This document shows positions 1 to 64,000 of a stretch of DNA of 64,000 nucleotides, piece after piece. How positions within the stretch are numbered: position 1 is the stretch's first letter; each line of letters starts with the position of its first letter. This stretch comes from Candidatus Sericytochromatia bacterium (lineage in GTDB: Bacteria > Cyanobacteriota > Sericytochromatia > S15B-MN24 > UBA4093): contig JAKFCT010000014.1 in NCBI GenBank assembly GCA_036676495.1, positions 1 to 64,000 of the forward strand. The letters are read 5' to 3'. The notes below the pieces were generated by a model. That model was not told the DNA's origin, made no database searches, and saw nothing but the letters and a program-made list of their open reading frames with translations. The translations under genes and the position numbers were made by a program.

Positions 1-230
1 TCGACATGGCCGTCGAGCACGGCATCGTCAACAAGTCCGGCTCCTGGTTCTCCTACGGCTCCGACAAGATCGGCCAGGGCCGCGAGGGAGCCAAGGAATA
101 CCTGCGCCAGAACCCCGAGCTCTGCGACGAGGTCGAGCAGCTGGTCCGCACCCGTCTCAGCCTCCTCAGCCAGGAGGCCGCTCCGGAGGCCATGGTCGAG
201 GAGGATGAGGACGACCTGCTCGAGGACTAA
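1..230 (+). CDS. recA: Recombinase RecA, C-terminal fragment (truncated by window edge)
   Basis: GIVNKSGSWFSYGSDKIGQGREGAKEYL is the conserved RecA C-terminal region, followed by an acidic tail. Confidence 0.96.
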   Translation, partial: DMAVEHGIVNKSGSWFSYGSDKIGQGREGAKEYLRQNPELCDEVEQLVRTRLSLLSQEAAPEAMVEEDEDDLLED

Positions 231-237
231 CTCAAAA

Positions 238-301
238 GGGGCTGTCTCAGCATCCTGAGACCGCCCCCGAGAACCATGCGAGCCGGCCCTGGGCCGGCTC
301 G
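238..301. terminator. Two hairpins between convergent recA and amidinotransferase genes
   Basis: GGGGCTGTCTCAG/CTGAGACCGCCCC preceded by AAAA; CGAGCCGGCC/GGCCGGCTCG followed by GTGTTTT. Confidence 0.55.
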
Positions 302-312
302 CGGTGTTTTGG

Positions 313-1224
313 CTAGTAAATCATCATCTTCATGCAGAAGACCGAGCCGCCGGACTTCATGTACTCCGAGGTGTCCACCTCGACCACGTCCAGGCCCGCC
401 GCCCGCAGCCGCGCCACGGTCTCGGTCGCGCCGGGATGCATGACCACGTGGCGGCCGGCCAGCGCCAGCGCGTTGCCCGCGAAGCACGCGAGGGCCTCCG
501 ACTCGGGAATCTCGATCAGGTTGGGGAAGGCGGCCCGCAGCATGGCCATGCCCGTGGCGTCGAAGGCTCCGGGCACGACCATGGCCGTCGTCTCGTTGAC
601 GAGGCTCAGGCAGGTATCCAGGTGGTAGAACTTGTCCGTGACGAGGCGCAGCGCCACCACCGGCACTCCGAGCATCTTGGAGACGACGTCGTAGGTGGAG
701 CGATCGGTGCGGTGGCCGTAGCCGCCCCAGATGAGCTTCTTGCCGGGATGCCAGAGGGCATCTCCCTGCCCTTCGAGCAGCATCTCCGAGTTGGGGAGCG
801 TGAGGATGCGGTAGCCGCGGGCTTCGAACCAAGCGCGGTAGTGAGCGACCTCCTGCTGGCGCGAGGGGTGACGCATGTTGCTCAGCAGGACATACGGCTG
901 GTCATCGGCATCCAGGCCCGGGAGGGTCTGGTTCGCCGCGAAGACCATGTCCTCGCAGCCTTCGGCGCCCGGGATGACTTCCACCGGGAATCCGAGCCGC
1001 TCGAAGGTGGCCTTGAGCGCCTCCCACTGGGCCTTGGCTTTCGGAAGGTCGATGGCGCCCGCGTTGCCCTCCATGTAGGGGTTCTTGACGTCGATCACGC
1101 AGAAGTGATCGGGCGAGCACATGAGCGCCTTGTCGGGCTCACGGCGAGGGGCCAGCGTGGCGAAATCCAGCGCCGAGAGCTGGTCGAGGGAGTCGATGAC
1201 GGTCGGCTTCGAGGTGGTCAGCAA
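313..1224 (-). CDS. Amidinotransferase / dimethylarginine dimethylaminohydrolase family protein
   Basis: Motifs DMVFAAN, EGQGDA, FYHLDT and C-terminal GGSVFCM with catalytic Cys; TTG start after AGGAG. Confidence 0.88.
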   Translation of the reverse strand: MLTTSKPTVIDSLDQLSALDFATLAPRREPDKALMCSPDHFCVIDVKNPYMEGNAGAIDLPKAKAQWEALKATFERLGFPVEVIPGAEGCEDMVFAANQTLPGLDADDQPYVLLSNMRHPSRQQEVAHYRAWFEARGYRILTLPNSEMLLEGQGDALWHPGKKLIWGGYGHRTDRSTYDVVSKMLGVPVVALRLVTDKFYHLDTCLSLVNETTAMVVPGAFDATGMAMLRAAFPNLIEIPESEALACFAGNALALAGRHVVMHPGATETVARLRAAGLDVVEVDTSEYMKSGGSVFCMKMMIY

Positions 1225-1393
1225 TCGAAACTCCTTTTGGTCGGGCCCGAGAGGCCCTGAGCGGAAACATCACGGGTGCGGCGGGCAGCGCTCGCCTGAG
1301 CCGCAACGATCTTACCCGAACTCCCCGACAATGTCAGGCCCTCGGCGGGGTGCCAGGGGCCCCTTGCTCGCCAGCGGCGATCGCCGCGCGGGA

Positions 1394-1672
1394 TCAACCC
1401 TGCGGGGTCTCGCCCCGGTGGGGTTCGCCCCGCTGGGTCTCGCCCCTCTGGGGCTTGCCGGGAGCGTGGGTCGAGACGCCGGTGACATGAAGCTCGTCGC
1501 CCCGGACGTCCAGGCTGACCCAGAGGTCCCGGGCCAGCTTGACGTTTCCGGCTCTCACGCCGTCTTCCTGCGCCATCTCGGTGAGCGCATCGAAGACCTG
1601 GTTGATCTGATCGTCGCTGAGGCTTTCGGTAGCTTTGTCGAAGCCGCTGAAGAAGGTCAAACGGTAGCTCAT
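1394..1672 (-). CDS. Small hypothetical protein (92 aa), possible RelE/ParE-like fold
   Basis: ATG at 1672 with AGGAGG RBS; MSYRLTF...FDKATESL...LHVTGV pattern. Confidence 0.65.
   Translation of the reverse strand: MSYRLTFFSGFDKATESLSDDQINQVFDALTEMAQEDGVRAGNVKLARDLWVSLDVRGDELHVTGVSTHAPGKPQRGETQRGEPHRGETPQG
1399..1455. repeat. Imperfect 15-bp tandem repeat encoding (PQ/TQ/PH)RGE units
   Basis: GKPQRGETQRGEPHRGETPQG tail; recurring CGCCCC every 15 nt on the + strand. Confidence 0.6.
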
Positions 1673-1880
1673 GGCATCCTCCTGGAGGTGACGAAACCGA
1701 TTCAGCATAGCATGGAGTGCCCGTTCCCTCGCTTGATCGGGCCTGGCATTCGCGCTATAACCGAGGAAGGCGTCAGGCCGCACGGCCAAAGGACGTCTAC
1801 GGCCATGCAGGCTCCCGCGCGGGAGCGTCATCGGCGGGGACCGGACCCGGAGCAGCACCGGAACGGATAAGGATGGGGCG

Positions 1881-2189
1881 ATGCGGGGCAGCAGGAAGCG
1901 AGATCAGGGAAGCGTTCGACAGCTCACCGATCCCGTCATTCGCGAGATCCATGCCTTGAACTCCGAAGCCAAGGCGTGCCGGGACTCCTACGTCCGCGAG
2001 CAGATCTACTTCGAGAAGACCAAGCTCCAGAGCCACCTCCTCCGCCAGTGGGGCGAGCATTTCGAGGTCTTCGGGGATCCCGAGTTTCCGGGCACCGTGA
2101 GCCTGACACGCCGGCAGGATGGCCGTGATGCCTGTCATGCCCGGATCTCCGATCTGGATCCGGATGTGCGCGCGGAGTTCCGGCTTTGA
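1881..2189 (+). CDS. Hypothetical protein (weak YkyB-like pattern)
   Basis: GC3-rich ORF whose stop overlaps the next start (TTGA); IHALNSEAK...IYFEK pattern. Confidence 0.65.
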   Translation: MRGSRKRDQGSVRQLTDPVIREIHALNSEAKACRDSYVREQIYFEKTKLQSHLLRQWGEHFEVFGDPEFPGTVSLTRRQDGRDACHARISDLDPDVRAEFRL

Positions 2190-2485
2190 TCCTTTCCGTC
2201 ACGCTCCATGGGAGCCTGTCTTCCCCCTGCCTGGACCTGGACTTCACGTACCGTGGCGAGACCTTCGGCGCGACCCTGGAGGGGGCGGAGGCCCGCGAGG
2301 GGCATTGCGCGTCGCGGCTGCAGCTCATCGATACGGTCGTTCGCAATCCGGACGGCTGGTTCGACGTACCCCTCAGCGATCGCCGGATCGATGAAGCGAC
2401 CGTCCGCAAGGCCCTGGCCCTCATTCTTCACGAGCACTTCGACGACGACCTTGCCGCTTACCACCTCACCATCACGACCGCATAA
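2186..2485 (+). CDS. Hypothetical protein
   Basis: TTG start after GGAG, overlapping the upstream stop; ends 10 nt before rnd. Confidence 0.65.
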   Translation: MILSVTLHGSLSSPCLDLDFTYRGETFGATLEGAEAREGHCASRLQLIDTVVRNPDGWFDVPLSDRRIDEATVRKALALILHEHFDDDLAAYHLTITTA

Positions 2486-2495
2486 AGGAGACGCC

Positions 2496-3107
2496 ATGCC
2501 CGTCCATCTGATCGAAGGGGATCTGTCCCCGGACCTGCTCGAAGCCTACCTGCAGAGCGAGTACCTGGCCATCGACACCGAGACCATGGGCTTGAATCCT
2601 CACCGGGACCGGCTTTGCCTGATCCAGCTCTGCAACGAGCACGATCGGGTCACGGTGATCCGGGTGACCACCCTGCAGATGCCGCGCCTGGTCGAGCTGC
2701 TGCAAGCCGCGCGCCCCATGAAGATCTTCCACTTCGGGCGTTTCGATCTGGCCATGCTCCGGAAGAACCTCGGCGTGCAGATTGAGAGCCTCTACGACAC
2801 CAAGGTCGCGAGCAAGCTGGCGCGAACCTATACCCAGGGCCATGGCCTCAAGGACCTGGTGCGGGATGTCCTGGGCTTCAGCCTCGACAAGAGCGCCCAG
2901 CAGACGGATTGGGGCTCTCCCAACCTGACGAGCCAGCAGCTCGAGTACTCGGCCAACGACGTCCGTTACCTGATCCAGCTCAAGTCGAAGCTGGATGAGA
3001 TGCTGATCCGGGAAGGGCGCATGGATCTGGCTCAGCGCTGCTTCAAGCACCTGCCGACGCAGGCCGAGCTGGACTTGGCGGGCTGGGAAGGGCTTTTCGA
3101 ACACTAA
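2496..3107 (+). CDS. rnd: Ribonuclease D-like 3'-5' exonuclease (short form, no HRDC)
   Basis: AIDTETMGL..RDRLCLIQL, IFHFGRFDL, YSANDV DEDDy motifs; AAGGAG RBS before ATG 2496. Confidence 0.9.
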   Translation: MPVHLIEGDLSPDLLEAYLQSEYLAIDTETMGLNPHRDRLCLIQLCNEHDRVTVIRVTTLQMPRLVELLQAARPMKIFHFGRFDLAMLRKNLGVQIESLYDTKVASKLARTYTQGHGLKDLVRDVLGFSLDKSAQQTDWGSPNLTSQQLEYSANDVRYLIQLKSKLDEMLIREGRMDLAQRCFKHLPTQAELDLAGWEGLFEH

Positions 3108-3207
3108 ACCGGGACTTCGCGCGGCGGCTCTCCAGATGGAGGGCCGCTGTTTCCGTGTCGGTCCCCGGCATCCGGACCGCCGTGCCGCCTGGTTGGTCGT
3201 CGCGGGG

Positions 3208-3711
3208 CTAAAGCCCGTCCCTGGAGGCGCGCAAGAGCGTGTCGTGATCGATCGCGCGGGCGATGACCAAAGTGCATGTGGCTTCGAGCGACCCCAAGGT
3301 CAAGGTCGAGCGCAACAAGCCGTTGGCGTAGCCGGACCAGTCCGGCGCGTCGAGGATGCGCCGGAAGGCGGCGCCGAGGTCGGATTCCTGATAGTCGAGG
3401 AAGTCAGGCACCAGCAGCAGGCCCAGGGAGCCGGGGAAATCGGGCCCGACCTTCAAGGGGGGGACCAGCGAGACGCCGGCGACCCGCGCTTCCGGGAAGA
3501 GCATGCTGAGCGCTTCACGCTGGGCATCGATGGTCTCGGGGCAGGTCGGCTCGGCGGCGGCGGCTAGGAACCGCTCGACCCATGTCACGCGCGCCATGCG
3601 GGAGTGGCTGTCTGGGGAGACCCCGTCCGGGTGGTCGTCGTCTAGGGGAGTGGGCAAAGTCTCGAGCTCCAGCGAGTTGGGCAACCCCATGCTTATACCC
3701 ACGGAATGCAT
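3208..3711 (-). CDS. Hypothetical protein
   Basis: The most protein-like ORF filling the gap between rnd and recQ; start uncertain. Confidence 0.5.
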   Translation of the reverse strand: MHSVGISMGLPNSLELETLPTPLDDDHPDGVSPDSHSRMARVTWVERFLAAAAEPTCPETIDAQREALSMLFPEARVAGVSLVPPLKVGPDFPGSLGLLLVPDFLDYQESDLGAAFRRILDAPDWSGYANGLLRSTLTLGSLEATCTLVIARAIDHDTLLRASRDGL

Positions 3712-3825
3712 GGTTGTTCGCTTTCGCGCGCCCTTGATAAAAGTCTACGTCCCTCGCCTTGCCGCCGGGTCTTCGCGCCGAGTAAACTAGGGTTATGTCA
3801 CCCCATCTTCTCCTGATCCATCCGC

Positions 3826-5970
3826 ATGCCTGAAGCCGCGCTAAGGCGCTATTTTGGCCATTCCGCCTTTCGGGAAGGCCAGCGCCAGGTCGTTCAAGCG
3901 ATCCTCGACGGCAAGGACACCGTTGCCATCATGCCGACCGGGCAAGGCAAATCGGTCTGCTACCAGCTGCCCGCGCTGATGCTGGAGGGGACCACGCTGG
4001 TGGTCAGCCCACTCATCGCCTTGATGAAGGACCAGGTGGACGGCCTGCTCGAACGGGGGATTCCCGCGACCTTCATCAACTCGTCGCTCGACGGCGAGGA
4101 GGCCGAGCATCGCCTGGCACAGCTGGCTGCAGGCGCCTACAAGCTCGTCTACATCGCGCCCGAGCGCTTCCGTAACCGCGCCTTCCTCGCCGCTCTGAAG
4201 GGCGTGACGATCTCGCGCTTCGCGATCGACGAGGCCCACTGCGTCTCGCAGTGGGGGCATGACTTCCGGCCGGATTACCTGCGCCTCAGGGATGCCCTCA
4301 AAATCCTGGGTCGGCCTCCCGTGCTGGCGGCCACCGCGACCGCCACCCCGGAGGTCCGCGAGGACATCGTCAAACAGCTGGGCATCAAGGACCCCGCGGT
4401 CTTCGTCACCGGCTTCGATCGCCCCAATTTGCGCTACGTGGTCCGCCCCGCCAGCGGGGAATCCGCCAAGCTCGCCAAGGTGAGCGAGATCGTCGGCAAC
4501 GTGAAGGGCCCCGGCATCATCTACGCCGCCACCCGCAAATCGGTCGAGACCATCGCCGAGCACCTGGCGTCGGAAGGCATCCCGGTGGCGCCTTACCACG
4601 CCGGCATGGACGACGCCTCCCGCGACGGGGCTCAGGACGCGTTCATGTCGGGGCGGGCGCGCATCGTCGTCGCCACCAACGCCTTCGGCATGGGCGTCGA
4701 CAAGCCGGACGTCCGCCTGGTGCTTCACTACGACTTGCCCGGCACCATCGAGGCCTACTACCAGGAGGCAGGCCGCGCGGGCCGCGACGGCAAGCCTTCG
4801 TATTGCGTCCTCTTGTTCAGCGCCGCCGACCGCTACCTTCAGGAGTTCTTCATCGAGGGATCCAGTCCCGGCCTCGACGTGCTCAAGGGGGTTTACCGCG
4901 TGCTCTGTGACTTCGGGCCCGACGAGTTCGTGACCACCCACGAGGCGATCGCCAAGAAGCTGCCCGGCAAGGTCAACGACATGGCCATCGGCACCTGTCT
5001 CAACCTCTTCGAGCGAGCGGGCGTGATCGAGCGCGCCCCCCGCGGATCCAACCAAGCTTACGTCAGGCGCCTCAACGCCCTGATGCCCCTGGACTCGCGC
5101 GCGAAGATCCAGAAGGCCGTTTACTCGGCCCTCAAGGAAGCCTTCGGCGACCGCCTCGATGAAGGGACCTCCCTGGATCTCAACGCGCTGGTCAACGAGC
5201 TGGGAGTCGCGCGCGACTCCGTGCTGACCGCCTTGCACGGCCTTCACGAGCGCGGCCTCATCGAGTACACTCCCCCGATGCGGGGGCGCGCCATGCGCCT
5301 GCTCAAGCGGGCCGCAGACTTGCCCGACCTCGGGATCGACCTGTCGATGCTGATCAGCAAGCAGGCCCGCGAGCAGGCGAAACTGGACTTCATGGTCAAC
5401 TACGCCCATACCTTGGATTGCCGGCGCCAGTACATCCTCGATTACTTCGGGGAACGGCGCGTCGGAGGCTCTTGCGGCTCGTGCGATCGCTGCCTGGAGT
5501 CCAAACGGCCCGTCAAGACGACTCCCAGGCCCACGACGGCTCCTCCGGAGGCGCGTCCCATCGTCAAGGCGCTGGCGAGTCCGAGCCGCCCCCGGGCCAG
5601 CCGGGAGGAGATGCTCGCCCAGGTGCTTTCGGGCCACCGGGAGGGGCTTGACGTGGCGGCGCTGGCCGAACGGCTCGATCGGTCGCCGACCACCATCGAG
5701 GGCTACGTGATCGATCTGCTCCAGGAGGGCCATATTTTGCGTTCGGAACTGGTGAGCGAGCCGACGGCCGCACGCATCGCGGAGGCCATCGCCCAGGAGG
5801 GCGCGGATCGCTTGCGTCCGCTCAAGGAGGCCCTGGGTGACGCCGTCAGCTACTTCGAGATTCGGGCCTTCCTGGCCTCCGAGAAATCCCTTACCGAGCG
5901 CCCTGCCGCCGGCGAACCGGTCATGAGCGCCCTGAAACAGGGAGTTCCGAGCCTGGGAGGACGCGCATGA
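3826..5970 (+). CDS. recQ: RecQ family ATP-dependent DNA helicase
   Basis: MPTGQGKS, DEAHCVSQWGHDFRP, QEAGRAGRDG, Zn motif CRR...CGSCDRC, C-terminal HTH. Confidence 0.93.
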   Translation: MPEAALRRYFGHSAFREGQRQVVQAILDGKDTVAIMPTGQGKSVCYQLPALMLEGTTLVVSPLIALMKDQVDGLLERGIPATFINSSLDGEEAEHRLAQLAAGAYKLVYIAPERFRNRAFLAALKGVTISRFAIDEAHCVSQWGHDFRPDYLRLRDALKILGRPPVLAATATATPEVREDIVKQLGIKDPAVFVTGFDRPNLRYVVRPASGESAKLAKVSEIVGNVKGPGIIYAATRKSVETIAEHLASEGIPVAPYHAGMDDASRDGAQDAFMSGRARIVVATNAFGMGVDKPDVRLVLHYDLPGTIEAYYQEAGRAGRDGKPSYCVLLFSAADRYLQEFFIEGSSPGLDVLKGVYRVLCDFGPDEFVTTHEAIAKKLPGKVNDMAIGTCLNLFERAGVIERAPRGSNQAYVRRLNALMPLDSRAKIQKAVYSALKEAFGDRLDEGTSLDLNALVNELGVARDSVLTALHGLHERGLIEYTPPMRGRAMRLLKRAADLPDLGIDLSMLISKQAREQAKLDFMVNYAHTLDCRRQYILDYFGERRVGGSCGSCDRCLESKRPVKTTPRPTTAPPEARPIVKALASPSRPRASREEMLAQVLSGHREGLDVAALAERLDRSPTTIEGYVIDLLQEGHILRSELVSEPTAARIAEAIAQEGADRLRPLKEALGDAVSYFEIRAFLASEKSLTERPAAGEPVMSALKQGVPSLGGRA

Positions 5971-7190
5971 CCGCTCGCGCCGAAGCGATCCTCGAGGGGG
6001 CCCTGAAGTTCGGGATTCGCCCCGGGCTCGAAAGGATGCGCGAGATCCTGCGCGAGCTCGGCGAGCCGCAGCGCCGTCTGCGGGTCGTGCACGTCGCCGG
6101 CACCAACGGGAAGGGCTCGACGAGCGCCATGCTGACCTCCGTGCTGCGGGAAGCCGGTTACAAGGTCGCGAGGTATACCTCCCCCCACCTGGTCTCTTAC
6201 CGGGAGCGGTTCTGGCTGGACGGCGCCTTCATCTCCGAGGCGGCTTTCGAGGCCATGCTCCAGCGGGTGGCCTCCGTCGCTTCCGCCGTGGAGGCCCGGC
6301 TTCCGGAGCTGGGGCCTTCCACGGAGTTCGAGCTGCTCACGGCGGCGGCCTTGACCTGGTTTGTCGAGCAAGGAGTCGACCTCGCCGTGATCGAGGTCGG
6401 GCTCGGCGGTCGGCTGGATGCGACCAACTGCTTCGAGGCCCCCGAGGCCACCGTCATCACGGGCATCGATTACGATCATACGGCCATCCTGGGCGAGACC
6501 CTGGAGGCGATCGCCCTCGAAAAGGCCGGCATCCTGAGGCCCGGGGTCCCCCTGATCACCGGAGCCACCGGAGTCGCCCGGGAGGCGATTCTCGAAGCGG
6601 CGCGCGCGCTCGATGCGCCGTGTCGGGTGGTCGAGGGCGAGACCCAGCTGCCCATTGGCCTGGCAGGGCCGTTCCAGCGGCGCAATGCGGCCATGGTGGA
6701 GCAGGTGGTTTCGGCCTTGCGGGTGCGGGGCTGGGAGATTCCCTTCGCGGCCGTGATGCGGGGTCTGGCTTCGGCCCGCTGGCCGGGCCGCATGGAGACC
6801 TGGATGAGTCCATCCGGGGAGAACTGGTTGGCCGACGGGGCGCATAACCCGGGCGGGATCGCGGCCCTTTGCGAGGCCCTGCGCCAAGAGCATCCGGGCG
6901 GCAGATGGACCGTGATCTTCGGGGCCCTGGCCGACCGGGATGCGCGCGGCATGCTGGAGCAACTCTTGCCTTTCGCCCGGACGCTGGTGCTGGTGGCGCC
7001 TCCCAGTCCGCGGGCCATGGCTCCCGAGGAGCTGGCAGAGGGACTGCGTCACCCGGATTGGAAGATCGCGTCGGGCGTGCCGGACGCCGTGGCCGAGGCC
7101 CGCCAGCATGAGGGTCCCTATGCGGTCTTCGGATCGCTGTACCTGGTCGGGGCCGTGAAACAGGTCTTGGGCTGGCTTCCCGCGCCCTGA
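5967..7190 (+). CDS. folC: Folylpolyglutamate / dihydrofolate synthase
   Basis: HVAGTNGKGST, EVGLGGRLDATN, WPGR, DGAHNP, GSLYLVG. Confidence 0.95.
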   Translation: MTARAEAILEGALKFGIRPGLERMREILRELGEPQRRLRVVHVAGTNGKGSTSAMLTSVLREAGYKVARYTSPHLVSYRERFWLDGAFISEAAFEAMLQRVASVASAVEARLPELGPSTEFELLTAAALTWFVEQGVDLAVIEVGLGGRLDATNCFEAPEATVITGIDYDHTAILGETLEAIALEKAGILRPGVPLITGATGVAREAILEAARALDAPCRVVEGETQLPIGLAGPFQRRNAAMVEQVVSALRVRGWEIPFAAVMRGLASARWPGRMETWMSPSGENWLADGAHNPGGIAALCEALRQEHPGGRWTVIFGALADRDARGMLEQLLPFARTLVLVAPPSPRAMAPEELAEGLRHPDWKIASGVPDAVAEARQHEGPYAVFGSLYLVGAVKQVLGWLPAP

Positions 7191-7313
7191 TCCGCTCGCG
7201 CGGGTCTCGGCGGCCCCCGGCGCGGAGGGCGCAAACTCCGGGGCCTCGCGGTCCTGTAGGATGGACGTGGGCACCTGGATGCGTGCCCCGAGTTGGAAGG
7301 AAGAGGGAGTGTG

Positions 7314-8285
7314 ATGACCGTCTTGACGCCGCAGGCCATGCCCAAGGTGGGAGAGCGGATCTCCGAGTACGTGCTGCGGGTTTCGCAGCTGCGCCAGATG
7401 AAGAAGCGAGACGAGGGAGTTTTCTACCTGTTTCGCGGGACCAACGCCCAGACGTCCTTGGGCTGCGTGGTCTGGAACGGCGAGGTCGACTTCCGAAACG
7501 GCGACTACCTCAAGGTCTGGGGAGACGTGAAGCTTCACAAGGAGGCCCCGCAGGTGGTCGTCCACCGCTGGCAGATCCTGCCGCGGGAGGATTTCCCGGC
7601 CGATTCCTTCGTTCCGGCGAGCCAGCGCGACAAGGACGCCATGGTCGCCGAGCTGGGCGAGGTGATCGACTCCGTCGCGTCGACTCCCCTGCGCAGCATG
7701 CTCCGAACCATGCTGCTCGAGGACCCGGAGGTGGCTCCGCGCTACCATCGGGCGCCTGCGGCCAAGAGCCACCACCATCCCTTCCTCTCGGGCCTGCTCG
7801 AGCATAGCTTGACGGTCGTGCGGCGGGCGCTTGGCCTCTGCCTGGCCGAGGAAGCCCATGTCGACCGGGACGTCGTCATCGCGGGGGCCTTGCTTCACGA
7901 TATCGGCAAGATCGAGGAGTACGCGTACGACCAGGATTCGATCGACTTCACGGAGGTCGGCAACCTGATCGGCCACGTGAGCCTGGGCTACCATCTGGTT
8001 CGCCAGGCGATCGCCCGCCAGGGGGACGTGCCGACGGAAACCGCGACCAACCTCCTGCACATCGTCTTGAGCCATCAAGGCCGGCTGGAGTACGGCTCGC
8101 CGGTCGAGCCGAAAACGGCTGAAGCCTTCATCGTTCACCATGCCGACACCGTGGACGCGCATCTCTGGCAGCTGACACGAACGGGCCGGGACTATCCGGA
8201 GCAGCGCCTGGCGTTTTCCAAGAGCCTGAACCGCATGGTGCTTGCCAACCCGCACCTTCCCGGCGCCGAGCCTTATCGCCACTAG
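7314..8285 (+). CDS. yhaM: YhaM/Cbf1-like 3'-5' exoribonuclease (OB fold + HD domain)
   Basis: PAAKSHHH..GLLEHSL, LLHDIGK, SHQG..EYGSP, HHAD; start 7311 (GTG) or 7314. Confidence 0.88.
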   Translation: MTVLTPQAMPKVGERISEYVLRVSQLRQMKKRDEGVFYLFRGTNAQTSLGCVVWNGEVDFRNGDYLKVWGDVKLHKEAPQVVVHRWQILPREDFPADSFVPASQRDKDAMVAELGEVIDSVASTPLRSMLRTMLLEDPEVAPRYHRAPAAKSHHHPFLSGLLEHSLTVVRRALGLCLAEEAHVDRDVVIAGALLHDIGKIEEYAYDQDSIDFTEVGNLIGHVSLGYHLVRQAIARQGDVPTETATNLLHIVLSHQGRLEYGSPVEPKTAEAFIVHHADTVDAHLWQLTRTGRDYPEQRLAFSKSLNRMVLANPHLPGAEPYRH

Positions 8286-8413
8286 AACGCCGCCTTTGGA
8301 ACGCCTGTAACCCGCTCGCTGAGCGGCGGCTCCTGCGGCGAGATAGAAAGCTTGGGCTTCGGTGTACAATATACTGAGCCCACTTCTATTTTTGCCCTGC
8401 CACGGGGGACGGA

Positions 8414-9364
8414 ATGTCTAAGCTAGTCTTATCCGGTGATCTCACGATGTTTCGCGTCGAATTGGTGGTTCGAATCCTCGAAGCCATCAAGTTCGACGGC
8501 GAAGTCGCGATCGAGGCCGCCGAGAAGGGCCAGTTCTCCATCCAGCAAGGCCGCGTGGTCGGCGCCCGGACGCTCACGGAGCAGGGCCTGAAGGCCCTGG
8601 CCTCGGTGGTCTCTCAGCGGAGCGGCACCTTCTCGGTGCGCACCCAGACCGCCGACGAGATCTATCGCAACCAGGAGTTGCTGACGATCCCCGATAACGC
8701 GACGATCTTCCGCCAGGTTCATGCCTTGCTGGGCCAGGGGCAGTTTGCCCAGCAGGCCGCCGCGGCGCGACCTCCGGCCCAGCAGATGACCGTTCCTCAG
8801 GCGCGGGCGGGCGCTCCGGTGCCTGCCACGGGCCCCATGCAGCCGGCGACGCCCGCGAAGCAAACCATCGTCCGGCGCGCTCAGGGTTCTGGCCCGTTGG
8901 CGCGGGTTCCCGAGGTGACGGACAAGGGCAAGATCGTCTTGCGCTCGCTGCAGACCAACTACGCCTTGCGCGGAGTCCAGGTGGATGCGGATACCTGGAA
9001 GTTGCTGGCCAAGATCGACGGCCAGGCCTCCCTGTATCAGCTGGGGGAAATGGTCGGCTTGCTTGGCGAGCGCCTGGTGGCGGCCGTCGAAGAGCTCCAG
9101 CGCGAGGGGCATATCCGCTTCCAGTCGCATGATCCCAATCTCGAGCAGTTCAAGAACACCCAGTCCAAGTTCCGCTTCGGCGAGTACATGGTGGCCAAGG
9201 GCGTGATCACCGAGATCCAGCTCGATGCCGCCCTCAAGCGCCAGCAGGAGCTCGCGCGCCGCGGGCGCTACATGTGGCTGGGCGAGATCCTGGTCGAGCT
9301 CAACTACGCGCGGCCGAGCCAGGTGCAAGAAGCGCTGGCCCTGCAGAAGCGCCAAAACGCCTAA
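8414..9364 (+). CDS. DUF4388 (PATAN-like) domain protein with C-terminal MshEN-type domain
   Basis: N-terminal LSGDL...G...[13 protein letters not shown]...GTF; C-terminal [24 protein letters not shown]...[10 protein letters not shown]. Confidence 0.75.
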
Positions 9365-9471
9365 CGCCTTCAAGAAATGGCCGTGGCTCTAGCGCCCGCG
9401 GCACGTCGAAAGGTACAATGGAGGGCCCGGAGCAGGTTTCCGGGCTCTTTTCTTTTTTTCCGGAGGACGTC

Positions 9472-12033
9472 GTGCAGCCCCAGTACTCCCCGATGATGCA
9501 GCAGTACCTCTCCTTGAAGGAGCAGTATCCCGACGTCCTGCTCTTCTACCGGATGGGGGACTTCTACGAGATGTTCTTCGAGGACGCCAAGATCGCCTCG
9601 AACGAGCTCGAGTTGACCCTGACGGGCCGGGATTCGGGGGGTGAGCGCATCCCCATGGCCGGCATCCCCTACCATGCGGCCGAAAACTACCTCACCCGCC
9701 TGATCGAGAAGGGCTACCGCGTGGCCATCTGCGAGCAGGTCGAGGATCCCGCCCAGGCCAAGGGGCTCGTGAAGCGCGAGGTGGTCCGCCTGGTCACTCC
9801 GGGCACCCTCCTGGAGTCGGGGTACCTTTCCGACAAGCAGAACAACTTCCTGGCGGCCATTTCCGCGACGGCCGACGGGTACGGACTCGCCTACTGCGAC
9901 GTTTCCACGGGCGAGCTGCTCGCCACCGAGGTCTCGGACGCGCGGACGCTGGCGGCGGAGCTTTCCCGCCTGATGCCGGCCGAGTTGCTCTTGCCGGTGC
10001 CGACGGAGGTCTGGGAGCGGACGGCCTGGGGTCGGCAGCCGGGCCGCGTGCCGCCTGACCAGCTCGATGCGCGCTGGGCGGGATTGCTGCCCGAGGGGCT
10101 CAACCTGACCTTGCGCCATGAGGCGGGGTTCAGCGCCGAAGCCGGCAAGCGGCTGATCGCTGAGCATTTCCGGGTCGCCAGCCTGGAGGGCTTCGGGCTC
10201 ACGGATAATCGACTCGCGGTCGGTGCCATCGGGGCCCTGCTGACCTACCTCTACGAGACGCGTAAATCCCAGCTGCCCCCGTTCTCGGGGATTCGCGTCT
10301 ATCGGCTCGCGGACTACATGGGACTCGACGGCGGCACGCGCCGGAACCTCGAACTGATGCAGACCGCCCGGGACGGCTCCTGGAAGGGGTCGCTCCTCTG
10401 GGTGCTGGACGAGACCCGAACGGCCATGGGCGGCCGGAAGCTGCGCCAGTGGCTGATGCACCCCCTGATCACCCCCGCCGAGATCGGCCAACGCCATGAA
10501 GCGGTGGGAGAGCTTGCCGCGCATGCGACGCTGCGGATGGCCCTGGGGCAGCGGCTGGGTTCCGTGAAGGATCTCGAGCGACTGGCGTCGCGGGTCGGGG
10601 CCGGAACGGCCAACGCGCGGGATCTCAATGCCCTCAAGGACTCGGTCGAGGCGCTGCCGGCGCTCGCCGAGACCCTTTCCGGCTGCCGCAGCGAGCTGCT
10701 CACGGCCATCGAGGGCTTGCCCGCCGATCTGCTGGAGCTGGCCGCGCGGATCCGCCGCACGCTCAACGACGCTCCGCCGATCTCGCTGTCGGACGGCGGG
10801 ATCATCCGGGATGGCGTCAGCCCCGAGCTCGACGAGCTTCGCGGCCTGCTGGGCGACAGCAAGGAATGGCTCACCCGCTTCGAGCAGCAGGAGCGCGAGC
10901 GTAGCGGCATCCGTTCGTTGAAGGTGGGTTACAACAAGGCCTTCGGCTACTTCATCGAGGTGACGCACGCCAACACGAGCCTGGTCCCCGAGGATTATCA
11001 CCGCAAACAGACCCTCACCAACGCGGAGCGCTACGTCACTCCCGAACTGAAAGACCGCGAGCAGCGGATCCTGACGGCCCAGGATCGGATCGGTCGGCTG
11101 GAGTACGACCTCTTCGCGGCCTTGCGCGAGGCGGTCCTGCCCTGGGTCCCGACGTTGCAGGAGCTGGCGTCGCGGGTGTCGGCGGTGGACGTGCTCGCGT
11201 CCTTCGCGGAGGTGGCGGTGCGCAATGGCTTCACCCGCCCCGAGGTGGACGATTCGGTCACGCTGGCGATCACGGAGGGGCGCCACCCGGTGGTGGAGCG
11301 TCTGTTGCCGCCCGGCTCGTTCGTCCCCAACGACGCGCAGCTGGACGCCGAGGGGGCTCAGCTCGTGATCCTGACCGGTCCCAACATGGCGGGTAAGTCG
11401 ACGTTTATGCGCCAGATCGCGTTGATCGTGCTGCTGGCGCAGGTGGGCAGTTTCGTGCCCGCGAAGGCGGCGCGGATCGGCGTGGTGGATCGGATCTTCA
11501 CCCGGGTGGGGGCGGTGGACGACCTCGCCACCGGGCAATCCACGTTCATGGTGGAGATGAACGAGACCGCCAACATTCTCAACAACGCCACCCGGCGCTC
11601 CTTGATCCTGCTCGACGAGATCGGGCGCGGGACCTCGACCTTCGACGGCATCTCCATCGCCTGGTCGGTTTCGGAGCACCTGGCGAGCCAGGTACGGGCG
11701 CGGACCCTGTTCGCGACGCATTACCACGAGCTGACCAGCCTCGCGATGAGCCAGCCCGGGGTGCGGACCTACAAGGTACTGGTCGAGGAGAAGGACGGGC
11801 AGGTTCACTTCCTGCGGCGGGTGGTGCCGGGCGGCGCGGATCGCTCCTACGGCATCGAGGTGGCGCGCCTGGCGGGCCTTCCGCCGCAGGTGATCGAGCG
11901 GGCGCGGCAGGTGCTGGCCGAGATCGAGCGCCGGAACCGGATCTCGCTCAGCCTCCGGAATGCGGCCATGAACGAGGGGGGAGACCCCGCGGTGAGCCAG
12001 CTTCCCCTGTTCAGCAGCCCGGGAACGGTGTAG
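9472..12033 (+). CDS. mutS: DNA mismatch repair protein MutS
   Basis: [43 protein letters not shown]; GTG start after GGAGG. Confidence 0.98.
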
Positions 12034-12059
12034 TTTCGAGCGAAGAATCGTCAAGAATG

Positions 12060-12086
12060 TAACGCCGGACACCGATTCCGGCGTTA
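12060..12086 (+). terminator. Probable intrinsic terminator of mutS
   Basis: TAACGCCGGA-N7-TCCGGCGTTA followed by TGTTTGTT. Confidence 0.55.
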
Positions 12087-12167
12087 TGTTTGTTAGAATG
12101 GACCTGAAACGCTCGTCCCATCGTCGCAAACCGCCGACCATAGCCCCCCGGACGGGTGCCGAAGCGC

Positions 12168-13046
12168 ATGGCAACAAAATACGAAAAGCAAATCGAGAAG
12201 CTGCTGGGTCACGTCAAGCAGCTCCACCAGCTGATCGAGGAGCGTACTCAACAGCTTAAATATTGGCAGGGCTACGCCAACAAACTCCGCGAAGAGCGGC
12301 AGCGTTTGTCGTCGGGCCTGCTTTCGGCTGCGCGCAAGACCTTCTCGGAGGTGGCGGCCCGCTACCAGGCGCTCCGCGCCGAGAACGGCAAGCTGCGCAA
12401 GCATATCGAGCATCTTCACCAGCTCCAGCAGAAGCAGGAGTTCCAGCTCAAGACCCAGCTCCAGTACGCGCTCGGGCGGATCGACGATCTGTCCATCGAG
12501 CGCAAGCACTGGCGTACGAGCGTCCAGCACAAGCAACAGCAGATCTGGAAAGCCCAGGAGCAGCTTCAGGACGCGGAGCAGCGCTTCGCGGCGGAGTTGC
12601 AGGCGTTGCAGCAGCAGCTCGATCAGGAGCAGCTGCGGGCGCGCTCGCTGAGCGATCGCCTCGAGACCGCCGAGCGCCAGATCGAAATGCAGCAGGTACA
12701 ATGGCAGGACCTGCTCGGAGAGAAGCAGGGCCTGCTGGCCAAGCTCGAAGAGACCGAGTCGGCCCTGGCGATCGCCCAGAAGACCCTGTCGGAGACCCTG
12801 GCGAGCCAGCAGTCCTCGGTGGGCCGCGAAGTCGACGCCCTGCGTCAGATGGTGGTCTCGCTGCAGCGTCAGACCGAGAACCTCCACGCCGAGCTCGCCG
12901 AGAACCAGGAAACCATCGACAAGCAGGAGCGCTTCATCGCGGTCCTGAAGGGCGATGGATCGAAGCCCAACATTCGGCCGATTGCCGATAAGAAATCGTT
13001 CCCCCCGTCGGCCCCCCCCCAGTCGGAGGATACTGCAAGTGGCTAA
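12168..13046 (+). CDS. Long coiled-coil hypothetical protein
   Basis: Q/E/L/K-rich heptad pattern over about 270 aa; overlaps the pdp start. Confidence 0.75.
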   Translation: MATKYEKQIEKLLGHVKQLHQLIEERTQQLKYWQGYANKLREERQRLSSGLLSAARKTFSEVAARYQALRAENGKLRKHIEHLHQLQQKQEFQLKTQLQYALGRIDDLSIERKHWRTSVQHKQQQIWKAQEQLQDAEQRFAAELQALQQQLDQEQLRARSLSDRLETAERQIEMQQVQWQDLLGEKQGLLAKLEETESALAIAQKTLSETLASQQSSVGREVDALRQMVVSLQRQTENLHAELAENQETIDKQERFIAVLKGDGSKPNIRPIADKKSFPPSAPPQSEDTASG

Positions 13047-14370
13047 CCCCTCGATGCTTTCGCTCATCAAAACCAAGCGTGACGGCGGCGAGCACTCCCG
13101 TGAGGAGCTCGCCTGGCTTGTTTCGAACGTCGCGGAGATTCCCGACTACCAGCTCTCGGCTTGGCTGATGGCCGTGGTCCTGCGGGGCATGTCGATCGCG
13201 GAGACGACCCACCTCACCGACCTGATGGCCCATTCCGGCCAGGTCATGGATCTCTCGGACGTGCAGGGCCCCTGCGCCGACAAGCACTCCACGGGCGGCG
13301 TGGGCGACAAGGTCACCCTGATCCTGGCTCCCTTGGTCGCGAGCGCCGGCGTCACCGTCGCCAAGCTCTCCGGCCGCGGCCTGGGCCATACCGGCGGCAC
13401 CATCGACAAGGTGGAGGCGATTCCGGGCTTCAACCCCGAGCTTCCCATCGCGGCCTTCAAGCAGCAGCTGCGCGACATCCAGGTCGCCCTGGCCTCCCAG
13501 ACCGGCGAGCTGGCTCCGGCCGACGGCGTCCTCTACGCCATGCGCGACGTCACCGGCACGGTCGAAAGCATCCCCCTGATCGCGGCCTCGGTCCTCTCCA
13601 AGAAGATCGCCTCGGGTGCCGACGTGATCCTGCTCGACGTCAAGACCGGCTCGGGCGCCTTCATGAAGGACGACGCCAGCGCCAAGGCCCTTGCGGACAC
13701 CATGATGGAAGTGGGACGCCGGCTCGGGAAGCAGGTCGTCTGCGTCGTCTCCGAGATGGGCCAGCCCCTCGGCCACGCCGTGGGTCACGCCAACGAGGTC
13801 GCCGAGGCGATCCAGACCTTGCAGGGCAAGGGCCCCGCGGATCTGACCGAACTCTGCGTCCGCCTGGGCGGCTTGATCCTCATGGGCGCGGGCGCCGTGA
13901 CGACCCCCGAGGCGGGTGAGGCGAAACTTCGGGAGGCGATCGCCAGCGGCGCGGCCATCCGGAAGTTCCGCGAGTTCGTCGAGGCTCAAGGGGGCGACCC
14001 GCGCGTCATCGAGACCCCTGACCTCATGCCGCAGCCGCGCCTGCGCGTTCCCGTCGAGGCCACGGCGGAAGGCTACGTGCAGCAACTCGACGCCCTTCCC
14101 GTCGGCATCGCCTGCAAGGAGCTGGGCGGCGGCCGCCTCTTCAAGGGCGCACCCCTGGACCTGGCCGTCGGGGTCGATTTGCAGAAGAAGGTCGGAGATC
14201 GGGTAGAAAAGGGAGAGACTCTCGCTTACTTGTTGGTCAACGACGAGTCCAAGCTTGCCGCGGCCACCGAGGCCGTCCAGTCGGCCTACCGGATCGGACC
14301 CGTTTCGGCGCAGCCGCCGGAGCTGATTCGGGCCGTCTACGCGGCGGAGTCCGTCTCCGGACGACCCTAG
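13039..14370 (+). CDS. pdp: Pyrimidine-nucleoside (thymidine) phosphorylase
   Basis: KRDG, DKHSTGGVGDK, SGRGLGHTGGTIDK, DVKTGSGAFMK; GTG start after GGAGG. Confidence 0.95.
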   Translation: MANPSMLSLIKTKRDGGEHSREELAWLVSNVAEIPDYQLSAWLMAVVLRGMSIAETTHLTDLMAHSGQVMDLSDVQGPCADKHSTGGVGDKVTLILAPLVASAGVTVAKLSGRGLGHTGGTIDKVEAIPGFNPELPIAAFKQQLRDIQVALASQTGELAPADGVLYAMRDVTGTVESIPLIAASVLSKKIASGADVILLDVKTGSGAFMKDDASAKALADTMMEVGRRLGKQVVCVVSEMGQPLGHAVGHANEVAEAIQTLQGKGPADLTELCVRLGGLILMGAGAVTTPEAGEAKLREAIASGAAIRKFREFVEAQGGDPRVIETPDLMPQPRLRVPVEATAEGYVQQLDALPVGIACKELGGGRLFKGAPLDLAVGVDLQKKVGDRVEKGETLAYLLVNDESKLAAATEAVQSAYRIGPVSAQPPELIRAVYAAESVSGRP

Positions 14371-14442
14371 CCCCTGCGGCGGCTTCGAAAGCCGCCGACC
14401 TGCAGGTTGGCGACGCGGTCCTGAAGACACGTCAGGGAAACG

Positions 14443-16122
14443 ATGCAGACCAGGGAGGGCAGCAAGGTGGCGGTTTCGGGAAAGCGCATGCGGCTGGGTG
14501 AAATCCTCATCATGGCAGGAGTCTTGACCGAGGAGCAGCTCCAGATTGGCCTCGCCAAGCAACAGCAGACTCGAGACCCCATCGGGCAGATCCTGGTCAA
14601 CCTGGGTTACGTCACCGAAGAGCAAATCAAGCATGCGCTCGAGGTCCAGTACGGGGTAAAGGCCTTCTCGCTGAAGTCCAAGATCCCGCAGGAAGTGATG
14701 CGCCTCATCCCCGAAGCGATGATGCGCCGTCACAAGATCCTCCCGGTCTCGCTCAACCAGTTGACCATCGCCATGGTCGATCCGAGCAACATCCTCGCGC
14801 TCGACGATCTTCGCCTCCGCTTCAAGGGCGTCTCCATCCAGCCGGTGGTCGTCACGGAGGCGGAGTTCGATCAGGCCCTCAAGGCGCTTCCCCGCGAAAC
14901 GGTGATCGAGCAGGCGCCTCGTGAAGAGGAGCCCGTCGCCGATGTCCCCCTGGACGAGGGATCGGCCGAGAAGATCGCCCATGCGATTCTCTCGGGCGCC
15001 CTGCGGCGCGGCGCCACCGAGGTGGTGCTGGAACCTCGCGAACAGGAAGTCATGGTGCGCTTCCGCATCGAGGGCAAGCTCGTCAAGGAGCCGGCGATTC
15101 CATCGCGGCTCGCCAACGCCCTCGTCGCCCGCCTGAGGGTCATGGCGGATCTCCCGCCGACGGCGAGCCATGCCTCCCAGTCGGGCGTCATCCGGATGCC
15201 CTACGAATCCCGCCAGATCAAGATCATGCTCCGGTGCATGCCCGTTCGCTTCGGGCAGATGCTCACCTTGCGGATCTTCGACCCCACGCTTTTCAAGCAA
15301 GCCGCGCTGGACACCCTGGTCGTCAATCCTCGGGTGGCCTCGACCCTCAAGTCGGTGCTGGAGCGCCCGTCGGGCCTGGTCCTCTTCAACGGTCCCCTGC
15401 ACTCGGGAAAGCACACCATGCTGGCGGCCTCCCTGCGGGAAGCCATCCGCACGGGCCGCTCGGCGATCGCCCTCGAGATCCCGGTGGCCGAATCGATCGA
15501 CGGTGTCACGCTGGTCACCGCCAGCGAGGAGAACCTGGAGGCTCGCCGCTCGGCGGTCGAAGCCATGCTCCTGCAATCCCCCGATCTGATGGTGGTCGAC
15601 CAGGTGGACGACCCCGAGGTGGCGCGCAAGCTGGTGCGCGGGGCGCTCGGGGGGCGCCTCGGCATGCTCGGTTTGACCACCACCCAGCGCTTCCTCGATG
15701 AGATGCTCGATTTGACCGGCATGGAGCCGCGCTCCATCGCCAATGCGGTGGCGGGCGTCGTGACCATGCGGCTGGTCCGTCGGCTCTGTCCGGCCTGCCG
15801 GATTCCCTACAAGCCCGATGAGGCCACCATGGCCTTTTTCCGGCCCTTCAACGACTCGGGCTACCTTCACCGTGCCGTCGGATGCCCGGAGTGCCATGAA
15901 ACCGGCTTCAAGGGCCAGGTCGGCCTCTACGAGGTCTATCCCTTCAACGCCAAGATGCGCCAGCTCGTCGCGCAAGGCGCCTCCAAGTCCGAGATCGACG
16001 TCTACGCCAAGCAGCAAGGCTACATGCCGCTGCCGGACTATGCGGCTTGGGTCGTGGCCCAGGGCTATACCACGCTCGAGGAACTGGCCCAGGGTGACAT
16101 CTTCGACGGAGCGGAGGTCTAG
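14443..16122 (+). CDS. GspE/PilB family protein with N-terminal MshEN domain and degenerate ATPase motifs
   Basis: RLGEILIMAGVLTEEQL, VRFRIEG, GPLHSGKHT, RLVRRLCPAC...GCPEC..TGFKGQ. Confidence 0.88.
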   Translation: MQTREGSKVAVSGKRMRLGEILIMAGVLTEEQLQIGLAKQQQTRDPIGQILVNLGYVTEEQIKHALEVQYGVKAFSLKSKIPQEVMRLIPEAMMRRHKILPVSLNQLTIAMVDPSNILALDDLRLRFKGVSIQPVVVTEAEFDQALKALPRETVIEQAPREEEPVADVPLDEGSAEKIAHAILSGALRRGATEVVLEPREQEVMVRFRIEGKLVKEPAIPSRLANALVARLRVMADLPPTASHASQSGVIRMPYESRQIKIMLRCMPVRFGQMLTLRIFDPTLFKQAALDTLVVNPRVASTLKSVLERPSGLVLFNGPLHSGKHTMLAASLREAIRTGRSAIALEIPVAESIDGVTLVTASEENLEARRSAVEAMLLQSPDLMVVDQVDDPEVARKLVRGALGGRLGMLGLTTTQRFLDEMLDLTGMEPRSIANAVAGVVTMRLVRRLCPACRIPYKPDEATMAFFRPFNDSGYLHRAVGCPECHETGFKGQVGLYEVYPFNAKMRQLVAQGASKSEIDVYAKQQGYMPLPDYAAWVVAQGYTTLEELAQGDIFDGAEV

Positions 16123-16222
16123 CTTTCCGCCGTCCTTCAAGCGCTTGCGGGACGGTTTGGAGCTATAATGGCGACAGGAAAGCAAGTGCTTCCATGCGCC
16201 CCTGATTCGAGAAGAGGACATC

Positions 16223-16534
16223 ATGCCGAACATCAACGATCTCCGTGACAGCTTCGATAAGCTCATGGCGCAGGCCCGCGAGACCTCCGAGATTGGAGTC
16301 CAGGTCGCCCGGGACGAGATCCACAAGCTTGTGAAGGATCCCGAGACCGTCCGCAAGATGGAGGACTTCGAAGAGAACTTCGACAAGCAGTTCCGCGAAG
16401 TCGCCACCCGCATCGAGGACAGCACCCGTCAGATGGCCTCGATGTTCGATAACCTCATGAACCAGATGCCCTTCGGCACCAAGCCCGAATCGGCCCAACC
16501 CGAAGCGAAGCCTGAGACCAAGAAGGCCGAGTAA
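16223..16534 (+). CDS. Small amphipathic-helical hypothetical protein
   Basis: GAGGA RBS, TATAAT at 16164-16169, strong terminator downstream. Confidence 0.8.
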   Translation: MPNINDLRDSFDKLMAQARETSEIGVQVARDEIHKLVKDPETVRKMEDFEENFDKQFREVATRIEDSTRQMASMFDNLMNQMPFGTKPESAQPEAKPETKKAE

Positions 16535-16544
16535 TCAGCCAAAC

Positions 16545-16589
16545 AAAAGCCAGGAGGCCCCGTGTCCGACACGGGGCCTCCTGGCTTTT
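16545..16589. terminator. Bidirectional intrinsic terminator
   Basis: 22-bp inverted repeat AAAAGCCAGGAGGCCCCGTGTC / GACACGGGGCCTCCTGGCTTTT between convergent genes. Confidence 0.88.
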
Positions 16590-16605
16590 GGCATCCGCAG
16601 CCAGG

Positions 16606-17022
16606 CTAGGTCTCGATGACTTCCCGGATGTTCGCGACCCGGAAATGCGCTTCCTTGAGCAGGGGCCGCAGGGCGCTGACCGTGCGGGGAAGTTCGGAGG
16701 CTTCGAGCCGGATCTCCACCTCAGCCAGGCGCCGCTTGGCGTCGTCTCCGAGCGCCAGGTCCACCATGAACCGCGGGGTGCTGGTCCGCCGAATCTCGGC
16801 GACCGGAACGTCCCAGTCCGCCTCGGCGGCAATCCGATCCAGCTCCCTGAGCAGCACCCGCCTCGGCGAGACGAGCGCGATGTTCAGGTCGACGACGCGC
16901 CCGCCGGCATCGGCCACGATCTCCAGCGTTCCGACGTTGGGGCCCAGCCGGGAGAGGTAAGGGACGATCCCGAGATCGACCTCGACGCTCTGGGTCCCGC
17001 GCAATAAATCGAGGGTCTGCAT
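16606..17022 (-). CDS. Hypothetical protein coupled to the large upstream ORF
   Basis: ATG 6 nt after the upstream stop, with purine-rich GAGGT/GGAG upstream; ends at the terminator. Confidence 0.7.
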   Translation of the reverse strand: MQTLDLLRGTQSVEVDLGIVPYLSRLGPNVGTLEIVADAGGRVVDLNIALVSPRRVLLRELDRIAAEADWDVPVAEIRRTSTPRFMVDLALGDDAKRRLAEVEIRLEASELPRTVSALRPLLKEAHFRVANIREVIET

Positions 17023-17028
17023 CTCCGT

Positions 17029-19404
17029 TTACCTCGCTCCCACGGATTGCCGCATCTCGGCGTTGAGGTTCTTCGGCGCCTCGACGGTGTCGAGATCCGA
17101 CTCCAATCGCCTTCCCGCTCCGATCTGGATCCCCGTCCCGCCGAGGTTGAAGCCGAAGGAGACCTCGTCGGTCTTGGTCGCCTTGATGTCCGTGACCTCC
17201 AGCTTGTCGTTCGGGTCGGGGCTGGCCAGCGACTGCGCCAGGTTGGCCAGTGCCTGGGTGGGGTTCTCGCGGCTGGAGCTCTTGAGATCGGCCAGGGCTT
17301 CGGAGGTGTACGAGCGCGTCACGCTGACCGTGTCCGATTCCTCCACCCGGAGCATGACGTCGTCCTGGAGGCGGCCCCGGATATCGGTGGTCCCGATGCC
17401 CCGGAACTTCGCCCCGGTCATCTCCTCGGTCACGTCGACCCCCTGAACCTCTCCGTCCTTGAGTCGGATGGCGATCGTCCGGTTGCTCTCCGCGCTGGCC
17501 CCGGCACTGAGATCCCCCAGGGTGGAGGCTTGCGCCTGGGCGTTGCCCTGGACGTTCAGGTAGAGCGTGGTCTCTCCGGTCCGGAAGTTGTGCTCGGCCC
17601 CGACGTTGACCTCGCCTCCGATGCCCGCGGTGATCTCGCCGAGGTTGAGGTTCGCCTGATCGAGCGCCATTCCGGCCGCGGTTCCCTTGAGGCCGTAGTC
17701 GTTCTCGGACTCCGGCTCATCGGTATCCGACTCGTCGATCACCCGGTTTCCGGTGGCCTTGAGCTGGCCGTCCTTGCCGTCGGTGCCGGCGACCCGGACC
17801 TCACCGCCCTTCCCGTGGTCATCCTCGCCAATTTGCCCGAGGCTCACGCTCGCCGACGCCTGGGCCGACGCGTAGACGCCGGCTTCGCCGCGGACGGAGG
17901 TGAGGTGCCGGCCGAAGTTCTTCGCGGCTTCCAGCGCGTCGGGGGCCGCCAGCGCGCCGATGCCGGGGATGGCCGTCTTGGCCGTGGATCCCACGATGCC
18001 CGTCAGGTCGTCCATGTCTTGCTGGTTCGTCGGGTCGAAGGTGAAGGTGAACTCCGCCTGCGCCTGCAGGCCCGCCTCGACGCCCGCCGAGGCGTGCGCC
18101 TTGGCGCCGGCATTGATGTCGTTGCCGTAGAGCGACTGCGGGCCCTTCTGGGTGGAACCGCCCACTCCGAACTCGGCTTCCAGGCCCACGCCTGCCCGCG
18201 CGTCGACCACCAGAGAGACTTCGAGCTCCGTGGGAGGCTCGCCGTGCTCGTCCTTGGGCTCGAGTCTCGGATTGCCGTTGGCATCAGTCGCGGGAACCCG
18301 CTTGATCTCGAGTTCGGCTCCAGCTCCGAGTTGCACCCCGCCGATCTGGGCGTCGGCATCGAGCTTGATGAACGCCGATTCTCCCACCTCGAGACGGTTG
18401 GTCACGAGGTCGCCGAGCACGCCCGTCTTCTCCTGCGTGTACTCCGCGTCCTCTCCCAGCGGAGACTTGTCGAGGCCGCCATCGATGGCCTTGAAGGCCT
18501 GGTCCCCGACCCATTCCGTGAAGTTGCCAACCTGCTCGGCGGCAAAGCTCGCAACCTCCCCGACGGCGTCCACCGACTTGTCGAAGAGATCCGTGGCCTT
18601 GTCCCAGACGTTTCCGAGGAAGTTGCCGACGTCGGCGGCACGCTTCTCGAACCAGTTCTTGTTTTCGTACTCGTGGCTGCTCTTGAGGGCTTCTTCACCG
18701 AGATCTCCCGCCTTGGCCTGGAGATCCGCGGACGACTTGGTGGCCGTTTCCAGGATGGCCGTGGCGCGGCGATCGGCTTCGGCCATGATCTTGGCGCGAT
18801 CGGCCGGGGACTTGTCGACCGCCAGTTTTTCGGCGCTGGCGATCAGCTTGTCCGCCTCCTGGGTGGCCGTGTCAACGACCTTGCGCGACTCTGTATTGGC
18901 CTTCTTCTGGACCTCGGCGACCTTCTCGCGGGTCCCCTCGGAGGCATCCGGGAACTTGGTCTTGGCCGTCTCCACGCGCTTGTCGAGCGCCTCTGCCTGT
19001 TCCTTGGCTTTCGCCTTCGCGGCATCCAGGCTGGGGGTTTGGCTCTTGGGGGCCGCAGGCTTGGCTTCCGCTGCCTTGGCAGCTCCGCCGTATTGCTCGA
19101 AGATGCCTTGCAGGCGAGCCGTCTCCATCGACAAGGGCTGGGTTTTGCTAGCCTTGTAGCCTTCCTGGCGCTGCTTGGACTCGGCGAGGCGAGCGGCCTC
19201 CTGCTGGCGCCGTTGCTCTTCCGCCTTCTTCTTCGCCTCGGCTTCGGCCTTTCGCTTGGCTTCTTCCTCGGCTTTGCGCCGCGCTTCCTCAGCCGCCTTT
19301 CGTGCCGCTTCCTCCGCGCGCTTCCGGGCCTCTTCCTGAGCTTTCCGCTGGGCCTCGAGATCGGCCGTCCGGCTCCGCCCGCCGCCTCCTGCTGCCTGTA
19401 CCAT
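17029..19404 (-). CDS. Large hypothetical protein (791 aa): K/E/A-rich helical N-terminus and Gly/Ala beta-rich body
   Basis: AAGGAGG RBS before ATG 19404; long ORF with GC3-rich codons. Confidence 0.85.
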   Translation of the reverse strand: MVQAAGGGGRSRTADLEAQRKAQEEARKRAEEAARKAAEEARRKAEEEAKRKAEAEAKKKAEEQRRQQEAARLAESKQRQEGYKASKTQPLSMETARLQGIFEQYGGAAKAAEAKPAAPKSQTPSLDAAKAKAKEQAEALDKRVETAKTKFPDASEGTREKVAEVQKKANTESRKVVDTATQEADKLIASAEKLAVDKSPADRAKIMAEADRRATAILETATKSSADLQAKAGDLGEEALKSSHEYENKNWFEKRAADVGNFLGNVWDKATDLFDKSVDAVGEVASFAAEQVGNFTEWVGDQAFKAIDGGLDKSPLGEDAEYTQEKTGVLGDLVTNRLEVGESAFIKLDADAQIGGVQLGAGAELEIKRVPATDANGNPRLEPKDEHGEPPTELEVSLVVDARAGVGLEAEFGVGGSTQKGPQSLYGNDINAGAKAHASAGVEAGLQAQAEFTFTFDPTNQQDMDDLTGIVGSTAKTAIPGIGALAAPDALEAAKNFGRHLTSVRGEAGVYASAQASASVSLGQIGEDDHGKGGEVRVAGTDGKDGQLKATGNRVIDESDTDEPESENDYGLKGTAAGMALDQANLNLGEITAGIGGEVNVGAEHNFRTGETTLYLNVQGNAQAQASTLGDLSAGASAESNRTIAIRLKDGEVQGVDVTEEMTGAKFRGIGTTDIRGRLQDDVMLRVEESDTVSVTRSYTSEALADLKSSSRENPTQALANLAQSLASPDPNDKLEVTDIKATKTDEVSFGFNLGGTGIQIGAGRRLESDLDTVEAPKNLNAEMRQSVGAR

Positions 19405-19737
19405 CGCGTCCTCCTTCGAACGTCGGAGTGCCATTAGGTACTAGATACCCTTGAACGGACAGGGAGTTTGCCGTTTACGCATCACTTAACGAACATTTCA
19501 CTGCAGGCAACCATGATTTACGACGGATTTAAAGTATGAGCGACATGGCTTCGGCATGGCAATTTCGCGGCGCATGACATCGCGCGCCTTGACTCCCGAG
19601 CGACGGGGGACAATCCGGGGGGCTTGTTGCCGGTGGGGGAAAAGAGTAGTATTTAACCAGGTTTTAATTCCGGCACAAGGGCGTGTTCTCGGGGAACCTG
19701 AGGGATTACCACCCCATGGGGAAAAAGGAGGCCAACC

Positions 19738-20733
19738 TTGGCAAACATCGCAAGCAACTTGACCGAACGCATCGGCCGCACTCCGCTCCTGGAGCTGACC
19801 AAGGTCACGCAAGGCTGTCATGGGCGCGTTGTGGCCAAGCTCGAATCGTATAACCCGGCGTCGAGCGTCAAGGATCGGATCGGCTGGAGCATGATTCAGG
19901 ACGCCGAGGAGCGCGGCCTGATCGTGCCCGGGAAGACGATCCTGGTGGAGCCCACGTCCGGCAATACCGGCATCGCGCTGGCCTTCGTGGCCGCCGCGCG
20001 GGGCTACCGGCTCATCCTCACGATGCCCGAGACCATGAGTCAGGAGCGTCGGAACATGTTGCGGGCCTACGGCGCCGAGCTGGTGCTCACGGAGGGACCG
20101 CTGGGGATGAAGGGGGCGATCGCCAAGGCCCAGGCCATCCTGGCCGAGACGCCAAACGCGCACATGCTCGGACAGTTCGATAACCCCGCCAACCCCAAGG
20201 CCCATCGCGAGACCACCGCGGTCGAAGTCTGGGAAGATACCGACGGCGCGGTGGATGTCCTCGTTTCCGGAGTCGGTACGGGAGGCACCCTCACGGGCGT
20301 TTACCAGGCGCTGCACCCGAAGAAGCCCGCGATGCGCTTCGTGGCGGTCGAGCCCACCGAGAGCCCGGTGCTTTCCGGCGGGCAGCCCAGCCCCCACAAG
20401 ATCCAGGGCATCGGGGCGGGCTTCGTGCCCAGCCTCTTCGACCCGACGCTGCTCGCCGGCCTGCGGGACGGCTCCCTGGGCGAAATCGCCCAGGTCAGCA
20501 GTCAGGAGGCGATGGCGATGACGCGCCGCCTGGCCACGGAGGAAGGCGTCCTGGTGGGGATCTCGTCGGGAGCGGCGGTTGAGGCCGCCGTTCGGATCGC
20601 CTGCCGCCCTGAGTCCGCCGGCAAGCTCATCGTGGTGGTGCTGCCGGATTTCGGCGAGCGCTACCTGAGTACTCCGGCCTTCAGCGAGCAGGCGGCGCCC
20701 GAAGCGGGGCAAGCCGCTCCGACCGCGCTCTAA
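19738..20733 (+). CDS. cysK: Cysteine synthase A
   Basis: [46 protein letters not shown]; TTG start after AAGGAGG. Confidence 0.97.
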
Positions 20734-20743
20734 AGAGGTTCCC

Positions 20744-21442
20744 GTGTTCCGTTCCATCCGGGAAAGCCTCGACGTCGTCTTCGAGAAGGATCCCGCCGCC
20801 AAGAGCCGGCTGGAAGTCCTGCTCTGTTACCCCTCGCTGCATGCGATGGCTTTCCACCGGTTGGCGCATCGCATGTATCGCGGGGGCATTCCGCTCTTGC
20901 CGCGCTTGATTTCCCAGTTCTCGCGCTTCGTGACGGGTATCGAGATCCATCCCGGTGCCACCATCGGCCGCCGCTTCTTCATCGACCACGGCATGGGAGT
21001 CGTGATCGGCGAGACGGCCGTGGTGGGCGACGACGTCATGCTCTATCACCAGGTGACGCTGGGGGGCACCGGCAAGGATACCGGGAAGCGCCACCCGACC
21101 CTGGAGGACGGGGTGGTGGTGGGAGCGGGGGCCAAGATCCTCGGCAACATCACCGTCGGAGCCCACGCCCGGATCGGGGCGGGATCGGTGGTGCTGCGCG
21201 ACGTCCCCGCGCAGGCGACCGTGGTGGGCATTCCCGGCCGGGTGATCCCCGTCAAGGGGGCCGAGGAGGCACGCGACGGGCAGAAGCTTCAGGACCCGGA
21301 AGCCGAGGCGATCAAGGCCTTGCTCGAGCGGGTCTACCGCCTCGAGGAGGCCCTCCAGCGTCCCCAGGGGCCCAGGCCTGCCGACGGCGGCCATGTCCCA
21401 TTGCCGGAGGTCGAGGACTTCATCCACGGGGCTGGCATCTAA
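20744..21442 (+). CDS. cysE: Serine O-acetyltransferase
   Basis: [32 protein letters not shown]; C-terminal GAGI. Confidence 0.97.
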
Positions 21443-21479
21443 AGCGAAAAACGTTGCGACAGGTATCTCGCCGGGGCGC

Positions 21480-22583
21480 TTAGACGCTCGTCGCCAGGTC
21501 GAAGCGGGCCGCGCCCGTCTCTTGCATGCGCTGTTCCACGATCTCCACGAACATACCGATGAGATCCGGATCCCACTGCGTCCCACGGTACTCCGTGAGG
21601 ATCTCGAGGCTCTGGGGCACGGGCATGGCGGGGCGATAGCAGCGGGTGGTGGTCATGGCGTCGAAGGCGTCGGCGATGGAGACGATGCGCGCCATCAGGG
21701 ACGGTTCGTCCCGGAAGAGCCCGTCCGGGTAGCCTCGGCCGTCCCAGCGCTCGTGATGGTGGCGAATCATCGGAATCAACGGATCGGAGGCCGGCAAGGC
21801 CTGGAGCAGTTGTGAGCCGATCTCGGGGTGCAGCTTCATGTGCGCGTACTCGGCGTCCGTCAACGCGCCTTCCTTGAAGAGCACGGCGTCATGGATGCCG
21901 ATCTTGCCCACGTCGTGGAGGAATCCCCCTTTGAAGAGGGTGCTGAGGTCCGGGGCGGGTAGCCCCGCGCGGCGCCCCAGGGCGAAGGCGTATTCGGCCA
22001 CTCGCCCGCCATGGCCTTCGGTGTAGGGGTCCTTGGCTTCGATCGCACGGGCCAAGGAGAAGACGAAATCGTCTCCCGGGCTGAAGTCTCGGCTCTGGAG
22101 GGTCTGGCGGATCGAGCTGGAGACCAGTGCGGCCAGCACGCTGAGGAGGGGGAGGTCGTCGCGGCGGTACGGGCTGTCCGTATGCGAGACGAAGATCAGG
22201 GATCCGAAGGTCTCTCCTTGCTCTCCAATCAGGGGCAAGGCCAGGACGCCTTGGGCGTCGTCGATGCCGAGGCGCGGGGACCGGATGGTGAGCGCGGGGG
22301 CCGTGAGGCTATCCAAGACGAGCCGTTCGCCGGTGCGGATCACCCATCCCGGGAGGCCGTGTTGCAAGGGAATGGCGGCGTCGACGAGGTGCGGCGGGCG
22401 GCCGTGGGGGGCACCGCGCCACATGGCGTAGGTCTCGCCCTCTGGATCACCCAGGGAAAGCAAGCAAGCGTCGAAGGAAACGAGCCCATTCGCCTGCTGG
22501 ACGAGCGTTCCGAGGAACGCGTCCATGTCGCGGGCCGTCGCCAGCGCCGCGGAGATCTCCATCAGAACCGAGAGCTGCTTCAT
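21480..22583 (-). CDS. GAF + HD-GYP cyclic dinucleotide phosphodiesterase
   Basis: EAKDPYTEGH, HDVGKI, HHERWDGRGYP, ADAFDAM all intact; N-terminal GAF-like region. Confidence 0.92.
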   Translation of the reverse strand: MKQLSVLMEISAALATARDMDAFLGTLVQQANGLVSFDACLLSLGDPEGETYAMWRGAPHGRPPHLVDAAIPLQHGLPGWVIRTGERLVLDSLTAPALTIRSPRLGIDDAQGVLALPLIGEQGETFGSLIFVSHTDSPYRRDDLPLLSVLAALVSSSIRQTLQSRDFSPGDDFVFSLARAIEAKDPYTEGHGGRVAEYAFALGRRAGLPAPDLSTLFKGGFLHDVGKIGIHDAVLFKEGALTDAEYAHMKLHPEIGSQLLQALPASDPLIPMIRHHHERWDGRGYPDGLFRDEPSLMARIVSIADAFDAMTTTRCYRPAMPVPQSLEILTEYRGTQWDPDLIGMFVEIVEQRMQETGAARFDLATSV

Positions 22584-22767
22584 GGGCCCCTCCCTCCAGA
22601 AGCCTCGCTAGGCTATTCAATTCTATTCCCAAGCACCGAGTTTGCGTATCCCCTCGCAGGTCACGATTTGTGAAACCCGCGTTGCCTCTGGATTAAGGAA
22701 CGGCCAGGGACGCGCCGCCTCGCGGGAACCTTCCCAAAAATACGTAGTCAAGAGACCTAAGGCTCCG

Positions 22768-22796
22768 TTTACAATCGCTTGCTCGTCCCGTACGAT
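22768..22796 (+). promoter_or_regulatory. Sigma70-type promoter of the SLH gene
   Basis: TTTACA-N17-TACGAT. Confidence 0.7.
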
Positions 22797-22851
22797 GGAA
22801 ACGGTTGAGACTCCTGAGTTCGACAGCAATCCCCATAAGGAGAATGCAGCT

Positions 22852-24105
22852 TTGAAGCCCCTTTTCACCCTGAGCCTCGTCCTTGCATCTACCGTCACCC
22901 TTTCGGCCCCCGCCTGGGCCAGCCTCGCGTCGGAAACGTTCACGGACGTTCCGGATGGTCACTGGGCCCAGGAGGGCGTCGCCGAGCTCGCCATCAAGCG
23001 CGACATGATGCGGGGCTACCCGGATGGGACCTTCCGCGGGGAGCTGCCGTTCACGCGCTTCCAGTTCGCCCTGGCCATGAAGGAGCTGATCGACGAGCTC
23101 GAGCGGATCTCCAAGACCAGCCTGCGCTCGGACACCCCCTGCCTCAACAGCTACGCCGACATCAACACGGCGGTGGAGCGGGACGTCGTCCTCGAAATGG
23201 CCAACGCCTACTGCCTCTTTGAGGGAGTTCCGGGCATTCAGGCCAATCGCTTCAACCCCAACACGCAAATCTCGCGCTCCGAAGTTTCCAAGGTGATCGC
23301 CAACCTCATGCAGCTGGCGGACAAGAAGGATATCGTTCGCCCCCGCCAGGGCCAGACCTACTCCTTCTCGGATGTTTCCAGCAAGAACTGGGCCTATGAG
23401 GCGATCCGGACGGTGTCGGATCAGTACGGAGTCATGATTGGCTTCCCCGACAACACCTTCCGCCCGGATGATCAGCTGACGCGCTATCAGTTCGCGCAGG
23501 CCGGCTATCAGACGGTGCCTCTGATCCGTCAGCTGGTTGCCAAGACCCTGGAGGAGAAGACGACCGAGCGTGCCTTGGAGCTCTCGCGGCTCTGGCAGCA
23601 GCGCACCCCCTGGCATGTCGATGCCCGACTGGGTGCGCTGGGCGGCGGCCTGCGCTGGATCGGCTATCCCAACTCCTTCGTGATGGCCGACATCCGTGGG
23701 ATCTTCAACAATCCCAACCCCCTCTTCGACGCCCAGTTCGGCTGGTGGCCCACCACTTACATGGTCGGCCAGGTCCATCTCCAGCCCTACCTCGCGCCTC
23801 GCCTGGCCTACGAATCGGTGGCAGGCCCCTACCTCGGCCTCGGCCTGGGACTCGCGTCCTACTGGCGTCCCAACATGGAGTGGGGCTTTGCCCTCAACCT
23901 CCGCAGCGGTTACACCCTGCAGCCGCAGGCGGGTGGCCTCGGGCAGGGAGGCTCCGGCTTCCTCCTCGATACGGCCGACCTCGAAGCCGAGTACTACCTC
24001 AACCCGACCTTCGCGATCGTCCCCGGCGTGAGCCTCTACCAGGATCCGCGCAGCACGGGAGCGCTCGACGTCGCCGTCAAGCTCGGCCTTCACCTGCCGT
24101 TCTAA
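22852..24105 (+). CDS. S-layer homology (3xSLH) protein with C-terminal outer-membrane beta-barrel
   Basis: Signal peptide ending AWA; FTDVPDGHWA..GYPDGTF..TRFQFA and two more SLH repeats; alternating beta strands ending in Phe; TTG start after AAGGAG. Confidence 0.85.
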   Translation: MKPLFTLSLVLASTVTLSAPAWASLASETFTDVPDGHWAQEGVAELAIKRDMMRGYPDGTFRGELPFTRFQFALAMKELIDELERISKTSLRSDTPCLNSYADINTAVERDVVLEMANAYCLFEGVPGIQANRFNPNTQISRSEVSKVIANLMQLADKKDIVRPRQGQTYSFSDVSSKNWAYEAIRTVSDQYGVMIGFPDNTFRPDDQLTRYQFAQAGYQTVPLIRQLVAKTLEEKTTERALELSRLWQQRTPWHVDARLGALGGGLRWIGYPNSFVMADIRGIFNNPNPLFDAQFGWWPTTYMVGQVHLQPYLAPRLAYESVAGPYLGLGLGLASYWRPNMEWGFALNLRSGYTLQPQAGGLGQGGSGFLLDTADLEAEYYLNPTFAIVPGVSLYQDPRSTGALDVAVKLGLHLPF

Positions 24106-24127
24106 CCGACACCCCCCCCGGTACGAT

Positions 24128-24164
24128 CGATGTCCCTCCTGTGAAGGAGGGACGTCGGCGTTTT
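24128..24164 (+). terminator. Intrinsic terminator of the SLH gene
   Basis: CGATGTCCCTCCT-GTGA-AGGAGGGACGTCG then GCGTTTT. Confidence 0.7.
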
Positions 24165-24174
24165 GCGGCTTCGC

Positions 24175-25425
24175 TTAGCGTTTGGCGGGCTGGCCATGCT
24201 TCAGACGCTGGAACAAGAGTTCGAGCGCCCGCTGGGAGGCGAAGTGCTTGACCTTCTCCCGAGGGTGGCCACCGAAGCGGAAGGATCCGATCTCGGTCCC
24301 ATCGGGACCGGCCAATGCCACGTAGGCATGCCCGACCTCGGCGTCCGGCGTGTTGGGCCCGGCTCCGGCATACCCCGTGACCCCGAGGCCCCAATCGGCG
24401 CCCGTGAGCTTTCGGATGGCCTCGGCGATCGCCCGCGTGACCTCCGGGCTGACGTGCCCGTGGCGTTCGACGAAGTCCAGGGGGATGCCCAGCGCGCGAA
24501 CCTTCTCGGCGACCTGGTAACAGACCGAGCCGCCGACGAAATAATCCGAGGAGCCCTGGATATCCGTGATCCGGCTCGCGAGCAAGCCGGCGGTCATCGA
24601 TTCGGCCGTCGCCAGGGACTCTCCACGGTCGCGCAGCAGCTGCCCGACCACGGCCGGCAGGGTCTCGTCCTCGGAGCCGAAATAAAACGCCCCCAGGCGG
24701 TTCAGGACCTCAGCCACCACCGGTTCGAGCATGGCTTCGGCCTCGGCTTCGCTATCCGCCTTGGCCGTCACCCGAAGGTGGACCTCGCCGCTGCCCGCAT
24801 ACGGGGCGACCGTGGGGTTCGCGCCGGCTTCGAGGTCGCTGACGCGTTCGGCGGCGTCGGCCTCGGTGATGCCCACGAACTTCAGCAGCCGGGAGCGAAT
24901 GGTGGATCCATTCAGGCCGGCGAGGTAGGCGCGGGCCCAGGACTCCCACATCTGCGTGAGCTCGTAGGGGACTCCGGGGAAGGTCATGAGGCGCTTGTCG
25001 CCGCGCACGACGAGGACTCCCGAGGCGGTCCCCGCCGGGTTGGGGATCAACTCGGCGGAGGCCGGGAAGCAAGCGAGCTTCTTCTCGGATTCGGTGAGGC
25101 GGCGGCCCTTTTCGGCGAAGGACTTCTCGACCCGGGCGTAGACGTCCGGGTCGAGGACCATGGCGTCTCCGACGAACTGCGCCACCATCTCATGGGTGAG
25201 GTCGTCCGCGGTGGGTCCGAGGCCGCCCGTGCAAATCACCAGATCCGAGCGCTCCCAGGCGAGCGTCAAAGCCGCCTGGATGCGGTCGGGGTTGTCGCCG
25301 ACCGTCGTGACGAAGTAGAGGTCGATGCCGAGCATCGCGAGTTCTCGCGCCAGGTAGGTCGCATTGGTGTTCACGACCTGGCCGATCAGCAACTCGGTCC
25401 CGATGGTCAGGATCTCGGCGCGCAT
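24175..25425 (-). CDS. cinA: Competence/damage-inducible protein CinA (NMN deamidase fusion)
   Basis: IGTELLIGQVVNTNA, TGGLGPTADDLT, AESMTAG, GVTGYAG. Confidence 0.94.
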   Translation of the reverse strand: MRAEILTIGTELLIGQVVNTNATYLARELAMLGIDLYFVTTVGDNPDRIQAALTLAWERSDLVICTGGLGPTADDLTHEMVAQFVGDAMVLDPDVYARVEKSFAEKGRRLTESEKKLACFPASAELIPNPAGTASGVLVVRGDKRLMTFPGVPYELTQMWESWARAYLAGLNGSTIRSRLLKFVGITEADAAERVSDLEAGANPTVAPYAGSGEVHLRVTAKADSEAEAEAMLEPVVAEVLNRLGAFYFGSEDETLPAVVGQLLRDRGESLATAESMTAGLLASRITDIQGSSDYFVGGSVCYQVAEKVRALGIPLDFVERHGHVSPEVTRAIAEAIRKLTGADWGLGVTGYAGAGPNTPDAEVGHAYVALAGPDGTEIGSFRFGGHPREKVKHFASQRALELLFQRLKHGQPAKR

Positions 25426-25426
25426 G

Positions 25427-26074
25427 CTAGTAGGTTCCGAAGGTGCGATCGCCCGCGTCCCCGAGGCCGGGAACGATGTACCCCTTCTCGTTGAGGCACT
25501 CGTCCACGCTGACGGTCAGGACGGGGACGTCCGGATGCTCCTCGTGAACGCGCTGGACGCCCTCGGGAGAGGCGATCAGGCAGAGGAACTTGATCTTGGT
25601 CACGCCGCGCCGCTTGAAGAGGTCGATGGTCGCCACGGCGGAGCCGCCGGTGGCCAGCATCGGGTCGATGATGAGCACGGTGGTCTCGGGCGGGTAGGTA
25701 TCCGGAAGCTTGACGTAGTACTCGACCGGGGTGAGCGAGCTCTCGTTGCGGTAGAGGCCGATGTGGCGGACTTCGGCTTCCGGCAGCAGCTCCATGGCGG
25801 ATTCGACCATGGCGAGGCCGGCCCGGAGGATCGGGGCCAGGACGATGGGGCGATCGCCGAGCGTGCGGCCCTTCGCGATGCCGAGGACGGTCTCGACGTC
25901 CACCGGATCGGTTTCCAGGTCGCGGGTCGCTTCCAGGATCAGGAACTTGGCGAGCTCGCGGGCGCGATGCCGGAAGCGGCTGGTCGGCGTATGGCGATCG
26001 CGCAAATCGGCGAGGGCATGGTGCACGAGCGGATGGTCGAGAATCACGGTCTTGGGGGTGGTCACTTGGGACAT
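25427..26074 (-). CDS. upp: Uracil phosphoribosyltransferase
   Basis: PILRAG, IGLYR, DPMLATGGS, YIVPGLGDAGDR; ATG 26074 after AAGGAG. Confidence 0.97.
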   Translation of the reverse strand: MSQVTTPKTVILDHPLVHHALADLRDRHTPTSRFRHRARELAKFLILEATRDLETDPVDVETVLGIAKGRTLGDRPIVLAPILRAGLAMVESAMELLPEAEVRHIGLYRNESSLTPVEYYVKLPDTYPPETTVLIIDPMLATGGSAVATIDLFKRRGVTKIKFLCLIASPEGVQRVHEEHPDVPVLTVSVDECLNEKGYIVPGLGDAGDRTFGTY

Positions 26075-26085
26075 GAGGGTGCTCC

Positions 26086-26616
26086 TTACACCGTGGGGGT
26101 TTTCCAGATGCTGCGGGTCTGCCAGAGGTACTCGAGACCCGAGCCGATGGTGAAGACGATGGCGGCCCACCAGAGGCCCTGCGCGACGGGCATCATGGAG
26201 GGGAGGGCGTCGCTGGCCAGCAAGAGGAGGATGGCGACCATCTGGGTGACGGTCTTGAGCTTGCCCCAAATGCTGGCGGAAAGCACGACCCCGGCGTTGA
26301 TGGCCGCGGCTCGCAGGCCGGTGATCAGGAACTCGCGGCTCAGGACGACGGTCACGGTCCACGCCGGAATGACGCCCTGGTAGGTGAGACCTGCCAGGGC
26401 GCTGGTGACGAGGATCTTATCGACGAGGGGATCCAGCAAGGCTCCCAGCGCGGTGGTCTGGTTCAGCTTGCGGGCGAGGTAACCATCGACCCAGTCGGTC
26501 CCGGAGGCGAACGCGAAGAGCCCGAGTGCCCACATGGCGTGTCCTCCCTCGAGCGCGATCGCCAAGGGCACGATCAGGGCGAGTCGGGCGAGGGTGATCG
26601 CGTTGGGCAGGTTCAT
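26086..26616 (-). CDS. pgsA: CDP-diacylglycerol--glycerol-3-phosphate 3-phosphatidyltransferase
   Basis: MNLPNAITLAR, DWVDGYLAR..G..LDPLVDK, GKLKT. Confidence 0.95.
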   Translation of the reverse strand: MNLPNAITLARLALIVPLAIALEGGHAMWALGLFAFASGTDWVDGYLARKLNQTTALGALLDPLVDKILVTSALAGLTYQGVIPAWTVTVVLSREFLITGLRAAAINAGVVLSASIWGKLKTVTQMVAILLLLASDALPSMMPVAQGLWWAAIVFTIGSGLEYLWQTRSIWKTPTV

Positions 26617-27935
26617 GGGGCGACGACTTCTCCGTGCAGGTCGTAGGCCTCGGCCTTGGTGATGCGGATGGGGACGACTTCCCCGGCGAAGACCGGCCAT
26701 TCCGAGGTGGCGAAGGTGGTGCCGTCGATCTCGGGGGCGTCGCGATGGGTCCGGCCGACCAGGCGGCCGGTATCGGTTTCGACGCCTTCCACGAGCATGG
26801 GCAGGACCTTGCCGACGAGCCCTTCATGGAGGGCCAGCGTGACTGCTTGCTGCTCGCGCATGACGGCGTTGCGCCGGCGATCGCGCTCGCGCTTGAGGAC
26901 CACGGGCTTCATCTTGGCCCCTGGGGTGCCCTTCTGCGGCGAGTAGGAGAAGGCTCCGACGTGATCCATCTTGAGGGTCCGGACCATCTCCAGCATGTGC
27001 TCGTGATGCTCCTCGGTCTCGCCGGGGAAGCCGGTGATGAAGGTCGTGCGGATGACCAGGTTCGGATGGCGATCGCGCATGCGGTGGATGAGCTCGTCGA
27101 CGGGCTCGTGGCGCGGGCGGCGCATGGCCTTGAGCATATCGGGATGCGTGTGCTGCAAGGGCATGTCCAGGTAGGGGACGACCTTGGGCAAGCGCGCCAT
27201 GGTCGTGAGCAGCTCATCCGACATGTAGTTGGGGTAGGCGTAGAGGATGCGGATCCACTCGACGCCGGGGACTTCCTCGCTGAGGCGCTCGAGGAGGCGC
27301 GGCAACTGGAAGCCGCCGCCTTTTTCCTGACCGTAGCGGGTCGTATCCTCGGCAATCAGCACCAGCTCCTTGACGCCGCCCTCGGTGAGCATCTTGGCTT
27401 CCTCGATGATGGTGTCCATCGGGCGAGAGGCGTAGCGGCCGCGGAGCTGCGGGATGATGCAGAAGGTGCAGGCGTGGTCGCAGCCCTCGGAGATCTTGAG
27501 GTAGGCCGAAGGCCCGATGGTCGTCAGGAGGCGCGGCAGGATCACGGAGACCGGAGCCTGGGCTTTTTCCTGGACCATGGCGAAGCGCTCGCCATCCTGG
27601 ACGCGCCCCACGACGTCGACGATCTGGTGGAACTCGGAGGTGCCGATCACGGCGTCGACCTCGGGCAGCTCGGAGAGCAGATCGCCCTTGTGGCGCTGGA
27701 CCAGGCATCCCGTGACGATCAGCTTCTTGTCCAGCGTGCCGAGGTCCAGGATGGTGCGGATGGATTCCCGCTGGGCCTCGTCGATGAAGGAGCAGGTGTT
27801 CACCAGCAGGACGTCGGCCTCTTTCTCATCGGAGACCAGGTCGTAGCCGGACTGCGCGAGCAGCCCGAGCATGTTTTCGGTATCGACGGTGTTCTTGGAG
27901 CAGCCGAGGCTGACGATTCCGACCTTGGTGGACAC
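26613..27935 (-). CDS. rimO: Ribosomal protein S12 methylthiotransferase RimO
   Basis: SLGCSKN, NTCSFI, radical SAM CDHACTFC, DAPEIDG. Confidence 0.96.
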   Translation of the reverse strand: MSTKVGIVSLGCSKNTVDTENMLGLLAQSGYDLVSDEKEADVLLVNTCSFIDEAQRESIRTILDLGTLDKKLIVTGCLVQRHKGDLLSELPEVDAVIGTSEFHQIVDVVGRVQDGERFAMVQEKAQAPVSVILPRLLTTIGPSAYLKISEGCDHACTFCIIPQLRGRYASRPMDTIIEEAKMLTEGGVKELVLIAEDTTRYGQEKGGGFQLPRLLERLSEEVPGVEWIRILYAYPNYMSDELLTTMARLPKVVPYLDMPLQHTHPDMLKAMRRPRHEPVDELIHRMRDRHPNLVIRTTFITGFPGETEEHHEHMLEMVRTLKMDHVGAFSYSPQKGTPGAKMKPVVLKRERDRRRNAVMREQQAVTLALHEGLVGKVLPMLVEGVETDTGRLVGRTHRDAPEIDGTTFATSEWPVFAGEVVPIRITKAEAYDLHGEVVAP

Positions 27936-27954
27936 AGGATGCCTTTCTAACGTG

Positions 27955-29076
27955 CTACTGGACTCCGCGGCCGAGGACGATGTCCTCGGGGGCGCCCGCC
28001 TGCCCCTGGGTGTAGGAGTAGTTGATCAGGCGCGGGCCGATGGGCATGTCGATGCCAGAGATGTTCGGGAAGACGACCACCTCGTTGGAGCCGAAGAGGG
28101 CGACCCAGAGCTCGGTGCCTTGGCTATTGAGCGCGAGCGCCTGGGGTTGGCGAAGCTGACTGCCCGTGCCAACAGGTACGACGCCGCTGACCCGGCCCGC
28201 CGTGTTGCTGTTGAGGTCGACCGGGATGACCTGGCCCTTATCGCTGAGGGAGACGTAGGCGACGGGGGCGGTGATGCTGGAGTTGACCACCACGTCCCAG
28301 CTGCCGGAAACGCCGAGTTCGATGGCTTGGCCCGGCTTGCCGGTGGCCAGGTCGATGGTCCAGAGCTTGCTCGACCCGCGATCCGTCACGAGCAGGCGAT
28401 CACCCTTGGGGGTCACCGCGGCCTTCCAGAGCTTGACCGCCCCGGTGAGCTTGATGGGCGTGCCGATGCTGCGATCCTTCAAGACCACCACCGTGCCCTC
28501 GGGCGTGCTGGTATTGCCGCTGTTGCCCTCGGAGACCACGTACGCTTCGTTCGCGTTGGCCACCTTGGAGGTGATGGGGTGCGTGGCGATGCCGCGCGGC
28601 TTGAAGTTGGGGTAGGTCTGCTCGTCGAAGGTGAAGGAGTGGATTCGCGAGCGCGCCTCGACATCGATCTGCGCCACCGTCCGGTCACCGGTGTTGGTGA
28701 CGTAGAGGAACTGCCCGTTGGGGGTCACGCTCACGTCCCACGGATTCGCTCCCGAGGGAACGGGCTTCTCGAGCTGGCGCGTGCGCACGTTGAGGAAGGA
28801 GACGGTGTTCGTCGAGTGGTTAGCGACGTACAGGTACTCGCGATCGGATCGCGGATTGATCGCCATGTTGGCGGGGGCCGAACCGGCAGGAATCGGCTCG
28901 CCTGCAGGCGCGCGTTGCGTCAGGCTGACGACCGCGACTTGATCCAGGGACTGCATGCTGATGTAGGCCAGCAAGGTCGCGGGAGTCCCTTCGACCGCTC
29001 CGCCGAAGAAAGAACAACCTGCTAAGCTAACGGCCAGTGGCAATGTCGCCCATTTGAGGGTGTTAAACACTCGCAT
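27955..29076 (-). CDS. YncE-like beta-propeller lipoprotein
   Basis: Lipobox LAGC; YVAN/YVTN repeats. Confidence 0.82.
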   Translation of the reverse strand: MRVFNTLKWATLPLAVSLAGCSFFGGAVEGTPATLLAYISMQSLDQVAVVSLTQRAPAGEPIPAGSAPANMAINPRSDREYLYVANHSTNTVSFLNVRTRQLEKPVPSGANPWDVSVTPNGQFLYVTNTGDRTVAQIDVEARSRIHSFTFDEQTYPNFKPRGIATHPITSKVANANEAYVVSEGNSGNTSTPEGTVVVLKDRSIGTPIKLTGAVKLWKAAVTPKGDRLLVTDRGSSKLWTIDLATGKPGQAIELGVSGSWDVVVNSSITAPVAYVSLSDKGQVIPVDLNSNTAGRVSGVVPVGTGSQLRQPQALALNSQGTELWVALFGSNEVVVFPNISGIDMPIGPRLINYSYTQGQAGAPEDIVLGRGVQ

Positions 29077-29238
29077 CCGCTGGAACTCCTCCTGTCTCGT
29101 CTCCGGCTATCATACCAGAGTCCCATCTCCTCCGGTAGTCCGGCTGTGATCCCGGCACGCGGGGGTGGCGCCAGCGGCTGTTGCGGAGCGCCTGCGGCTT
29201 GGCTTGGGAAGGCGTAGCTGTCCTGCAGCAACGACAGG

Positions 29239-32200
29239 TTAGGACAAGCTGGGAAGGATGGCGACGAGGGCGTCCAGGACTTCCGGGTCGAAATGATCGC
29301 TCTCGCGCATCGCCTGAAGGGCCGCCTGGGGAGCATGCGCCTGCCGGTAGGCCGTGCCGGTGGTCATGCCGACGTAGGCCTCCGCCACCGCCAGGACCCG
29401 GGCCAAGAGCGGAATCTCCGTGCCGCGCAATCCGTCCGGATAGCCCGTCCCGTTCCAGCGCTCGTGATGGTGGCGGACCACCGGGACCACGTCCCGCAGC
29501 GACGTGGTCGTGCCGATGAGGCGCGCGCCGACCGTCGGGTGCGTCTCCACCACCCGGCGCTCCTGCTCCGTCAGCAAGGCGGGCTTGCGCAGGATGGCGT
29601 CCGGAATCGCCACTTCCCCGATGTCATGCAAGAGGGATGCCTGCTGCAACACGGCCAGCTCGGAGGCGTCGAGCCCCAGCTTCTGGCCGATGGTGTGGAC
29701 GGTCTCGGCGATGCGCTGGTTATGCGCGCGATGCTCGGTGTCGTTGGCCTCCAGCGCCCAGACCATGGTCATGAGCGCGTCGAGGTAGCCTTCCTGGCGG
29801 CGGGCGTCCTGTTGGAGGCGATCGAGGGCGATCGCGGCCTGAGACGCCAATCTCCGGCCCAGACGCTCGGAAGTCGCGCCGTAGTTTTCGGGGTGACGGC
29901 TGATCAAGAGCAGCATGCCAAGGGGGCGCGACTGGTGCAGGAGCGGGAAGCAGGCCATGGAACGCCCTCTCGTCCATTCCACGAGGCGCTCGAGCCCAGG
30001 CTCGGGGGAGTCGAGCGCGATCACGCGGCTGTTACCGTTGGCGATCGCCTCTCCCAGCGGTCCCTCATGGGGAGGGATGATCCAGCCGATCGACTCGCTC
30101 AAGGGCATGCCGTGGCTCGCGCGCAGGCGCAGCCCTCCCTGCGTGTCGGTCAGGAGCACCAGGGCCAGGTCGGATCGGGTCCCTTCCGCGGAAACTTCCA
30201 TGAGCGCCGAGAGGGCGGCATCGAGGTCCTCGACCCGCGTCATGCGCTCCTCGAGGCGATTGGCCAGCGTCATCTCACGGTTCACGTCCTGGTAGAACGT
30301 GTGCCAGACCTGAGACACCGCGAGGCGGAGGCTCTGCGTGAAGCCCTCGACGACTTCCATCACCTGGAGGCGGTCCTGCGGCGAGAAGGGGGCCTTCTGG
30401 ACATGCTGGCGGATGCTGTCGCATAGCGAAAGGATGACGGATTCGCTCTGCGTCAGGGAGATGCCGCGGGAGATCAGCTGGCCGACGCCCAGGCGAACCA
30501 GCCTGAAGAGCGGGCCGCTGCCCTCGGGCCCTTCATCCTTCGCGAGGCGTTCGGTGAGGCGGCGCAGGAGGGCTTCGAGGGCGGCCCGCCAGCGGGCGAT
30601 CTCGGCCTCTTCCATGGGGACTTCCAGGTCGGAGAGACGGCGGCGCAGCTCGGAGGCGTGCTCGTCGAGCCCGCCGAGGATGTAGTCCCTCCAGGCCTTC
30701 AGGTCCAGGGCCTTACCGCCTCGGGCGGGCGCCCGCTTCGGCAGCTCGGCCGTTCCGACCGGAGGCGCGTCCACCAGCATCGACAGCGAGCCCGGGGCGT
30801 TGGCGGCGCAGATCCGGTCCCGGCCGCCATGCTTGGCCTCGTAAAGGGCGGCGTCGGCCAGGTCGATCAACTCCTCGGGCTTGATTTCGCTGGCGAGGCG
30901 CGCGGCGATGCCGATGGAGGCCGTGACCTGCACCGGAGTCTGACCCCGGCCCCAGAAGGGATGACGGGCCAGGTTCTTGCGGACCCGCTTGGCGACCTCG
31001 AGCGCTTGCTCGCACGTCGTTTCCGGCAGGATGACGGCGAACTCCTCTCCGCCGTAGCGCGCCACGACGTCGGTTTCGCGCGTCGACTCCCGGAGGATCT
31101 GGCCGACCGAGCGCAGGACCTGGTCTCCGAGCAGATGCCCGTGCGTGTCGTTGAAGCGCTTGAAGTGATCGATGTCGATGAGCATCAGGGCCACGGAGTA
31201 GCCGAAGCGCGGCGCGCGGCGGAACTCGGCCTCGAGCTGCCGCTGGAAGTAACGTCGGTTGTAGACGCCGGTCAAGCCGTCGGTGATCGCCAGCTGTTGC
31301 GACGCTTGGTAGAGCTGGGCGTTGCGGATGGCGACCGCGGCATGACTCGCGATTACGGTGAGCATGCGCTCGCTTTCCGGAGGGAAGGCGCCCGGCGTGC
31401 GCTTGGCGATGGCGATCACCCCCAGGGTCGCCCCCTCGGAGGCGATGGGGATGGCGAGCAGCGCCCGGTGACCGAGCAAGGCCGGGTAGGCTTCCGGATC
31501 GAGCGTCGAGAGGTGAACGGGCTCGGAAAGCTCGGCCACGCGCCCGAGCGGACCTTCGCCCAGCGGAATCGCCGGGAGGCGCGGACTCGCCGGCTCAGTA
31601 GACGTGGCCTGGGCTTGAAGCGTCTGGGTCTCGGCGTCCTTGAGGAAGATCAAGCAGTCGTCGCACGCGACGACCTGGCGAATCTCGGATCCGATCATCA
31701 CCATGGTCTGGCGCAAGTCGATCTGGGCGCTGATGCGCTGGGCTATCTGGTGCAGGACCGAGAGCTCCTGGTGGGCCAGCGCCAGCGATTGCTGCTGCTG
31801 GTGCATCTTGAGGTAGAAGACGATCAGCCCGCCGGAGACCAGCAAGGGCATCAGCAGGAGGCCCGCGCCCATGACGCCATGCGTATGGTAGAGCAGGACC
31901 ATCAGGGCCGAAAGCGGCCCCAGCATGAGGGTGCTCAGAAGTTCCCAGCGATCGTCCTCCCAGAGCAGGCTGAAAACGGGAGCGCCTTTCACCAGGGCGA
32001 GGTAGCCGTTGACCAGGGTCACGTTGACCGCGAGGTAGGCCAGGGTCGCGGCGATGAAGAAGGGGACGTCCGTGATGGTCAGGGTTTCGGCCGGGGTGAT
32101 GCCGGCGGCCGAGAGCACGGCGTAGCTGGCCGAGTAAGAGAGGGTGTACTGGCCGAAGTTGAAGGCCGCCAAGGACCAGTGACGCCGATGGACCAGCATG

Positions 32201-32484
32201 TGGGCGACGAGGGTGACTCCCAGCAGGATCGCCACGGTGGCCGAGAGCCCCAGGATGAGCAGGGAGGCGAAGAAGATGGCGAAGCTGGTGGTCAGGCGCC
32301 CCCCGCGCGGCAGCGGCACGTCCACGAGCTCGGTGGCGACCCCCAGGACCAGCATGGCCCAGAAGACCCAGCTATCGATGGGCAATGGGGTGGTCGGGAG
32401 GATCCAGAGCCATGCCGCCAGCAGCGTGCCTGCGAGCGTCACGGCGCGGAAGTAGACGTTGGAGAGGACGGCGCGGTGGATCAC
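29239..32484 (-). CDS. Membrane sensor-GAF-GGDEF-helical-GAF-HD-GYP signalling protein
   Basis: Multi-TM N-terminus; TDGLTG, DIDHFK..ND..GH..GD, RETD..RYGGEEF; HDIG, HHERWNGTGYP. Confidence 0.92.
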   Translation of the reverse strand: MIHRAVLSNVYFRAVTLAGTLLAAWLWILPTTPLPIDSWVFWAMLVLGVATELVDVPLPRGGRLTTSFAIFFASLLILGLSATVAILLGVTLVAHMLVHRRHWSLAAFNFGQYTLSYSASYAVLSAAGITPAETLTITDVPFFIAATLAYLAVNVTLVNGYLALVKGAPVFSLLWEDDRWELLSTLMLGPLSALMVLLYHTHGVMGAGLLLMPLLVSGGLIVFYLKMHQQQQSLALAHQELSVLHQIAQRISAQIDLRQTMVMIGSEIRQVVACDDCLIFLKDAETQTLQAQATSTEPASPRLPAIPLGEGPLGRVAELSEPVHLSTLDPEAYPALLGHRALLAIPIASEGATLGVIAIAKRTPGAFPPESERMLTVIASHAAVAIRNAQLYQASQQLAITDGLTGVYNRRYFQRQLEAEFRRAPRFGYSVALMLIDIDHFKRFNDTHGHLLGDQVLRSVGQILRESTRETDVVARYGGEEFAVILPETTCEQALEVAKRVRKNLARHPFWGRGQTPVQVTASIGIAARLASEIKPEELIDLADAALYEAKHGGRDRICAANAPGSLSMLVDAPPVGTAELPKRAPARGGKALDLKAWRDYILGGLDEHASELRRRLSDLEVPMEEAEIARWRAALEALLRRLTERLAKDEGPEGSGPLFRLVRLGVGQLISRGISLTQSESVILSLCDSIRQHVQKAPFSPQDRLQVMEVVEGFTQSLRLAVSQVWHTFYQDVNREMTLANRLEERMTRVEDLDAALSALMEVSAEGTRSDLALVLLTDTQGGLRLRASHGMPLSESIGWIIPPHEGPLGEAIANGNSRVIALDSPEPGLERLVEWTRGRSMACFPLLHQSRPLGMLLLISRHPENYGATSERLGRRLASQAAIALDRLQQDARRQEGYLDALMTMVWALEANDTEHRAHNQRIAETVHTIGQKLGLDASELAVLQQASLLHDIGEVAIPDAILRKPALLTEQERRVVETHPTVGARLIGTTTSLRDVVPVVRHHHERWNGTGYPDGLRGTEIPLLARVLAVAEAYVGMTTGTAYRQAHAPQAALQAMRESDHFDPEVLDALVAILPSLS

Positions 32485-32582
32485 GGGCCTCGAGACCTAA
32501 AGGGACCAAGGGGACGGAGTGGACGTTCGTGCTTCAGTATACCACCCCCTCGCCCCTTCTCGACCTCTCCCGCCGATTTCCT

Positions 32583-32611
32583 TTGACGATTCGGCCTGTC
32601 TTCGGTATCAT
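32583..32611 (+). promoter_or_regulatory. Sigma70-type promoter of typA
   Basis: TTGACG-N17-TATCAT. Confidence 0.75.
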
Positions 32612-32662
32612 GGCAGATCGCGAATCTACAAACCCGATCAATTCTCAATCCGAGGAGTAAGT

Positions 32663-34447
32663 TTGAACGCCAATATCCGAAACGTCGCTATCATTGCCCA
32701 CGTCGATCACGGCAAGACCACCCTGGTGGACGGCTTGCTGCGCCAGTCGGGCGTCTTCCGCTCGAACGAAGTCGTCTCCGAGCGGGTCATGGACTCCGGA
32801 GACATCGAGCGCGAGCGTGGCATCACCATCCTGGCCAAGAACACGGCCGTCGAGTACTCCGGCCACAAGATCAACATCGTCGACACCCCCGGCCACGCCG
32901 ACTTCGGCGGGGAGGTCGAGCGCGTCCTCGGAATGGTTGACGGTTGCCTGCTCATCGTGGATGCCTTCGAAGGCCCCATGCCCCAGACCCGCTTCGTGCT
33001 CCGCAAGGCCCTCGAGCAGGGTCTCAAGCCGATCGTCGTCATCAACAAGATCGACCGCCCCGGCGCGCGCCCGGAGGAAGTCGTGGACCTCGTGCTCGAC
33101 CTCTTCATCGACCTCGGCGCCGACGACTCCCAGATCGAGTTCCCGGTGGTCTACGCCTCGGGCATCTCGGGCTTCGCCAAGACCCAGCTCTCGGACGAGT
33201 CCACCGATCTGCGCCCCCTCTTCGAGGCCATCCTCACCCACGTCCCCGCTCCCCTGGGGGATGCCTCCAAGCCCCTGCAGCTCCAGGTCACCACGCTCGA
33301 CTACTCCGAGTACCTGGGCCGCATCGTGATCGGCCGCATCCACAACGGCACCATCCGCGCCAGCGAGCCCAGCGTCCTGATCCGCGCCGACGGCAAGATC
33401 ACCAAGGGCAAGATCGCGAAACTCTTCACCTTCAGCGGCCTGAAGCGGATCGAGGTCGAGGAGGCCAAGGCCGGCGACCTGGTCGCCGTCGCCGGTTTCC
33501 CCGATGCCAACATCGGCGAGACCATCGCTTCGGCCGCCGATCCCATGCCGCTTCCGCTCATCCGCGTCGACGAGCCCACCCTCCAGATGACCTTCTCGGT
33601 CAACGACAGCCCCTTCGCAGGCCGCGAGGGCAAGTTCGTCACCAGCCGCCAGATCCGCGAGCGCCTCATGCGCGAGCTCGAAAGCAACGTCTCGCTGCGC
33701 GTCGAGGAAACCGACTCCACGGACGCCTTCCTCGTCAGCGGCCGCGGCGAGCTTCACCTCGGCATCCTGGTCGAGACCATGCGCCGCGAGGGCTACGAGT
33801 TCCAGATCTCGAAGCCCAAGGTCATCTTCCGCGACGTCAACGACGTCACCTACGAGCCCTTCGAGATGCTGGTGGTCGACGTCCCCGAGTGGGCGGCCGG
33901 AACCTGCATCGAGCGGCTCGGCCAGCGCCGCGCGGAGATGCAGAAGATGGATGCCACCGGCGAACGCTCCATCATCGAGTTCCTGATCCCGGCCCGCGGC
34001 CTGATCGGCTTCCGCAGCGAGTTCATCCGGGCGACTAAGGGTGAGGGCATCATGACCCACTCCTTTTTCGACTACCAGCCGCACGTCGGCGACATCGGCA
34101 GCCTGCGCAACGGCGTGCTGATCGCCCACGAGGATGGGGACTCGACCGCCTACGCCATCCAGAACCTGGAGGACCGCGGCCAGTTCTTCATCAAGCCCGG
34201 CGTCAAGGTCTACGCAGGCATGATCGTCGGCGAGCACAACCGGGCTCAGGATCTCGCGATCAACGTCTGTCGGACCAAGAAGCTCACCAACATGCGTTCC
34301 GCGGGCGGCGAAGAGCTGGTTCGGCTCACCCCGCCGGTGGACATGAACCTCGAACGCGCCATGGAGTACATCAACGAGGACGAACTCGTCGAGATCACTC
34401 CGCAGTCCGTGCGCCTGCGCAAGCAGAAGCTCAACGCGTTCAAGTAA
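32663..34447 (+). CDS. typA: Translational GTPase TypA/BipA
   Basis: [42 protein letters not shown]; TTG start after GAGGAG. Confidence 0.98.
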
Positions 34448-34454
34448 AAACAGG

Positions 34455-34480
34455 GCGGGCCCGGCGTTTGCCGGGCCCGC
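34455..34480 (+). terminator. Hairpin downstream of typA
   Basis: GCGGGCCCGGC-GTTT-GCCGGGCCCGC; no U-tract on the + strand. Confidence 0.45.
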
Positions 34481-34528
34481 TCGCATGGTATGATGGCTTC
34501 GTCCAATCATTCATCACGGGGTTCGACC

Positions 34529-35041
34529 ATGTCGCTCGCCATCTACCCGGGGTCCTTCGACCCCATCACCAACGGGCACCTCGATATCCTGGTGCGCGCC
34601 AGCCAAATCTTCGACGAGGTGATCGTCGCGGTCTTGCAGAACACCTCGAAGAACTGCATGCTGGACTTCACCGAGCGCGTGGAATTGATCCAGGCGGTCA
34701 CCGCGGATCTGCCGCGGGTCTCGGTGGACTCGTTCTCCGGCTTGACCGCGGATTACGCGCGGCTCAAGGGGGCCAAGAACCTGATCCGCGGCCTGCGAGC
34801 CGTCTCGGACTTCGACGCCGAACTGCGCATCGCCCTGGCCAACAAAAAACTCAACCCCGAGCTCGAGACGGTCTTTCTGATGACGTCCTCGGACTACCTC
34901 TTCTTGTCCTCGAGCACGGTTCGCGAAATCGCCTCCCTGGGGGGACCGACCACCGGCATGGTTCCCGAGATCGTCGAGCGTCGCCTGAGCGAGAAGTTCG
35001 CTGCCCAGGTCGACAGGAGGAATGCGCTATCAATAAGCTAG
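34529..35041 (+). CDS. coaD: Phosphopantetheine adenylyltransferase
   Basis: AIYPGSFDPITNGHLDI, IRGLRAVSDF, LSSSTVREIA. Confidence 0.97.
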   Translation: MSLAIYPGSFDPITNGHLDILVRASQIFDEVIVAVLQNTSKNCMLDFTERVELIQAVTADLPRVSVDSFSGLTADYARLKGAKNLIRGLRAVSDFDAELRIALANKKLNPELETVFLMTSSDYLFLSSSTVREIASLGGPTTGMVPEIVERRLSEKFAAQVDRRNALSIS

Positions 35042-35481
35042 AGCAAGCCCTCTTCGCCATCGAAGAGTTGGTCGTGAAATGTCCCCGGATCCCCTTCAGC
35101 AGCCGCGCGCTGGTGGACGAGGATCGCTTGCTGGATCTGATGGAGGAGCTGCGGAGCCTGCTCCCGCAGGAGCTTCAGCAGGCCCAAGAGCTGGTCGCCC
35201 AGCGCGATCAGATGCTGGCAGACGCCCAGCGCCAAGCGGATCTCATGGTGAGCGAGGCGCGCCGCCAGGCGCAGGCCATGACGGCGGAGCACAGCGTTCT
35301 GCGCGAGGCGATGGCCGAGGCGGACAAGGTCCGCAAGCAACTCGAGCAGGACACCCTCAATCAGCAAGTCGGTGCCGACCGCTACGCCGAGGAGCTGCTG
35401 ACCGACCTGGAAGCCAAGATCGCGCGCGCCCTGACCATCATCCAGAACGGCCGCACGATGCTCAACTCCGAGAAGGCGTAA
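35029..35481 (+). CDS. Conserved coiled-coil (DivIVA-like) protein downstream of coaD; probable ATC start
   Basis: IEELV...RIPF...LVDED.LLDL...R..LP.EL..A and GADRYA..LL..LE pattern typical of the coaD-linked family. Confidence 0.8.
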   Translation: MNKLEQALFAIEELVVKCPRIPFSSRALVDEDRLLDLMEELRSLLPQELQQAQELVAQRDQMLADAQRQADLMVSEARRQAQAMTAEHSVLREAMAEADKVRKQLEQDTLNQQVGADRYAEELLTDLEAKIARALTIIQNGRTMLNSEKA

Positions 35482-35482
35482 C

Positions 35483-36331
35483 ATGGCCCGCGTGGCGATC
35501 GCCCAGGTTTCCCCCGTCCTGGGGGATTTGGACCGCAACCTCCGCACGCATCTGGAGCGCATCGAGTCGGCCCGCGAAGCCGGAGCGTCCCTGATCGTCT
35601 TCCCGGAACTCTCGCTGACCGGCTACTTCCTCAAGGACCTGACGGCCGACGTCGCCATGGCCCCCGATCACCCGGTCCTCGCCCGACTCGCCGAAGCGAG
35701 CCTCGGCATCGACATCGTGGCGGGTTACATCGCGCTCGAGGACGACCACGCCTACATCGCGGCCGGCTACTGGTCGCAGGGGCGCTTGATTCACCGCCAT
35801 CACAAGGCTTACCTCCCTACCTACGGCATGTTCGAAGAGGGGCGCTTCGTCACGGCGGGATTCAAGCTGCGGGCCTTCGACGCCCCGCTGGGACGCTCGG
35901 CGATGCTGATCTGCGAGGACCTCTGGCATCCCTCGACGGTGGGCATCGTCTCGGTGGACGGGGCCGACCTCCTGATCGGCATTGCGGCCTCGCCGGCCCG
36001 CGGCTTCGGGGGCGATCGCCCCGACAGCGCCCGCATCTACGAGCAGATGACCGAACTCTACGCCCGCCTCTACGGCCTCAACGTCCTCTTCGCCAACCGG
36101 GTCGGCTTCGAGGACGGCATCGGCTTCTGGGGCGGATCCCGGATCGTCGATCCCTTCGGAGTCGAGCGCGCCCGCGCACCCTACTTCGACGAGGCCTTGA
36201 TCGTGGCGGATATCGACCTCACGGCGAGCCACCGCGCCCGCCGCCTCATGCCGCTGACGCGCGACGAGCGTCCCGACCTCACCATCGCCGAATTGCAGCG
36301 GGTGCTGGCGCGGCGCGCGGAACGCCTCTAA
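35483..36331 (+). CDS. Nitrilase / carbon-nitrogen hydrolase family protein
   Basis: E-K-C triad: FPELSLTGY, HHKAYLPTYGMFEE, ICEDLWH. Confidence 0.9.
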   Translation: MARVAIAQVSPVLGDLDRNLRTHLERIESAREAGASLIVFPELSLTGYFLKDLTADVAMAPDHPVLARLAEASLGIDIVAGYIALEDDHAYIAAGYWSQGRLIHRHHKAYLPTYGMFEEGRFVTAGFKLRAFDAPLGRSAMLICEDLWHPSTVGIVSVDGADLLIGIAASPARGFGGDRPDSARIYEQMTELYARLYGLNVLFANRVGFEDGIGFWGGSRIVDPFGVERARAPYFDEALIVADIDLTASHRARRLMPLTRDERPDLTIAELQRVLARRAERL

Positions 36332-36340
36332 CCCCTCGAA

Positions 36341-36371
36341 GCGGGCCGTCCGGGACTTTCGGACGGCCCGC
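36341..36371. terminator. Hairpin after the nitrilase gene
   Basis: GCGGGCCGTCCG-N7-CGGACGGCCCGC. Confidence 0.6.
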
Positions 36372-36466
36372 AAACATGTGCGCGGATCACATTTTTTGAT
36401 CCCAATCCGCTCTAAACTTGGAGGGCCGCATCAACTACGCCTTGGCGTTTCTGAAGGAGGACCTCG

Positions 36467-36880
36467 ATGGCTTTCGACTCGGAGAATCCCGCGACTCAGC
36501 CCTGGAACGGGCTGGAGAATGCCTACAAGTCCAACGGGCGCCTGAGCGAGGACAACCCTGAGATCGTCGCCATCTTCCAGCAACTCAAGAACCTCCGCGA
36601 AGCCGACCGCAGCCTGCGCTCCCTGCGCCGGACCATGACCCTCGACAACATGCCCATCCTGGAGCCCGTGGTCGAGGAGGAAGTCGAGGACGTCGTGGCG
36701 GAGGCGGTGCCGGAAGCCCCGCGCAACGACCTCGAGCAGCTCCTGGAATCCTTCGTCGAACTCAAGCAGGAGAAGTCGACCCTGGAGGCCCGCTTCGCCC
36801 AGATGATGGATGCCGTCGGCCAGTTGCAGGAGACCGTCCAGAAGCAAGCCGCCGAAATCGAGCAGCTGCGCAACCGCTAG
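36467..36880 (+). CDS. Acidic coiled-coil hypothetical protein
   Basis: AAGGAGG RBS; flanked by hairpins; GC3-rich codons. Confidence 0.8.
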   Translation: MAFDSENPATQPWNGLENAYKSNGRLSEDNPEIVAIFQQLKNLREADRSLRSLRRTMTLDNMPILEPVVEEEVEDVVAEAVPEAPRNDLEQLLESFVELKQEKSTLEARFAQMMDAVGQLQETVQKQAAEIEQLRNR

Positions 36881-36902
36881 GGCGCTGTCAAACCTTCCTT
36901 TC

Positions 36903-36928
36903 AAGCCCCCCGAGTTCTCGGGGGGCTT
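36903..36928. terminator. Intrinsic terminator
   Basis: AAGCCCCCCGAG/CTCGGGGGGCTT. Confidence 0.7.
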
Positions 36929-36960
36929 CGCGCTGGCGGCTCATTTGCTAAGATAGCGGC

Positions 36961-37965
36961 ATGGAGAGGAGGGCGGTCATGGGACGTCGCATCGATCTAC
37001 ACGTCCATCTCGCGGGCCTTCAAGGGGATGGCTGCGGCTGCTTCGTCTCGGACCAGATGCGGCGGACGCTGACCTTTCGCATCCTCATGCGCCTCATGGG
37101 GGCGGACGTCCGGTTTCCCGCCCAGGCCAACGAAACCTACGTGCGGCGGCTCTCCGAACTGTTGGAGACGTCGACGGAGCTGGACTACGCATGTCTCTTC
37201 GCGATGGACGGGGTCTACGATGCCCGTGGCGAGCTCGTGCCGGCTGAGTCGCACCTCTACGTGCCGAACGCTTACGTCTTCGCGGCCAGCCGCCGCAGCC
37301 CCCACCTCCTGCCAGTGATCTCCATCAACCCGCAGCGCCATGATGCGCTGGAGGAGCTGGAGCGCTGGGGGGATCAGGCGATCGCCCTCAAATGGCTCGC
37401 TCCCATGCAGAAGTTCGACCCCTCAGAAGCCCGCTACGAGCCTTTTTACCGCAAGCTCGGCGAGCTGGGCCTACCGGTCATCGCCCATACCGGCTGCGAG
37501 CACACCTTCCCGGGCATGGAGCAGCGGCTGGGTAATCCAGTCCTCTACGAGCGCCTGATCCGGCAGGGAGTGCCGGTGATCTTCAGCCATTGCGGGACGG
37601 GCTCGTTTCTCTACCCCGGACACGACTACTCCGCAGCTTTCGTGGCCATGCTGGAGCGTTACGACAACGTCTACGGAGATACCTCGGCCTTCTGCTCGCT
37701 CGTGCGCTACAAGCAGGTGCGGCGCTTCGCCGCGGACCGCTACGCGGGACGGATCCTCCACGGCTCGGATTTCCCGATTCCCAGCAGCGCGCTTTACTTC
37801 CTGCCCGCCCTGGGCTTCGGGAAGGTGCTGGACCTCGAAAAGGGCCGGCACCCCATGGATCGCGACGTGAAGATCAAACGGGCCATGGGGATGCCGGACT
37901 CGGTTTTCGAGGGGGCTTACGCGTTGCTGGAGAAGCGGATCGCGTGCTGGGTGGCCAGCCGCTAA
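36961..37965 (+). CDS. Amidohydrolase family (TIM-barrel metallohydrolase)
   Basis: IDLHVH, AHTG, SHCG, GDTSA, HGSDFP; start 36961 or 36979. Confidence 0.88.
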   Translation: MERRAVMGRRIDLHVHLAGLQGDGCGCFVSDQMRRTLTFRILMRLMGADVRFPAQANETYVRRLSELLETSTELDYACLFAMDGVYDARGELVPAESHLYVPNAYVFAASRRSPHLLPVISINPQRHDALEELERWGDQAIALKWLAPMQKFDPSEARYEPFYRKLGELGLPVIAHTGCEHTFPGMEQRLGNPVLYERLIRQGVPVIFSHCGTGSFLYPGHDYSAAFVAMLERYDNVYGDTSAFCSLVRYKQVRRFAADRYAGRILHGSDFPIPSSALYFLPALGFGKVLDLEKGRHPMDRDVKIKRAMGMPDSVFEGAYALLEKRIACWVASR

Positions 37966-39986
37966 TTCAAGCTGTCGATCAGGTCTGCCGGCGCGTCGAG
38001 GGGGGCTCCTCCGGGCGCCGGCGTGGCCGTGCCGTCGAGCGGCACGTTCAAGAGCGGAACGCCTTCCGAGCCACTGGCCGGCTGGGTCGAGGGTTGCTCG
38101 GGCAATTCCGGCGGCGTGAAGGTCGAGGGCTTGGTATCCTTGAGGGCTACCCGCATGACCTTGTTCCAGATGGGAGCGCAGATGCCACCGCCGGTGGTGC
38201 CGCCGCGCATCTGCGAGTTGTCGTCGTTGCCGACCCAGACCACGGCGACCAGGTCGGGCGTGTAGCCCACGAACCACGCGTCCCGGTGGTCTGACGTGGT
38301 GCCGGTCTTGCCTGCCGCGGGGCGTCCGATGTTGGCGGCGGCGCCCGTGCCCCACTTCACGACGCCCTGGAGCACGTCGTTGAGGACGCGCACGGGGTTC
38401 TCGGGGTAGACCCGGCGAAGCTTGGGGGAGCGCTGCTCGATCAAGGCACCCGAGCGATCCTCGACCTTGCTGTAGGCCAGGGGTTCGGTACGCATGCCCT
38501 CCGCGGCGAAGACGCCGAAGGCCGATGCCAGCTCCAGCGGAGTCACCTCGGAGGTGCCCAGGGCCAGCGAGAGGTTGGGCCTCAATTCGCTTTGCAAGCC
38601 AACCATGTGCGAGGTCTCGATGACGTTCTCCAGGCCCACCCGCTGGGCCAGCTTGACGGCGATGACGTTGTTCGAGCGTTCGAGGGCCTTGCGGAGCGGC
38701 ATGGCCCCGGAATGCTTGCCGTCGTAGTTCTTGGGAGTCCAGACTTGGCCGGCCCCGGCGTCGAAGGAGACGGGATCGTCGACCATCGGGGTCCACGGCC
38801 AGAGGCCGGAGTTGAAGGCCGCGAGGTAGACGAAGGGCTTGAAGGCCGATCCGGGTTGGCGATAGGCCTGGATGACGCGATTGAACTTCGAGGCCTTGTA
38901 GTCCACGCCCCCGACCATGGCCTTGATGAAGCCGGTCTTGGGCTCGATGACCACGATGGCACCCTGGCTGAAGTTCAGCCGCTTGCCGTGCTTCGCGATG
39001 CTCTCCTTGAGCAGGCGCTCGGCTTCCAGTTGAAGATCCAGGTCGAGCGTCGAGTGGATACGCAGGCCGCCCTTCATCACGGTGTCCTCGCCGTAGCGGG
39101 TGATGAGCTGTTGGATCAGGTAGGAGCTGAAGTACGGGGCGCGGTACGCATAGCTGGTGATGCCCGTGAGCGTGATGGGTTGAGCTTTGGCCGCCTCGGC
39201 CTGGCGATCGGTGATGAAGCCGGCCGTGACCATGCGCTGCAGGGCGACGCTTTGACCGCGCTTGGCGAGGTCCATGTTGCGGTAGGGCGAGTAGCGCTCG
39301 GGGCCGCGCAGGAGGTACGCGAGCATGGCGCTCTCGGCGAGCGTCAGGTCCCGGGTGTGCTTGCCGAAGTAGTTGAGGCCGGCCGCTTCGACCCCATAGG
39401 TGTTATGGCCCCAGTAGACCTGGTTCAGGTACAGCTCCAGGATCTGATCCTTGGAGTAGCGCTGTTCGATCTGGATGGCGAGCCATGCTTCCGCGAGCTT
39501 TCGGGTGATGTTCTTGGAGCGATCCAGAAAGAGGTTCTTGGCGAGCTGCTGGGTGAGGGTGCTGCCTCCCTGGACCGAGCCGCCCTCGGCGATGTCGGTC
39601 AGCAGCGCCCGCAGCATGCCGCGCGGGCTGATGCCCTGGTGCTGGTAGAAGCGATCGTCCTCGACGGCGATGATGGCCTGTTGGAGATGCTTGGGAATCT
39701 CTCCCAGGGGAACGACCACCCGGTTCTCTTCGCCGTGCAGGTTGGCGACGAGCTGCCCCTTGGCGTCGTAAATCTTGGAGGTCTCGAAGGGCACGTAGCC
39801 CTCCAGGGAGCTCACGTCGGGAAGCGACGAGAGGGCCAGTGCCAGCCCGATGGCCGCTCCCAGGCCGGCGAAGCCGACCTGGGCGAAGACGAAGGCCGCG
39901 ACCTCACGCGGTCTCAACGACCGCGTGGGGCCCGTACGGGCTTTGGGGGCCTTGGCCTGATTGGGCCGGGGGGGCTGGTTGGGCAC
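37962..39986 (-). CDS. Class A penicillin-binding protein (PBP1A family)
   Basis: EDDRF..H.G, GGSTLTQQLAKN, RQPGSAFK, SNN, AGKTGT. Confidence 0.95.
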   Translation of the reverse strand: MPNQPPRPNQAKAPKARTGPTRSLRPREVAAFVFAQVGFAGLGAAIGLALALSSLPDVSSLEGYVPFETSKIYDAKGQLVANLHGEENRVVVPLGEIPKHLQQAIIAVEDDRFYQHQGISPRGMLRALLTDIAEGGSVQGGSTLTQQLAKNLFLDRSKNITRKLAEAWLAIQIEQRYSKDQILELYLNQVYWGHNTYGVEAAGLNYFGKHTRDLTLAESAMLAYLLRGPERYSPYRNMDLAKRGQSVALQRMVTAGFITDRQAEAAKAQPITLTGITSYAYRAPYFSSYLIQQLITRYGEDTVMKGGLRIHSTLDLDLQLEAERLLKESIAKHGKRLNFSQGAIVVIEPKTGFIKAMVGGVDYKASKFNRVIQAYRQPGSAFKPFVYLAAFNSGLWPWTPMVDDPVSFDAGAGQVWTPKNYDGKHSGAMPLRKALERSNNVIAVKLAQRVGLENVIETSHMVGLQSELRPNLSLALGTSEVTPLELASAFGVFAAEGMRTEPLAYSKVEDRSGALIEQRSPKLRRVYPENPVRVLNDVLQGVVKWGTGAAANIGRPAAGKTGTTSDHRDAWFVGYTPDLVAVVWVGNDDNSQMRGGTTGGGICAPIWNKVMRVALKDTKPSTFTPPELPEQPSTQPASGSEGVPLLNVPLDGTATPAPGGAPLDAPADLIDSLN

Positions 39987-39993
39987 GGAGAAC

Positions 39994-40767
39994 CTAGGCG
40001 AGCGCGGCCCGCAGCAGCATGTCCATGGCCTTGGCCGCCTTGGCGGCGACGTCCACGACTTCTCCGTGCGAGGTGGTGGCCTGGGTCTCGGCCGTGGTCG
40101 CGATGTTGGTGATACAGGAGATGCCGATCACCGAGAGGCCCCGCGAGGCGGCATAGGCCGATTCAGGGACGGTGGACATGCCCACGGCGTCGCCGCCGAT
40201 CCGCTGCAGCCAGGTGATCTCCGCCGGGGTCTCGTAGGAGGGACCCAGCAGGCCGACGTAGGTGCCGCGGCGCAGCGTGAAGGGCGCGTGCTTCGTCGCC
40301 CAGTCCGCGAGGCGCTCGCGCCACGCGGCGTCGTAGACGGAGGCCGGGGTCAGGGCCTTGGCGGCCTCGGCACCCTGCACGCCCATGAGGTTGATGTGAT
40401 CGTCGATCAGCATCAGGTCCCCGGCCACCCAGTCCCGCAGGCCGCCGGCCGCGTTGGTCAGGATGATCCGGCGGATGCCGATCTGCTCGAAGAGCCGCAT
40501 GATGGCCGTGGCCGACTCGAGCGGATGCCCCTCGTAGAGGTGGAAGCGGCCCCGGGCGATCGCGACGACCGGTCCGCCCGGCACCCGTCCTACCGTGAGC
40601 ACGCCGGCATGGCCTGCCACCGTGGTCTCCGGCAGGCCGGGAATCTCGCTGTAGGGAATGTCGAGGCGATCTTCCAGGTCTTCGAGCACCACGATGCCGG
40701 AACCGAGCACGATGCCCACTTCGGGCATCACCGGCAGGGAGGGCAGGAGGGGGGATTTTTCGGTCAC
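39994..40767 (-). CDS. punA: Purine-nucleoside phosphorylase
   Basis: IVLGSG, GRFHLYEG, TNAAGG, GPSYETPAE, VGMSTVPE. Confidence 0.92.
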   Translation of the reverse strand: MTEKSPLLPSLPVMPEVGIVLGSGIVVLEDLEDRLDIPYSEIPGLPETTVAGHAGVLTVGRVPGGPVVAIARGRFHLYEGHPLESATAIMRLFEQIGIRRIILTNAAGGLRDWVAGDLMLIDDHINLMGVQGAEAAKALTPASVYDAAWRERLADWATKHAPFTLRRGTYVGLLGPSYETPAEITWLQRIGGDAVGMSTVPESAYAASRGLSVIGISCITNIATTAETQATTSHGEVVDVAAKAAKAMDMLLRAALA

Positions 40768-40789
40768 GTCGGGGATCTCCTCTCAGGGG

Positions 40790-41347
40790 TCATGGGCGGG
40801 AGTCGGGCTGGGACGTCCAGACCGCCTCGGTGGCATTGAGATTCTTCAAGTGTTCGTACTGGTGAATGAACATCCCTTCGACCAGGCGCATGGCCCGGCG
40901 CCACGGCCGAGTTTCCGGCGAAAGGGGAGTCACCAGGATGGGGTGGGCTCCCAGGCGGTTGCCCCCCAGCACGTCGGTGAAAAGCTGATCTCCGACGATC
41001 GCGACCTCGCGCGGCTGGAGGTTCATCGCGGCGAGCGCCCGGCGAAAGCCCTGGCGACGCGGCTTGAACGCCTGGTGCAGGCAGGGCAGGTCGAGATCCT
41101 CCGCCACGCGGGTCACGCGCTCTCCGGAGTTATTGTTGGAGACGATGTAGAGCTGGAACTCGCTGCGCATCGCGCCGATCCACTCCCGCACCTGATCGGC
41201 GGCGGTATGCGAGATCGCGGTCACCAGGGTCTCGTCCAGATCTAGGATCAAGCCCCGGATCCCATGGGCTTTCAGGTAGTCTGGTGTGATGTCGGCGACC
41301 GAAGCAACCCAGACCTTCGGTGCCAGGAGTCCAAATGGATTCGTCAT
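40790..41347 (-). CDS. yqeG: YqeG family HAD IIIA phosphatase
   Basis: ILDLDETL, VSNN, KP, VGDQLFTDVLGGNRLG. Confidence 0.92.
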   Translation of the reverse strand: MTNPFGLLAPKVWVASVADITPDYLKAHGIRGLILDLDETLVTAISHTAADQVREWIGAMRSEFQLYIVSNNNSGERVTRVAEDLDLPCLHQAFKPRRQGFRRALAAMNLQPREVAIVGDQLFTDVLGGNRLGAHPILVTPLSPETRPWRRAMRLVEGMFIHQYEHLKNLNATEAVWTSQPDSRP

Positions 41348-41452
41348 ACGCCTATCTTACCACCGATTTCGGCCCCGGAACCCCGATTCGCGCGCTAAAC
41401 GCCGCGCAAGCCTCGCTCGCCGAAACCTCGCCCGCGCCCCATGGAGGGCTCG

Positions 41453-42475
41453 CTACTTGCCGCGAATCCGCCGCTGAGCCGCCAAGTGCTCCGCGTAACT
41501 GCGCGTGAATTGATGCGTTCCGTCCCCCCGCGCCACGAAGTAGAGCATCGGCGTCTCCTGGGGGTTCAGGGTCGCCTTCAGGCTGGCCAGGCCCGGATTG
41601 GCGATCGGACCCGGCGGAAGCCCCACGTTGCGGTACGTATTGTACGGGGAGTTCACCTTCACGTCCTTGAAGCTCAGGCCCTTCGATCCCTGTTTCCAGC
41701 CCAGCGCGTACTCGACCGTCGGATCCGATCCGAGCGGCATGCGAAGCCTCAAGCGATTGTAGAAGACTCCGGCAATCAGCGGGCGCTCAGGCGGATGTTG
41801 GGCCTCCAGCTCCACGATCGACGCCAGGGTGACCGTGCGGAACAGGTCCAAGCGCGGCGAGGCCTGCGCCTCCCAAGCCGGCAAGCCCACCTTCTCGAAG
41901 CGGGACAGCATCAGGGAAATCAGGGCCTCCTCGGGAATCTGCGTGCCCCCGTACTCGTACGTATCGGGGAAGAGGAAGCCTTCAAGCGTGGCGCCCTCTG
42001 GAAAGTCCCGTAGCCAGGTGAACCGCTCCTCGAAGCGATCCGGATCCGCGGCGAGCTCCATGAAGCGATCGGCCGACCCGATTCCCTGGGCCTCGAGGAC
42101 CTGGGCCATCTGGCGAACGGAGTACCCTTCGGGGAAGGTGAGGCGTTTCTGTTCGGCCTTGCCCTGCACCATCCAGCGGAGGATTTCCCGAGGGCTCATG
42201 GCCGGAGTCAGCGCGTAGAAGCCCGCCTTGAGGCGGCTCTCGCTTCCCGTGAGGCTGGCCAGCAACCGAAAGGTCCAGGCGCTGCGGATGAAGCCCTGCT
42301 CCTGGAGCGCGGCCGCGACCTGCCCCACTCCGCTGCCGGCCGCGACCGAGAACATCCGGGTCGGAGCCCCGGGGGCGGCTGCGGGGGTCACGCTGAGCAT
42401 CGCACCAACCAGGAGGAGGCTGGCGGCAAGCCCACCGGCCAGCATGATCGTGCGGCGCCTATCAAGCCGAGCCAT
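41453..42475 (-). CDS. mltG: Endolytic transglycosylase MltG
   Basis: TFPEG, LEGFLFPDTY, LASIVE.E, SPYNTY..GLPPGPIANPG. Confidence 0.95.
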   Translation of the reverse strand: MARLDRRRTIMLAGGLAASLLLVGAMLSVTPAAAPGAPTRMFSVAAGSGVGQVAAALQEQGFIRSAWTFRLLASLTGSESRLKAGFYALTPAMSPREILRWMVQGKAEQKRLTFPEGYSVRQMAQVLEAQGIGSADRFMELAADPDRFEERFTWLRDFPEGATLEGFLFPDTYEYGGTQIPEEALISLMLSRFEKVGLPAWEAQASPRLDLFRTVTLASIVELEAQHPPERPLIAGVFYNRLRLRMPLGSDPTVEYALGWKQGSKGLSFKDVKVNSPYNTYRNVGLPPGPIANPGLASLKATLNPQETPMLYFVARGDGTHQFTRSYAEHLAAQRRIRGK

Positions 42476-42487
42476 GGGGCGTTCCTC

Positions 42488-44545
42488 CTAGTCGAGGGGG
42501 TCGATGATGCGGCCGCTGAAGATCTCGGCGGCCTTGCCGACCACATCGTCCGAGGCGGGCGGCGGCGGGGGCCGGTCCATGAGCGGGGCTAGCGGGACGC
42601 CGAGCCCGAGGTCTTCGGTCGACTCCGTGGAAGACTCGCCCCAGCCCTCGTCGGGCGGCGGTTCGCGATCCGGAGGCTCGAAGTCCATGGGGGCGTCCAT
42701 GGGCGGTTCGACATGCATCGGGGCCGGCTCGGTGACCTCGGGAACCCGCGCTTCCGCTGGCGCGTTGGCCACGGGCGCAGGAGCAGTCGGGACCGCCGGG
42801 GCGGGGGCAGCATGGGGAACGGAACGTTCGGCAGCCGGAGCGGGCGGTGGACTTGGTGGCTGCGGGGCCGACGGAGGCGCAGCCGAGGCAGGCGCAGCGG
42901 CCACCGGGGCGCTCGTGACCTCGAAGGTGAGCTGGAAGCGCGCATTGGCCCCGAAGGTCGCCTTGATGGCCTTCTCGATGTAGGCGCGCCGGTCCTGTTT
43001 CTCGAAGAACATCTTGACCGTGGGCTTGATGCCGATGGTGACGGTCTCCGACTCGAAGCGCGCGAAGACCCCGTGCTGGGAGAGAAGGCTGCCGGTGCTG
43101 CGATGGACCCGGTTGACGCCATCGATCACCTTGCCGAGCACGTCCGCTCCGCCGGCCGCTGCCACGGGCATGGCGGCGGGGCGCGCTTCCGGCTCACGGG
43201 CGGGGGCTGGACGCGGCGCGTCGTGCGGGGGCTCGGTGGGGGCGGGGCTCGCCGGCCGAGACGGTGCGGGAGCGGACGGCGCCGGAGCGGAGACCGGGGG
43301 AGGCGCAGGCCGCGCGGGCGCGACGTCGCGCGCCACGGGACGGACACCGCCCTGCGACAACGCCGCGAGACGCTCCTCGAGATCCGAGACGCGCTCGGCG
43401 AGCGCCTTGATGGAGGGGATCTCGTCACGGCTGGCGAGGCGAATCGCCGCTGCTTCCAGCCAGATCGTCATCTGATGCGAGCCCTTGAGCAAGGCCTCGG
43501 TTTCGCGCAGCACTTCCAGGGAGTAAAGGATGTCGCCGGCGGAGAAGCGATCCGTGAGGGGCTTGAGGCCGTCCAAGAGCCATGAGGGGACGTCCAGGGC
43601 TGCCGCGCGATCGCCGGCCATCTGAAGCAGCATGAGGTGCCGGTAAAGCTCCATCCACTCGCGCAGGACGGCGTGGTGATCGTAGCCGCGGGCGAGTAAG
43701 GCCTGGATCAAAGCGATCGCCTCGGCAGGCTGACGATCCGCCAGCGCTTGGCCCAGGCCGATCACGGCCTCCGCGGACATCAAGCCCAGGGCGTTGAAGA
43801 CGTCCTCGGCGGAGATGGTCTCGGATCCCGTGGAGATGACCTGATCCAGCAGTGAGAGGGCATCGCGCAGGCCGCCGTCGGCGCGCTTCGCCAAGGCCTC
43901 GATGCCGGCACGGGCGACGGAGACGCGCTCCTCGGCCGCAATTCGCTCCAGGTGATCGACCATGGACGGGAAGGGGATGCGCTGGAAGTCGAAGCGCTGG
44001 CACCGCGAGATGACGGTCGGAAGCACCTTGTGAACGTCGGTGGTGGCCAGGATGAAGACGAGGTTCGGCGGGGGTTCCTCGATGGTCTTGAGCAGCGCGT
44101 TGAAGGCCGCGTTGCTCAGCATGTGGACCTCGTCGATGATGTAGACCTTGTAGCGCCCCGCCACCGGAGCGAAGCGCACCTTCTCGCGGAGATCGCGGGC
44201 GTCGTCGACACCGTTGTTGGAGGCCGCGTCGATCTCGATCACATCGACGAAAGACCCGTCGGTGATACCCTTGCAAGCAGGACAAGCCGCGGCGAGGCTC
44301 GCGGGATCGTCCCGGCGAACCACGCAGGGGTTCGGAGTCGGTCCCTTCTCGCAGTTCAACGCCTTGGCGAGGATGCGGGCGCTCGAGGTCTTACCGGTGC
44401 CCCGTGGGCCCGTGAAGAGGAAGGCATGCGCAATCTTGCCATGCGTGATGGCATTTCCCAAGGTACGGGAAATGTGCTCCTGTCCGACGAGATCGGAAAA
44501 GGTCTGGGGACGGTGCTTTCGGTAGAGTGCCTGGCGCTCGGACAT
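42488..44545 (-). CDS. dnaX: DNA polymerase III subunit gamma/tau
   Basis: LYRKHRP, GPRGTGKT, EIDAASN, IIDEVHML, SRC; Pro/Ala-rich linkers. Confidence 0.97.
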   Translation of the reverse strand: MSERQALYRKHRPQTFSDLVGQEHISRTLGNAITHGKIAHAFLFTGPRGTGKTSSARILAKALNCEKGPTPNPCVVRRDDPASLAAACPACKGITDGSFVDVIEIDAASNNGVDDARDLREKVRFAPVAGRYKVYIIDEVHMLSNAAFNALLKTIEEPPPNLVFILATTDVHKVLPTVISRCQRFDFQRIPFPSMVDHLERIAAEERVSVARAGIEALAKRADGGLRDALSLLDQVISTGSETISAEDVFNALGLMSAEAVIGLGQALADRQPAEAIALIQALLARGYDHHAVLREWMELYRHLMLLQMAGDRAAALDVPSWLLDGLKPLTDRFSAGDILYSLEVLRETEALLKGSHQMTIWLEAAAIRLASRDEIPSIKALAERVSDLEERLAALSQGGVRPVARDVAPARPAPPPVSAPAPSAPAPSRPASPAPTEPPHDAPRPAPAREPEARPAAMPVAAAGGADVLGKVIDGVNRVHRSTGSLLSQHGVFARFESETVTIGIKPTVKMFFEKQDRRAYIEKAIKATFGANARFQLTFEVTSAPVAAAPASAAPPSAPQPPSPPPAPAAERSVPHAAPAPAVPTAPAPVANAPAEARVPEVTEPAPMHVEPPMDAPMDFEPPDREPPPDEGWGESSTESTEDLGLGVPLAPLMDRPPPPPASDDVVGKAAEIFSGRIIDPLD

Positions 44546-44682
44546 GGCGAGGATTATACCACGAGCTTTTTGCCCCGGGCTCCGAGGCGACCAATCCGCA
44601 TGCATTGAAGTTTTGTCTCGGAGCGCATACCCGGTTGATTATCGGGCCATTGTCTGCCACCATGAGACCCGAGGAAAGTCAA

Positions 44683-45945
44683 TTGACGCCGACTGCCGCC
44701 AGCCTCCCGCAAGCCGCGACCCACTCTGCCCCGGGACCGCTCGTGCCCCGAGGGATTTGGGGCATGGTTGCAGCCGCCTTGCTCTTCCTGCCGCTCTCCT
44801 CGGCCGTCTCGGCCGTGCTTTACCTGATTGCCGCCGCAAGCTTCTTCGTCTGGCGCCGTCGCCATCGCATGCCTCCCTTGCCGGTCGCAGGACGCCTCGG
44901 GGCCGTCATCCTGGGAGGCGTTTGCCTCTCGGCCGCCTTTTCCGTCACGCCCGCCATCAGTTGGGCCTCCGTCCTGCTGACCGGAGGCTACCTCTTGGTC
45001 ATCTGGGTGACGGCCGGGTCTCTCGATACCCCCGAGCGTCTCTGGCAAGCCCAGCGCATCCTCTTCTGGGGAGCCGTGGTCTGGGCGGCCGTCGGGATCG
45101 TGATCTCGCTCGCGGGCTTCCAGTGGACCTTCAACAACGCCGGCATCTTCATCACGCTGGGCACCTGGGACCACCGGGCGAACTCGATCTTCATGCATCC
45201 CAACATCCTTTCGGGCTACCTCTTGATCAGCACGGGGATCGGGCTGTCCTTGCGGACCCGGGAGGGCTTCAGCCGCCGCATGCGCTACAATTCCGGACTC
45301 GCCGTCATCCTGCTTTGCCAGCTCTTGACGCAGTCGCGTTCCGGTTGGATCGGGACTGCCGTGGCCCTCTTGCTCGCAGGCCTGCTGATCGATCGCAAGA
45401 TCCTGGTCAAGGCGGCGCTCGGCCTGGGAGTCGGCCTAATCTTCTTCTACCAGATGATCTGGAACCGGCTCATCACCCTGTCTCAATCGGAGTTCGGAAG
45501 CAATCTCAACCGCACGCGCGTCTGGCATAGCGCCCAGGAGATGATCGCGGACCGTCCGATCTTCGGCTTCGGCCCCGGGTCGTGGACCCAGGCCTATCCG
45601 GCGTACCGCGACCCCCTGGAGTGGGAGAACCTCCAGAACGCGCATTCGTTCTATCTCCACATGGGCGCGGAATACGGCCTGATCGTCCTCGCACTGCTGC
45701 TTGCCTTGACCCTCGGTTTGACCTGGAAGACCGTGACGGAAACGCGCGGCCGACCTCACTGGTGGGCGCCCTCCATGGTCATGGCATGCGTGGTGGTCGG
45801 CTACCTGGTCACGGGCCTCTTCGAGTTCATCTTCTCGGAAGGCCGCAACTCCGTCATCTTCTTCATTCTCTTGGGAATGCTCGCGGCCATGCGCCGGTTC
45901 GTGGCGGCGGAAAAATCCGACGTCAGGGCGTCGGACTCGGAGTGA
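44683..45945 (+). CDS. O-antigen ligase family membrane protein
   Basis: Multi-TM; HPN, TQSRSGW, PIFGFGPG, NAHSFYL..AEYG; start 44662 or TTG 44683. Confidence 0.88.
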   Translation: MTPTAASLPQAATHSAPGPLVPRGIWGMVAAALLFLPLSSAVSAVLYLIAAASFFVWRRRHRMPPLPVAGRLGAVILGGVCLSAAFSVTPAISWASVLLTGGYLLVIWVTAGSLDTPERLWQAQRILFWGAVVWAAVGIVISLAGFQWTFNNAGIFITLGTWDHRANSIFMHPNILSGYLLISTGIGLSLRTREGFSRRMRYNSGLAVILLCQLLTQSRSGWIGTAVALLLAGLLIDRKILVKAALGLGVGLIFFYQMIWNRLITLSQSEFGSNLNRTRVWHSAQEMIADRPIFGFGPGSWTQAYPAYRDPLEWENLQNAHSFYLHMGAEYGLIVLALLLALTLGLTWKTVTETRGRPHWWAPSMVMACVVVGYLVTGLFEFIFSEGRNSVIFFILLGMLAAMRRFVAAEKSDVRASDSE

Positions 45946-47059
45946 GGGCGTTCGCCAGCGTCCGGTAGAGATCGTGCGTCTCGCGGGCCATGTGGCGGTG
46001 GCTGAAGCCTTTGGCCCGCTCACGCGCCTCAGCGGAGTACCGCGCCATGCGATCCGGATCGCTCAGCAGGGCGTCGAGGGCGTCCGACCAGGTTTCGGGG
46101 CCGGCGTCCAGCGGGACCAGGTCTCCTTCGCGTCCCGGCCGGACCAGGCCGCGAAGGGCGGGCAAGTCGGTGGCCAAGACGGGTAAGCCACAAGCCATCG
46201 CCTCCAAAGCGGCCATTCCGAAGGCCTCCTTGCGGGACGGTGTCACGAAGAGATCGTAGGAACGCAAGACGTTTCCGAGATCCGCCCGTTCCCCCAGCCA
46301 GCGGACCGCATGCGTCATCCCGAGCTCCTGGGTCAAGCGCTCGAGGCGGGGGCGCTCGGGGCCGTTTCCGACGATACCCAGGAACACGTTCGGATGGCGC
46401 TCTCGCAATCGCGGCAGGGCCTTGAGCATCAAATCGACCCCCTTGAAGGGATCCAGGCGATTGACCATGCCGATGAGAAGGCTGCCGGCCGGGATGCCCA
46501 GGTCCTGCTTGAGGGTAACCGAGGGGCCATCGAGGCTTTCGAGGTCGATGCCGTTGGGAACGATCCGGGTCATGGCGGCATTCAGCCCGTAGCGCAGCAA
46601 GCGGGCCTGCTCGGGCTCGGACACGGCGATCACGGCCTCGGCCGTCGCGTTCAGCATGAGGCCCGCCTTCATGTAATCCAGCTCGACATGGTAGCCGTGG
46701 GCCGTGAAGACGCGGGGCACCGCCGGAGCCGCCAGCTTCGCCGCCCAGACCAGCTCCATGGCCGCATGGACGTGAACGAGTTCCGTGCCCTGAGCGGCGT
46801 CCGTGCGGATGGCCGAAACCCAGGCCGGCATGCTCCAGATAGACGGGGCGGGAAGCGGTAGGATGGGCAAGCCCGCTGCGCGGAAGGCGTCACGCGCCGG
46901 ACCGTCCGGCAGGGCGATGCGGACCGCGACTCCGGCTTCCTGAAGGCCTCGGCTGAGCAGCAAGACGTGCCGTTCGGTGCCTCCGACGTTGCCGTAGGGC
47001 AGCAGCATGAGGACCCGTCGAGGCCAGGAGGGCGTGGGCAGGGAAGAGGCGTCATGCAT
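45923..47059 (-). CDS. Glycosyltransferase family 4
   Basis: GGTERH, VPNGID, KG, EAFGMAALEAMACGLPV. Confidence 0.93.
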   Translation of the reverse strand: MHDASSLPTPSWPRRVLMLLPYGNVGGTERHVLLLSRGLQEAGVAVRIALPDGPARDAFRAAGLPILPLPAPSIWSMPAWVSAIRTDAAQGTELVHVHAAMELVWAAKLAAPAVPRVFTAHGYHVELDYMKAGLMLNATAEAVIAVSEPEQARLLRYGLNAAMTRIVPNGIDLESLDGPSVTLKQDLGIPAGSLLIGMVNRLDPFKGVDLMLKALPRLRERHPNVFLGIVGNGPERPRLERLTQELGMTHAVRWLGERADLGNVLRSYDLFVTPSRKEAFGMAALEAMACGLPVLATDLPALRGLVRPGREGDLVPLDAGPETWSDALDALLSDPDRMARYSAEARERAKGFSHRHMARETHDLYRTLANALTPSPTP

Positions 47060-47852
47060 GGGATCGATTCACCACAAACGCCATGGGGATGAAGACGAAG
47101 AGGCCCAGCAGGGCGATGGTCCCTCCGCCCTGAATCGGCAGGCCGGTCTCGGCCCAGCGCCAAAGGTCGAGCTGCTGGGACATCGAGAAGAACGCGACCC
47201 AGCTCGCATGGATGCCGACCGCAAGCCAGATGGAGCCGGTGCGCAGGGTACCGAGGGCCAGGACCAATCCCGCCACGACCAGCACGGCGAACATGACCAG
47301 GTCGTTCCACGTGAAGGACGTCCGAATGAAGTGAAGCGCGGCGTAAAGCAGGGCTGAGATCAGCACGGCGCGCCATTCCGGATGGTCGACGGCCAGCGTC
47401 CGCAGGAAGAAGCCGCGAAAGAGGATCTCCTCGCTGATCGCGAAGGCCAGGGAAGCCGCCAGAATCCCGAGCATGAGGCCGAGAGGCCACTGGGTGGGAG
47501 GCGCGAACTGGGCCCAGCCCAAGCGCATCTCGATGCCCATGACGACGGCGAGGCCGCCCGAGCCGACCAGTACCCCGCGGAGGAACTGAAGGCCGGAGGG
47601 CCTCAGGCCCATCTCCGACCAGGGGCGGCGCAAGCGCCGGCGCCAGATGAGGGCGACCAGCGCCACCAGCCAGAGGTAAAGCCCGACCATGTAGGCGGTG
47701 AGATAGGGGGCGGGGATCTCGGCCGGGGTCAGCAGGATCGCGACGGGCTGTCTCGCGAGGCCGAGCAGGATCAGGACCCAGGCGATGATTCCGGCGACGA
47801 GCGCGCCGAAGAAGCCTCCGAGGACTTTGGCAGAGCTAGGCTCAGCGCCCAT
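47052..47852 (-). CDS. CPBP (Abi/CAAX) family intramembrane metalloprotease
   Basis: EEILFRG, YAALH, GSIW.AVGIH. Confidence 0.9.
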   Translation of the reverse strand: MGAEPSSAKVLGGFFGALVAGIIAWVLILLGLARQPVAILLTPAEIPAPYLTAYMVGLYLWLVALVALIWRRRLRRPWSEMGLRPSGLQFLRGVLVGSGGLAVVMGIEMRLGWAQFAPPTQWPLGLMLGILAASLAFAISEEILFRGFFLRTLAVDHPEWRAVLISALLYAALHFIRTSFTWNDLVMFAVLVVAGLVLALGTLRTGSIWLAVGIHASWVAFFSMSQQLDLWRWAETGLPIQGGGTIALLGLFVFIPMAFVVNRSHA

Positions 47853-48717
47853 CCTCGAACCTCGGGCGATAGCTCCAGCATTGCTTGAGCAAGTCCAGGT
47901 GGAAGCGGGCGCTCTTGGAGGCCTCCTGGCGTTCTTCCCGGCGGAAGGCTCGCAGCGTGTCGCCCGTGAGTTCGATCAGGGAATGGAGGTTGGCGTAGAG
48001 CCTTCCTGGGATGCCGTGATGCTTGGTGAAGTAGTGGTGGCGGCCGATATGCAGGGCTTCTTTCGCGCGTCGCGGCAGCGAGTCCCGGGTGGCCCCGCCG
48101 TAGTGAATGACTTCCGCGCGGGGAGTGAAGGCGACTTTCCAGCCCTTCCGGCGGGCGCGCGTGCCCCAGTCGCAGTCCTCACCCGTGTAGAAGAAGGCTT
48201 CGTCCAGCAAGCCGATCTCGTCGAGGGCTTGTTTACGGATGATCATGCAGGCGCCGGAGACCCAGCGCGCGGCACAGGCGGTCTCCGGCGAGCTGAAGGC
48301 ATAGGGGAAGCGGTCGGGAGCGCAAGAGGGCTGGGGCGTGCCATCGGCGTTCAAGAGCTTGGCGCCCAGTAAGCCCAGACGCGGATCGCAGTCGAGCGCG
48401 TCCATCATGGCCGCGAGGGCTCCCGGCAGCATCTTGGTGTCGGTATTGAGCAGCATGTAGAAATCGGCCTGCGCGGCGCGTAGCGCCTGATTATTGGCCG
48501 CGGCATAGCCCAGGTTCTCGGCGTTGGCGATCACCCGAACCTCCGGGAAGCGGGCTTCGAGCATGGCGACCGAGCCGTCGTGAGAGCCGTTGTCCACCAC
48601 CCACGCTTCCCAAGAGACATCCGCCTGCTGTGCGGCAAGGGCCTCGAGGGCCTGGGCCAGCAAGTCACGAGTGTTCAGGTTGACCAGGATCACGGCGAGT
48701 TTCAATCGAGCCTCCAC
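47842..48717 (-). CDS. Glycosyltransferase family 2 (rhamnosyltransferase-like)
   Basis: VVDNGSHDGS, NLGYAAANN, LLNTD, GLLDEAFF..GEDCDW. Confidence 0.92.
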   Translation of the reverse strand: MEARLKLAVILVNLNTRDLLAQALEALAAQQADVSWEAWVVDNGSHDGSVAMLEARFPEVRVIANAENLGYAAANNQALRAAQADFYMLLNTDTKMLPGALAAMMDALDCDPRLGLLGAKLLNADGTPQPSCAPDRFPYAFSSPETACAARWVSGACMIIRKQALDEIGLLDEAFFYTGEDCDWGTRARRKGWKVAFTPRAEVIHYGGATRDSLPRRAKEALHIGRHHYFTKHHGIPGRLYANLHSLIELTGDTLRAFRREERQEASKSARFHLDLLKQCWSYRPRFEDGR

Positions 48718-50429
48718 TGCTCATAAAGCGAGCGATAGGAACCGGCTCCTTGCAGGAGCTCGTCGGGGGCACCCACCTCGACGGCGCGGCCCGCGTCGAT
48801 GACGACCACGCGGTCGGCCCGGGTCGCGCTCTTGAGGCGATGGGTGATGAGGATGGTGGTGCGCCCCTTCATCAGGCGCTCCAGGGCTTCCTGGACGACG
48901 GTCTCGGACTCGGCATCGAGTGCGCTGGTGGCCTCGTCCAGGAGCAAGATGCGCGGGTCCTTGAGGATCGCTCGCGCGATGGCGATCCGCTGGCGCTGGC
49001 CGCCGGACAAGGTCGAGCCGCGCTCGCCGACCAGCGACTGATAGCCGTCGGGCAACTGGCTGATGAAGCTATGGGCATTGGCCTGGATCGCGGCGTCGAC
49101 GACCTCGTCGTCGGTGGCGTCGAGCCGGCCGTAGCGGATGTTGTCCATCAGGGTGCCGGCGAAGAGGGGCGTCTCCTGGGGCACGTAGGCAATCTGCTCG
49201 CGGACCCAGGCGACGGGTAGATCCCGGAGGTCCATGCCGTCGAGCGACACGTGTCCGGCGCTCGGGTCGTAGAAGCGCAAGAGCAGCTTGGCGAGCGTGC
49301 TCTTTCCGGATCCGGAGGCGCCGACGACGGCCAGGGCTTCACCGGGACGAACCAGGAGGTCGAGGCCCTTCAGGCCCGTCTGGCCGTTGGGATAGGTGAA
49401 CTGTACTCCCTCGAAGCGGACGGCCCCCTCCACGGTTTCCAGGGGACGCGCATGCGGGCGGTCGACGATGGTGGGAGCCTCGTCGATGACGGCGAAGACG
49501 CGCTCGGCGGCTCCGATGGCGCGCTGAATCCGCCCCACCCCGTTGGAGAGGGCCTGGACCGGCTCGATGCAGATGCCGACCGCCGCCGCGAAGGCCATCA
49601 GGTCCGGCATGGCGAGGCGGCCTTGCAGCATTTCCCAGCCTCCGACCCAGAGCACTCCCGCCAGCGCGACGACCTGCAAGAGCGCGATGGTCGGAAGCTG
49701 CAAGGCCCAGACCTGCTCTCCGCGGAAGGTGGCCAGGAAGTGGGAGTCGTTGACCTCCTCGAAGCGGCGGCGCTCGAAGTCCTCCCGGTTGAAGCTCTTG
49801 ATGGTGGCCGATGCGGCCAGGCTTTCGTTGAGGTACGCCAGGATATCCGCGGATTTCCCCTGCGCCTGCAGGGACCAGAGGCGCAGGCGCGACGCGAAGA
49901 GGCTGATGGCCCAGCCGACGATCGGCATGCCGACGACGGTCAGGAGCGCGAGCCTCCAGTTCAAGGTGAAGAGGTAGCCCAGGGCGGCGATCAGGATCAG
50001 GGTGCTGGGAATGAGCTCGGCGGCACCTTGCGCCAGCGCGTCGCGGACGGCGTTGACGTCGGTGACCAGGCGCGAGGCGGTATCCCCGGACTTGTGCCGG
50101 TCGTGGAAGTCGAGGGACTGCGTTTGCAGGTGGTTGAAGAGGGTGGCGCGGAGATCCGCCACGGCGCGAATCGAGACGTAGCCCATCATCAGCGTCGTCA
50201 GCCAGGTGAAGACGCCCTTGAGGGTGTAGCCGGCGACCGCTGCCAGGATCAGGCGGTTCAAGCCCTCCAGGGTCAACTGCCCGAAGACCTCGCCGGCGTA
50301 GCGCGCGACCGGGATCATCACCATGGCGGCGGACGCGTTGGCCAGGAGCAGGATGGTCAGGCCGACGATGTGAAGCGTGTAAGGGCGTAGGAACGGCAGG
50401 AGCCGGCGCCAGGTATGGAAGGAGCCCAT
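48702..50429 (-). CDS. MsbA-like ABC exporter (TMD + NBD)
   Basis: GASGSGKST, LSGGQRQR, LDEATSALD; six-TM N-terminal half; lies in the LPS cluster. Confidence 0.9.
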   Translation of the reverse strand: MGSFHTWRRLLPFLRPYTLHIVGLTILLLANASAAMVMIPVARYAGEVFGQLTLEGLNRLILAAVAGYTLKGVFTWLTTLMMGYVSIRAVADLRATLFNHLQTQSLDFHDRHKSGDTASRLVTDVNAVRDALAQGAAELIPSTLILIAALGYLFTLNWRLALLTVVGMPIVGWAISLFASRLRLWSLQAQGKSADILAYLNESLAASATIKSFNREDFERRRFEEVNDSHFLATFRGEQVWALQLPTIALLQVVALAGVLWVGGWEMLQGRLAMPDLMAFAAAVGICIEPVQALSNGVGRIQRAIGAAERVFAVIDEAPTIVDRPHARPLETVEGAVRFEGVQFTYPNGQTGLKGLDLLVRPGEALAVVGASGSGKSTLAKLLLRFYDPSAGHVSLDGMDLRDLPVAWVREQIAYVPQETPLFAGTLMDNIRYGRLDATDDEVVDAAIQANAHSFISQLPDGYQSLVGERGSTLSGGQRQRIAIARAILKDPRILLLDEATSALDAESETVVQEALERLMKGRTTILITHRLKSATRADRVVVIDAGRAVEVGAPDELLQGAGSYRSLYEQWRLD

Positions 50430-51283
50430 CAGCGCGCTCCCCGGGTCGTGACGCGCGAGAGCCAGCGCTCCCACCAGGTGGTTTCCGGTTCGGCTAGCGC
50501 GTCCTGGCCTTCGAACGGCAGGTAGATGGGGCCCCCCTTGCGATCCTTGGCGACCGCGCGGGCATTCTGCTTGACCGAGCGACGGGCTTCCTCCTGGGTC
50601 ACGCTCGACTGGAAGCCGCGGGGGATGACGAGCTCGGGGAACGGCCCGTCCTGCGGGCGATAATCGAGTGCCAAAAGATACTCCTCGGCGTCCAGGAGGC
50701 TCAGGTTGCGGCCGAAGCCGGCATGGAGCCCCGCGCGGTAGCAACGGGTCGTGTAGGTTTCATGTTCGAAGCCGTAGAGGCCGTAGCGCTCGTTGAACGC
50801 TCCGACGGTCTCGACGACCTGCGCGGTGAGGACCATGAAGACGCCGCCCGGGGGCTCGAACTCCCCGATGGTGAAGCCGTCGACGACGGACTTCTTCTTG
50901 AGGCGGTGGCGTCGGGAATCGTTGAAGTTGAAGTGCTGGATGCCGGTGGCGGCGATCGCCTCGGCGTAGAGCGTCGCCCAGCCGCTCTTGACCGGGTAGC
51001 AATCGTCATCGAAAAGGAAGATCACCTCGCAGCCGGCCAGGGCCGAGAGGCAGCGGTTCTTGGCCTTGGCGATGCCAAGGCGCTCCGGGCTGTTGAGGAC
51101 CATGAGCGCGGGATCCGCGGCCTGCGCCTCGGCCAGGACGCGTTCGGTCTCGTCGTCGCTCGCGTCGTTGACGACCATGAGGCGATAGGGCTCCGGAGTA
51201 TGGGCGCGAAGTTGCCGGAGGGTATTCGCGAGGACCGGCGCCCGATTGCGGGTCGTGACGCCGATGCCGAAGCGGGGGGTCAT
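50429..51283 (-). CDS. Glycosyltransferase family 2
   Basis: TTRNR, VVNDASDD, GIAKAKN, FLFDDD. Confidence 0.85.
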   Translation of the reverse strand: MTPRFGIGVTTRNRAPVLANTLRQLRAHTPEPYRLMVVNDASDDETERVLAEAQAADPALMVLNSPERLGIAKAKNRCLSALAGCEVIFLFDDDCYPVKSGWATLYAEAIAATGIQHFNFNDSRRHRLKKKSVVDGFTIGEFEPPGGVFMVLTAQVVETVGAFNERYGLYGFEHETYTTRCYRAGLHAGFGRNLSLLDAEEYLLALDYRPQDGPFPELVIPRGFQSSVTQEEARRSVKQNARAVAKDRKGGPIYLPFEGQDALAEPETTWWERWLSRVTTRGAR

Positions 51284-52632
51284 GAACGGGGGTCTCCTTC
51301 GGGCATGCGGGTTTCGGCCGTTGCCGGGGGCATGCCGAGTGCGGCGGCCAGCTGAGCCACCACGGCTTCGGCGGCTCCAGCCGGGCCCATGACCTGGCTG
51401 ATGGCCAGCTTGATCTCGCGCCGGCGCGGCGGGCTGGAGAGCAGGTCGAGGGCGGTGCGGGAAACCTCTTCGGGAGGGAAGACGCCCTTGAGCTCGGGAG
51501 TCAGCATGCGTCCCGCGCGAACGTTGGGAAGCGCGGTCAGGGAGGTCCGGCGGGCCACGGCCTGGACCAGCTGGCGCTTGAGCCACTTTCCGACGAGGGG
51601 GAGGTTTCCGACCTGACCGGGCAAGCCGTCCAGCGGAATCTCCTCGGGCTTGTTGAGCGGCAGGAGCACGAGCATCGGGACGCCCAGGATGGCGAGCTCG
51701 GCGGTGTTGGTGCCGGGGACGGTCATCGCGAGGTCGGCGATCGCCATGCCCGCCAGGTGATGCTCGGGGGCGAGCACCCGAATCTGCGCTCCCTGCGGGG
51801 TCACCAGCACGGCGCGGTCGTCGTTGGTGATCAGACGGGCGGTCGTCCCCCCGGTGACCGAGGCGTAGCGCTCGTTGGAGGCCGCCTCGGCAATCTGGGA
51901 GAGCGGCGTCCACGGGCTTTGGTGCATGACGAACTGCAGCCCGGGGTTCGCCTGGTGCATGAGCTCGGCGACTCGCAGCAGCAGCGGGGTGATGAACTTG
52001 ACCTTGAAGGGCTTGCTGCCGGGCAAGAGGCCGATGATCATCTCTTCGGAGTTGAGCCCCAGCGCCCGGCGGGTCTGATGGGGGTCGAGATCGCGGCGCA
52101 CGGCATCCACCATGAGGTTGCCGACCATGGCCACCTTGGAGGCGGGCAAGCGCATCTTCTGGAGGCGCGCGGAGACGTCGGCATCGCTGGTCAGGAAGCG
52201 GGTGACGAAGGGCGCCCAGCGGCCGGTGGTTTCGGTGTAAACGAAGAGCGGCTGGCGCAGGCGGCGGGAGAGCATGACCCCGAAAGCCTGGTCTCCGCCC
52301 ATGAAGAGGACCGCCCCCGGCCCCCGTTCGGGCAAGGGCCCCCGAAAGATCCGTCGGATCGTCTCGTCCGGGCGCCAGACTTCAATAAGCCCGTCACTCA
52401 GGCCGTCAGGCCGTTCAAGGAGGCTTTCCGGCGCCGCAGGCGCGATGTCTGCGCCCCAGCCGGCGATGGTCTCGGCTTCCTGACCGCTCGCATAGGGGCA
52501 AGGCACCAGGGCGATCCGCAGCTTCACGCCCGGCAGCGCCGTGCGGAGCACGCGGACGACCGGTCGCACCCAGGTGGCGAGCTCGCCGGGGCCGTTGGAG
52601 ATGATGGTGATGGTTGCCTGCATGGATGTCAC
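51280..52632 (-). CDS. Lipid-A-disaccharide synthase (LpxB)-related glycosyltransferase
   Basis: SNGPGEL..WVRP, VGNLMVD, LLPGSK, PGTNTAELA; start 52632 or 52623. Confidence 0.78.
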   Translation of the reverse strand: MTSMQATITIISNGPGELATWVRPVVRVLRTALPGVKLRIALVPCPYASGQEAETIAGWGADIAPAAPESLLERPDGLSDGLIEVWRPDETIRRIFRGPLPERGPGAVLFMGGDQAFGVMLSRRLRQPLFVYTETTGRWAPFVTRFLTSDADVSARLQKMRLPASKVAMVGNLMVDAVRRDLDPHQTRRALGLNSEEMIIGLLPGSKPFKVKFITPLLLRVAELMHQANPGLQFVMHQSPWTPLSQIAEAASNERYASVTGGTTARLITNDDRAVLVTPQGAQIRVLAPEHHLAGMAIADLAMTVPGTNTAELAILGVPMLVLLPLNKPEEIPLDGLPGQVGNLPLVGKWLKRQLVQAVARRTSLTALPNVRAGRMLTPELKGVFPPEEVSRTALDLLSSPPRRREIKLAISQVMGPAGAAEAVVAQLAAALGMPPATAETRMPEGDPRS

Positions 52633-52773
52633 CGGCGGCCTCGGCGGCCAAGCGTTGCGTCCCCCCCATTCTAGCCCGTGCGGGAAGGCACGTAAAGGCC
52701 GAGAGGCCCGCCCCAGGGGGCAAGGCCTCTCGAAACGGCTCGTCGAACCCGGTGGGTTCGGCGGGGATGCGGC

Positions 52774-53328
52774 TTAGACGCGGTCCATCTCGCGGCCCAA
52801 GAGGGCCAGGTGAGACTGGTTGACGATGCACTCCGTGTAGCAATCGCAGCCGCAGCGCTGGCAAAGGGTCGCGATCAGGTCGCGATCCCCCATGAACGCG
52901 GCCGTGACGAAGCTCCTCAGCCCGCGGTGCATGGCCTTGGTATCGTCCGGGCTCATCTTGGCCAGGATGCCGTCCAGCCGCTCGCGCCGCTCGGAGCGCA
53001 CCCGCTCGAGCAGCGCGAGGCCGGTCTCGGTGACCGTGAGTTCCGATTGCCGGCGGTCCTTCGCATTCTCCTGGCGGGTGACGAGATCCTTGGCCACCAG
53101 GCGGTCGACCGCCTTGGTCGCCGCCGGGTAACTGATGCCCAGGCCATCCGCCAGGTCCCCCACGTAGTTGGGGTTATGCCTCGCCAGGAAGAGCAGGGCC
53201 TGGACCTGGGCCGGGGTAATGTCCAGGTCCTCCAGCTCTTTGAGCGGCTCGTTGATCAAGACCTTCCCGAAGAGATCCACGAACAACTCGAACAGGGTCT
53301 CCGTATCACGCAGGAGCAGGTCTTTCAT
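52774..53328 (-). CDS. MarR family transcriptional regulator with Cys-rich C-terminal tail
   Basis: LADGLGISYPAATKAVDRLV, DRRQ..L.VTETG; tail CQRCGCDCYTEC. Confidence 0.9.
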   Translation of the reverse strand: MKDLLLRDTETLFELFVDLFGKVLINEPLKELEDLDITPAQVQALLFLARHNPNYVGDLADGLGISYPAATKAVDRLVAKDLVTRQENAKDRRQSELTVTETGLALLERVRSERRERLDGILAKMSPDDTKAMHRGLRSFVTAAFMGDRDLIATLCQRCGCDCYTECIVNQSHLALLGREMDRV

Positions 53329-53331
53329 GGG

Positions 53332-54399
53332 TTACCTCAGGACCGGAAGCTCGATCCGCGTCACCGAGTTGACGGAGACCTTGGCCGCCATGGCCTGGGC
53401 AATCCGCCGGAACGCGCCCGCCTGAGGCGATTGCGGCTCGGCCACGAAGACCGGTTCGCCCTTGTCGCCGCCGGTCCGGATCTTGGGATCCAGCGGGATC
53501 TCGCCGAGGAAGGGCACCTGGGCATAGGTGCTGGTCTTCTCGCCGCCGCCATGGTCGAAGATGGCCGTGGACTCGTTGCAATGGGGGCAGACGAAGGTGC
53601 TCATGTTCTCGATCAGGCCGAGAATGGGAACGTTGACCTGCTTGAACATGTTGAGGGTCTTCATGCCGATCTGCGCCGCGACCGGCTGGGGGGTGATCAC
53701 GATGACCGCGCCGGAGAGCGGAAGGATCTGGGTCAGGCTCAGGGGTACGTCACCGGTGCCCGGGGGCAGGTCGACCAGCAGGTAGTCGATCTCTCCCCAC
53801 TCGACATCCCGGACGAACTGCTGGAGCACGCCGGTCAGCATGGGGCCGCGCCAGATGACGGGATCGTCGTTGTTGGGCAGCATGAAGCCGATCGACATCA
53901 TCTTCACGCCATGGCGCTCGACCGGGATGATCCGGCCGTCGCGGGTGCCGGGGCGGCTGGTGGCTCCCATCATCAGGGGGATGGACGGGCCGTAGATGTC
54001 GGCGTCCAGGAGGCCCACCTTGGCTCCCGACTCCGCGAGGGCGAGGGCCAGGTTGACGGCGACGGTCGACTTGCCGACGCCGCCCTTGCCGGAACCCACC
54101 GCGATCACGTGCTTGATGCCGGCCGGACGATTCCCGTTGAGGGGCGCGCCGGTAGGGACGTTGGCCCCGAACGCGACGGTGACCTCGGTGACGCCGGGGA
54201 TCTGCTTGACCGCAGCCGTCGCCTCGTTGCGGATCTGGTCCTTGAGGGGACAGGCAGGGGTGGTCAGGACGACCTTGAAGGACACATGGCCCCCGTCGAC
54301 CTTCACGTCCTCGATCATGCCGAGCGTGACGAGATCCTTGCGGATCTCGGGGTCGTTGACGGTCGATAGCGCCTTCATGACTTGTTCGTTGGTGGGCAT
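53332..54399 (-). CDS. mrp: Mrp/ApbC (NBP35 family) Fe-S cluster carrier ATPase with N-terminal DUF59
   Basis: DPEI..D, LTTPACP, GKGGVGKST, DADIYGPS, DLPPGTGD, ENMS.FVCPHC. Confidence 0.95.
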   Translation of the reverse strand: MPTNEQVMKALSTVNDPEIRKDLVTLGMIEDVKVDGGHVSFKVVLTTPACPLKDQIRNEATAAVKQIPGVTEVTVAFGANVPTGAPLNGNRPAGIKHVIAVGSGKGGVGKSTVAVNLALALAESGAKVGLLDADIYGPSIPLMMGATSRPGTRDGRIIPVERHGVKMMSIGFMLPNNDDPVIWRGPMLTGVLQQFVRDVEWGEIDYLLVDLPPGTGDVPLSLTQILPLSGAVIVITPQPVAAQIGMKTLNMFKQVNVPILGLIENMSTFVCPHCNESTAIFDHGGGEKTSTYAQVPFLGEIPLDPKIRTGGDKGEPVFVAEPQSPQAGAFRRIAQAMAAKVSVNSVTRIELPVLR

Positions 54400-54450
54400 T
54401 CCAATCTCCTCGATACGGGAAGGGTCTCCCGGACCCCTCGACTCCCTTGA

Positions 54451-54479
54451 ATCTTAACGCGGTTAACCAAAAACGACAA
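54451..54479 (-). promoter_or_regulatory. Sigma70-type promoter of mrp-marR with embedded palindrome
   Basis: Minus strand TTGTCG-N17-TAAGAT; TTAAC-GCG-GTTAA at 54454-54466 overlaps the -10 and spacer. Confidence 0.7.
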
Positions 54480-54492
54480 GCATCCGAATCGT

Positions 54493-54526
54493 GAAAGGCC
54501 CCGCTCACCCGGGAGCGGGGCCTTTC
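54493..54526 (-). terminator. Intrinsic terminator of the antiporter gene
   Basis: GAAAGGCCCCGCTC-N6-GAGCGGGGCCTTTC. Confidence 0.8.
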
Positions 54527-54548
54527 GCAATGCCTCGCGACGGCGGAT

Positions 54549-56306
54549 TTACATCTCGGTGAGCGGCTTCAAGGAAGGAGGCCGTACGATCCCGGGATCG
54601 CGCGCGCCTTCGTGCTCATGATAGCCGGAAGGGAAGTAGAGCCGCATCGCCCGGGCGATCTCGCGCTCCCCCATGATGATCGTGTCGGCGCCCATCGATT
54701 GCAGATACGCCACCTCGCCGTCCGTATGAGCCCGCGAGACGATCACCAGGTCGGGATTGCGCAGCACCGTCTGCTCGATCAGATGTCCCGCATCGATGGC
54801 GTTCGGGATGGCCACGAACATGCGCGTCGCCGCGGTCACGTTGGCGGCCTCGATCAGTTCCGCGGGAGAGGCGGGCCCCATGAGCACTTCGATTCCGAGC
54901 GTGCGAAGCCGCTCGGCAATCTCCGGATTCTCCTCGATGACGAGGAATGGAACCTTCTCGGCCCGCAACGCCTCACCCAAGAGGGATCCCACGCGCCCAT
55001 AGCCGATCAGGATGACGTGATCGCGCAGGGAGGTCTTCCGCAGCCGCACGGGCACGGTCTCTGCCGCGGCCTCCCCGGCGCCGGCCTCGGAGGCCTCACG
55101 CAGTTCGAGCCAGGGACGCAAACGGTCCACCAGCGCGAAGACCATGGGGTTCAGCATGATCGAGAAGATGGCGCCCGCCAGGATCAAGTCCCGGGCCTGC
55201 ACCGGCAAGAGGTTGAGGCTGACTCCCAGGGTCGCGATGATGAAGGCGAATTCGCCAATCTGCGCCAAGCTCGCAGAGATCGTCAACGCCTTGCTCATCT
55301 TGTGGCCGAACGCGCGCACGATGAGCATCGCCGCCGCGGATTTTCCCACCATGATGATCCCGATGGTCGCGACCAGGGGCCAGAAGTCCCGGACGACGAT
55401 GGTCGGGTCGAGCATCATGCCGACCGAGACGAAGAAGAGGACGGCAAAGGCATCACGCAGGGGCAGGATCTCGGTGGCGGCCTGGTGGCTGAGCTCGGAT
55501 TCGCTCAGGATCATGCCGGCGAAGAACGCGCCCAGCGCGAAGGAGACCCCGAAGAGCTCCGCCGAGCCGAAGGCGACTCCCAGGGCGATGGCAAGAACGG
55601 CAAGCCGGAAGAGCTCCCGCGAGCCCGTCAGAGCGACACGATGGAGCAGCCAGGGGATGAAGCGGCGCCCCACGATCAGCATGACCGCGACGAAGGCCGT
55701 CACCTTCGCCAGGGTCAGGCCGATGCTCGCCAGAATGGCCTGCAGCCCCCCCGAGCCTCCCGCGGCCGTCGAATCCGTGCCGAGGATGCTGGCGAGCGCC
55801 GGGAGCAGGACGAGCGCCAGGACACAGGCGAGATCCTCGACGATGAGCCAGCCGATGGCGATGTGCCCCTGGCGCGTTTCGAGGAGATGGCGGTCCTGGA
55901 GGGCACGCAATAGGACCACGGTGCTCGCCGTGGCCAACGCAAAGCCGAAGACGAAGCCCGTCACGGACGACCAGCCCATGGCGAGCGCGAGCCCCCAGCC
56001 CATGAGGGTCGCCATGGCGATCTGTACGAGGGCCCCCGGAACGGCGATGGCCTTCACGGCCATGAGATCCTTCACCGAGAAATGCAGGCCCACCCCGAAC
56101 ATCAGGAGGATGACGCCGATCTCCGCGAGCTGGGGAGCCAGTTCGAGATCTCCCACGAACCCGGGCGTGAAGGGCCCGACCAGCACACCGGCCAGCAAAT
56201 AACCGACCAGAGGAGAGAGGCGCAGGCGCTGGGCCACCATCCCGAACAGAAACGCCAGGACCAGGCCCCCGACGATCAGGGCAATAAGTGAGGTATGATG
56301 GGGCAT
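54549..56306 (-). CDS. ybaL: YbaL/RosB-like cation:proton antiporter (CPA2) with TrkA-N domain
   Basis: PLVGYLLAG, LAEIGVILLMFGVGL, AQIGEFAF, IGYGRVG. Confidence 0.9.
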   Translation of the reverse strand: MPHHTSLIALIVGGLVLAFLFGMVAQRLRLSPLVGYLLAGVLVGPFTPGFVGDLELAPQLAEIGVILLMFGVGLHFSVKDLMAVKAIAVPGALVQIAMATLMGWGLALAMGWSSVTGFVFGFALATASTVVLLRALQDRHLLETRQGHIAIGWLIVEDLACVLALVLLPALASILGTDSTAAGGSGGLQAILASIGLTLAKVTAFVAVMLIVGRRFIPWLLHRVALTGSRELFRLAVLAIALGVAFGSAELFGVSFALGAFFAGMILSESELSHQAATEILPLRDAFAVLFFVSVGMMLDPTIVVRDFWPLVATIGIIMVGKSAAAMLIVRAFGHKMSKALTISASLAQIGEFAFIIATLGVSLNLLPVQARDLILAGAIFSIMLNPMVFALVDRLRPWLELREASEAGAGEAAAETVPVRLRKTSLRDHVILIGYGRVGSLLGEALRAEKVPFLVIEENPEIAERLRTLGIEVLMGPASPAELIEAANVTAATRMFVAIPNAIDAGHLIEQTVLRNPDLVIVSRAHTDGEVAYLQSMGADTIIMGEREIARAMRLYFPSGYHEHEGARDPGIVRPPSLKPLTEM

Positions 56307-56413
56307 CGTCGGCTCAGACCTCCAGTTCTGGGACGCGGGTAGGGTTGATTTTTTTGGGCTTTTTTGATTATATCACCCATTTTGGTTGATATTGGCCTTT
56401 TAGGAAAGAATCC

Positions 56414-56713
56414 ATGACGAGAAAAATTACCGCTCTGACGCCGATGCAGTGTCGGGCGGCGCGCGCGCTGCTGGACTGGACCCAGCAGGAACTCGCGGAT
56501 ATCGCCCAGGTCTCGCGCGCGACGGTTCGCGATTTTGAGCAGGGCAAGCATGACGCGCACCGGAGCACGGAGTGCATGATCCGAGAAGCCCTCCTCGAGG
56601 CCGGCATCACGTTGGCCACGGATCCCCTCCTCGGTGAAGGAGTCTTCCTGCGCCGGAACGGCAGCGGATCGACGGTCGTCCCGGAGTCCCTTGGCCAGGA
56701 TTCGCCTGACTAG
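56414..56713 (+). CDS. XRE/Cro-like helix-turn-helix regulator
   Basis: TPMQCRAARALLDWTQQELA..A.VSRATVRDFE. Confidence 0.88.
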   Translation: MTRKITALTPMQCRAARALLDWTQQELADIAQVSRATVRDFEQGKHDAHRSTECMIREALLEAGITLATDPLLGEGVFLRRNGSGSTVVPESLGQDSPD

Positions 56714-56769
56714 CGCGACGTGGTGAGCCTGCCCGACGCTGCGGGCACATCCCTCCCCGCGCCCATGAA

Positions 56770-56817
56770 CAAACGCGAGGCGCCCTTCCTGTTGCCAGGA
56801 AGGGCGCCTCGCGTTTG
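56770..56817. terminator. Bidirectional intrinsic terminator
   Basis: 22-bp inverted repeat CAAACGCGAGGCGCCCTTCCTG / CAGGAAGGGCGCCTCGCGTTTG. Confidence 0.85.
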
Positions 56818-56831
56818 AATTGGCGCGATGC

Positions 56832-57776
56832 TTAGGCGGCGGCCGGCGCCGTCGGCTTCTTGTTGCTCCAGTTGCGGATCAGCACCACCACGGGGACGGC
56901 GTTGAAGATGCTGGAGTAGGTGCCCGAGATGACTCCGATGAGCATGACGAGGGTGGCGTAGAAGATCGTCGATCCCCCCATCAGGACCAGGGGCAGCAAG
57001 GTCAGCACCAGCGTGAGCGAGATGTTGATCGAGCGCGCCAGGGTCTGGTTGATGCTCAAGTTGGCGACGTCGTCGAAGGTGTCGCCCTTCTTGGCAAGCC
57101 GCATGTTCTCGCGCAGACGGTCGAAGATGACGATCTTGTCGTGCACCGAGAAGCCCATGATGGTCAGCAGGGAGACCACCAGCATGCCGTCCGCCTCGGC
57201 CCCGAGCACCAGGCTCAGGATCGAGAAGGTACCCAGCATGACGACGCCATCGTGAAGCATCGCGAGGATCGACGAGACGGCGAAGTCGAACTGGTAGCGG
57301 AAGGTGATGTACAGGAGCAGGGCCAAGGTGCCGATGCCCATGGCCATGGCGGCGTTCTTGAGCAACTCGGCGCCGATGGTGGGGCCGACCGACTCGAGGC
57401 GGAAGGTCTTCTCGTCGATGGTGCCGAGCGTGCCGAGCGAGGCCTTGACCTCGGTGGACTTGGCCTTGTCGAGGTACTGGCTGCGGATCATGACGGTCTT
57501 GTTGTCCGTGGAGGTCTGGAGGTGCGGATGCACGCCCTGCTTCTCCAGGAGGCTGCGCACCTTCTGGGTCTCGACCGGCTCGGAGAAGGTGGCCTGCATG
57601 AGGGTGCCGCCCGTGAAGTCCAGGCCCAGCTTGACCGGCGCGCCGAAGTGCTGCATGCACATGATGATCGCGATGGTGAACGGCACCATGTATGCGAGCG
57701 AGAGCCAGAGCCAGAAGCCCTTGCGGCCCATGACGTTCAGGTGGAACTTGGTGTTGGAAGTTGATTCGTTGGCCAT
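56832..57776 (-). CDS. secF: Protein translocase subunit SecF
   Basis: LGLDFTGGT, VGPTIG.EL, GFSVHDKIVIFDRLREN, GTYSSIF. Confidence 0.96.
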   Translation of the reverse strand: MANESTSNTKFHLNVMGRKGFWLWLSLAYMVPFTIAIIMCMQHFGAPVKLGLDFTGGTLMQATFSEPVETQKVRSLLEKQGVHPHLQTSTDNKTVMIRSQYLDKAKSTEVKASLGTLGTIDEKTFRLESVGPTIGAELLKNAAMAMGIGTLALLLYITFRYQFDFAVSSILAMLHDGVVMLGTFSILSLVLGAEADGMLVVSLLTIMGFSVHDKIVIFDRLRENMRLAKKGDTFDDVANLSINQTLARSINISLTLVLTLLPLVLMGGSTIFYATLVMLIGVISGTYSSIFNAVPVVVLIRNWSNKKPTAPAAA

Positions 57777-57788
57777 GGAGCTCCCCCT

Positions 57789-59075
57789 TTAGCTAGCCTT
57801 GTTAGGCTCGGGGGCTTTGACCCCGAAGTAGGACGATTGGTTGAAGGCCTTGTTGCTCAGGATCTGGAAGAGCAGGACCCGGGTGACGGTGATGGCGGTG
57901 AACATCGAGACGATGACGCCGAGCGCCAGGGTCAGCGCAAAGCCTCGCACCAGGCCGGTGCCGAAGATGTAGAGGATGATACAGGTCAGCACGGTGGTGG
58001 AGTTCGAGTCGAAGATCGCCGTGAAGGCGCGCTTGAAGCCGATCTCGATGGCCGAGTAGAGGCTGCGACCCCGATTGAGCTCCTCCTTGGTCCGCTCGAA
58101 GATCAGGACGTTGGCGTCGACCGCCATGCCGATCGAGAGGATGAAGCCCGCGATGCCGGGAACGGTGAGGGTGACCGGGATCAGGTGGAAGATGGCGAGC
58201 AGCAGGACGGTGTAGATGCCGAGCGCGATACTGGCCACGAGGCCGGGCAGGCGGTAGTAGCCGATCATGTAGAGCACGACGAGCGAGAAGCCGACGATAC
58301 CCGCCATGACCGACGCCTTGACGGTGTCCGAACCGAGGGTGGGGCCGACGGTGCGGTTCTCGATCTCCTCGAGGGGAACCGGCAGGGCGCCCGCGTTCAG
58401 CTGAACGGCGACGTCCTGGGCTTCCTTGGCCGTGAAGTCGCCGGAGATGACGGCGTCGCCGTTGAGGATGGGCTCGTTGACGTTGGGGGCCGAGATGACC
58501 TTGTCGTCGAGGACCATGGCCACGGGGCGGCCGACGTTGCGGGAGGTGATCTCACCGAAGAGCTTGGCTCCCTGGGGATCGAACTTGATGGTCACGACCC
58601 AGCCGCCGCCCATGCCGGGGTTCGGCTCGGCCTTGGCGGAACGCAGCATGGAGCCGTCGAGGCCGGTGTCGACCCAGGCGGGCATCGCGGGAGCGCCGGG
58701 CTTGGCCGGCTGCGCCGCGGTGGCGGCCTGCTCCTGGAACTTCAGGTGCGCGGTCTTGCCGATCATGGCGCGGGCCCGGTCCGGATCTTCGATACCGGGC
58801 AGTTCCACGACGATCTGGCGATCGCCCTTCTTTTGAATGAGCGGCTCGGCCACGCCGAGACCGTCGACGCGGTTCCGTACCACCGAAATGATGCTCTGCA
58901 TCACCTCGGGGGTCACCTTGATCTTCTCGGTGTCCTTGGCTTCGAGCACGACTTGCATGCCGCCGCTGATGTCCAGGCCGAGCTTCGTCGGGAAGCGCTT
59001 CTGATCCTGGAGCACGTAAAGAGAACCGAGCGTCAGGAGGACCACGACGAGGAGCATGATTTTCCTAGGGCTCAA
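57789..59075 (-). CDS. secD: Protein translocase subunit SecD
   Basis: LGLDISGG, RVDGLGVAEP, GALP, VGPTLG, GMAVDANVLIFER; TTG start after GGAGG. Confidence 0.96.
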   Translation of the reverse strand: MSPRKIMLLVVVLLTLGSLYVLQDQKRFPTKLGLDISGGMQVVLEAKDTEKIKVTPEVMQSIISVVRNRVDGLGVAEPLIQKKGDRQIVVELPGIEDPDRARAMIGKTAHLKFQEQAATAAQPAKPGAPAMPAWVDTGLDGSMLRSAKAEPNPGMGGGWVVTIKFDPQGAKLFGEITSRNVGRPVAMVLDDKVISAPNVNEPILNGDAVISGDFTAKEAQDVAVQLNAGALPVPLEEIENRTVGPTLGSDTVKASVMAGIVGFSLVVLYMIGYYRLPGLVASIALGIYTVLLLAIFHLIPVTLTVPGIAGFILSIGMAVDANVLIFERTKEELNRGRSLYSAIEIGFKRAFTAIFDSNSTTVLTCIILYIFGTGLVRGFALTLALGVIVSMFTAITVTRVLLFQILSNKAFNQSSYFGVKAPEPNKAS

Positions 59076-59297
59076 GAGATCGCCTCCTACTGCGTGTTGC
59101 CCCGTGTGATTGGGCGGGTGTTCACTCCCGGAGAGCGCCGAAGGGGCTCCGATCCGGGTGGGAGATATGGCCCGGGCCGTCTCGCCATTCGGGACGTAAC
59201 CCCCGGACGACGGACCTTTTTGGGCCTTCGACAGTATAGGGAGTGGCCTGGGTGATGTCAACGGAGACCCAAACGGCCATCTCGGCCGGGTTTCGCC

Positions 59298-59822
59298 CTA
59301 CCGCCTGGGTTTCCTGAACCGAAGCAGGCGCTTCGCCCGCGAGACGATCGTATCCGCCATGGTATGCAGCGCCGAGCCGCCCCAGACGCCCAACAGGCCG
59401 TAGCCGACCCATGTCGGGTCGAGCCCGGTCGCGAGCACAGCCCCCCGGGTCGCCCAGCGCTCCCAACCGGCATCCAGCCATCCCAGCCCTCGGCCCAACG
59501 CCCAGATCCCCGCGAACGCCGCTGCCAGCCAGAGGCCCAGGTAGACGATCCGGACGATCGGTCCCAGAAAGAGGCCATGCGTCCACGCCGAGCGGTGCCG
59601 GAACATGCGCTGATAAGGAGTCCAGATCCCGCGCAAGGGCCCCCAGCGGCGGACCTGGACGCTCGGCAGGTCGAGGTCGGGGCCGAACATCAAGCCGCCG
59701 AACAGGAAGCCTGCCCCGAAGATCGCGCCCGCAAGCCACGATTCCGTGGCCCCGCCGAGGCCGAAGGCCAGCGGAAAAGCCGCTCCCCAAGTGAGTCCGT
59801 CGTGGGTCCTTCCCGATGGCAC
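59298..59822 (-). CDS. DUF2227-like metal-binding membrane protein
   Basis: MPSGRTHD, GPDLD, WGPL..IW.PY..F.HRS.WTHG, LHTMAD. Confidence 0.85.
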   Translation of the reverse strand: MPSGRTHDGLTWGAAFPLAFGLGGATESWLAGAIFGAGFLFGGLMFGPDLDLPSVQVRRWGPLRGIWTPYQRMFRHRSAWTHGLFLGPIVRIVYLGLWLAAAFAGIWALGRGLGWLDAGWERWATRGAVLATGLDPTWVGYGLLGVWGGSALHTMADTIVSRAKRLLRFRKPRR

Positions 59823-59895
59823 CGTCTAGCCAAGCCTTTCGCGTTTCGCTACAATGGCCCGGTCCCCTCCCCGTGCCGCGCTCAGGAGCCTACCC

Positions 59896-60663
59896 GTGCT
59901 CAAGCTCCTCCGGATCCTCTTGGTCACCAGCTTCACGGCGCTCGGCGCCTTCGTGATGCTGCCCCTGCCGTTCCTGGTCTGGGGCCCGGCGGCGTTGCCG
60001 GGGGCGGCGGAGGCCATTTCCTGGGGGGGACTCTCCGCAGGCCTATTCTACCCGTCGGCCCAACTCCTCGGAGTCTGGCTCGCCGGCTGCTGGCTCGGCC
60101 CCCGGGCCGGAGTCACCAGCATGGTGCTCTACCTCGCCCTGGGGCTCTTCGGACTGCCGGTCTTCATCGACGGCGGCGGCCTCCAATATGCCCAGCACGG
60201 CGCCTTGATGCCCCTGCTCTCGTTTCCCGTGGCCGCGTGGGTGATCTCGCGCGTCCGCGGAGAAGGGCCGGGACGTCGGACCTTCTGGGGCTTGCTCGCC
60301 GGGACCTTGATCGTCTCGGGAGTGGCGATCGTCAGCAGCGTCGCCGGGACCGGACTCTGGCTGGACGGGCCGCAGTGGTTCGCCTTCACCGCTCCCCAGC
60401 TTCAAGCGCTGGGCGGTTGGCTCGCCATGATGGTCCTCGTCGCCGCGGCCGCCTCGCGGATCGACCGCCTCTATCGCCGCTGGTATCCCCCGGCGCCTCC
60501 CGCCGAGCCGGAGCCCGAGCCCGAAGAAGCGGAGGCACCGCCCCAGCCGGCTCCCCCGGGGCTTACTCCCGGCCGCCGGGATCAACGCGCCCTGCCGCCC
60601 GCGATCACCGAGAACGCGAAGCGGCTTAGCGATCCGACGAGGCCCCAGCCTCCCGCTCGATAA
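59896..60663 (+). CDS. bioY: BioY-like biotin transporter with Pro/Glu-rich tail
   Basis: [23 protein letters not shown]; GTG start after AGGAG. Confidence 0.78.
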
Positions 60664-61087
60664 GCAACGTGACGGGGCCGTCGTTGACGAGCTCCACATC
60701 CATGTGCGCGCCGAAAACTCCCGTCTCGACCGGCAAGCCCGCTTGGCGTAGGCCTTGCACGAACGCATCGAAGAGGGGTTGAGCCACCTCCGGGCGAGCG
60801 GCCTGGATGAAGTCCGGGCGTCGCCCGCGGCTGGCATCCCCGTACAGCGTGAACTGGGAGACCGCGAGGACGCCGCCGCCGATGTCGACGACGGAACGGT
60901 CCATCTTCCCCGCTTCGTCCGGCCAGATGCGCAGGCCCAGGCATTTCTGGACCAGCCAGTCGGCTTCCTTGGGGGTGTCTCCGGTCCTAATTCCGACCAG
61001 GAGCAAGAGGCCGGGGCCGATTTCGCCGACGACCCGACCGTCAACCGTGACCTTGGCGCGTGCAACGCGCTGGAGCAGCACCCGCAT
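60626..61087 (-). CDS. dtd: D-aminoacyl-tRNA deacylase
   Basis: [30 protein letters not shown]. Confidence 0.96.
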
Positions 61088-61090
61088 GGC

Positions 61091-61915
61091 TCAGCTCAGG
61101 GCGTTGGCCAGGGTGGCGAACTCGTCGAGACTGAGGGTTTCGCCGCGCCGCGTCAGGCTCACCCCGGTGGCGGCCTCGGCCTCGCGGAGGCGGTCCTTGT
61201 CGAAGGACATCGACAGGGCGTTGAGCAAGGTCTTGCGGCGCTGGTTGAAGGCGGCGCGCACGACCCGGAAGAAAACCCGCGGCTCCCGGACGTCGATGGC
61301 GGGCGCTTGGCGCGGGCGGATCCGGATCACCTTGGAGTCGACCTTAGGGGCCGGCTTGAAAGCCGTGCGAGGCACCTTGACGACGGTCTCGACCGTGGCG
61401 GCGTATTGGACCAGCACGGTGATCGAGCCGTAATCCTTGGTGCCGGGCCTGGCGCTGAGGCGATCGGCCACCTCGGCCTGGACCATGAGCAGGATGTCCG
61501 AGACCCGGCCCGTGAGCGCGGAGAACGGCTTGGTGCTGAGCTCTTCCTCGTGAAGCAATTTCAACAAGATCGGCGTGGTGATGTAGTACGGGATGTTGGC
61601 GACCACCTTGGTGCCGGTCTCGGGCAGGCCGAGGTCCTCCCAGGAGACCTTGAGGAAGTCGGACCAGACGATTTCGAGGTTCGGGAACTCGCGTTGCAGG
61701 GGCTCCAGGATGGGGACGAGGTCCCGGTCCAGTTCGACGGCCACGACCTTGCCGGCATGTCCGGCGAGCTCCCGGGTGAGGACTCCCTGTCCCGGACCGA
61801 TCTCGAGGACGCGGTCCTCTTTCGAGAGGTCGGCGGCGTCGACGATGGCTTCCAGGATCCGCCGATCCGAGAGGAAGTTCTGCCCCAGGCGCTTCTTGGC
61901 GCGGAACTGGCTCAT
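61091..61915 (-). CDS. rsmA: 16S rRNA dimethyladenosine transferase RsmA/KsgA
   Basis: KKRLGQNFL, LEIGPGQG, VANIPYYITTP, F.PAPKVDS, QRRKTL. Confidence 0.96.
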   Translation of the reverse strand: MSQFRAKKRLGQNFLSDRRILEAIVDAADLSKEDRVLEIGPGQGVLTRELAGHAGKVVAVELDRDLVPILEPLQREFPNLEIVWSDFLKVSWEDLGLPETGTKVVANIPYYITTPILLKLLHEEELSTKPFSALTGRVSDILLMVQAEVADRLSARPGTKDYGSITVLVQYAATVETVVKVPRTAFKPAPKVDSKVIRIRPRQAPAIDVREPRVFFRVVRAAFNQRRKTLLNALSMSFDKDRLREAEAATGVSLTRRGETLSLDEFATLANALS

Positions 61916-62529
61916 TTCTTGCGCTCCATGCGGGGTTCGGTCCCCTCGCGAAGGCGCCGGATATTCTCGCGGTGCCGGATGATGACGTAAAGGGAGACGA
62001 CGGCCGCGAAGGCCACGACTTCCAGCGATTGGCGCGTGAGCAGCATCAAGGCGGGAAGGGCGAGGGCCGCGGCGATCGACGCCAAGGAGACGATCCGGCT
62101 GAGGCTGAAGACCAGCGCCCAGACCAGCAGCGCTCCAAGGCCGGCCAACGGAGCCATCGCGACGATGGTCCCGGCCCCGGTCGCCACGGATTTCCCGCCC
62201 GTGAAGCGCAGGAAGACCGAGCGGCTATGGCCGAGGATGGTGGCGGCTGCGGCGAGCAGGATGCCCCAGCGGGGCAAGCCCAGAAACAGCGCCGCCGAGA
62301 CCGGCAGGACTCCCTTGAGGAAGTCCAGGGCGAAGCAGAAGAGGCCGGGGCCGCGGCCCAGGACTCTCACCACGTTGGTGGCCCCGACGTTGCCGCTGCC
62401 GTGCTGGCGAATATCCACCCCGTGCATGCGTCCGATCAGGAGCGCGAACGGGATGGATCCCAGCAGGTAGGCCGCGAGGGCGAGGGCGATCGCCAACGCG
62501 TCCGGAGTGAGCGGGAGGCCCGCTGCCAT
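61912..62529 (-). CDS. plsY: Glycerol-3-phosphate acyltransferase PlsY
   Basis: YLLGSIP, GSGNVGATN, DFLKG, GGKSVAT, RHRENI.RL..GTE. Confidence 0.96.
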   Translation of the reverse strand: MAAGLPLTPDALAIALALAAYLLGSIPFALLIGRMHGVDIRQHGSGNVGATNVVRVLGRGPGLFCFALDFLKGVLPVSAALFLGLPRWGILLAAAATILGHSRSVFLRFTGGKSVATGAGTIVAMAPLAGLGALLVWALVFSLSRIVSLASIAAALALPALMLLTRQSLEVVAFAAVVSLYVIIRHRENIRRLREGTEPRMERKK

Positions 62530-62532
62530 CGC

Positions 62533-63858
62533 TTAGCCGCGCTCCCGGCGGGCGCGGAACCAGAGGCGGATCGGAGTGCCCTCGAACCCGAAGGCCTCGC
62601 GAATCTTGTTCTCGAGGTAGCGCCGGTAGTGGTCGCTGACGAGCGTCGGATCGTTGCAGGACATCGCGAAGGTCGGAGGGTTGGTTTTGATCTGCGAGGA
62701 GTAGTAGACCCGCAGGCGGCGGCCCTTGACCGATGGAGGCGGCGTGAGGGTGAGGGCCTCGGTGATGACCTCGTTGAGGACGCCCGTGGTGATCCGGCGG
62801 GCGCTGGACTCGGCCGCGAGCAAGGCGGATTCGAGCACCTGGGTGACGCGCTGGCCGGTCTTGGCCGAGATGAAGACCACCGGAGCCCAGCGGACGTAGT
62901 AGAGGTCGTCGAGCAGCTGCTTGCGGTAGGCGGACATGGTGTGGGAGTCCTTGGAGACCAGGTCCCACTTGTTGACCGCGATCACGACGGCCTTGCCCGA
63001 ATCCTCGGCCATGCCGGCGATGCGCTGGTCCTGCTCGGTGACGCCGTCGACGGCGTCGATCAGCATGACGACGACGTCGGCGCGGTCCATGGCCTTGAGC
63101 GAGCGCACGACCGAGAAGCCCTCGACCCCGAAGCCGACCTTGCTCTTGCGGCGGATGCCCGCGGTGTCGACCAGCAGGAAGTCTTGTTCTTGCCAGTGGA
63201 GGCGGGTGTCGACGGCGTCGCGGGTGGTGCCCGAGACCTCGGAGACGATCATCCGCTCCTCGCCCAGGAGGGCGTTGGTGAGGGAGGACTTGCCGACGTT
63301 GGGACGGCCGACGAAGGCGATCTTGAGCTCGGTGTCCAGGTCCTCGGCTTCGGTCTTGGGCGGGAAGGTGTTCACGATGACGTCGAGCAGGTCACCGATC
63401 CCGTGGCCGTGCATGGCCGAGATGGGGTGGGGCTCGCCGATGCCCAGGGCGTAAAACTCCATGGCCTTGGGGTCGTCCTCGACCTTGTCGAGCTTGTTGA
63501 CCGCGATGAGCACGGGTTTCTTGGTGGTGCGCAGCTTGTTGGCGATGTCGTCATCGACCGGGGTGACCCCGGCGTCGCCATCGACGACGAAGATGATGAG
63601 ATCGGCTTCTTCCATGGCGGCCTGGGCCTGCTTCTCGATGGATTGCAGCAGCTCCTCGTCGGAGCCCGGCACGATCCCGCCCGTGTCGACGACGATGAAG
63701 TCACGGCCGTTCCAGTCGGTGCGCAGGTAGAGGCGGTCCCGGGTGACGCCGGGCTGGTCGTAGACGATGGCCTCGCGGGAGCCCACCAGACGGTTGATGA
63801 AGGTCGATTTGCCGACGTTGGGACGACCCACGATGGCGACGACCGGAAGGTTCTTCAT
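62533..63858 (-). CDS. der: Ribosome biogenesis GTPase Der
   Basis: Two GRPNVGKS G-domains; DTGG, DTAGIRR, FGFEGTPI. Confidence 0.98.
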   Translation of the reverse strand: MKNLPVVAIVGRPNVGKSTFINRLVGSREAIVYDQPGVTRDRLYLRTDWNGRDFIVVDTGGIVPGSDEELLQSIEKQAQAAMEEADLIIFVVDGDAGVTPVDDDIANKLRTTKKPVLIAVNKLDKVEDDPKAMEFYALGIGEPHPISAMHGHGIGDLLDVIVNTFPPKTEAEDLDTELKIAFVGRPNVGKSSLTNALLGEERMIVSEVSGTTRDAVDTRLHWQEQDFLLVDTAGIRRKSKVGFGVEGFSVVRSLKAMDRADVVVMLIDAVDGVTEQDQRIAGMAEDSGKAVVIAVNKWDLVSKDSHTMSAYRKQLLDDLYYVRWAPVVFISAKTGQRVTQVLESALLAAESSARRITTGVLNEVITEALTLTPPPSVKGRRLRVYYSSQIKTNPPTFAMSCNDPTLVSDHYRRYLENKIREAFGFEGTPIRLWFRARRERG

Positions 63859-64000
63859 TGGATGACCTCAAAGGGTTCGGGCTCGGAAAAGCCCAGGATC
63901 GGGATGGCTGCGGGAAGGTGGGGCCGGAGGGCGTCGACCAGGAAATCGACGACGGGCTGCTCGGTCGCCTGGTGACCAGCCTCGATGACGGTGAGGCCGC
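63855..64000 (-). CDS. Nif3-like dinuclear metal centre protein, C-terminal fragment
   Basis: Manual translation GLTVIEAGHQATEQPVVDFL...EPFEVIQ*; stop overlaps the der start (ATGA); absent from the ORF track. Confidence 0.8.
   Translation of the reverse strand, partial: GLTVIEAGHQATEQPVVDFLVDALRPHLPAAIPILGFSEPEPFEVIQ

Follow-up and report, generated by a model that had tools for sequence, protein, structure and literature searches.

In the window (the whole 64-kb stretch of DNA that was analysed), a gene for an Mrp/ApbC-type Fe-S cluster carrier and a gene for a MarR-family regulator with a cysteine-containing C-terminal tail lie together behind a conserved palindrome (table 1). The best explanation, held tentatively, is that the regulator is an autorepressor that reads an Fe-S cluster and controls a small regulon.

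Table 1. Positions of the mrp-marR locus features in the window.
Feature	Position	Strand	Details
MarR-family regulator	52774..53328	-	184 aa; 35–40 aa C-terminal extension past MarR core
Cys knuckle C156-x2-C159-x3-C163-x3-C167	52828..52863	-	proposed metal or Fe-S site
mrp/apbC, Fe-S cluster carrier P-loop ATPase	53332..54399	-	355 aa; Pfam and motifs
mrp 5'-UTR hairpin	54420..54439	-	RNAalifold, 3 sequences: 16 pairs, 3 with compensatory changes
putative sigma-70-type promoter of mrp	54451..54479	-	TTGTCG (54479-54474), 17 nt, TAAGAT (54456-54451)
proposed operator TTAAC-N3-GTTAA	54454..54466	.	TTAACGCGGTTAA; conserved palindrome
G+C-rich hairpin 3' of upstream ybaL-like gene	54494..54522	-	read from sequence
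candidate promoter of downstream lpxB-like gene	52668..52696	-	TTTACG, 17 nt, TAGAAT

The mrp-marR pair and the regulator protein

The mrp stop codon (TAA, 53334-53332) is separated by 3 nt (CCC) from the ATG of the MarR gene, as had been read earlier and as the coordinates confirm (53332 versus 53328, minus strand), and GAGG stands 7 nt ahead of this ATG. A two-gene operon is the best explanation of the layout, and the pair is probably translationally coupled. Besides mrp, the neighbours of the MarR gene in the window are a ybaL-like gene (NCBIfam NF007950, 715.6 bits) and an lpxB-like gene. The putative promoter of the latter was the sole promoter-like match in 52400-54800 in a consensus scan (threshold 9/12) and, read in this way, marks the end of the two-gene unit. 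The hairpin behind the ybaL-like gene, absent from the terminator scan list because its T-run is short, probably insulates the mrp promoter from read-through.

The mrp product has an N-terminal DUF59/FeS_assembly_P domain (2.3e-25, 89.1 bits) and a ParA/NUBPL domain (PF10609; 4.6e-104, 347.6 bits), and a Walker A motif (GKGGVGKS) and a CxxC motif (CPHC) were read in its translation. It resembles Mrp/ApbC/NBP35 carriers in its NUBPL/ParA P-loop domain, CxxC and N-terminal DUF59, but lies under the NCBIfam equivalog cut-offs for ApbC (311.5 bits, cut-off 348) and MrpORP (325, cut-off 450), so that equivalog level was not reached. The 5'-UTR hairpin of mrp was limited to the window's genus, and an Rfam search of eight loci gave zero matches. 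Open frames of 365–537 aa in three loci of family f4 were considered as Mrp-MarR fusions and dropped, the genes lying in different frames or being separated; such long open frames arise there because of high G+C.

The regulator matched MarR_2 (PF12802; 62.2 bits, 5.2e-17, gathering threshold 27) and MarR (PF01047; 45 bits, gathering threshold 24.6). The AlphaFold2 monomer had a mean pLDDT of 93.8 (87–93 in the tail), and Foldseek returned YusO, MepR and MarR as top matches (probability 1.00), with alignments to MarR structures spanning at most 144 columns. The predicted homodimer scored 0.80 against 0.00 for the best control, with three runs agreeing in 100% of contacts; the mark for a dimer was reached by 20 of 30 known pairs and by 1 of 23 single chains, and this pass may reflect resemblance to solved MarR dimers. 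In the dimer model (partner pLDDT at least 84) the interface comprised residues 5–24 and 114–148, with tail residues 158–159, 161 and 166–169 inside it. The models are those of a MarR fold, predicted to form a homodimer through its N- and C-terminal helices.

An Rrf2 domain (PF02082) was not matched in the MarR protein at E up to 0.01, the AdcR/ZitR model NF038251 gave 30.9 bits (equivalog cut-off 175) and no SufR model was among the NCBIfam matches. The genome holds four separate Rrf2 genes, located elsewhere than mrp-marR; these could act as IscR- or NsrR-type regulators, which was weighed against an Fe-S reading.

The cysteine tail and its relatives

The tail of the window's MarR is LCQRCGCDCYTEC. 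The protein has five Cys (156, 159, 161, 163 and 167), all within CQRCGCDCYTEC, and none before residue 156. The earlier note had counted five Cys in the tail that it proposed as the sensor; all are present, but only C156, C159, C163 and C167 are conserved and C161 is not. By comparison of homologs the four were found in register, and the Cys4 knuckle was kept in 18 of 19 tail-bearing loci of the window's order, the 19th (L016) having His as third ligand. Among 75 aligned family members C156, C159 and C167 were invariant and position 163 was His in more than 90%. Of the best 150 cluster representatives, out of 1.84 billion, at least 79 had C-x2-C-x3-[H/C]-x3-C (76 with His, 3 with Cys), and about 30 more had C-x2-C-x7-C with another residue as ligand 3. 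In 30 of 81 sequences the residue after the last Cys is Pro; the second Cys is lost in a close relative (P0013, 56% identical). From these alignments the tail defines a broad, unnamed MarR subfamily, mostly Cys3-His.

Searches with the tail gave no match to PDB sequences at E up to 10 and, with the tail alone, no usable match in the ESM Atlas; the whole protein returned only generic MarR clusters there, mostly from Armatimonadota and Acidobacteriota. None of the solved structures, Pfam or NCBIfam models or papers found covered the tail. The spacing C-x2-C-x3-H-x3-C is close to that of a Cys-Cys-His-Cys zinc knuckle. Three fixed Cys with a variable fourth ligand are also, as described for ArnR, the pattern of [4Fe-4S](Cys)3X regulators (PMC12343034), and in the ferredoxin motif C-X2-C-X2-C-X3-C-P, as given in the part of PMC4500134 consulted, Pro likewise follows the last Cys. 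The tail very likely binds a metal centre. The sequence cannot decide between Fe-S, Zn and another metal; an Fe-S cluster is our tentative choice.

Comparison also showed a constant gene order in the window's order: mrp was directly upstream of the MarR gene in every genome of families f1 (10/10) and f4 (8/8), these being 18 of the best 20 loci, which bears out the expected linkage in relatives. At mrp in four loci of family f3, neither a MarR gene nearby nor a palindrome-like site was present. In other lineages mrp was next to a tail-bearing MarR in none of 20 loci (0/5 genome, 0/15 metagenome), a small census, made with an 11-row alignment, that reached only relatives with PAATKLVDR. Linkage to mrp is a feature of one order only, and the tail is not mrp-specific, standing beside unrelated genes elsewhere: one relative is upstream of a qNOR nitric-oxide reductase gene (L044), four are near Rrf2 regulators, and further contexts include radical SAM and acetyl-CoA synthetase genes. 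The qNOR and Rrf2 contexts were counted for an Fe-S reading.

The palindrome and a candidate regulon

The proposed operator, TTAACCGCGTTAA on the minus strand within GGTTAACC, overlaps the spacer and extends three bases into the -10 of the putative mrp promoter, a repressor-type position. The predicted promoter is weak, matching the consensus at 8/12 positions and hence unlisted in the scan with its threshold of 9/12. The same -35/spacer/-10 layout was found in L002-L007. The shared promoter TTGTCG-N17-TAAGAT with its inverted repeat, proposed in the earlier note, was read at 54451-54479. With 1 mismatch allowed, the palindrome at 54454-54466 was the sole match in the window (0.03 expected; 3 of 100 shuffles matched), and in the 4.14-Mb genome, where base composition predicts 0.32 exact palindromes, there were 4. 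Of 17 mrp upstream regions, 14 had a site with no more than one mismatch, placed on the -10 or shortly behind it, and for each of these 14 sites no more than 4 of 1000 shuffles gave a match; three mrp promoters (L015, L017 and L019) had none. Exact sites numbered 6, 4, 3, 2 and 1 in five f1 relatives (reversed control pattern 0, 0, 1, 0 and 0), and 0, 0, 0, 0 and 1 in five f3 genomes without the MarR (reversed control 1, 7, 0, 0 and 2). On this comparison the palindrome is a phylogenetic footprint, conserved in 14 of 17 promoters and infrequent in sister genomes without this MarR. The recognition-helix segment PAATKAVDRL was kept where the site was kept, and genus g3 differs in both (ASATK; site). 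It is likely that the MarR binds the palindrome, as this co-occurrence of site and regulator suggests.

Exact sites also stood 29–122 nt before a DUF2249 gene in all five f1 genomes that have this gene, and in 0 of 1 genome of f3; in the window's genus the DUF2249 gene has a divergent metY-like sulfhydrylase gene. A second conserved box, TGAGSTAKCTCA, lies about 27 nt from the DUF2249/metY sites and is absent from the mrp promoter. Before the gene of a CDF exporter (His-rich N-terminus; Cation_efflux, 155.6 bits, and ZT_dimer) a site with at most one mismatch was found in 5 of 6 f1 genomes, the sites being paired 16 nt apart in 5 of 6, an arrangement matched by 0 of 1000 shuffles. Neither of the two evaluable f3 CDF genes had a site, which tells little because these genes are only 41–42% identical. 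For Haloferax mediterranei, a protein that joins a DUF2249 domain to a P-loop Fe-S carrier is listed (PMC11218638). Because the palindrome also precedes the DUF2249 and CDF genes, the circuit would be a small regulon, and the MarR probably represses the mrp operon, the DUF2249 gene and the CDF exporter gene. The autoregulation of the carrier put forward earlier stands as far as the conserved palindrome in the mrp promoter goes, but the carrier would not be the only target. Two exact palindromes on another contig (C10, 64139 and 67499), where an AT-rich island adjoins SIR2-like and HIT genes, were rejected as regulon members, being unconserved elsewhere and having longer flanks in common. Palindromes at C14:81425-81530 lie between convergent genes and were read as a hairpin or terminator region.

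Proposed circuit, alternatives and precedents

In the proposed mechanism, the MarR dimer would bind TTAAC-N3-GTTAA over the -10 of its own promoter and block RNA polymerase, while the C156/C159/C163/C167 knuckle would hold a metal centre beside the dimer interface, most likely an Fe-S cluster. With the cluster present the repressor would stay on DNA; a shortage of clusters, or damage to them by O2, NO or thiophilic metals, would make apo MarR leave the DNA, and the carrier and its partners would be produced. The result would be feedback as in IscR-isc or SufR-suf, yet at the delivery step.

A serious alternative to Fe-S sensing, although we consider it rather unlikely, is that the protein senses Zn(II), Co(II) or Cd(II) directly. 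The Cys4 knuckle, elsewhere Cys3-His, would bind the metal itself and release the repressor, so that CDF export would be switched on together with Mrp, DUF2249 and sulfhydrylase for the repair of metal-caused Fe-S damage. The Cys-Cys-His-Cys layout of the motif and the tandem palindromes before the His-rich CDF exporter in 5 of 6 f1 genomes suit this, and the presence of such an exporter in the putative regulon agrees no less well with Zn, Co or Cd sensing than with a response to Fe-S clusters; moreover, AdcR and ZitR, the sole characterised MarR metal sensors in the part of a 2024 review consulted (PMC11672702), sense Zn, and zinc excess is reported to disassemble the SoxR Fe-S cluster (PMC12818246). 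Against it, the roughly 30 of the best 150 representatives without His or Cys as ligand 3 would be unusual for a tetrahedral Zn site, and the qNOR, Rrf2, radical SAM and acetyl-CoA synthetase contexts of other lineages are unrelated to metal efflux. Less probable again is a knuckle that serves as a structural Zn site or works as a thiol-disulfide (Zn-thiolate) redox switch; an oxidant, or a small ligand bound in the pocket usual for MarR proteins, would then be the signal, and metal or cluster supply would not. Redox switching is classical for CxxC pairs, and in the dimer model the tail touches the partner subunit and could merely stabilise the dimer; most MarR proteins, according to the same review as far as consulted, answer ligands or Cys oxidation (PMC11672702). 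A purely structural site, however, gives no reason why the gene should be paired with mrp in every one of the 18 genomes, the common operator on metal- and Fe-S-related genes is left unexplained, and ligand 3 is variable.

That the palindrome belongs to another transcription factor of the lineage, with the MarR controlling something else or another site in the mrp promoter, appears highly improbable. Binding of the MarR to the palindrome is a prediction, the box TGAGSTAKCTCA accompanies the DUF2249/metY sites and not the mrp promoter, and 3 of 17 mrp promoters are without the palindrome. The MarR gene is, however, the only regulator gene adjoining any palindrome site, site and regulator are jointly present or absent across families f1, f4 and f3, the recognition helix varies with the site (PAATKAVDRL where it is kept, ASATK in genus g3 where it differs), and the 5-N3-5 layout resembles the ChlR site TTMCC-N3/4-GGWAA as described in PMC13421787.

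The Fe-S reading has partial precedents, described here from the parts of the sources consulted. ChlR (Sll1512 / SynPCC7002_A1993), a cyanobacterial MarR-type [4Fe-4S] oxygen sensor (PMC13421787, PMC4500134), provides a precedent for an Fe-S cluster in a MarR protein and shares with the window's MarR the fold, the homodimer, the cyanobacterial phylum and a similar palindrome layout. ChlR, however, has 135 aa, proposed N-terminal ligands Cys18/Cys25 (C-X4-6-C-P) and one cluster per dimer (PMC4500134) and activates chlAII-ho2-hemN (PMC13421787, PMC4500134), whereas the window's MarR has 184 aa and a C-terminal Cys4 knuckle, its gene is paired with mrp, and its proposed operator is placed as for a repressor. 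IscR-isc and SufR-suf follow the logic of the proposed circuit, in which a regulator encoded in its own target operon would gauge Fe-S status by a Cys-ligated cluster that it carries; in SufR, C164/C171/C206 (Synechocystis) ligate [4Fe-4S], and sufBCDS is repressed (PMC13421787). The window's MarR differs in having no Rrf2 match, no SufR-type architecture and another ligand spacing (Cys within 12 residues), and it is proposed to control the carrier Mrp/ApbC, whereas IscR and SufR control scaffold and desulfurase machinery. ArnR of Corynebacterium glutamicum is described as an NO-sensitive dimer with an N-terminal winged helix and a [4Fe-4S](Cys)3X cluster ligated by three C-terminal Cys, with narK and hmp as targets; compared by description, its Cys (179, 193 and 223) are spread over a separate C-terminal domain, whereas the ligands in the window's protein lie within 12 residues (PMC12343034). 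AdcR and ZitR are MarR-family metal sensors like the one that direct sensing would call for (PMC11672702), but they have two neighbouring pseudotetrahedral Zn sites and no C-terminal Cys knuckle and are co-repressors of Zn uptake genes.

The earlier note did not recognise the arrangement as a described system, and our literature search likewise found no description of this kind of sensor and no paper on a dedicated regulator of an Mrp/ApbC-type carrier. A wider and speculative proposal, which we regard as rather doubtful, is that the protein belongs to a large unnamed class of Fe-S-sensing MarR regulators with a ferredoxin-like C-x2-C-x3-H/C-x3-C(P) motif, spread over many bacterial phyla and used in various stress regulons (NO reductase, radical SAM and others). 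In the window's lineage, which is cyanobacterial but non-photosynthetic, it might be a third dedicated regulator of Fe-S homeostasis beside IscR and SufR, acting at the delivery step, with Mrp, translated from the shared transcript, loading its own repressor and with delivery coupled to the export of cluster-poisoning metals.

The known feedback loops of IscR and SufR act on cluster assembly, and the loop proposed for this MarR would act on delivery. The C-terminal Cys3-His/Cys4 module would give the largest one-component regulator family a second, structurally different metal-centre readout, and as at least about 100 sequence clusters (50% identity level) contain the module, the biochemistry of a single member would serve to annotate many genes. 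For DUF2249, the predicted operator and regulon (mrp, DUF2249 and the CDF exporter) would be a first functional handle.

The mrp–marR gene pair and its putative promoter

The pair formed by mrp/apbC, the gene for a predicted Fe–S cluster carrier ATPase, and the MarR-type regulator gene directly 3′ of it is real; as the earlier note had stated, mrp ends 3 nt before the MarR gene, and an inverted repeat lies within TTGTCG-N17-TAAGAT (see table). In Pfam, the first protein matched ParA/NUBPL (4.6e-104) and a DUF59-type FeS_assembly_P domain, and the second MarR_2 (5.2e-17). In NCBIfam, the mrp product was nearest to ApbC and MrpORP with scores under both equivalog cut-offs, and the regulator had no specific family, all matches lying far under their cut-offs. 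The putative mrp promoter, with only 8 of 12 consensus positions matched, went unlisted in a promoter scan; the same scan did pick up one belonging to the lpxB-like gene 3′ of the pair, and the unit is therefore taken to be mrp–marR. Within the order, the lpxB-like gene was seen 3′ of the MarR gene in 9 of 10 loci of family f1 (the other, L007, is cut by a contig end and has no visible copy) and in none of family f4. A hairpin in the mrp 5′ UTR, 3 of whose 16 predicted pairs show compensatory changes, is kept in the three genomes of the window's genus and is missing from the other genera, whose UTRs are shorter.

Features of the mrp–marR region and of the DUF2249 locus
Feature	Position	Strand	Remarks
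lpxB-like glycosyltransferase	51280-52632	minus	weak LpxB match, 39.5 bits; promoter-like site 52696-52668
MarR gene	52774-53328	minus	184 aa; ATG three bases after mrp stop
mrp/apbC	53332-54399	minus	355 aa; stop TAA
mrp 5′ UTR hairpin	54420-54439	minus	
Palindrome TTAACCGCGTTAA	54454-54466		spans spacer and −10 of mrp promoter
Putative promoter TTGTCG, 17 nt, TAAGAT	5′ of mrp	minus	read from sequence
Hairpin	between ybaL-like gene and mrp promoter		behind ybaL-like gene
DUF2249 / Cys/Met-metabolism PLP enzyme region	own genome C28:161965-163600 (locus L022 3463-5139)		divergent

The C-terminal Cys knuckle

The only cysteines of the MarR protein are C156, C159, C161, C163 and C167, in CQRCGCDCYTEC. 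All five cysteines of the tail noted earlier are thus present and four are conserved; C161 varies among close homologues. A word search gave 20 such homologues; 16 of them are 49% or more identical, and 15 of these kept C-x2-C-G-x-[DE]-C-x3-C. Homologue P0013 has lost the second Cys. A full HMMER search of 1.84 billion cluster representatives returned 383 proteins (E up to 1e-10); at least 79 of the best 150 carried C-x2-C-x3-[H/C]-x3-C (76 His, 3 Cys), and about 30 others retained C-x2-C-x7-C but had neither His nor Cys as the third ligand. Across an alignment of 75 members, C156, C159 and C167 never varied, and G160 and H163 were more than 90% conserved; the consensus was [VI]-C-L-[RH]-C-G-x-[ED]-H-x-x-[DE]-C-[PVLI]-[VL]-N, and 30 of 81 had Pro immediately behind the final Cys. 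In a preliminary, quickly computed maximum-likelihood tree of 126 rows, rooted at the midpoint and supported by SH-aLRT values only, proteins with Cys at ligand 3 nested inside the His-type family with two changes, all rows of the window's order formed one weakly supported group (85), and the window's MarR fell in a starred clade (support 96). The conserved Cys knuckle is real.

An AlphaFold2 model built with the 75-row alignment (mean pLDDT 93.8, pTM 0.85; tail pLDDT 87–93) shows the tail as a short helix (149–155), the knuckle and a final helix (168–177). Foldseek with this model returned MarR proteins only, in alignments of no more than 144 columns; in a profile comparison with PDB sequences the matches stopped by position 149 of 183, and the tail alone had no match there at E up to 10. 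The homodimer model received a score of 0.80, the best of three controls 0.00; 20 of 30 known pairs and 1 of 23 single chains attained this mark (contact agreement between runs 100%, partner pLDDT at least 84). The pass may reflect likeness to known structures, MarR dimers having been solved. The modelled interface includes tail residues 151, 154–155, 158–159, 161 and 166–169, which puts the knuckle at a position where, as we infer, its occupancy could alter dimer geometry.

Linkage to mrp and distribution of the palindrome

Linkage was surveyed in the 20 best loci among 41 class-level relatives (photosystem reaction-centre genes were found in none of the 41). The proposed linkage held in 18 of 20, with mrp directly upstream of the regulator in all 10 f1 and all 8 f4 genomes. 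The exceptions were L016 (family f2), whose His-type MarR adjoins an MFS transporter and dnaE and in whose genome mrp was not found with the query used, and L020, a tail-less paralogue. Linkage was not seen beyond the order, where mrp adjoined 0 of 5 tail-bearing loci in species genomes (of 12 loci) and 0 of 15 in metagenomes (of 22). Neighbours there were a qNOR nitric-oxide reductase (L044), MscS, a methyltransferase and an Rrf2 regulator (L047, L049, L050, L075), ADP-forming acetyl-CoA synthetase, a DRTGG protein and a hexapeptide transferase (L061–L066), and a radical SAM enzyme (L072). In L044 (3914-7392, a Bacillota MAG) the His-type MarR gene lies about 490 nt upstream of the reductase gene on the same strand. 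Four f3 genomes that lack the regulator had no MarR gene near mrp. The frame of the MarR gene, open for 365–537 codons upstream across mrp in f4 loci L008, L010 and L012, considered as an Mrp–MarR fusion, was rejected as an effect of high G+C.

The palindrome, the proposed operator, is the sole match in the 64-kb window even at one mismatch (0.03 expected). In the 220 nt upstream of 17 MarR-linked mrp genes, TTAAC-N3-GTTAA was exact in 7 (three f1 genera) and present with a single mismatch in a further 7 (f4); for each of these regions no more than 4 of 1000 shuffles did as well. None was found in L015, L017 and L019. With hexamers read by eye, its right arm is the start of the −10 in f1, and in f4 the palindrome lies just 3′ of the −10; both positions would obstruct RNA polymerase. 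Exact sites numbered 4 in the window's own genome (0.32 expected), 6, 4, 3, 2 and 1 in five f1 relatives (reversed control 0, 0, 1, 0 and 0), and 0, 0, 0, 0 and 1 in five f3 genomes without the regulator (control 1, 7, 0, 0 and 2), whose mrp loci had no palindrome-like site. The conserved palindrome is real.

Two further genes are preceded by sites. The DUF2249 gene (75 aa, PF10006, 6.1e-19), divergent from the PLP enzyme gene in the window's genus, has an exact site 29–122 nt 5′ in all five f1 genomes with the gene (two genera) and none in the single f3 genome with it. A second box, TGAGSTAKCTCA, about 27 nt from the palindrome at the C28 locus, is common to the DUF2249/metY sites and missing from the mrp promoter; it also occurs near other TTAACC-N-GGTTAA sites (L027, L035, L038). 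The CDF exporter gene (Cation_efflux and ZT_dimer domains, His-rich N-terminus) shares a contig with mrp, at a distance of 15–19 kb, in 6 of 6 f1 genomes checked; 5 of 6 have a site with at most one mismatch, and 5 of 6 have site pairs 16 nt apart (equalled by 0 of 1000 shuffles). Two evaluable f3 CDF genes (41–42% identical) had no sites. Elsewhere in the genome, two CTTAACCAYGTTAACCGA copies (C10:64139 and C10:67499, locus L021) flank a 3.3-kb AT-rich stretch encoding a HIT protein, a protein without Pfam match and a SIR2_2-domain protein; this stretch might represent a small mobile or defence island. At C14:81425-81530 (locus L023 11426-11530), convergent genes are separated by an AT-rich gap that holds a 41-nt perfect palindrome and additional TTAA-N5-TTAA repeats 16 nt apart.

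Proposed metal centre and regulation

ChlR is a MarR precedent holding a [4Fe-4S] cluster but differs in its 135 aa, N-terminal Cys and activation of pigment genes (PMC13421787, PMC4500134), ArnR is a winged-helix protein with three C-terminal Cys spread out (PMC12343034), and a 2024 review names the Zn sensors AdcR and ZitR as the only characterised MarR metalloregulators (PMC11672702). A search for MarR proteins with Mrp/ApbC, Fe–S clusters or a C-terminal extension, in openly accessible literature, found no paper on a Cys-tailed MarR or on a regulator of mrp. DUF2249 is tied to denitrification and hemerythrin-like proteins, and in Haloferax mediterranei the domain is listed as fused to a P-loop Fe–S carrier (PMC11218638, PMC6282519).

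An Fe–S centre in the tail is favoured on these grounds: the ligand set combines three invariant Cys with a variable fourth position, the motif is ferredoxin-like and often ends in Cys-Pro, the partners are Mrp and DUF2249, and some relatives stand in NO- or redox-related contexts. Direct sensing of Zn, Co or Cd is a strong rival, since a CDF exporter is among the genes with sites and the motif has a Cys-Cys-His-Cys layout. Most likely, with an Fe–S centre favoured, the MarR protein would autorepress mrp–marR and would also repress the DUF2249 and CDF exporter genes, its DNA binding depending on a metal centre in its tail.
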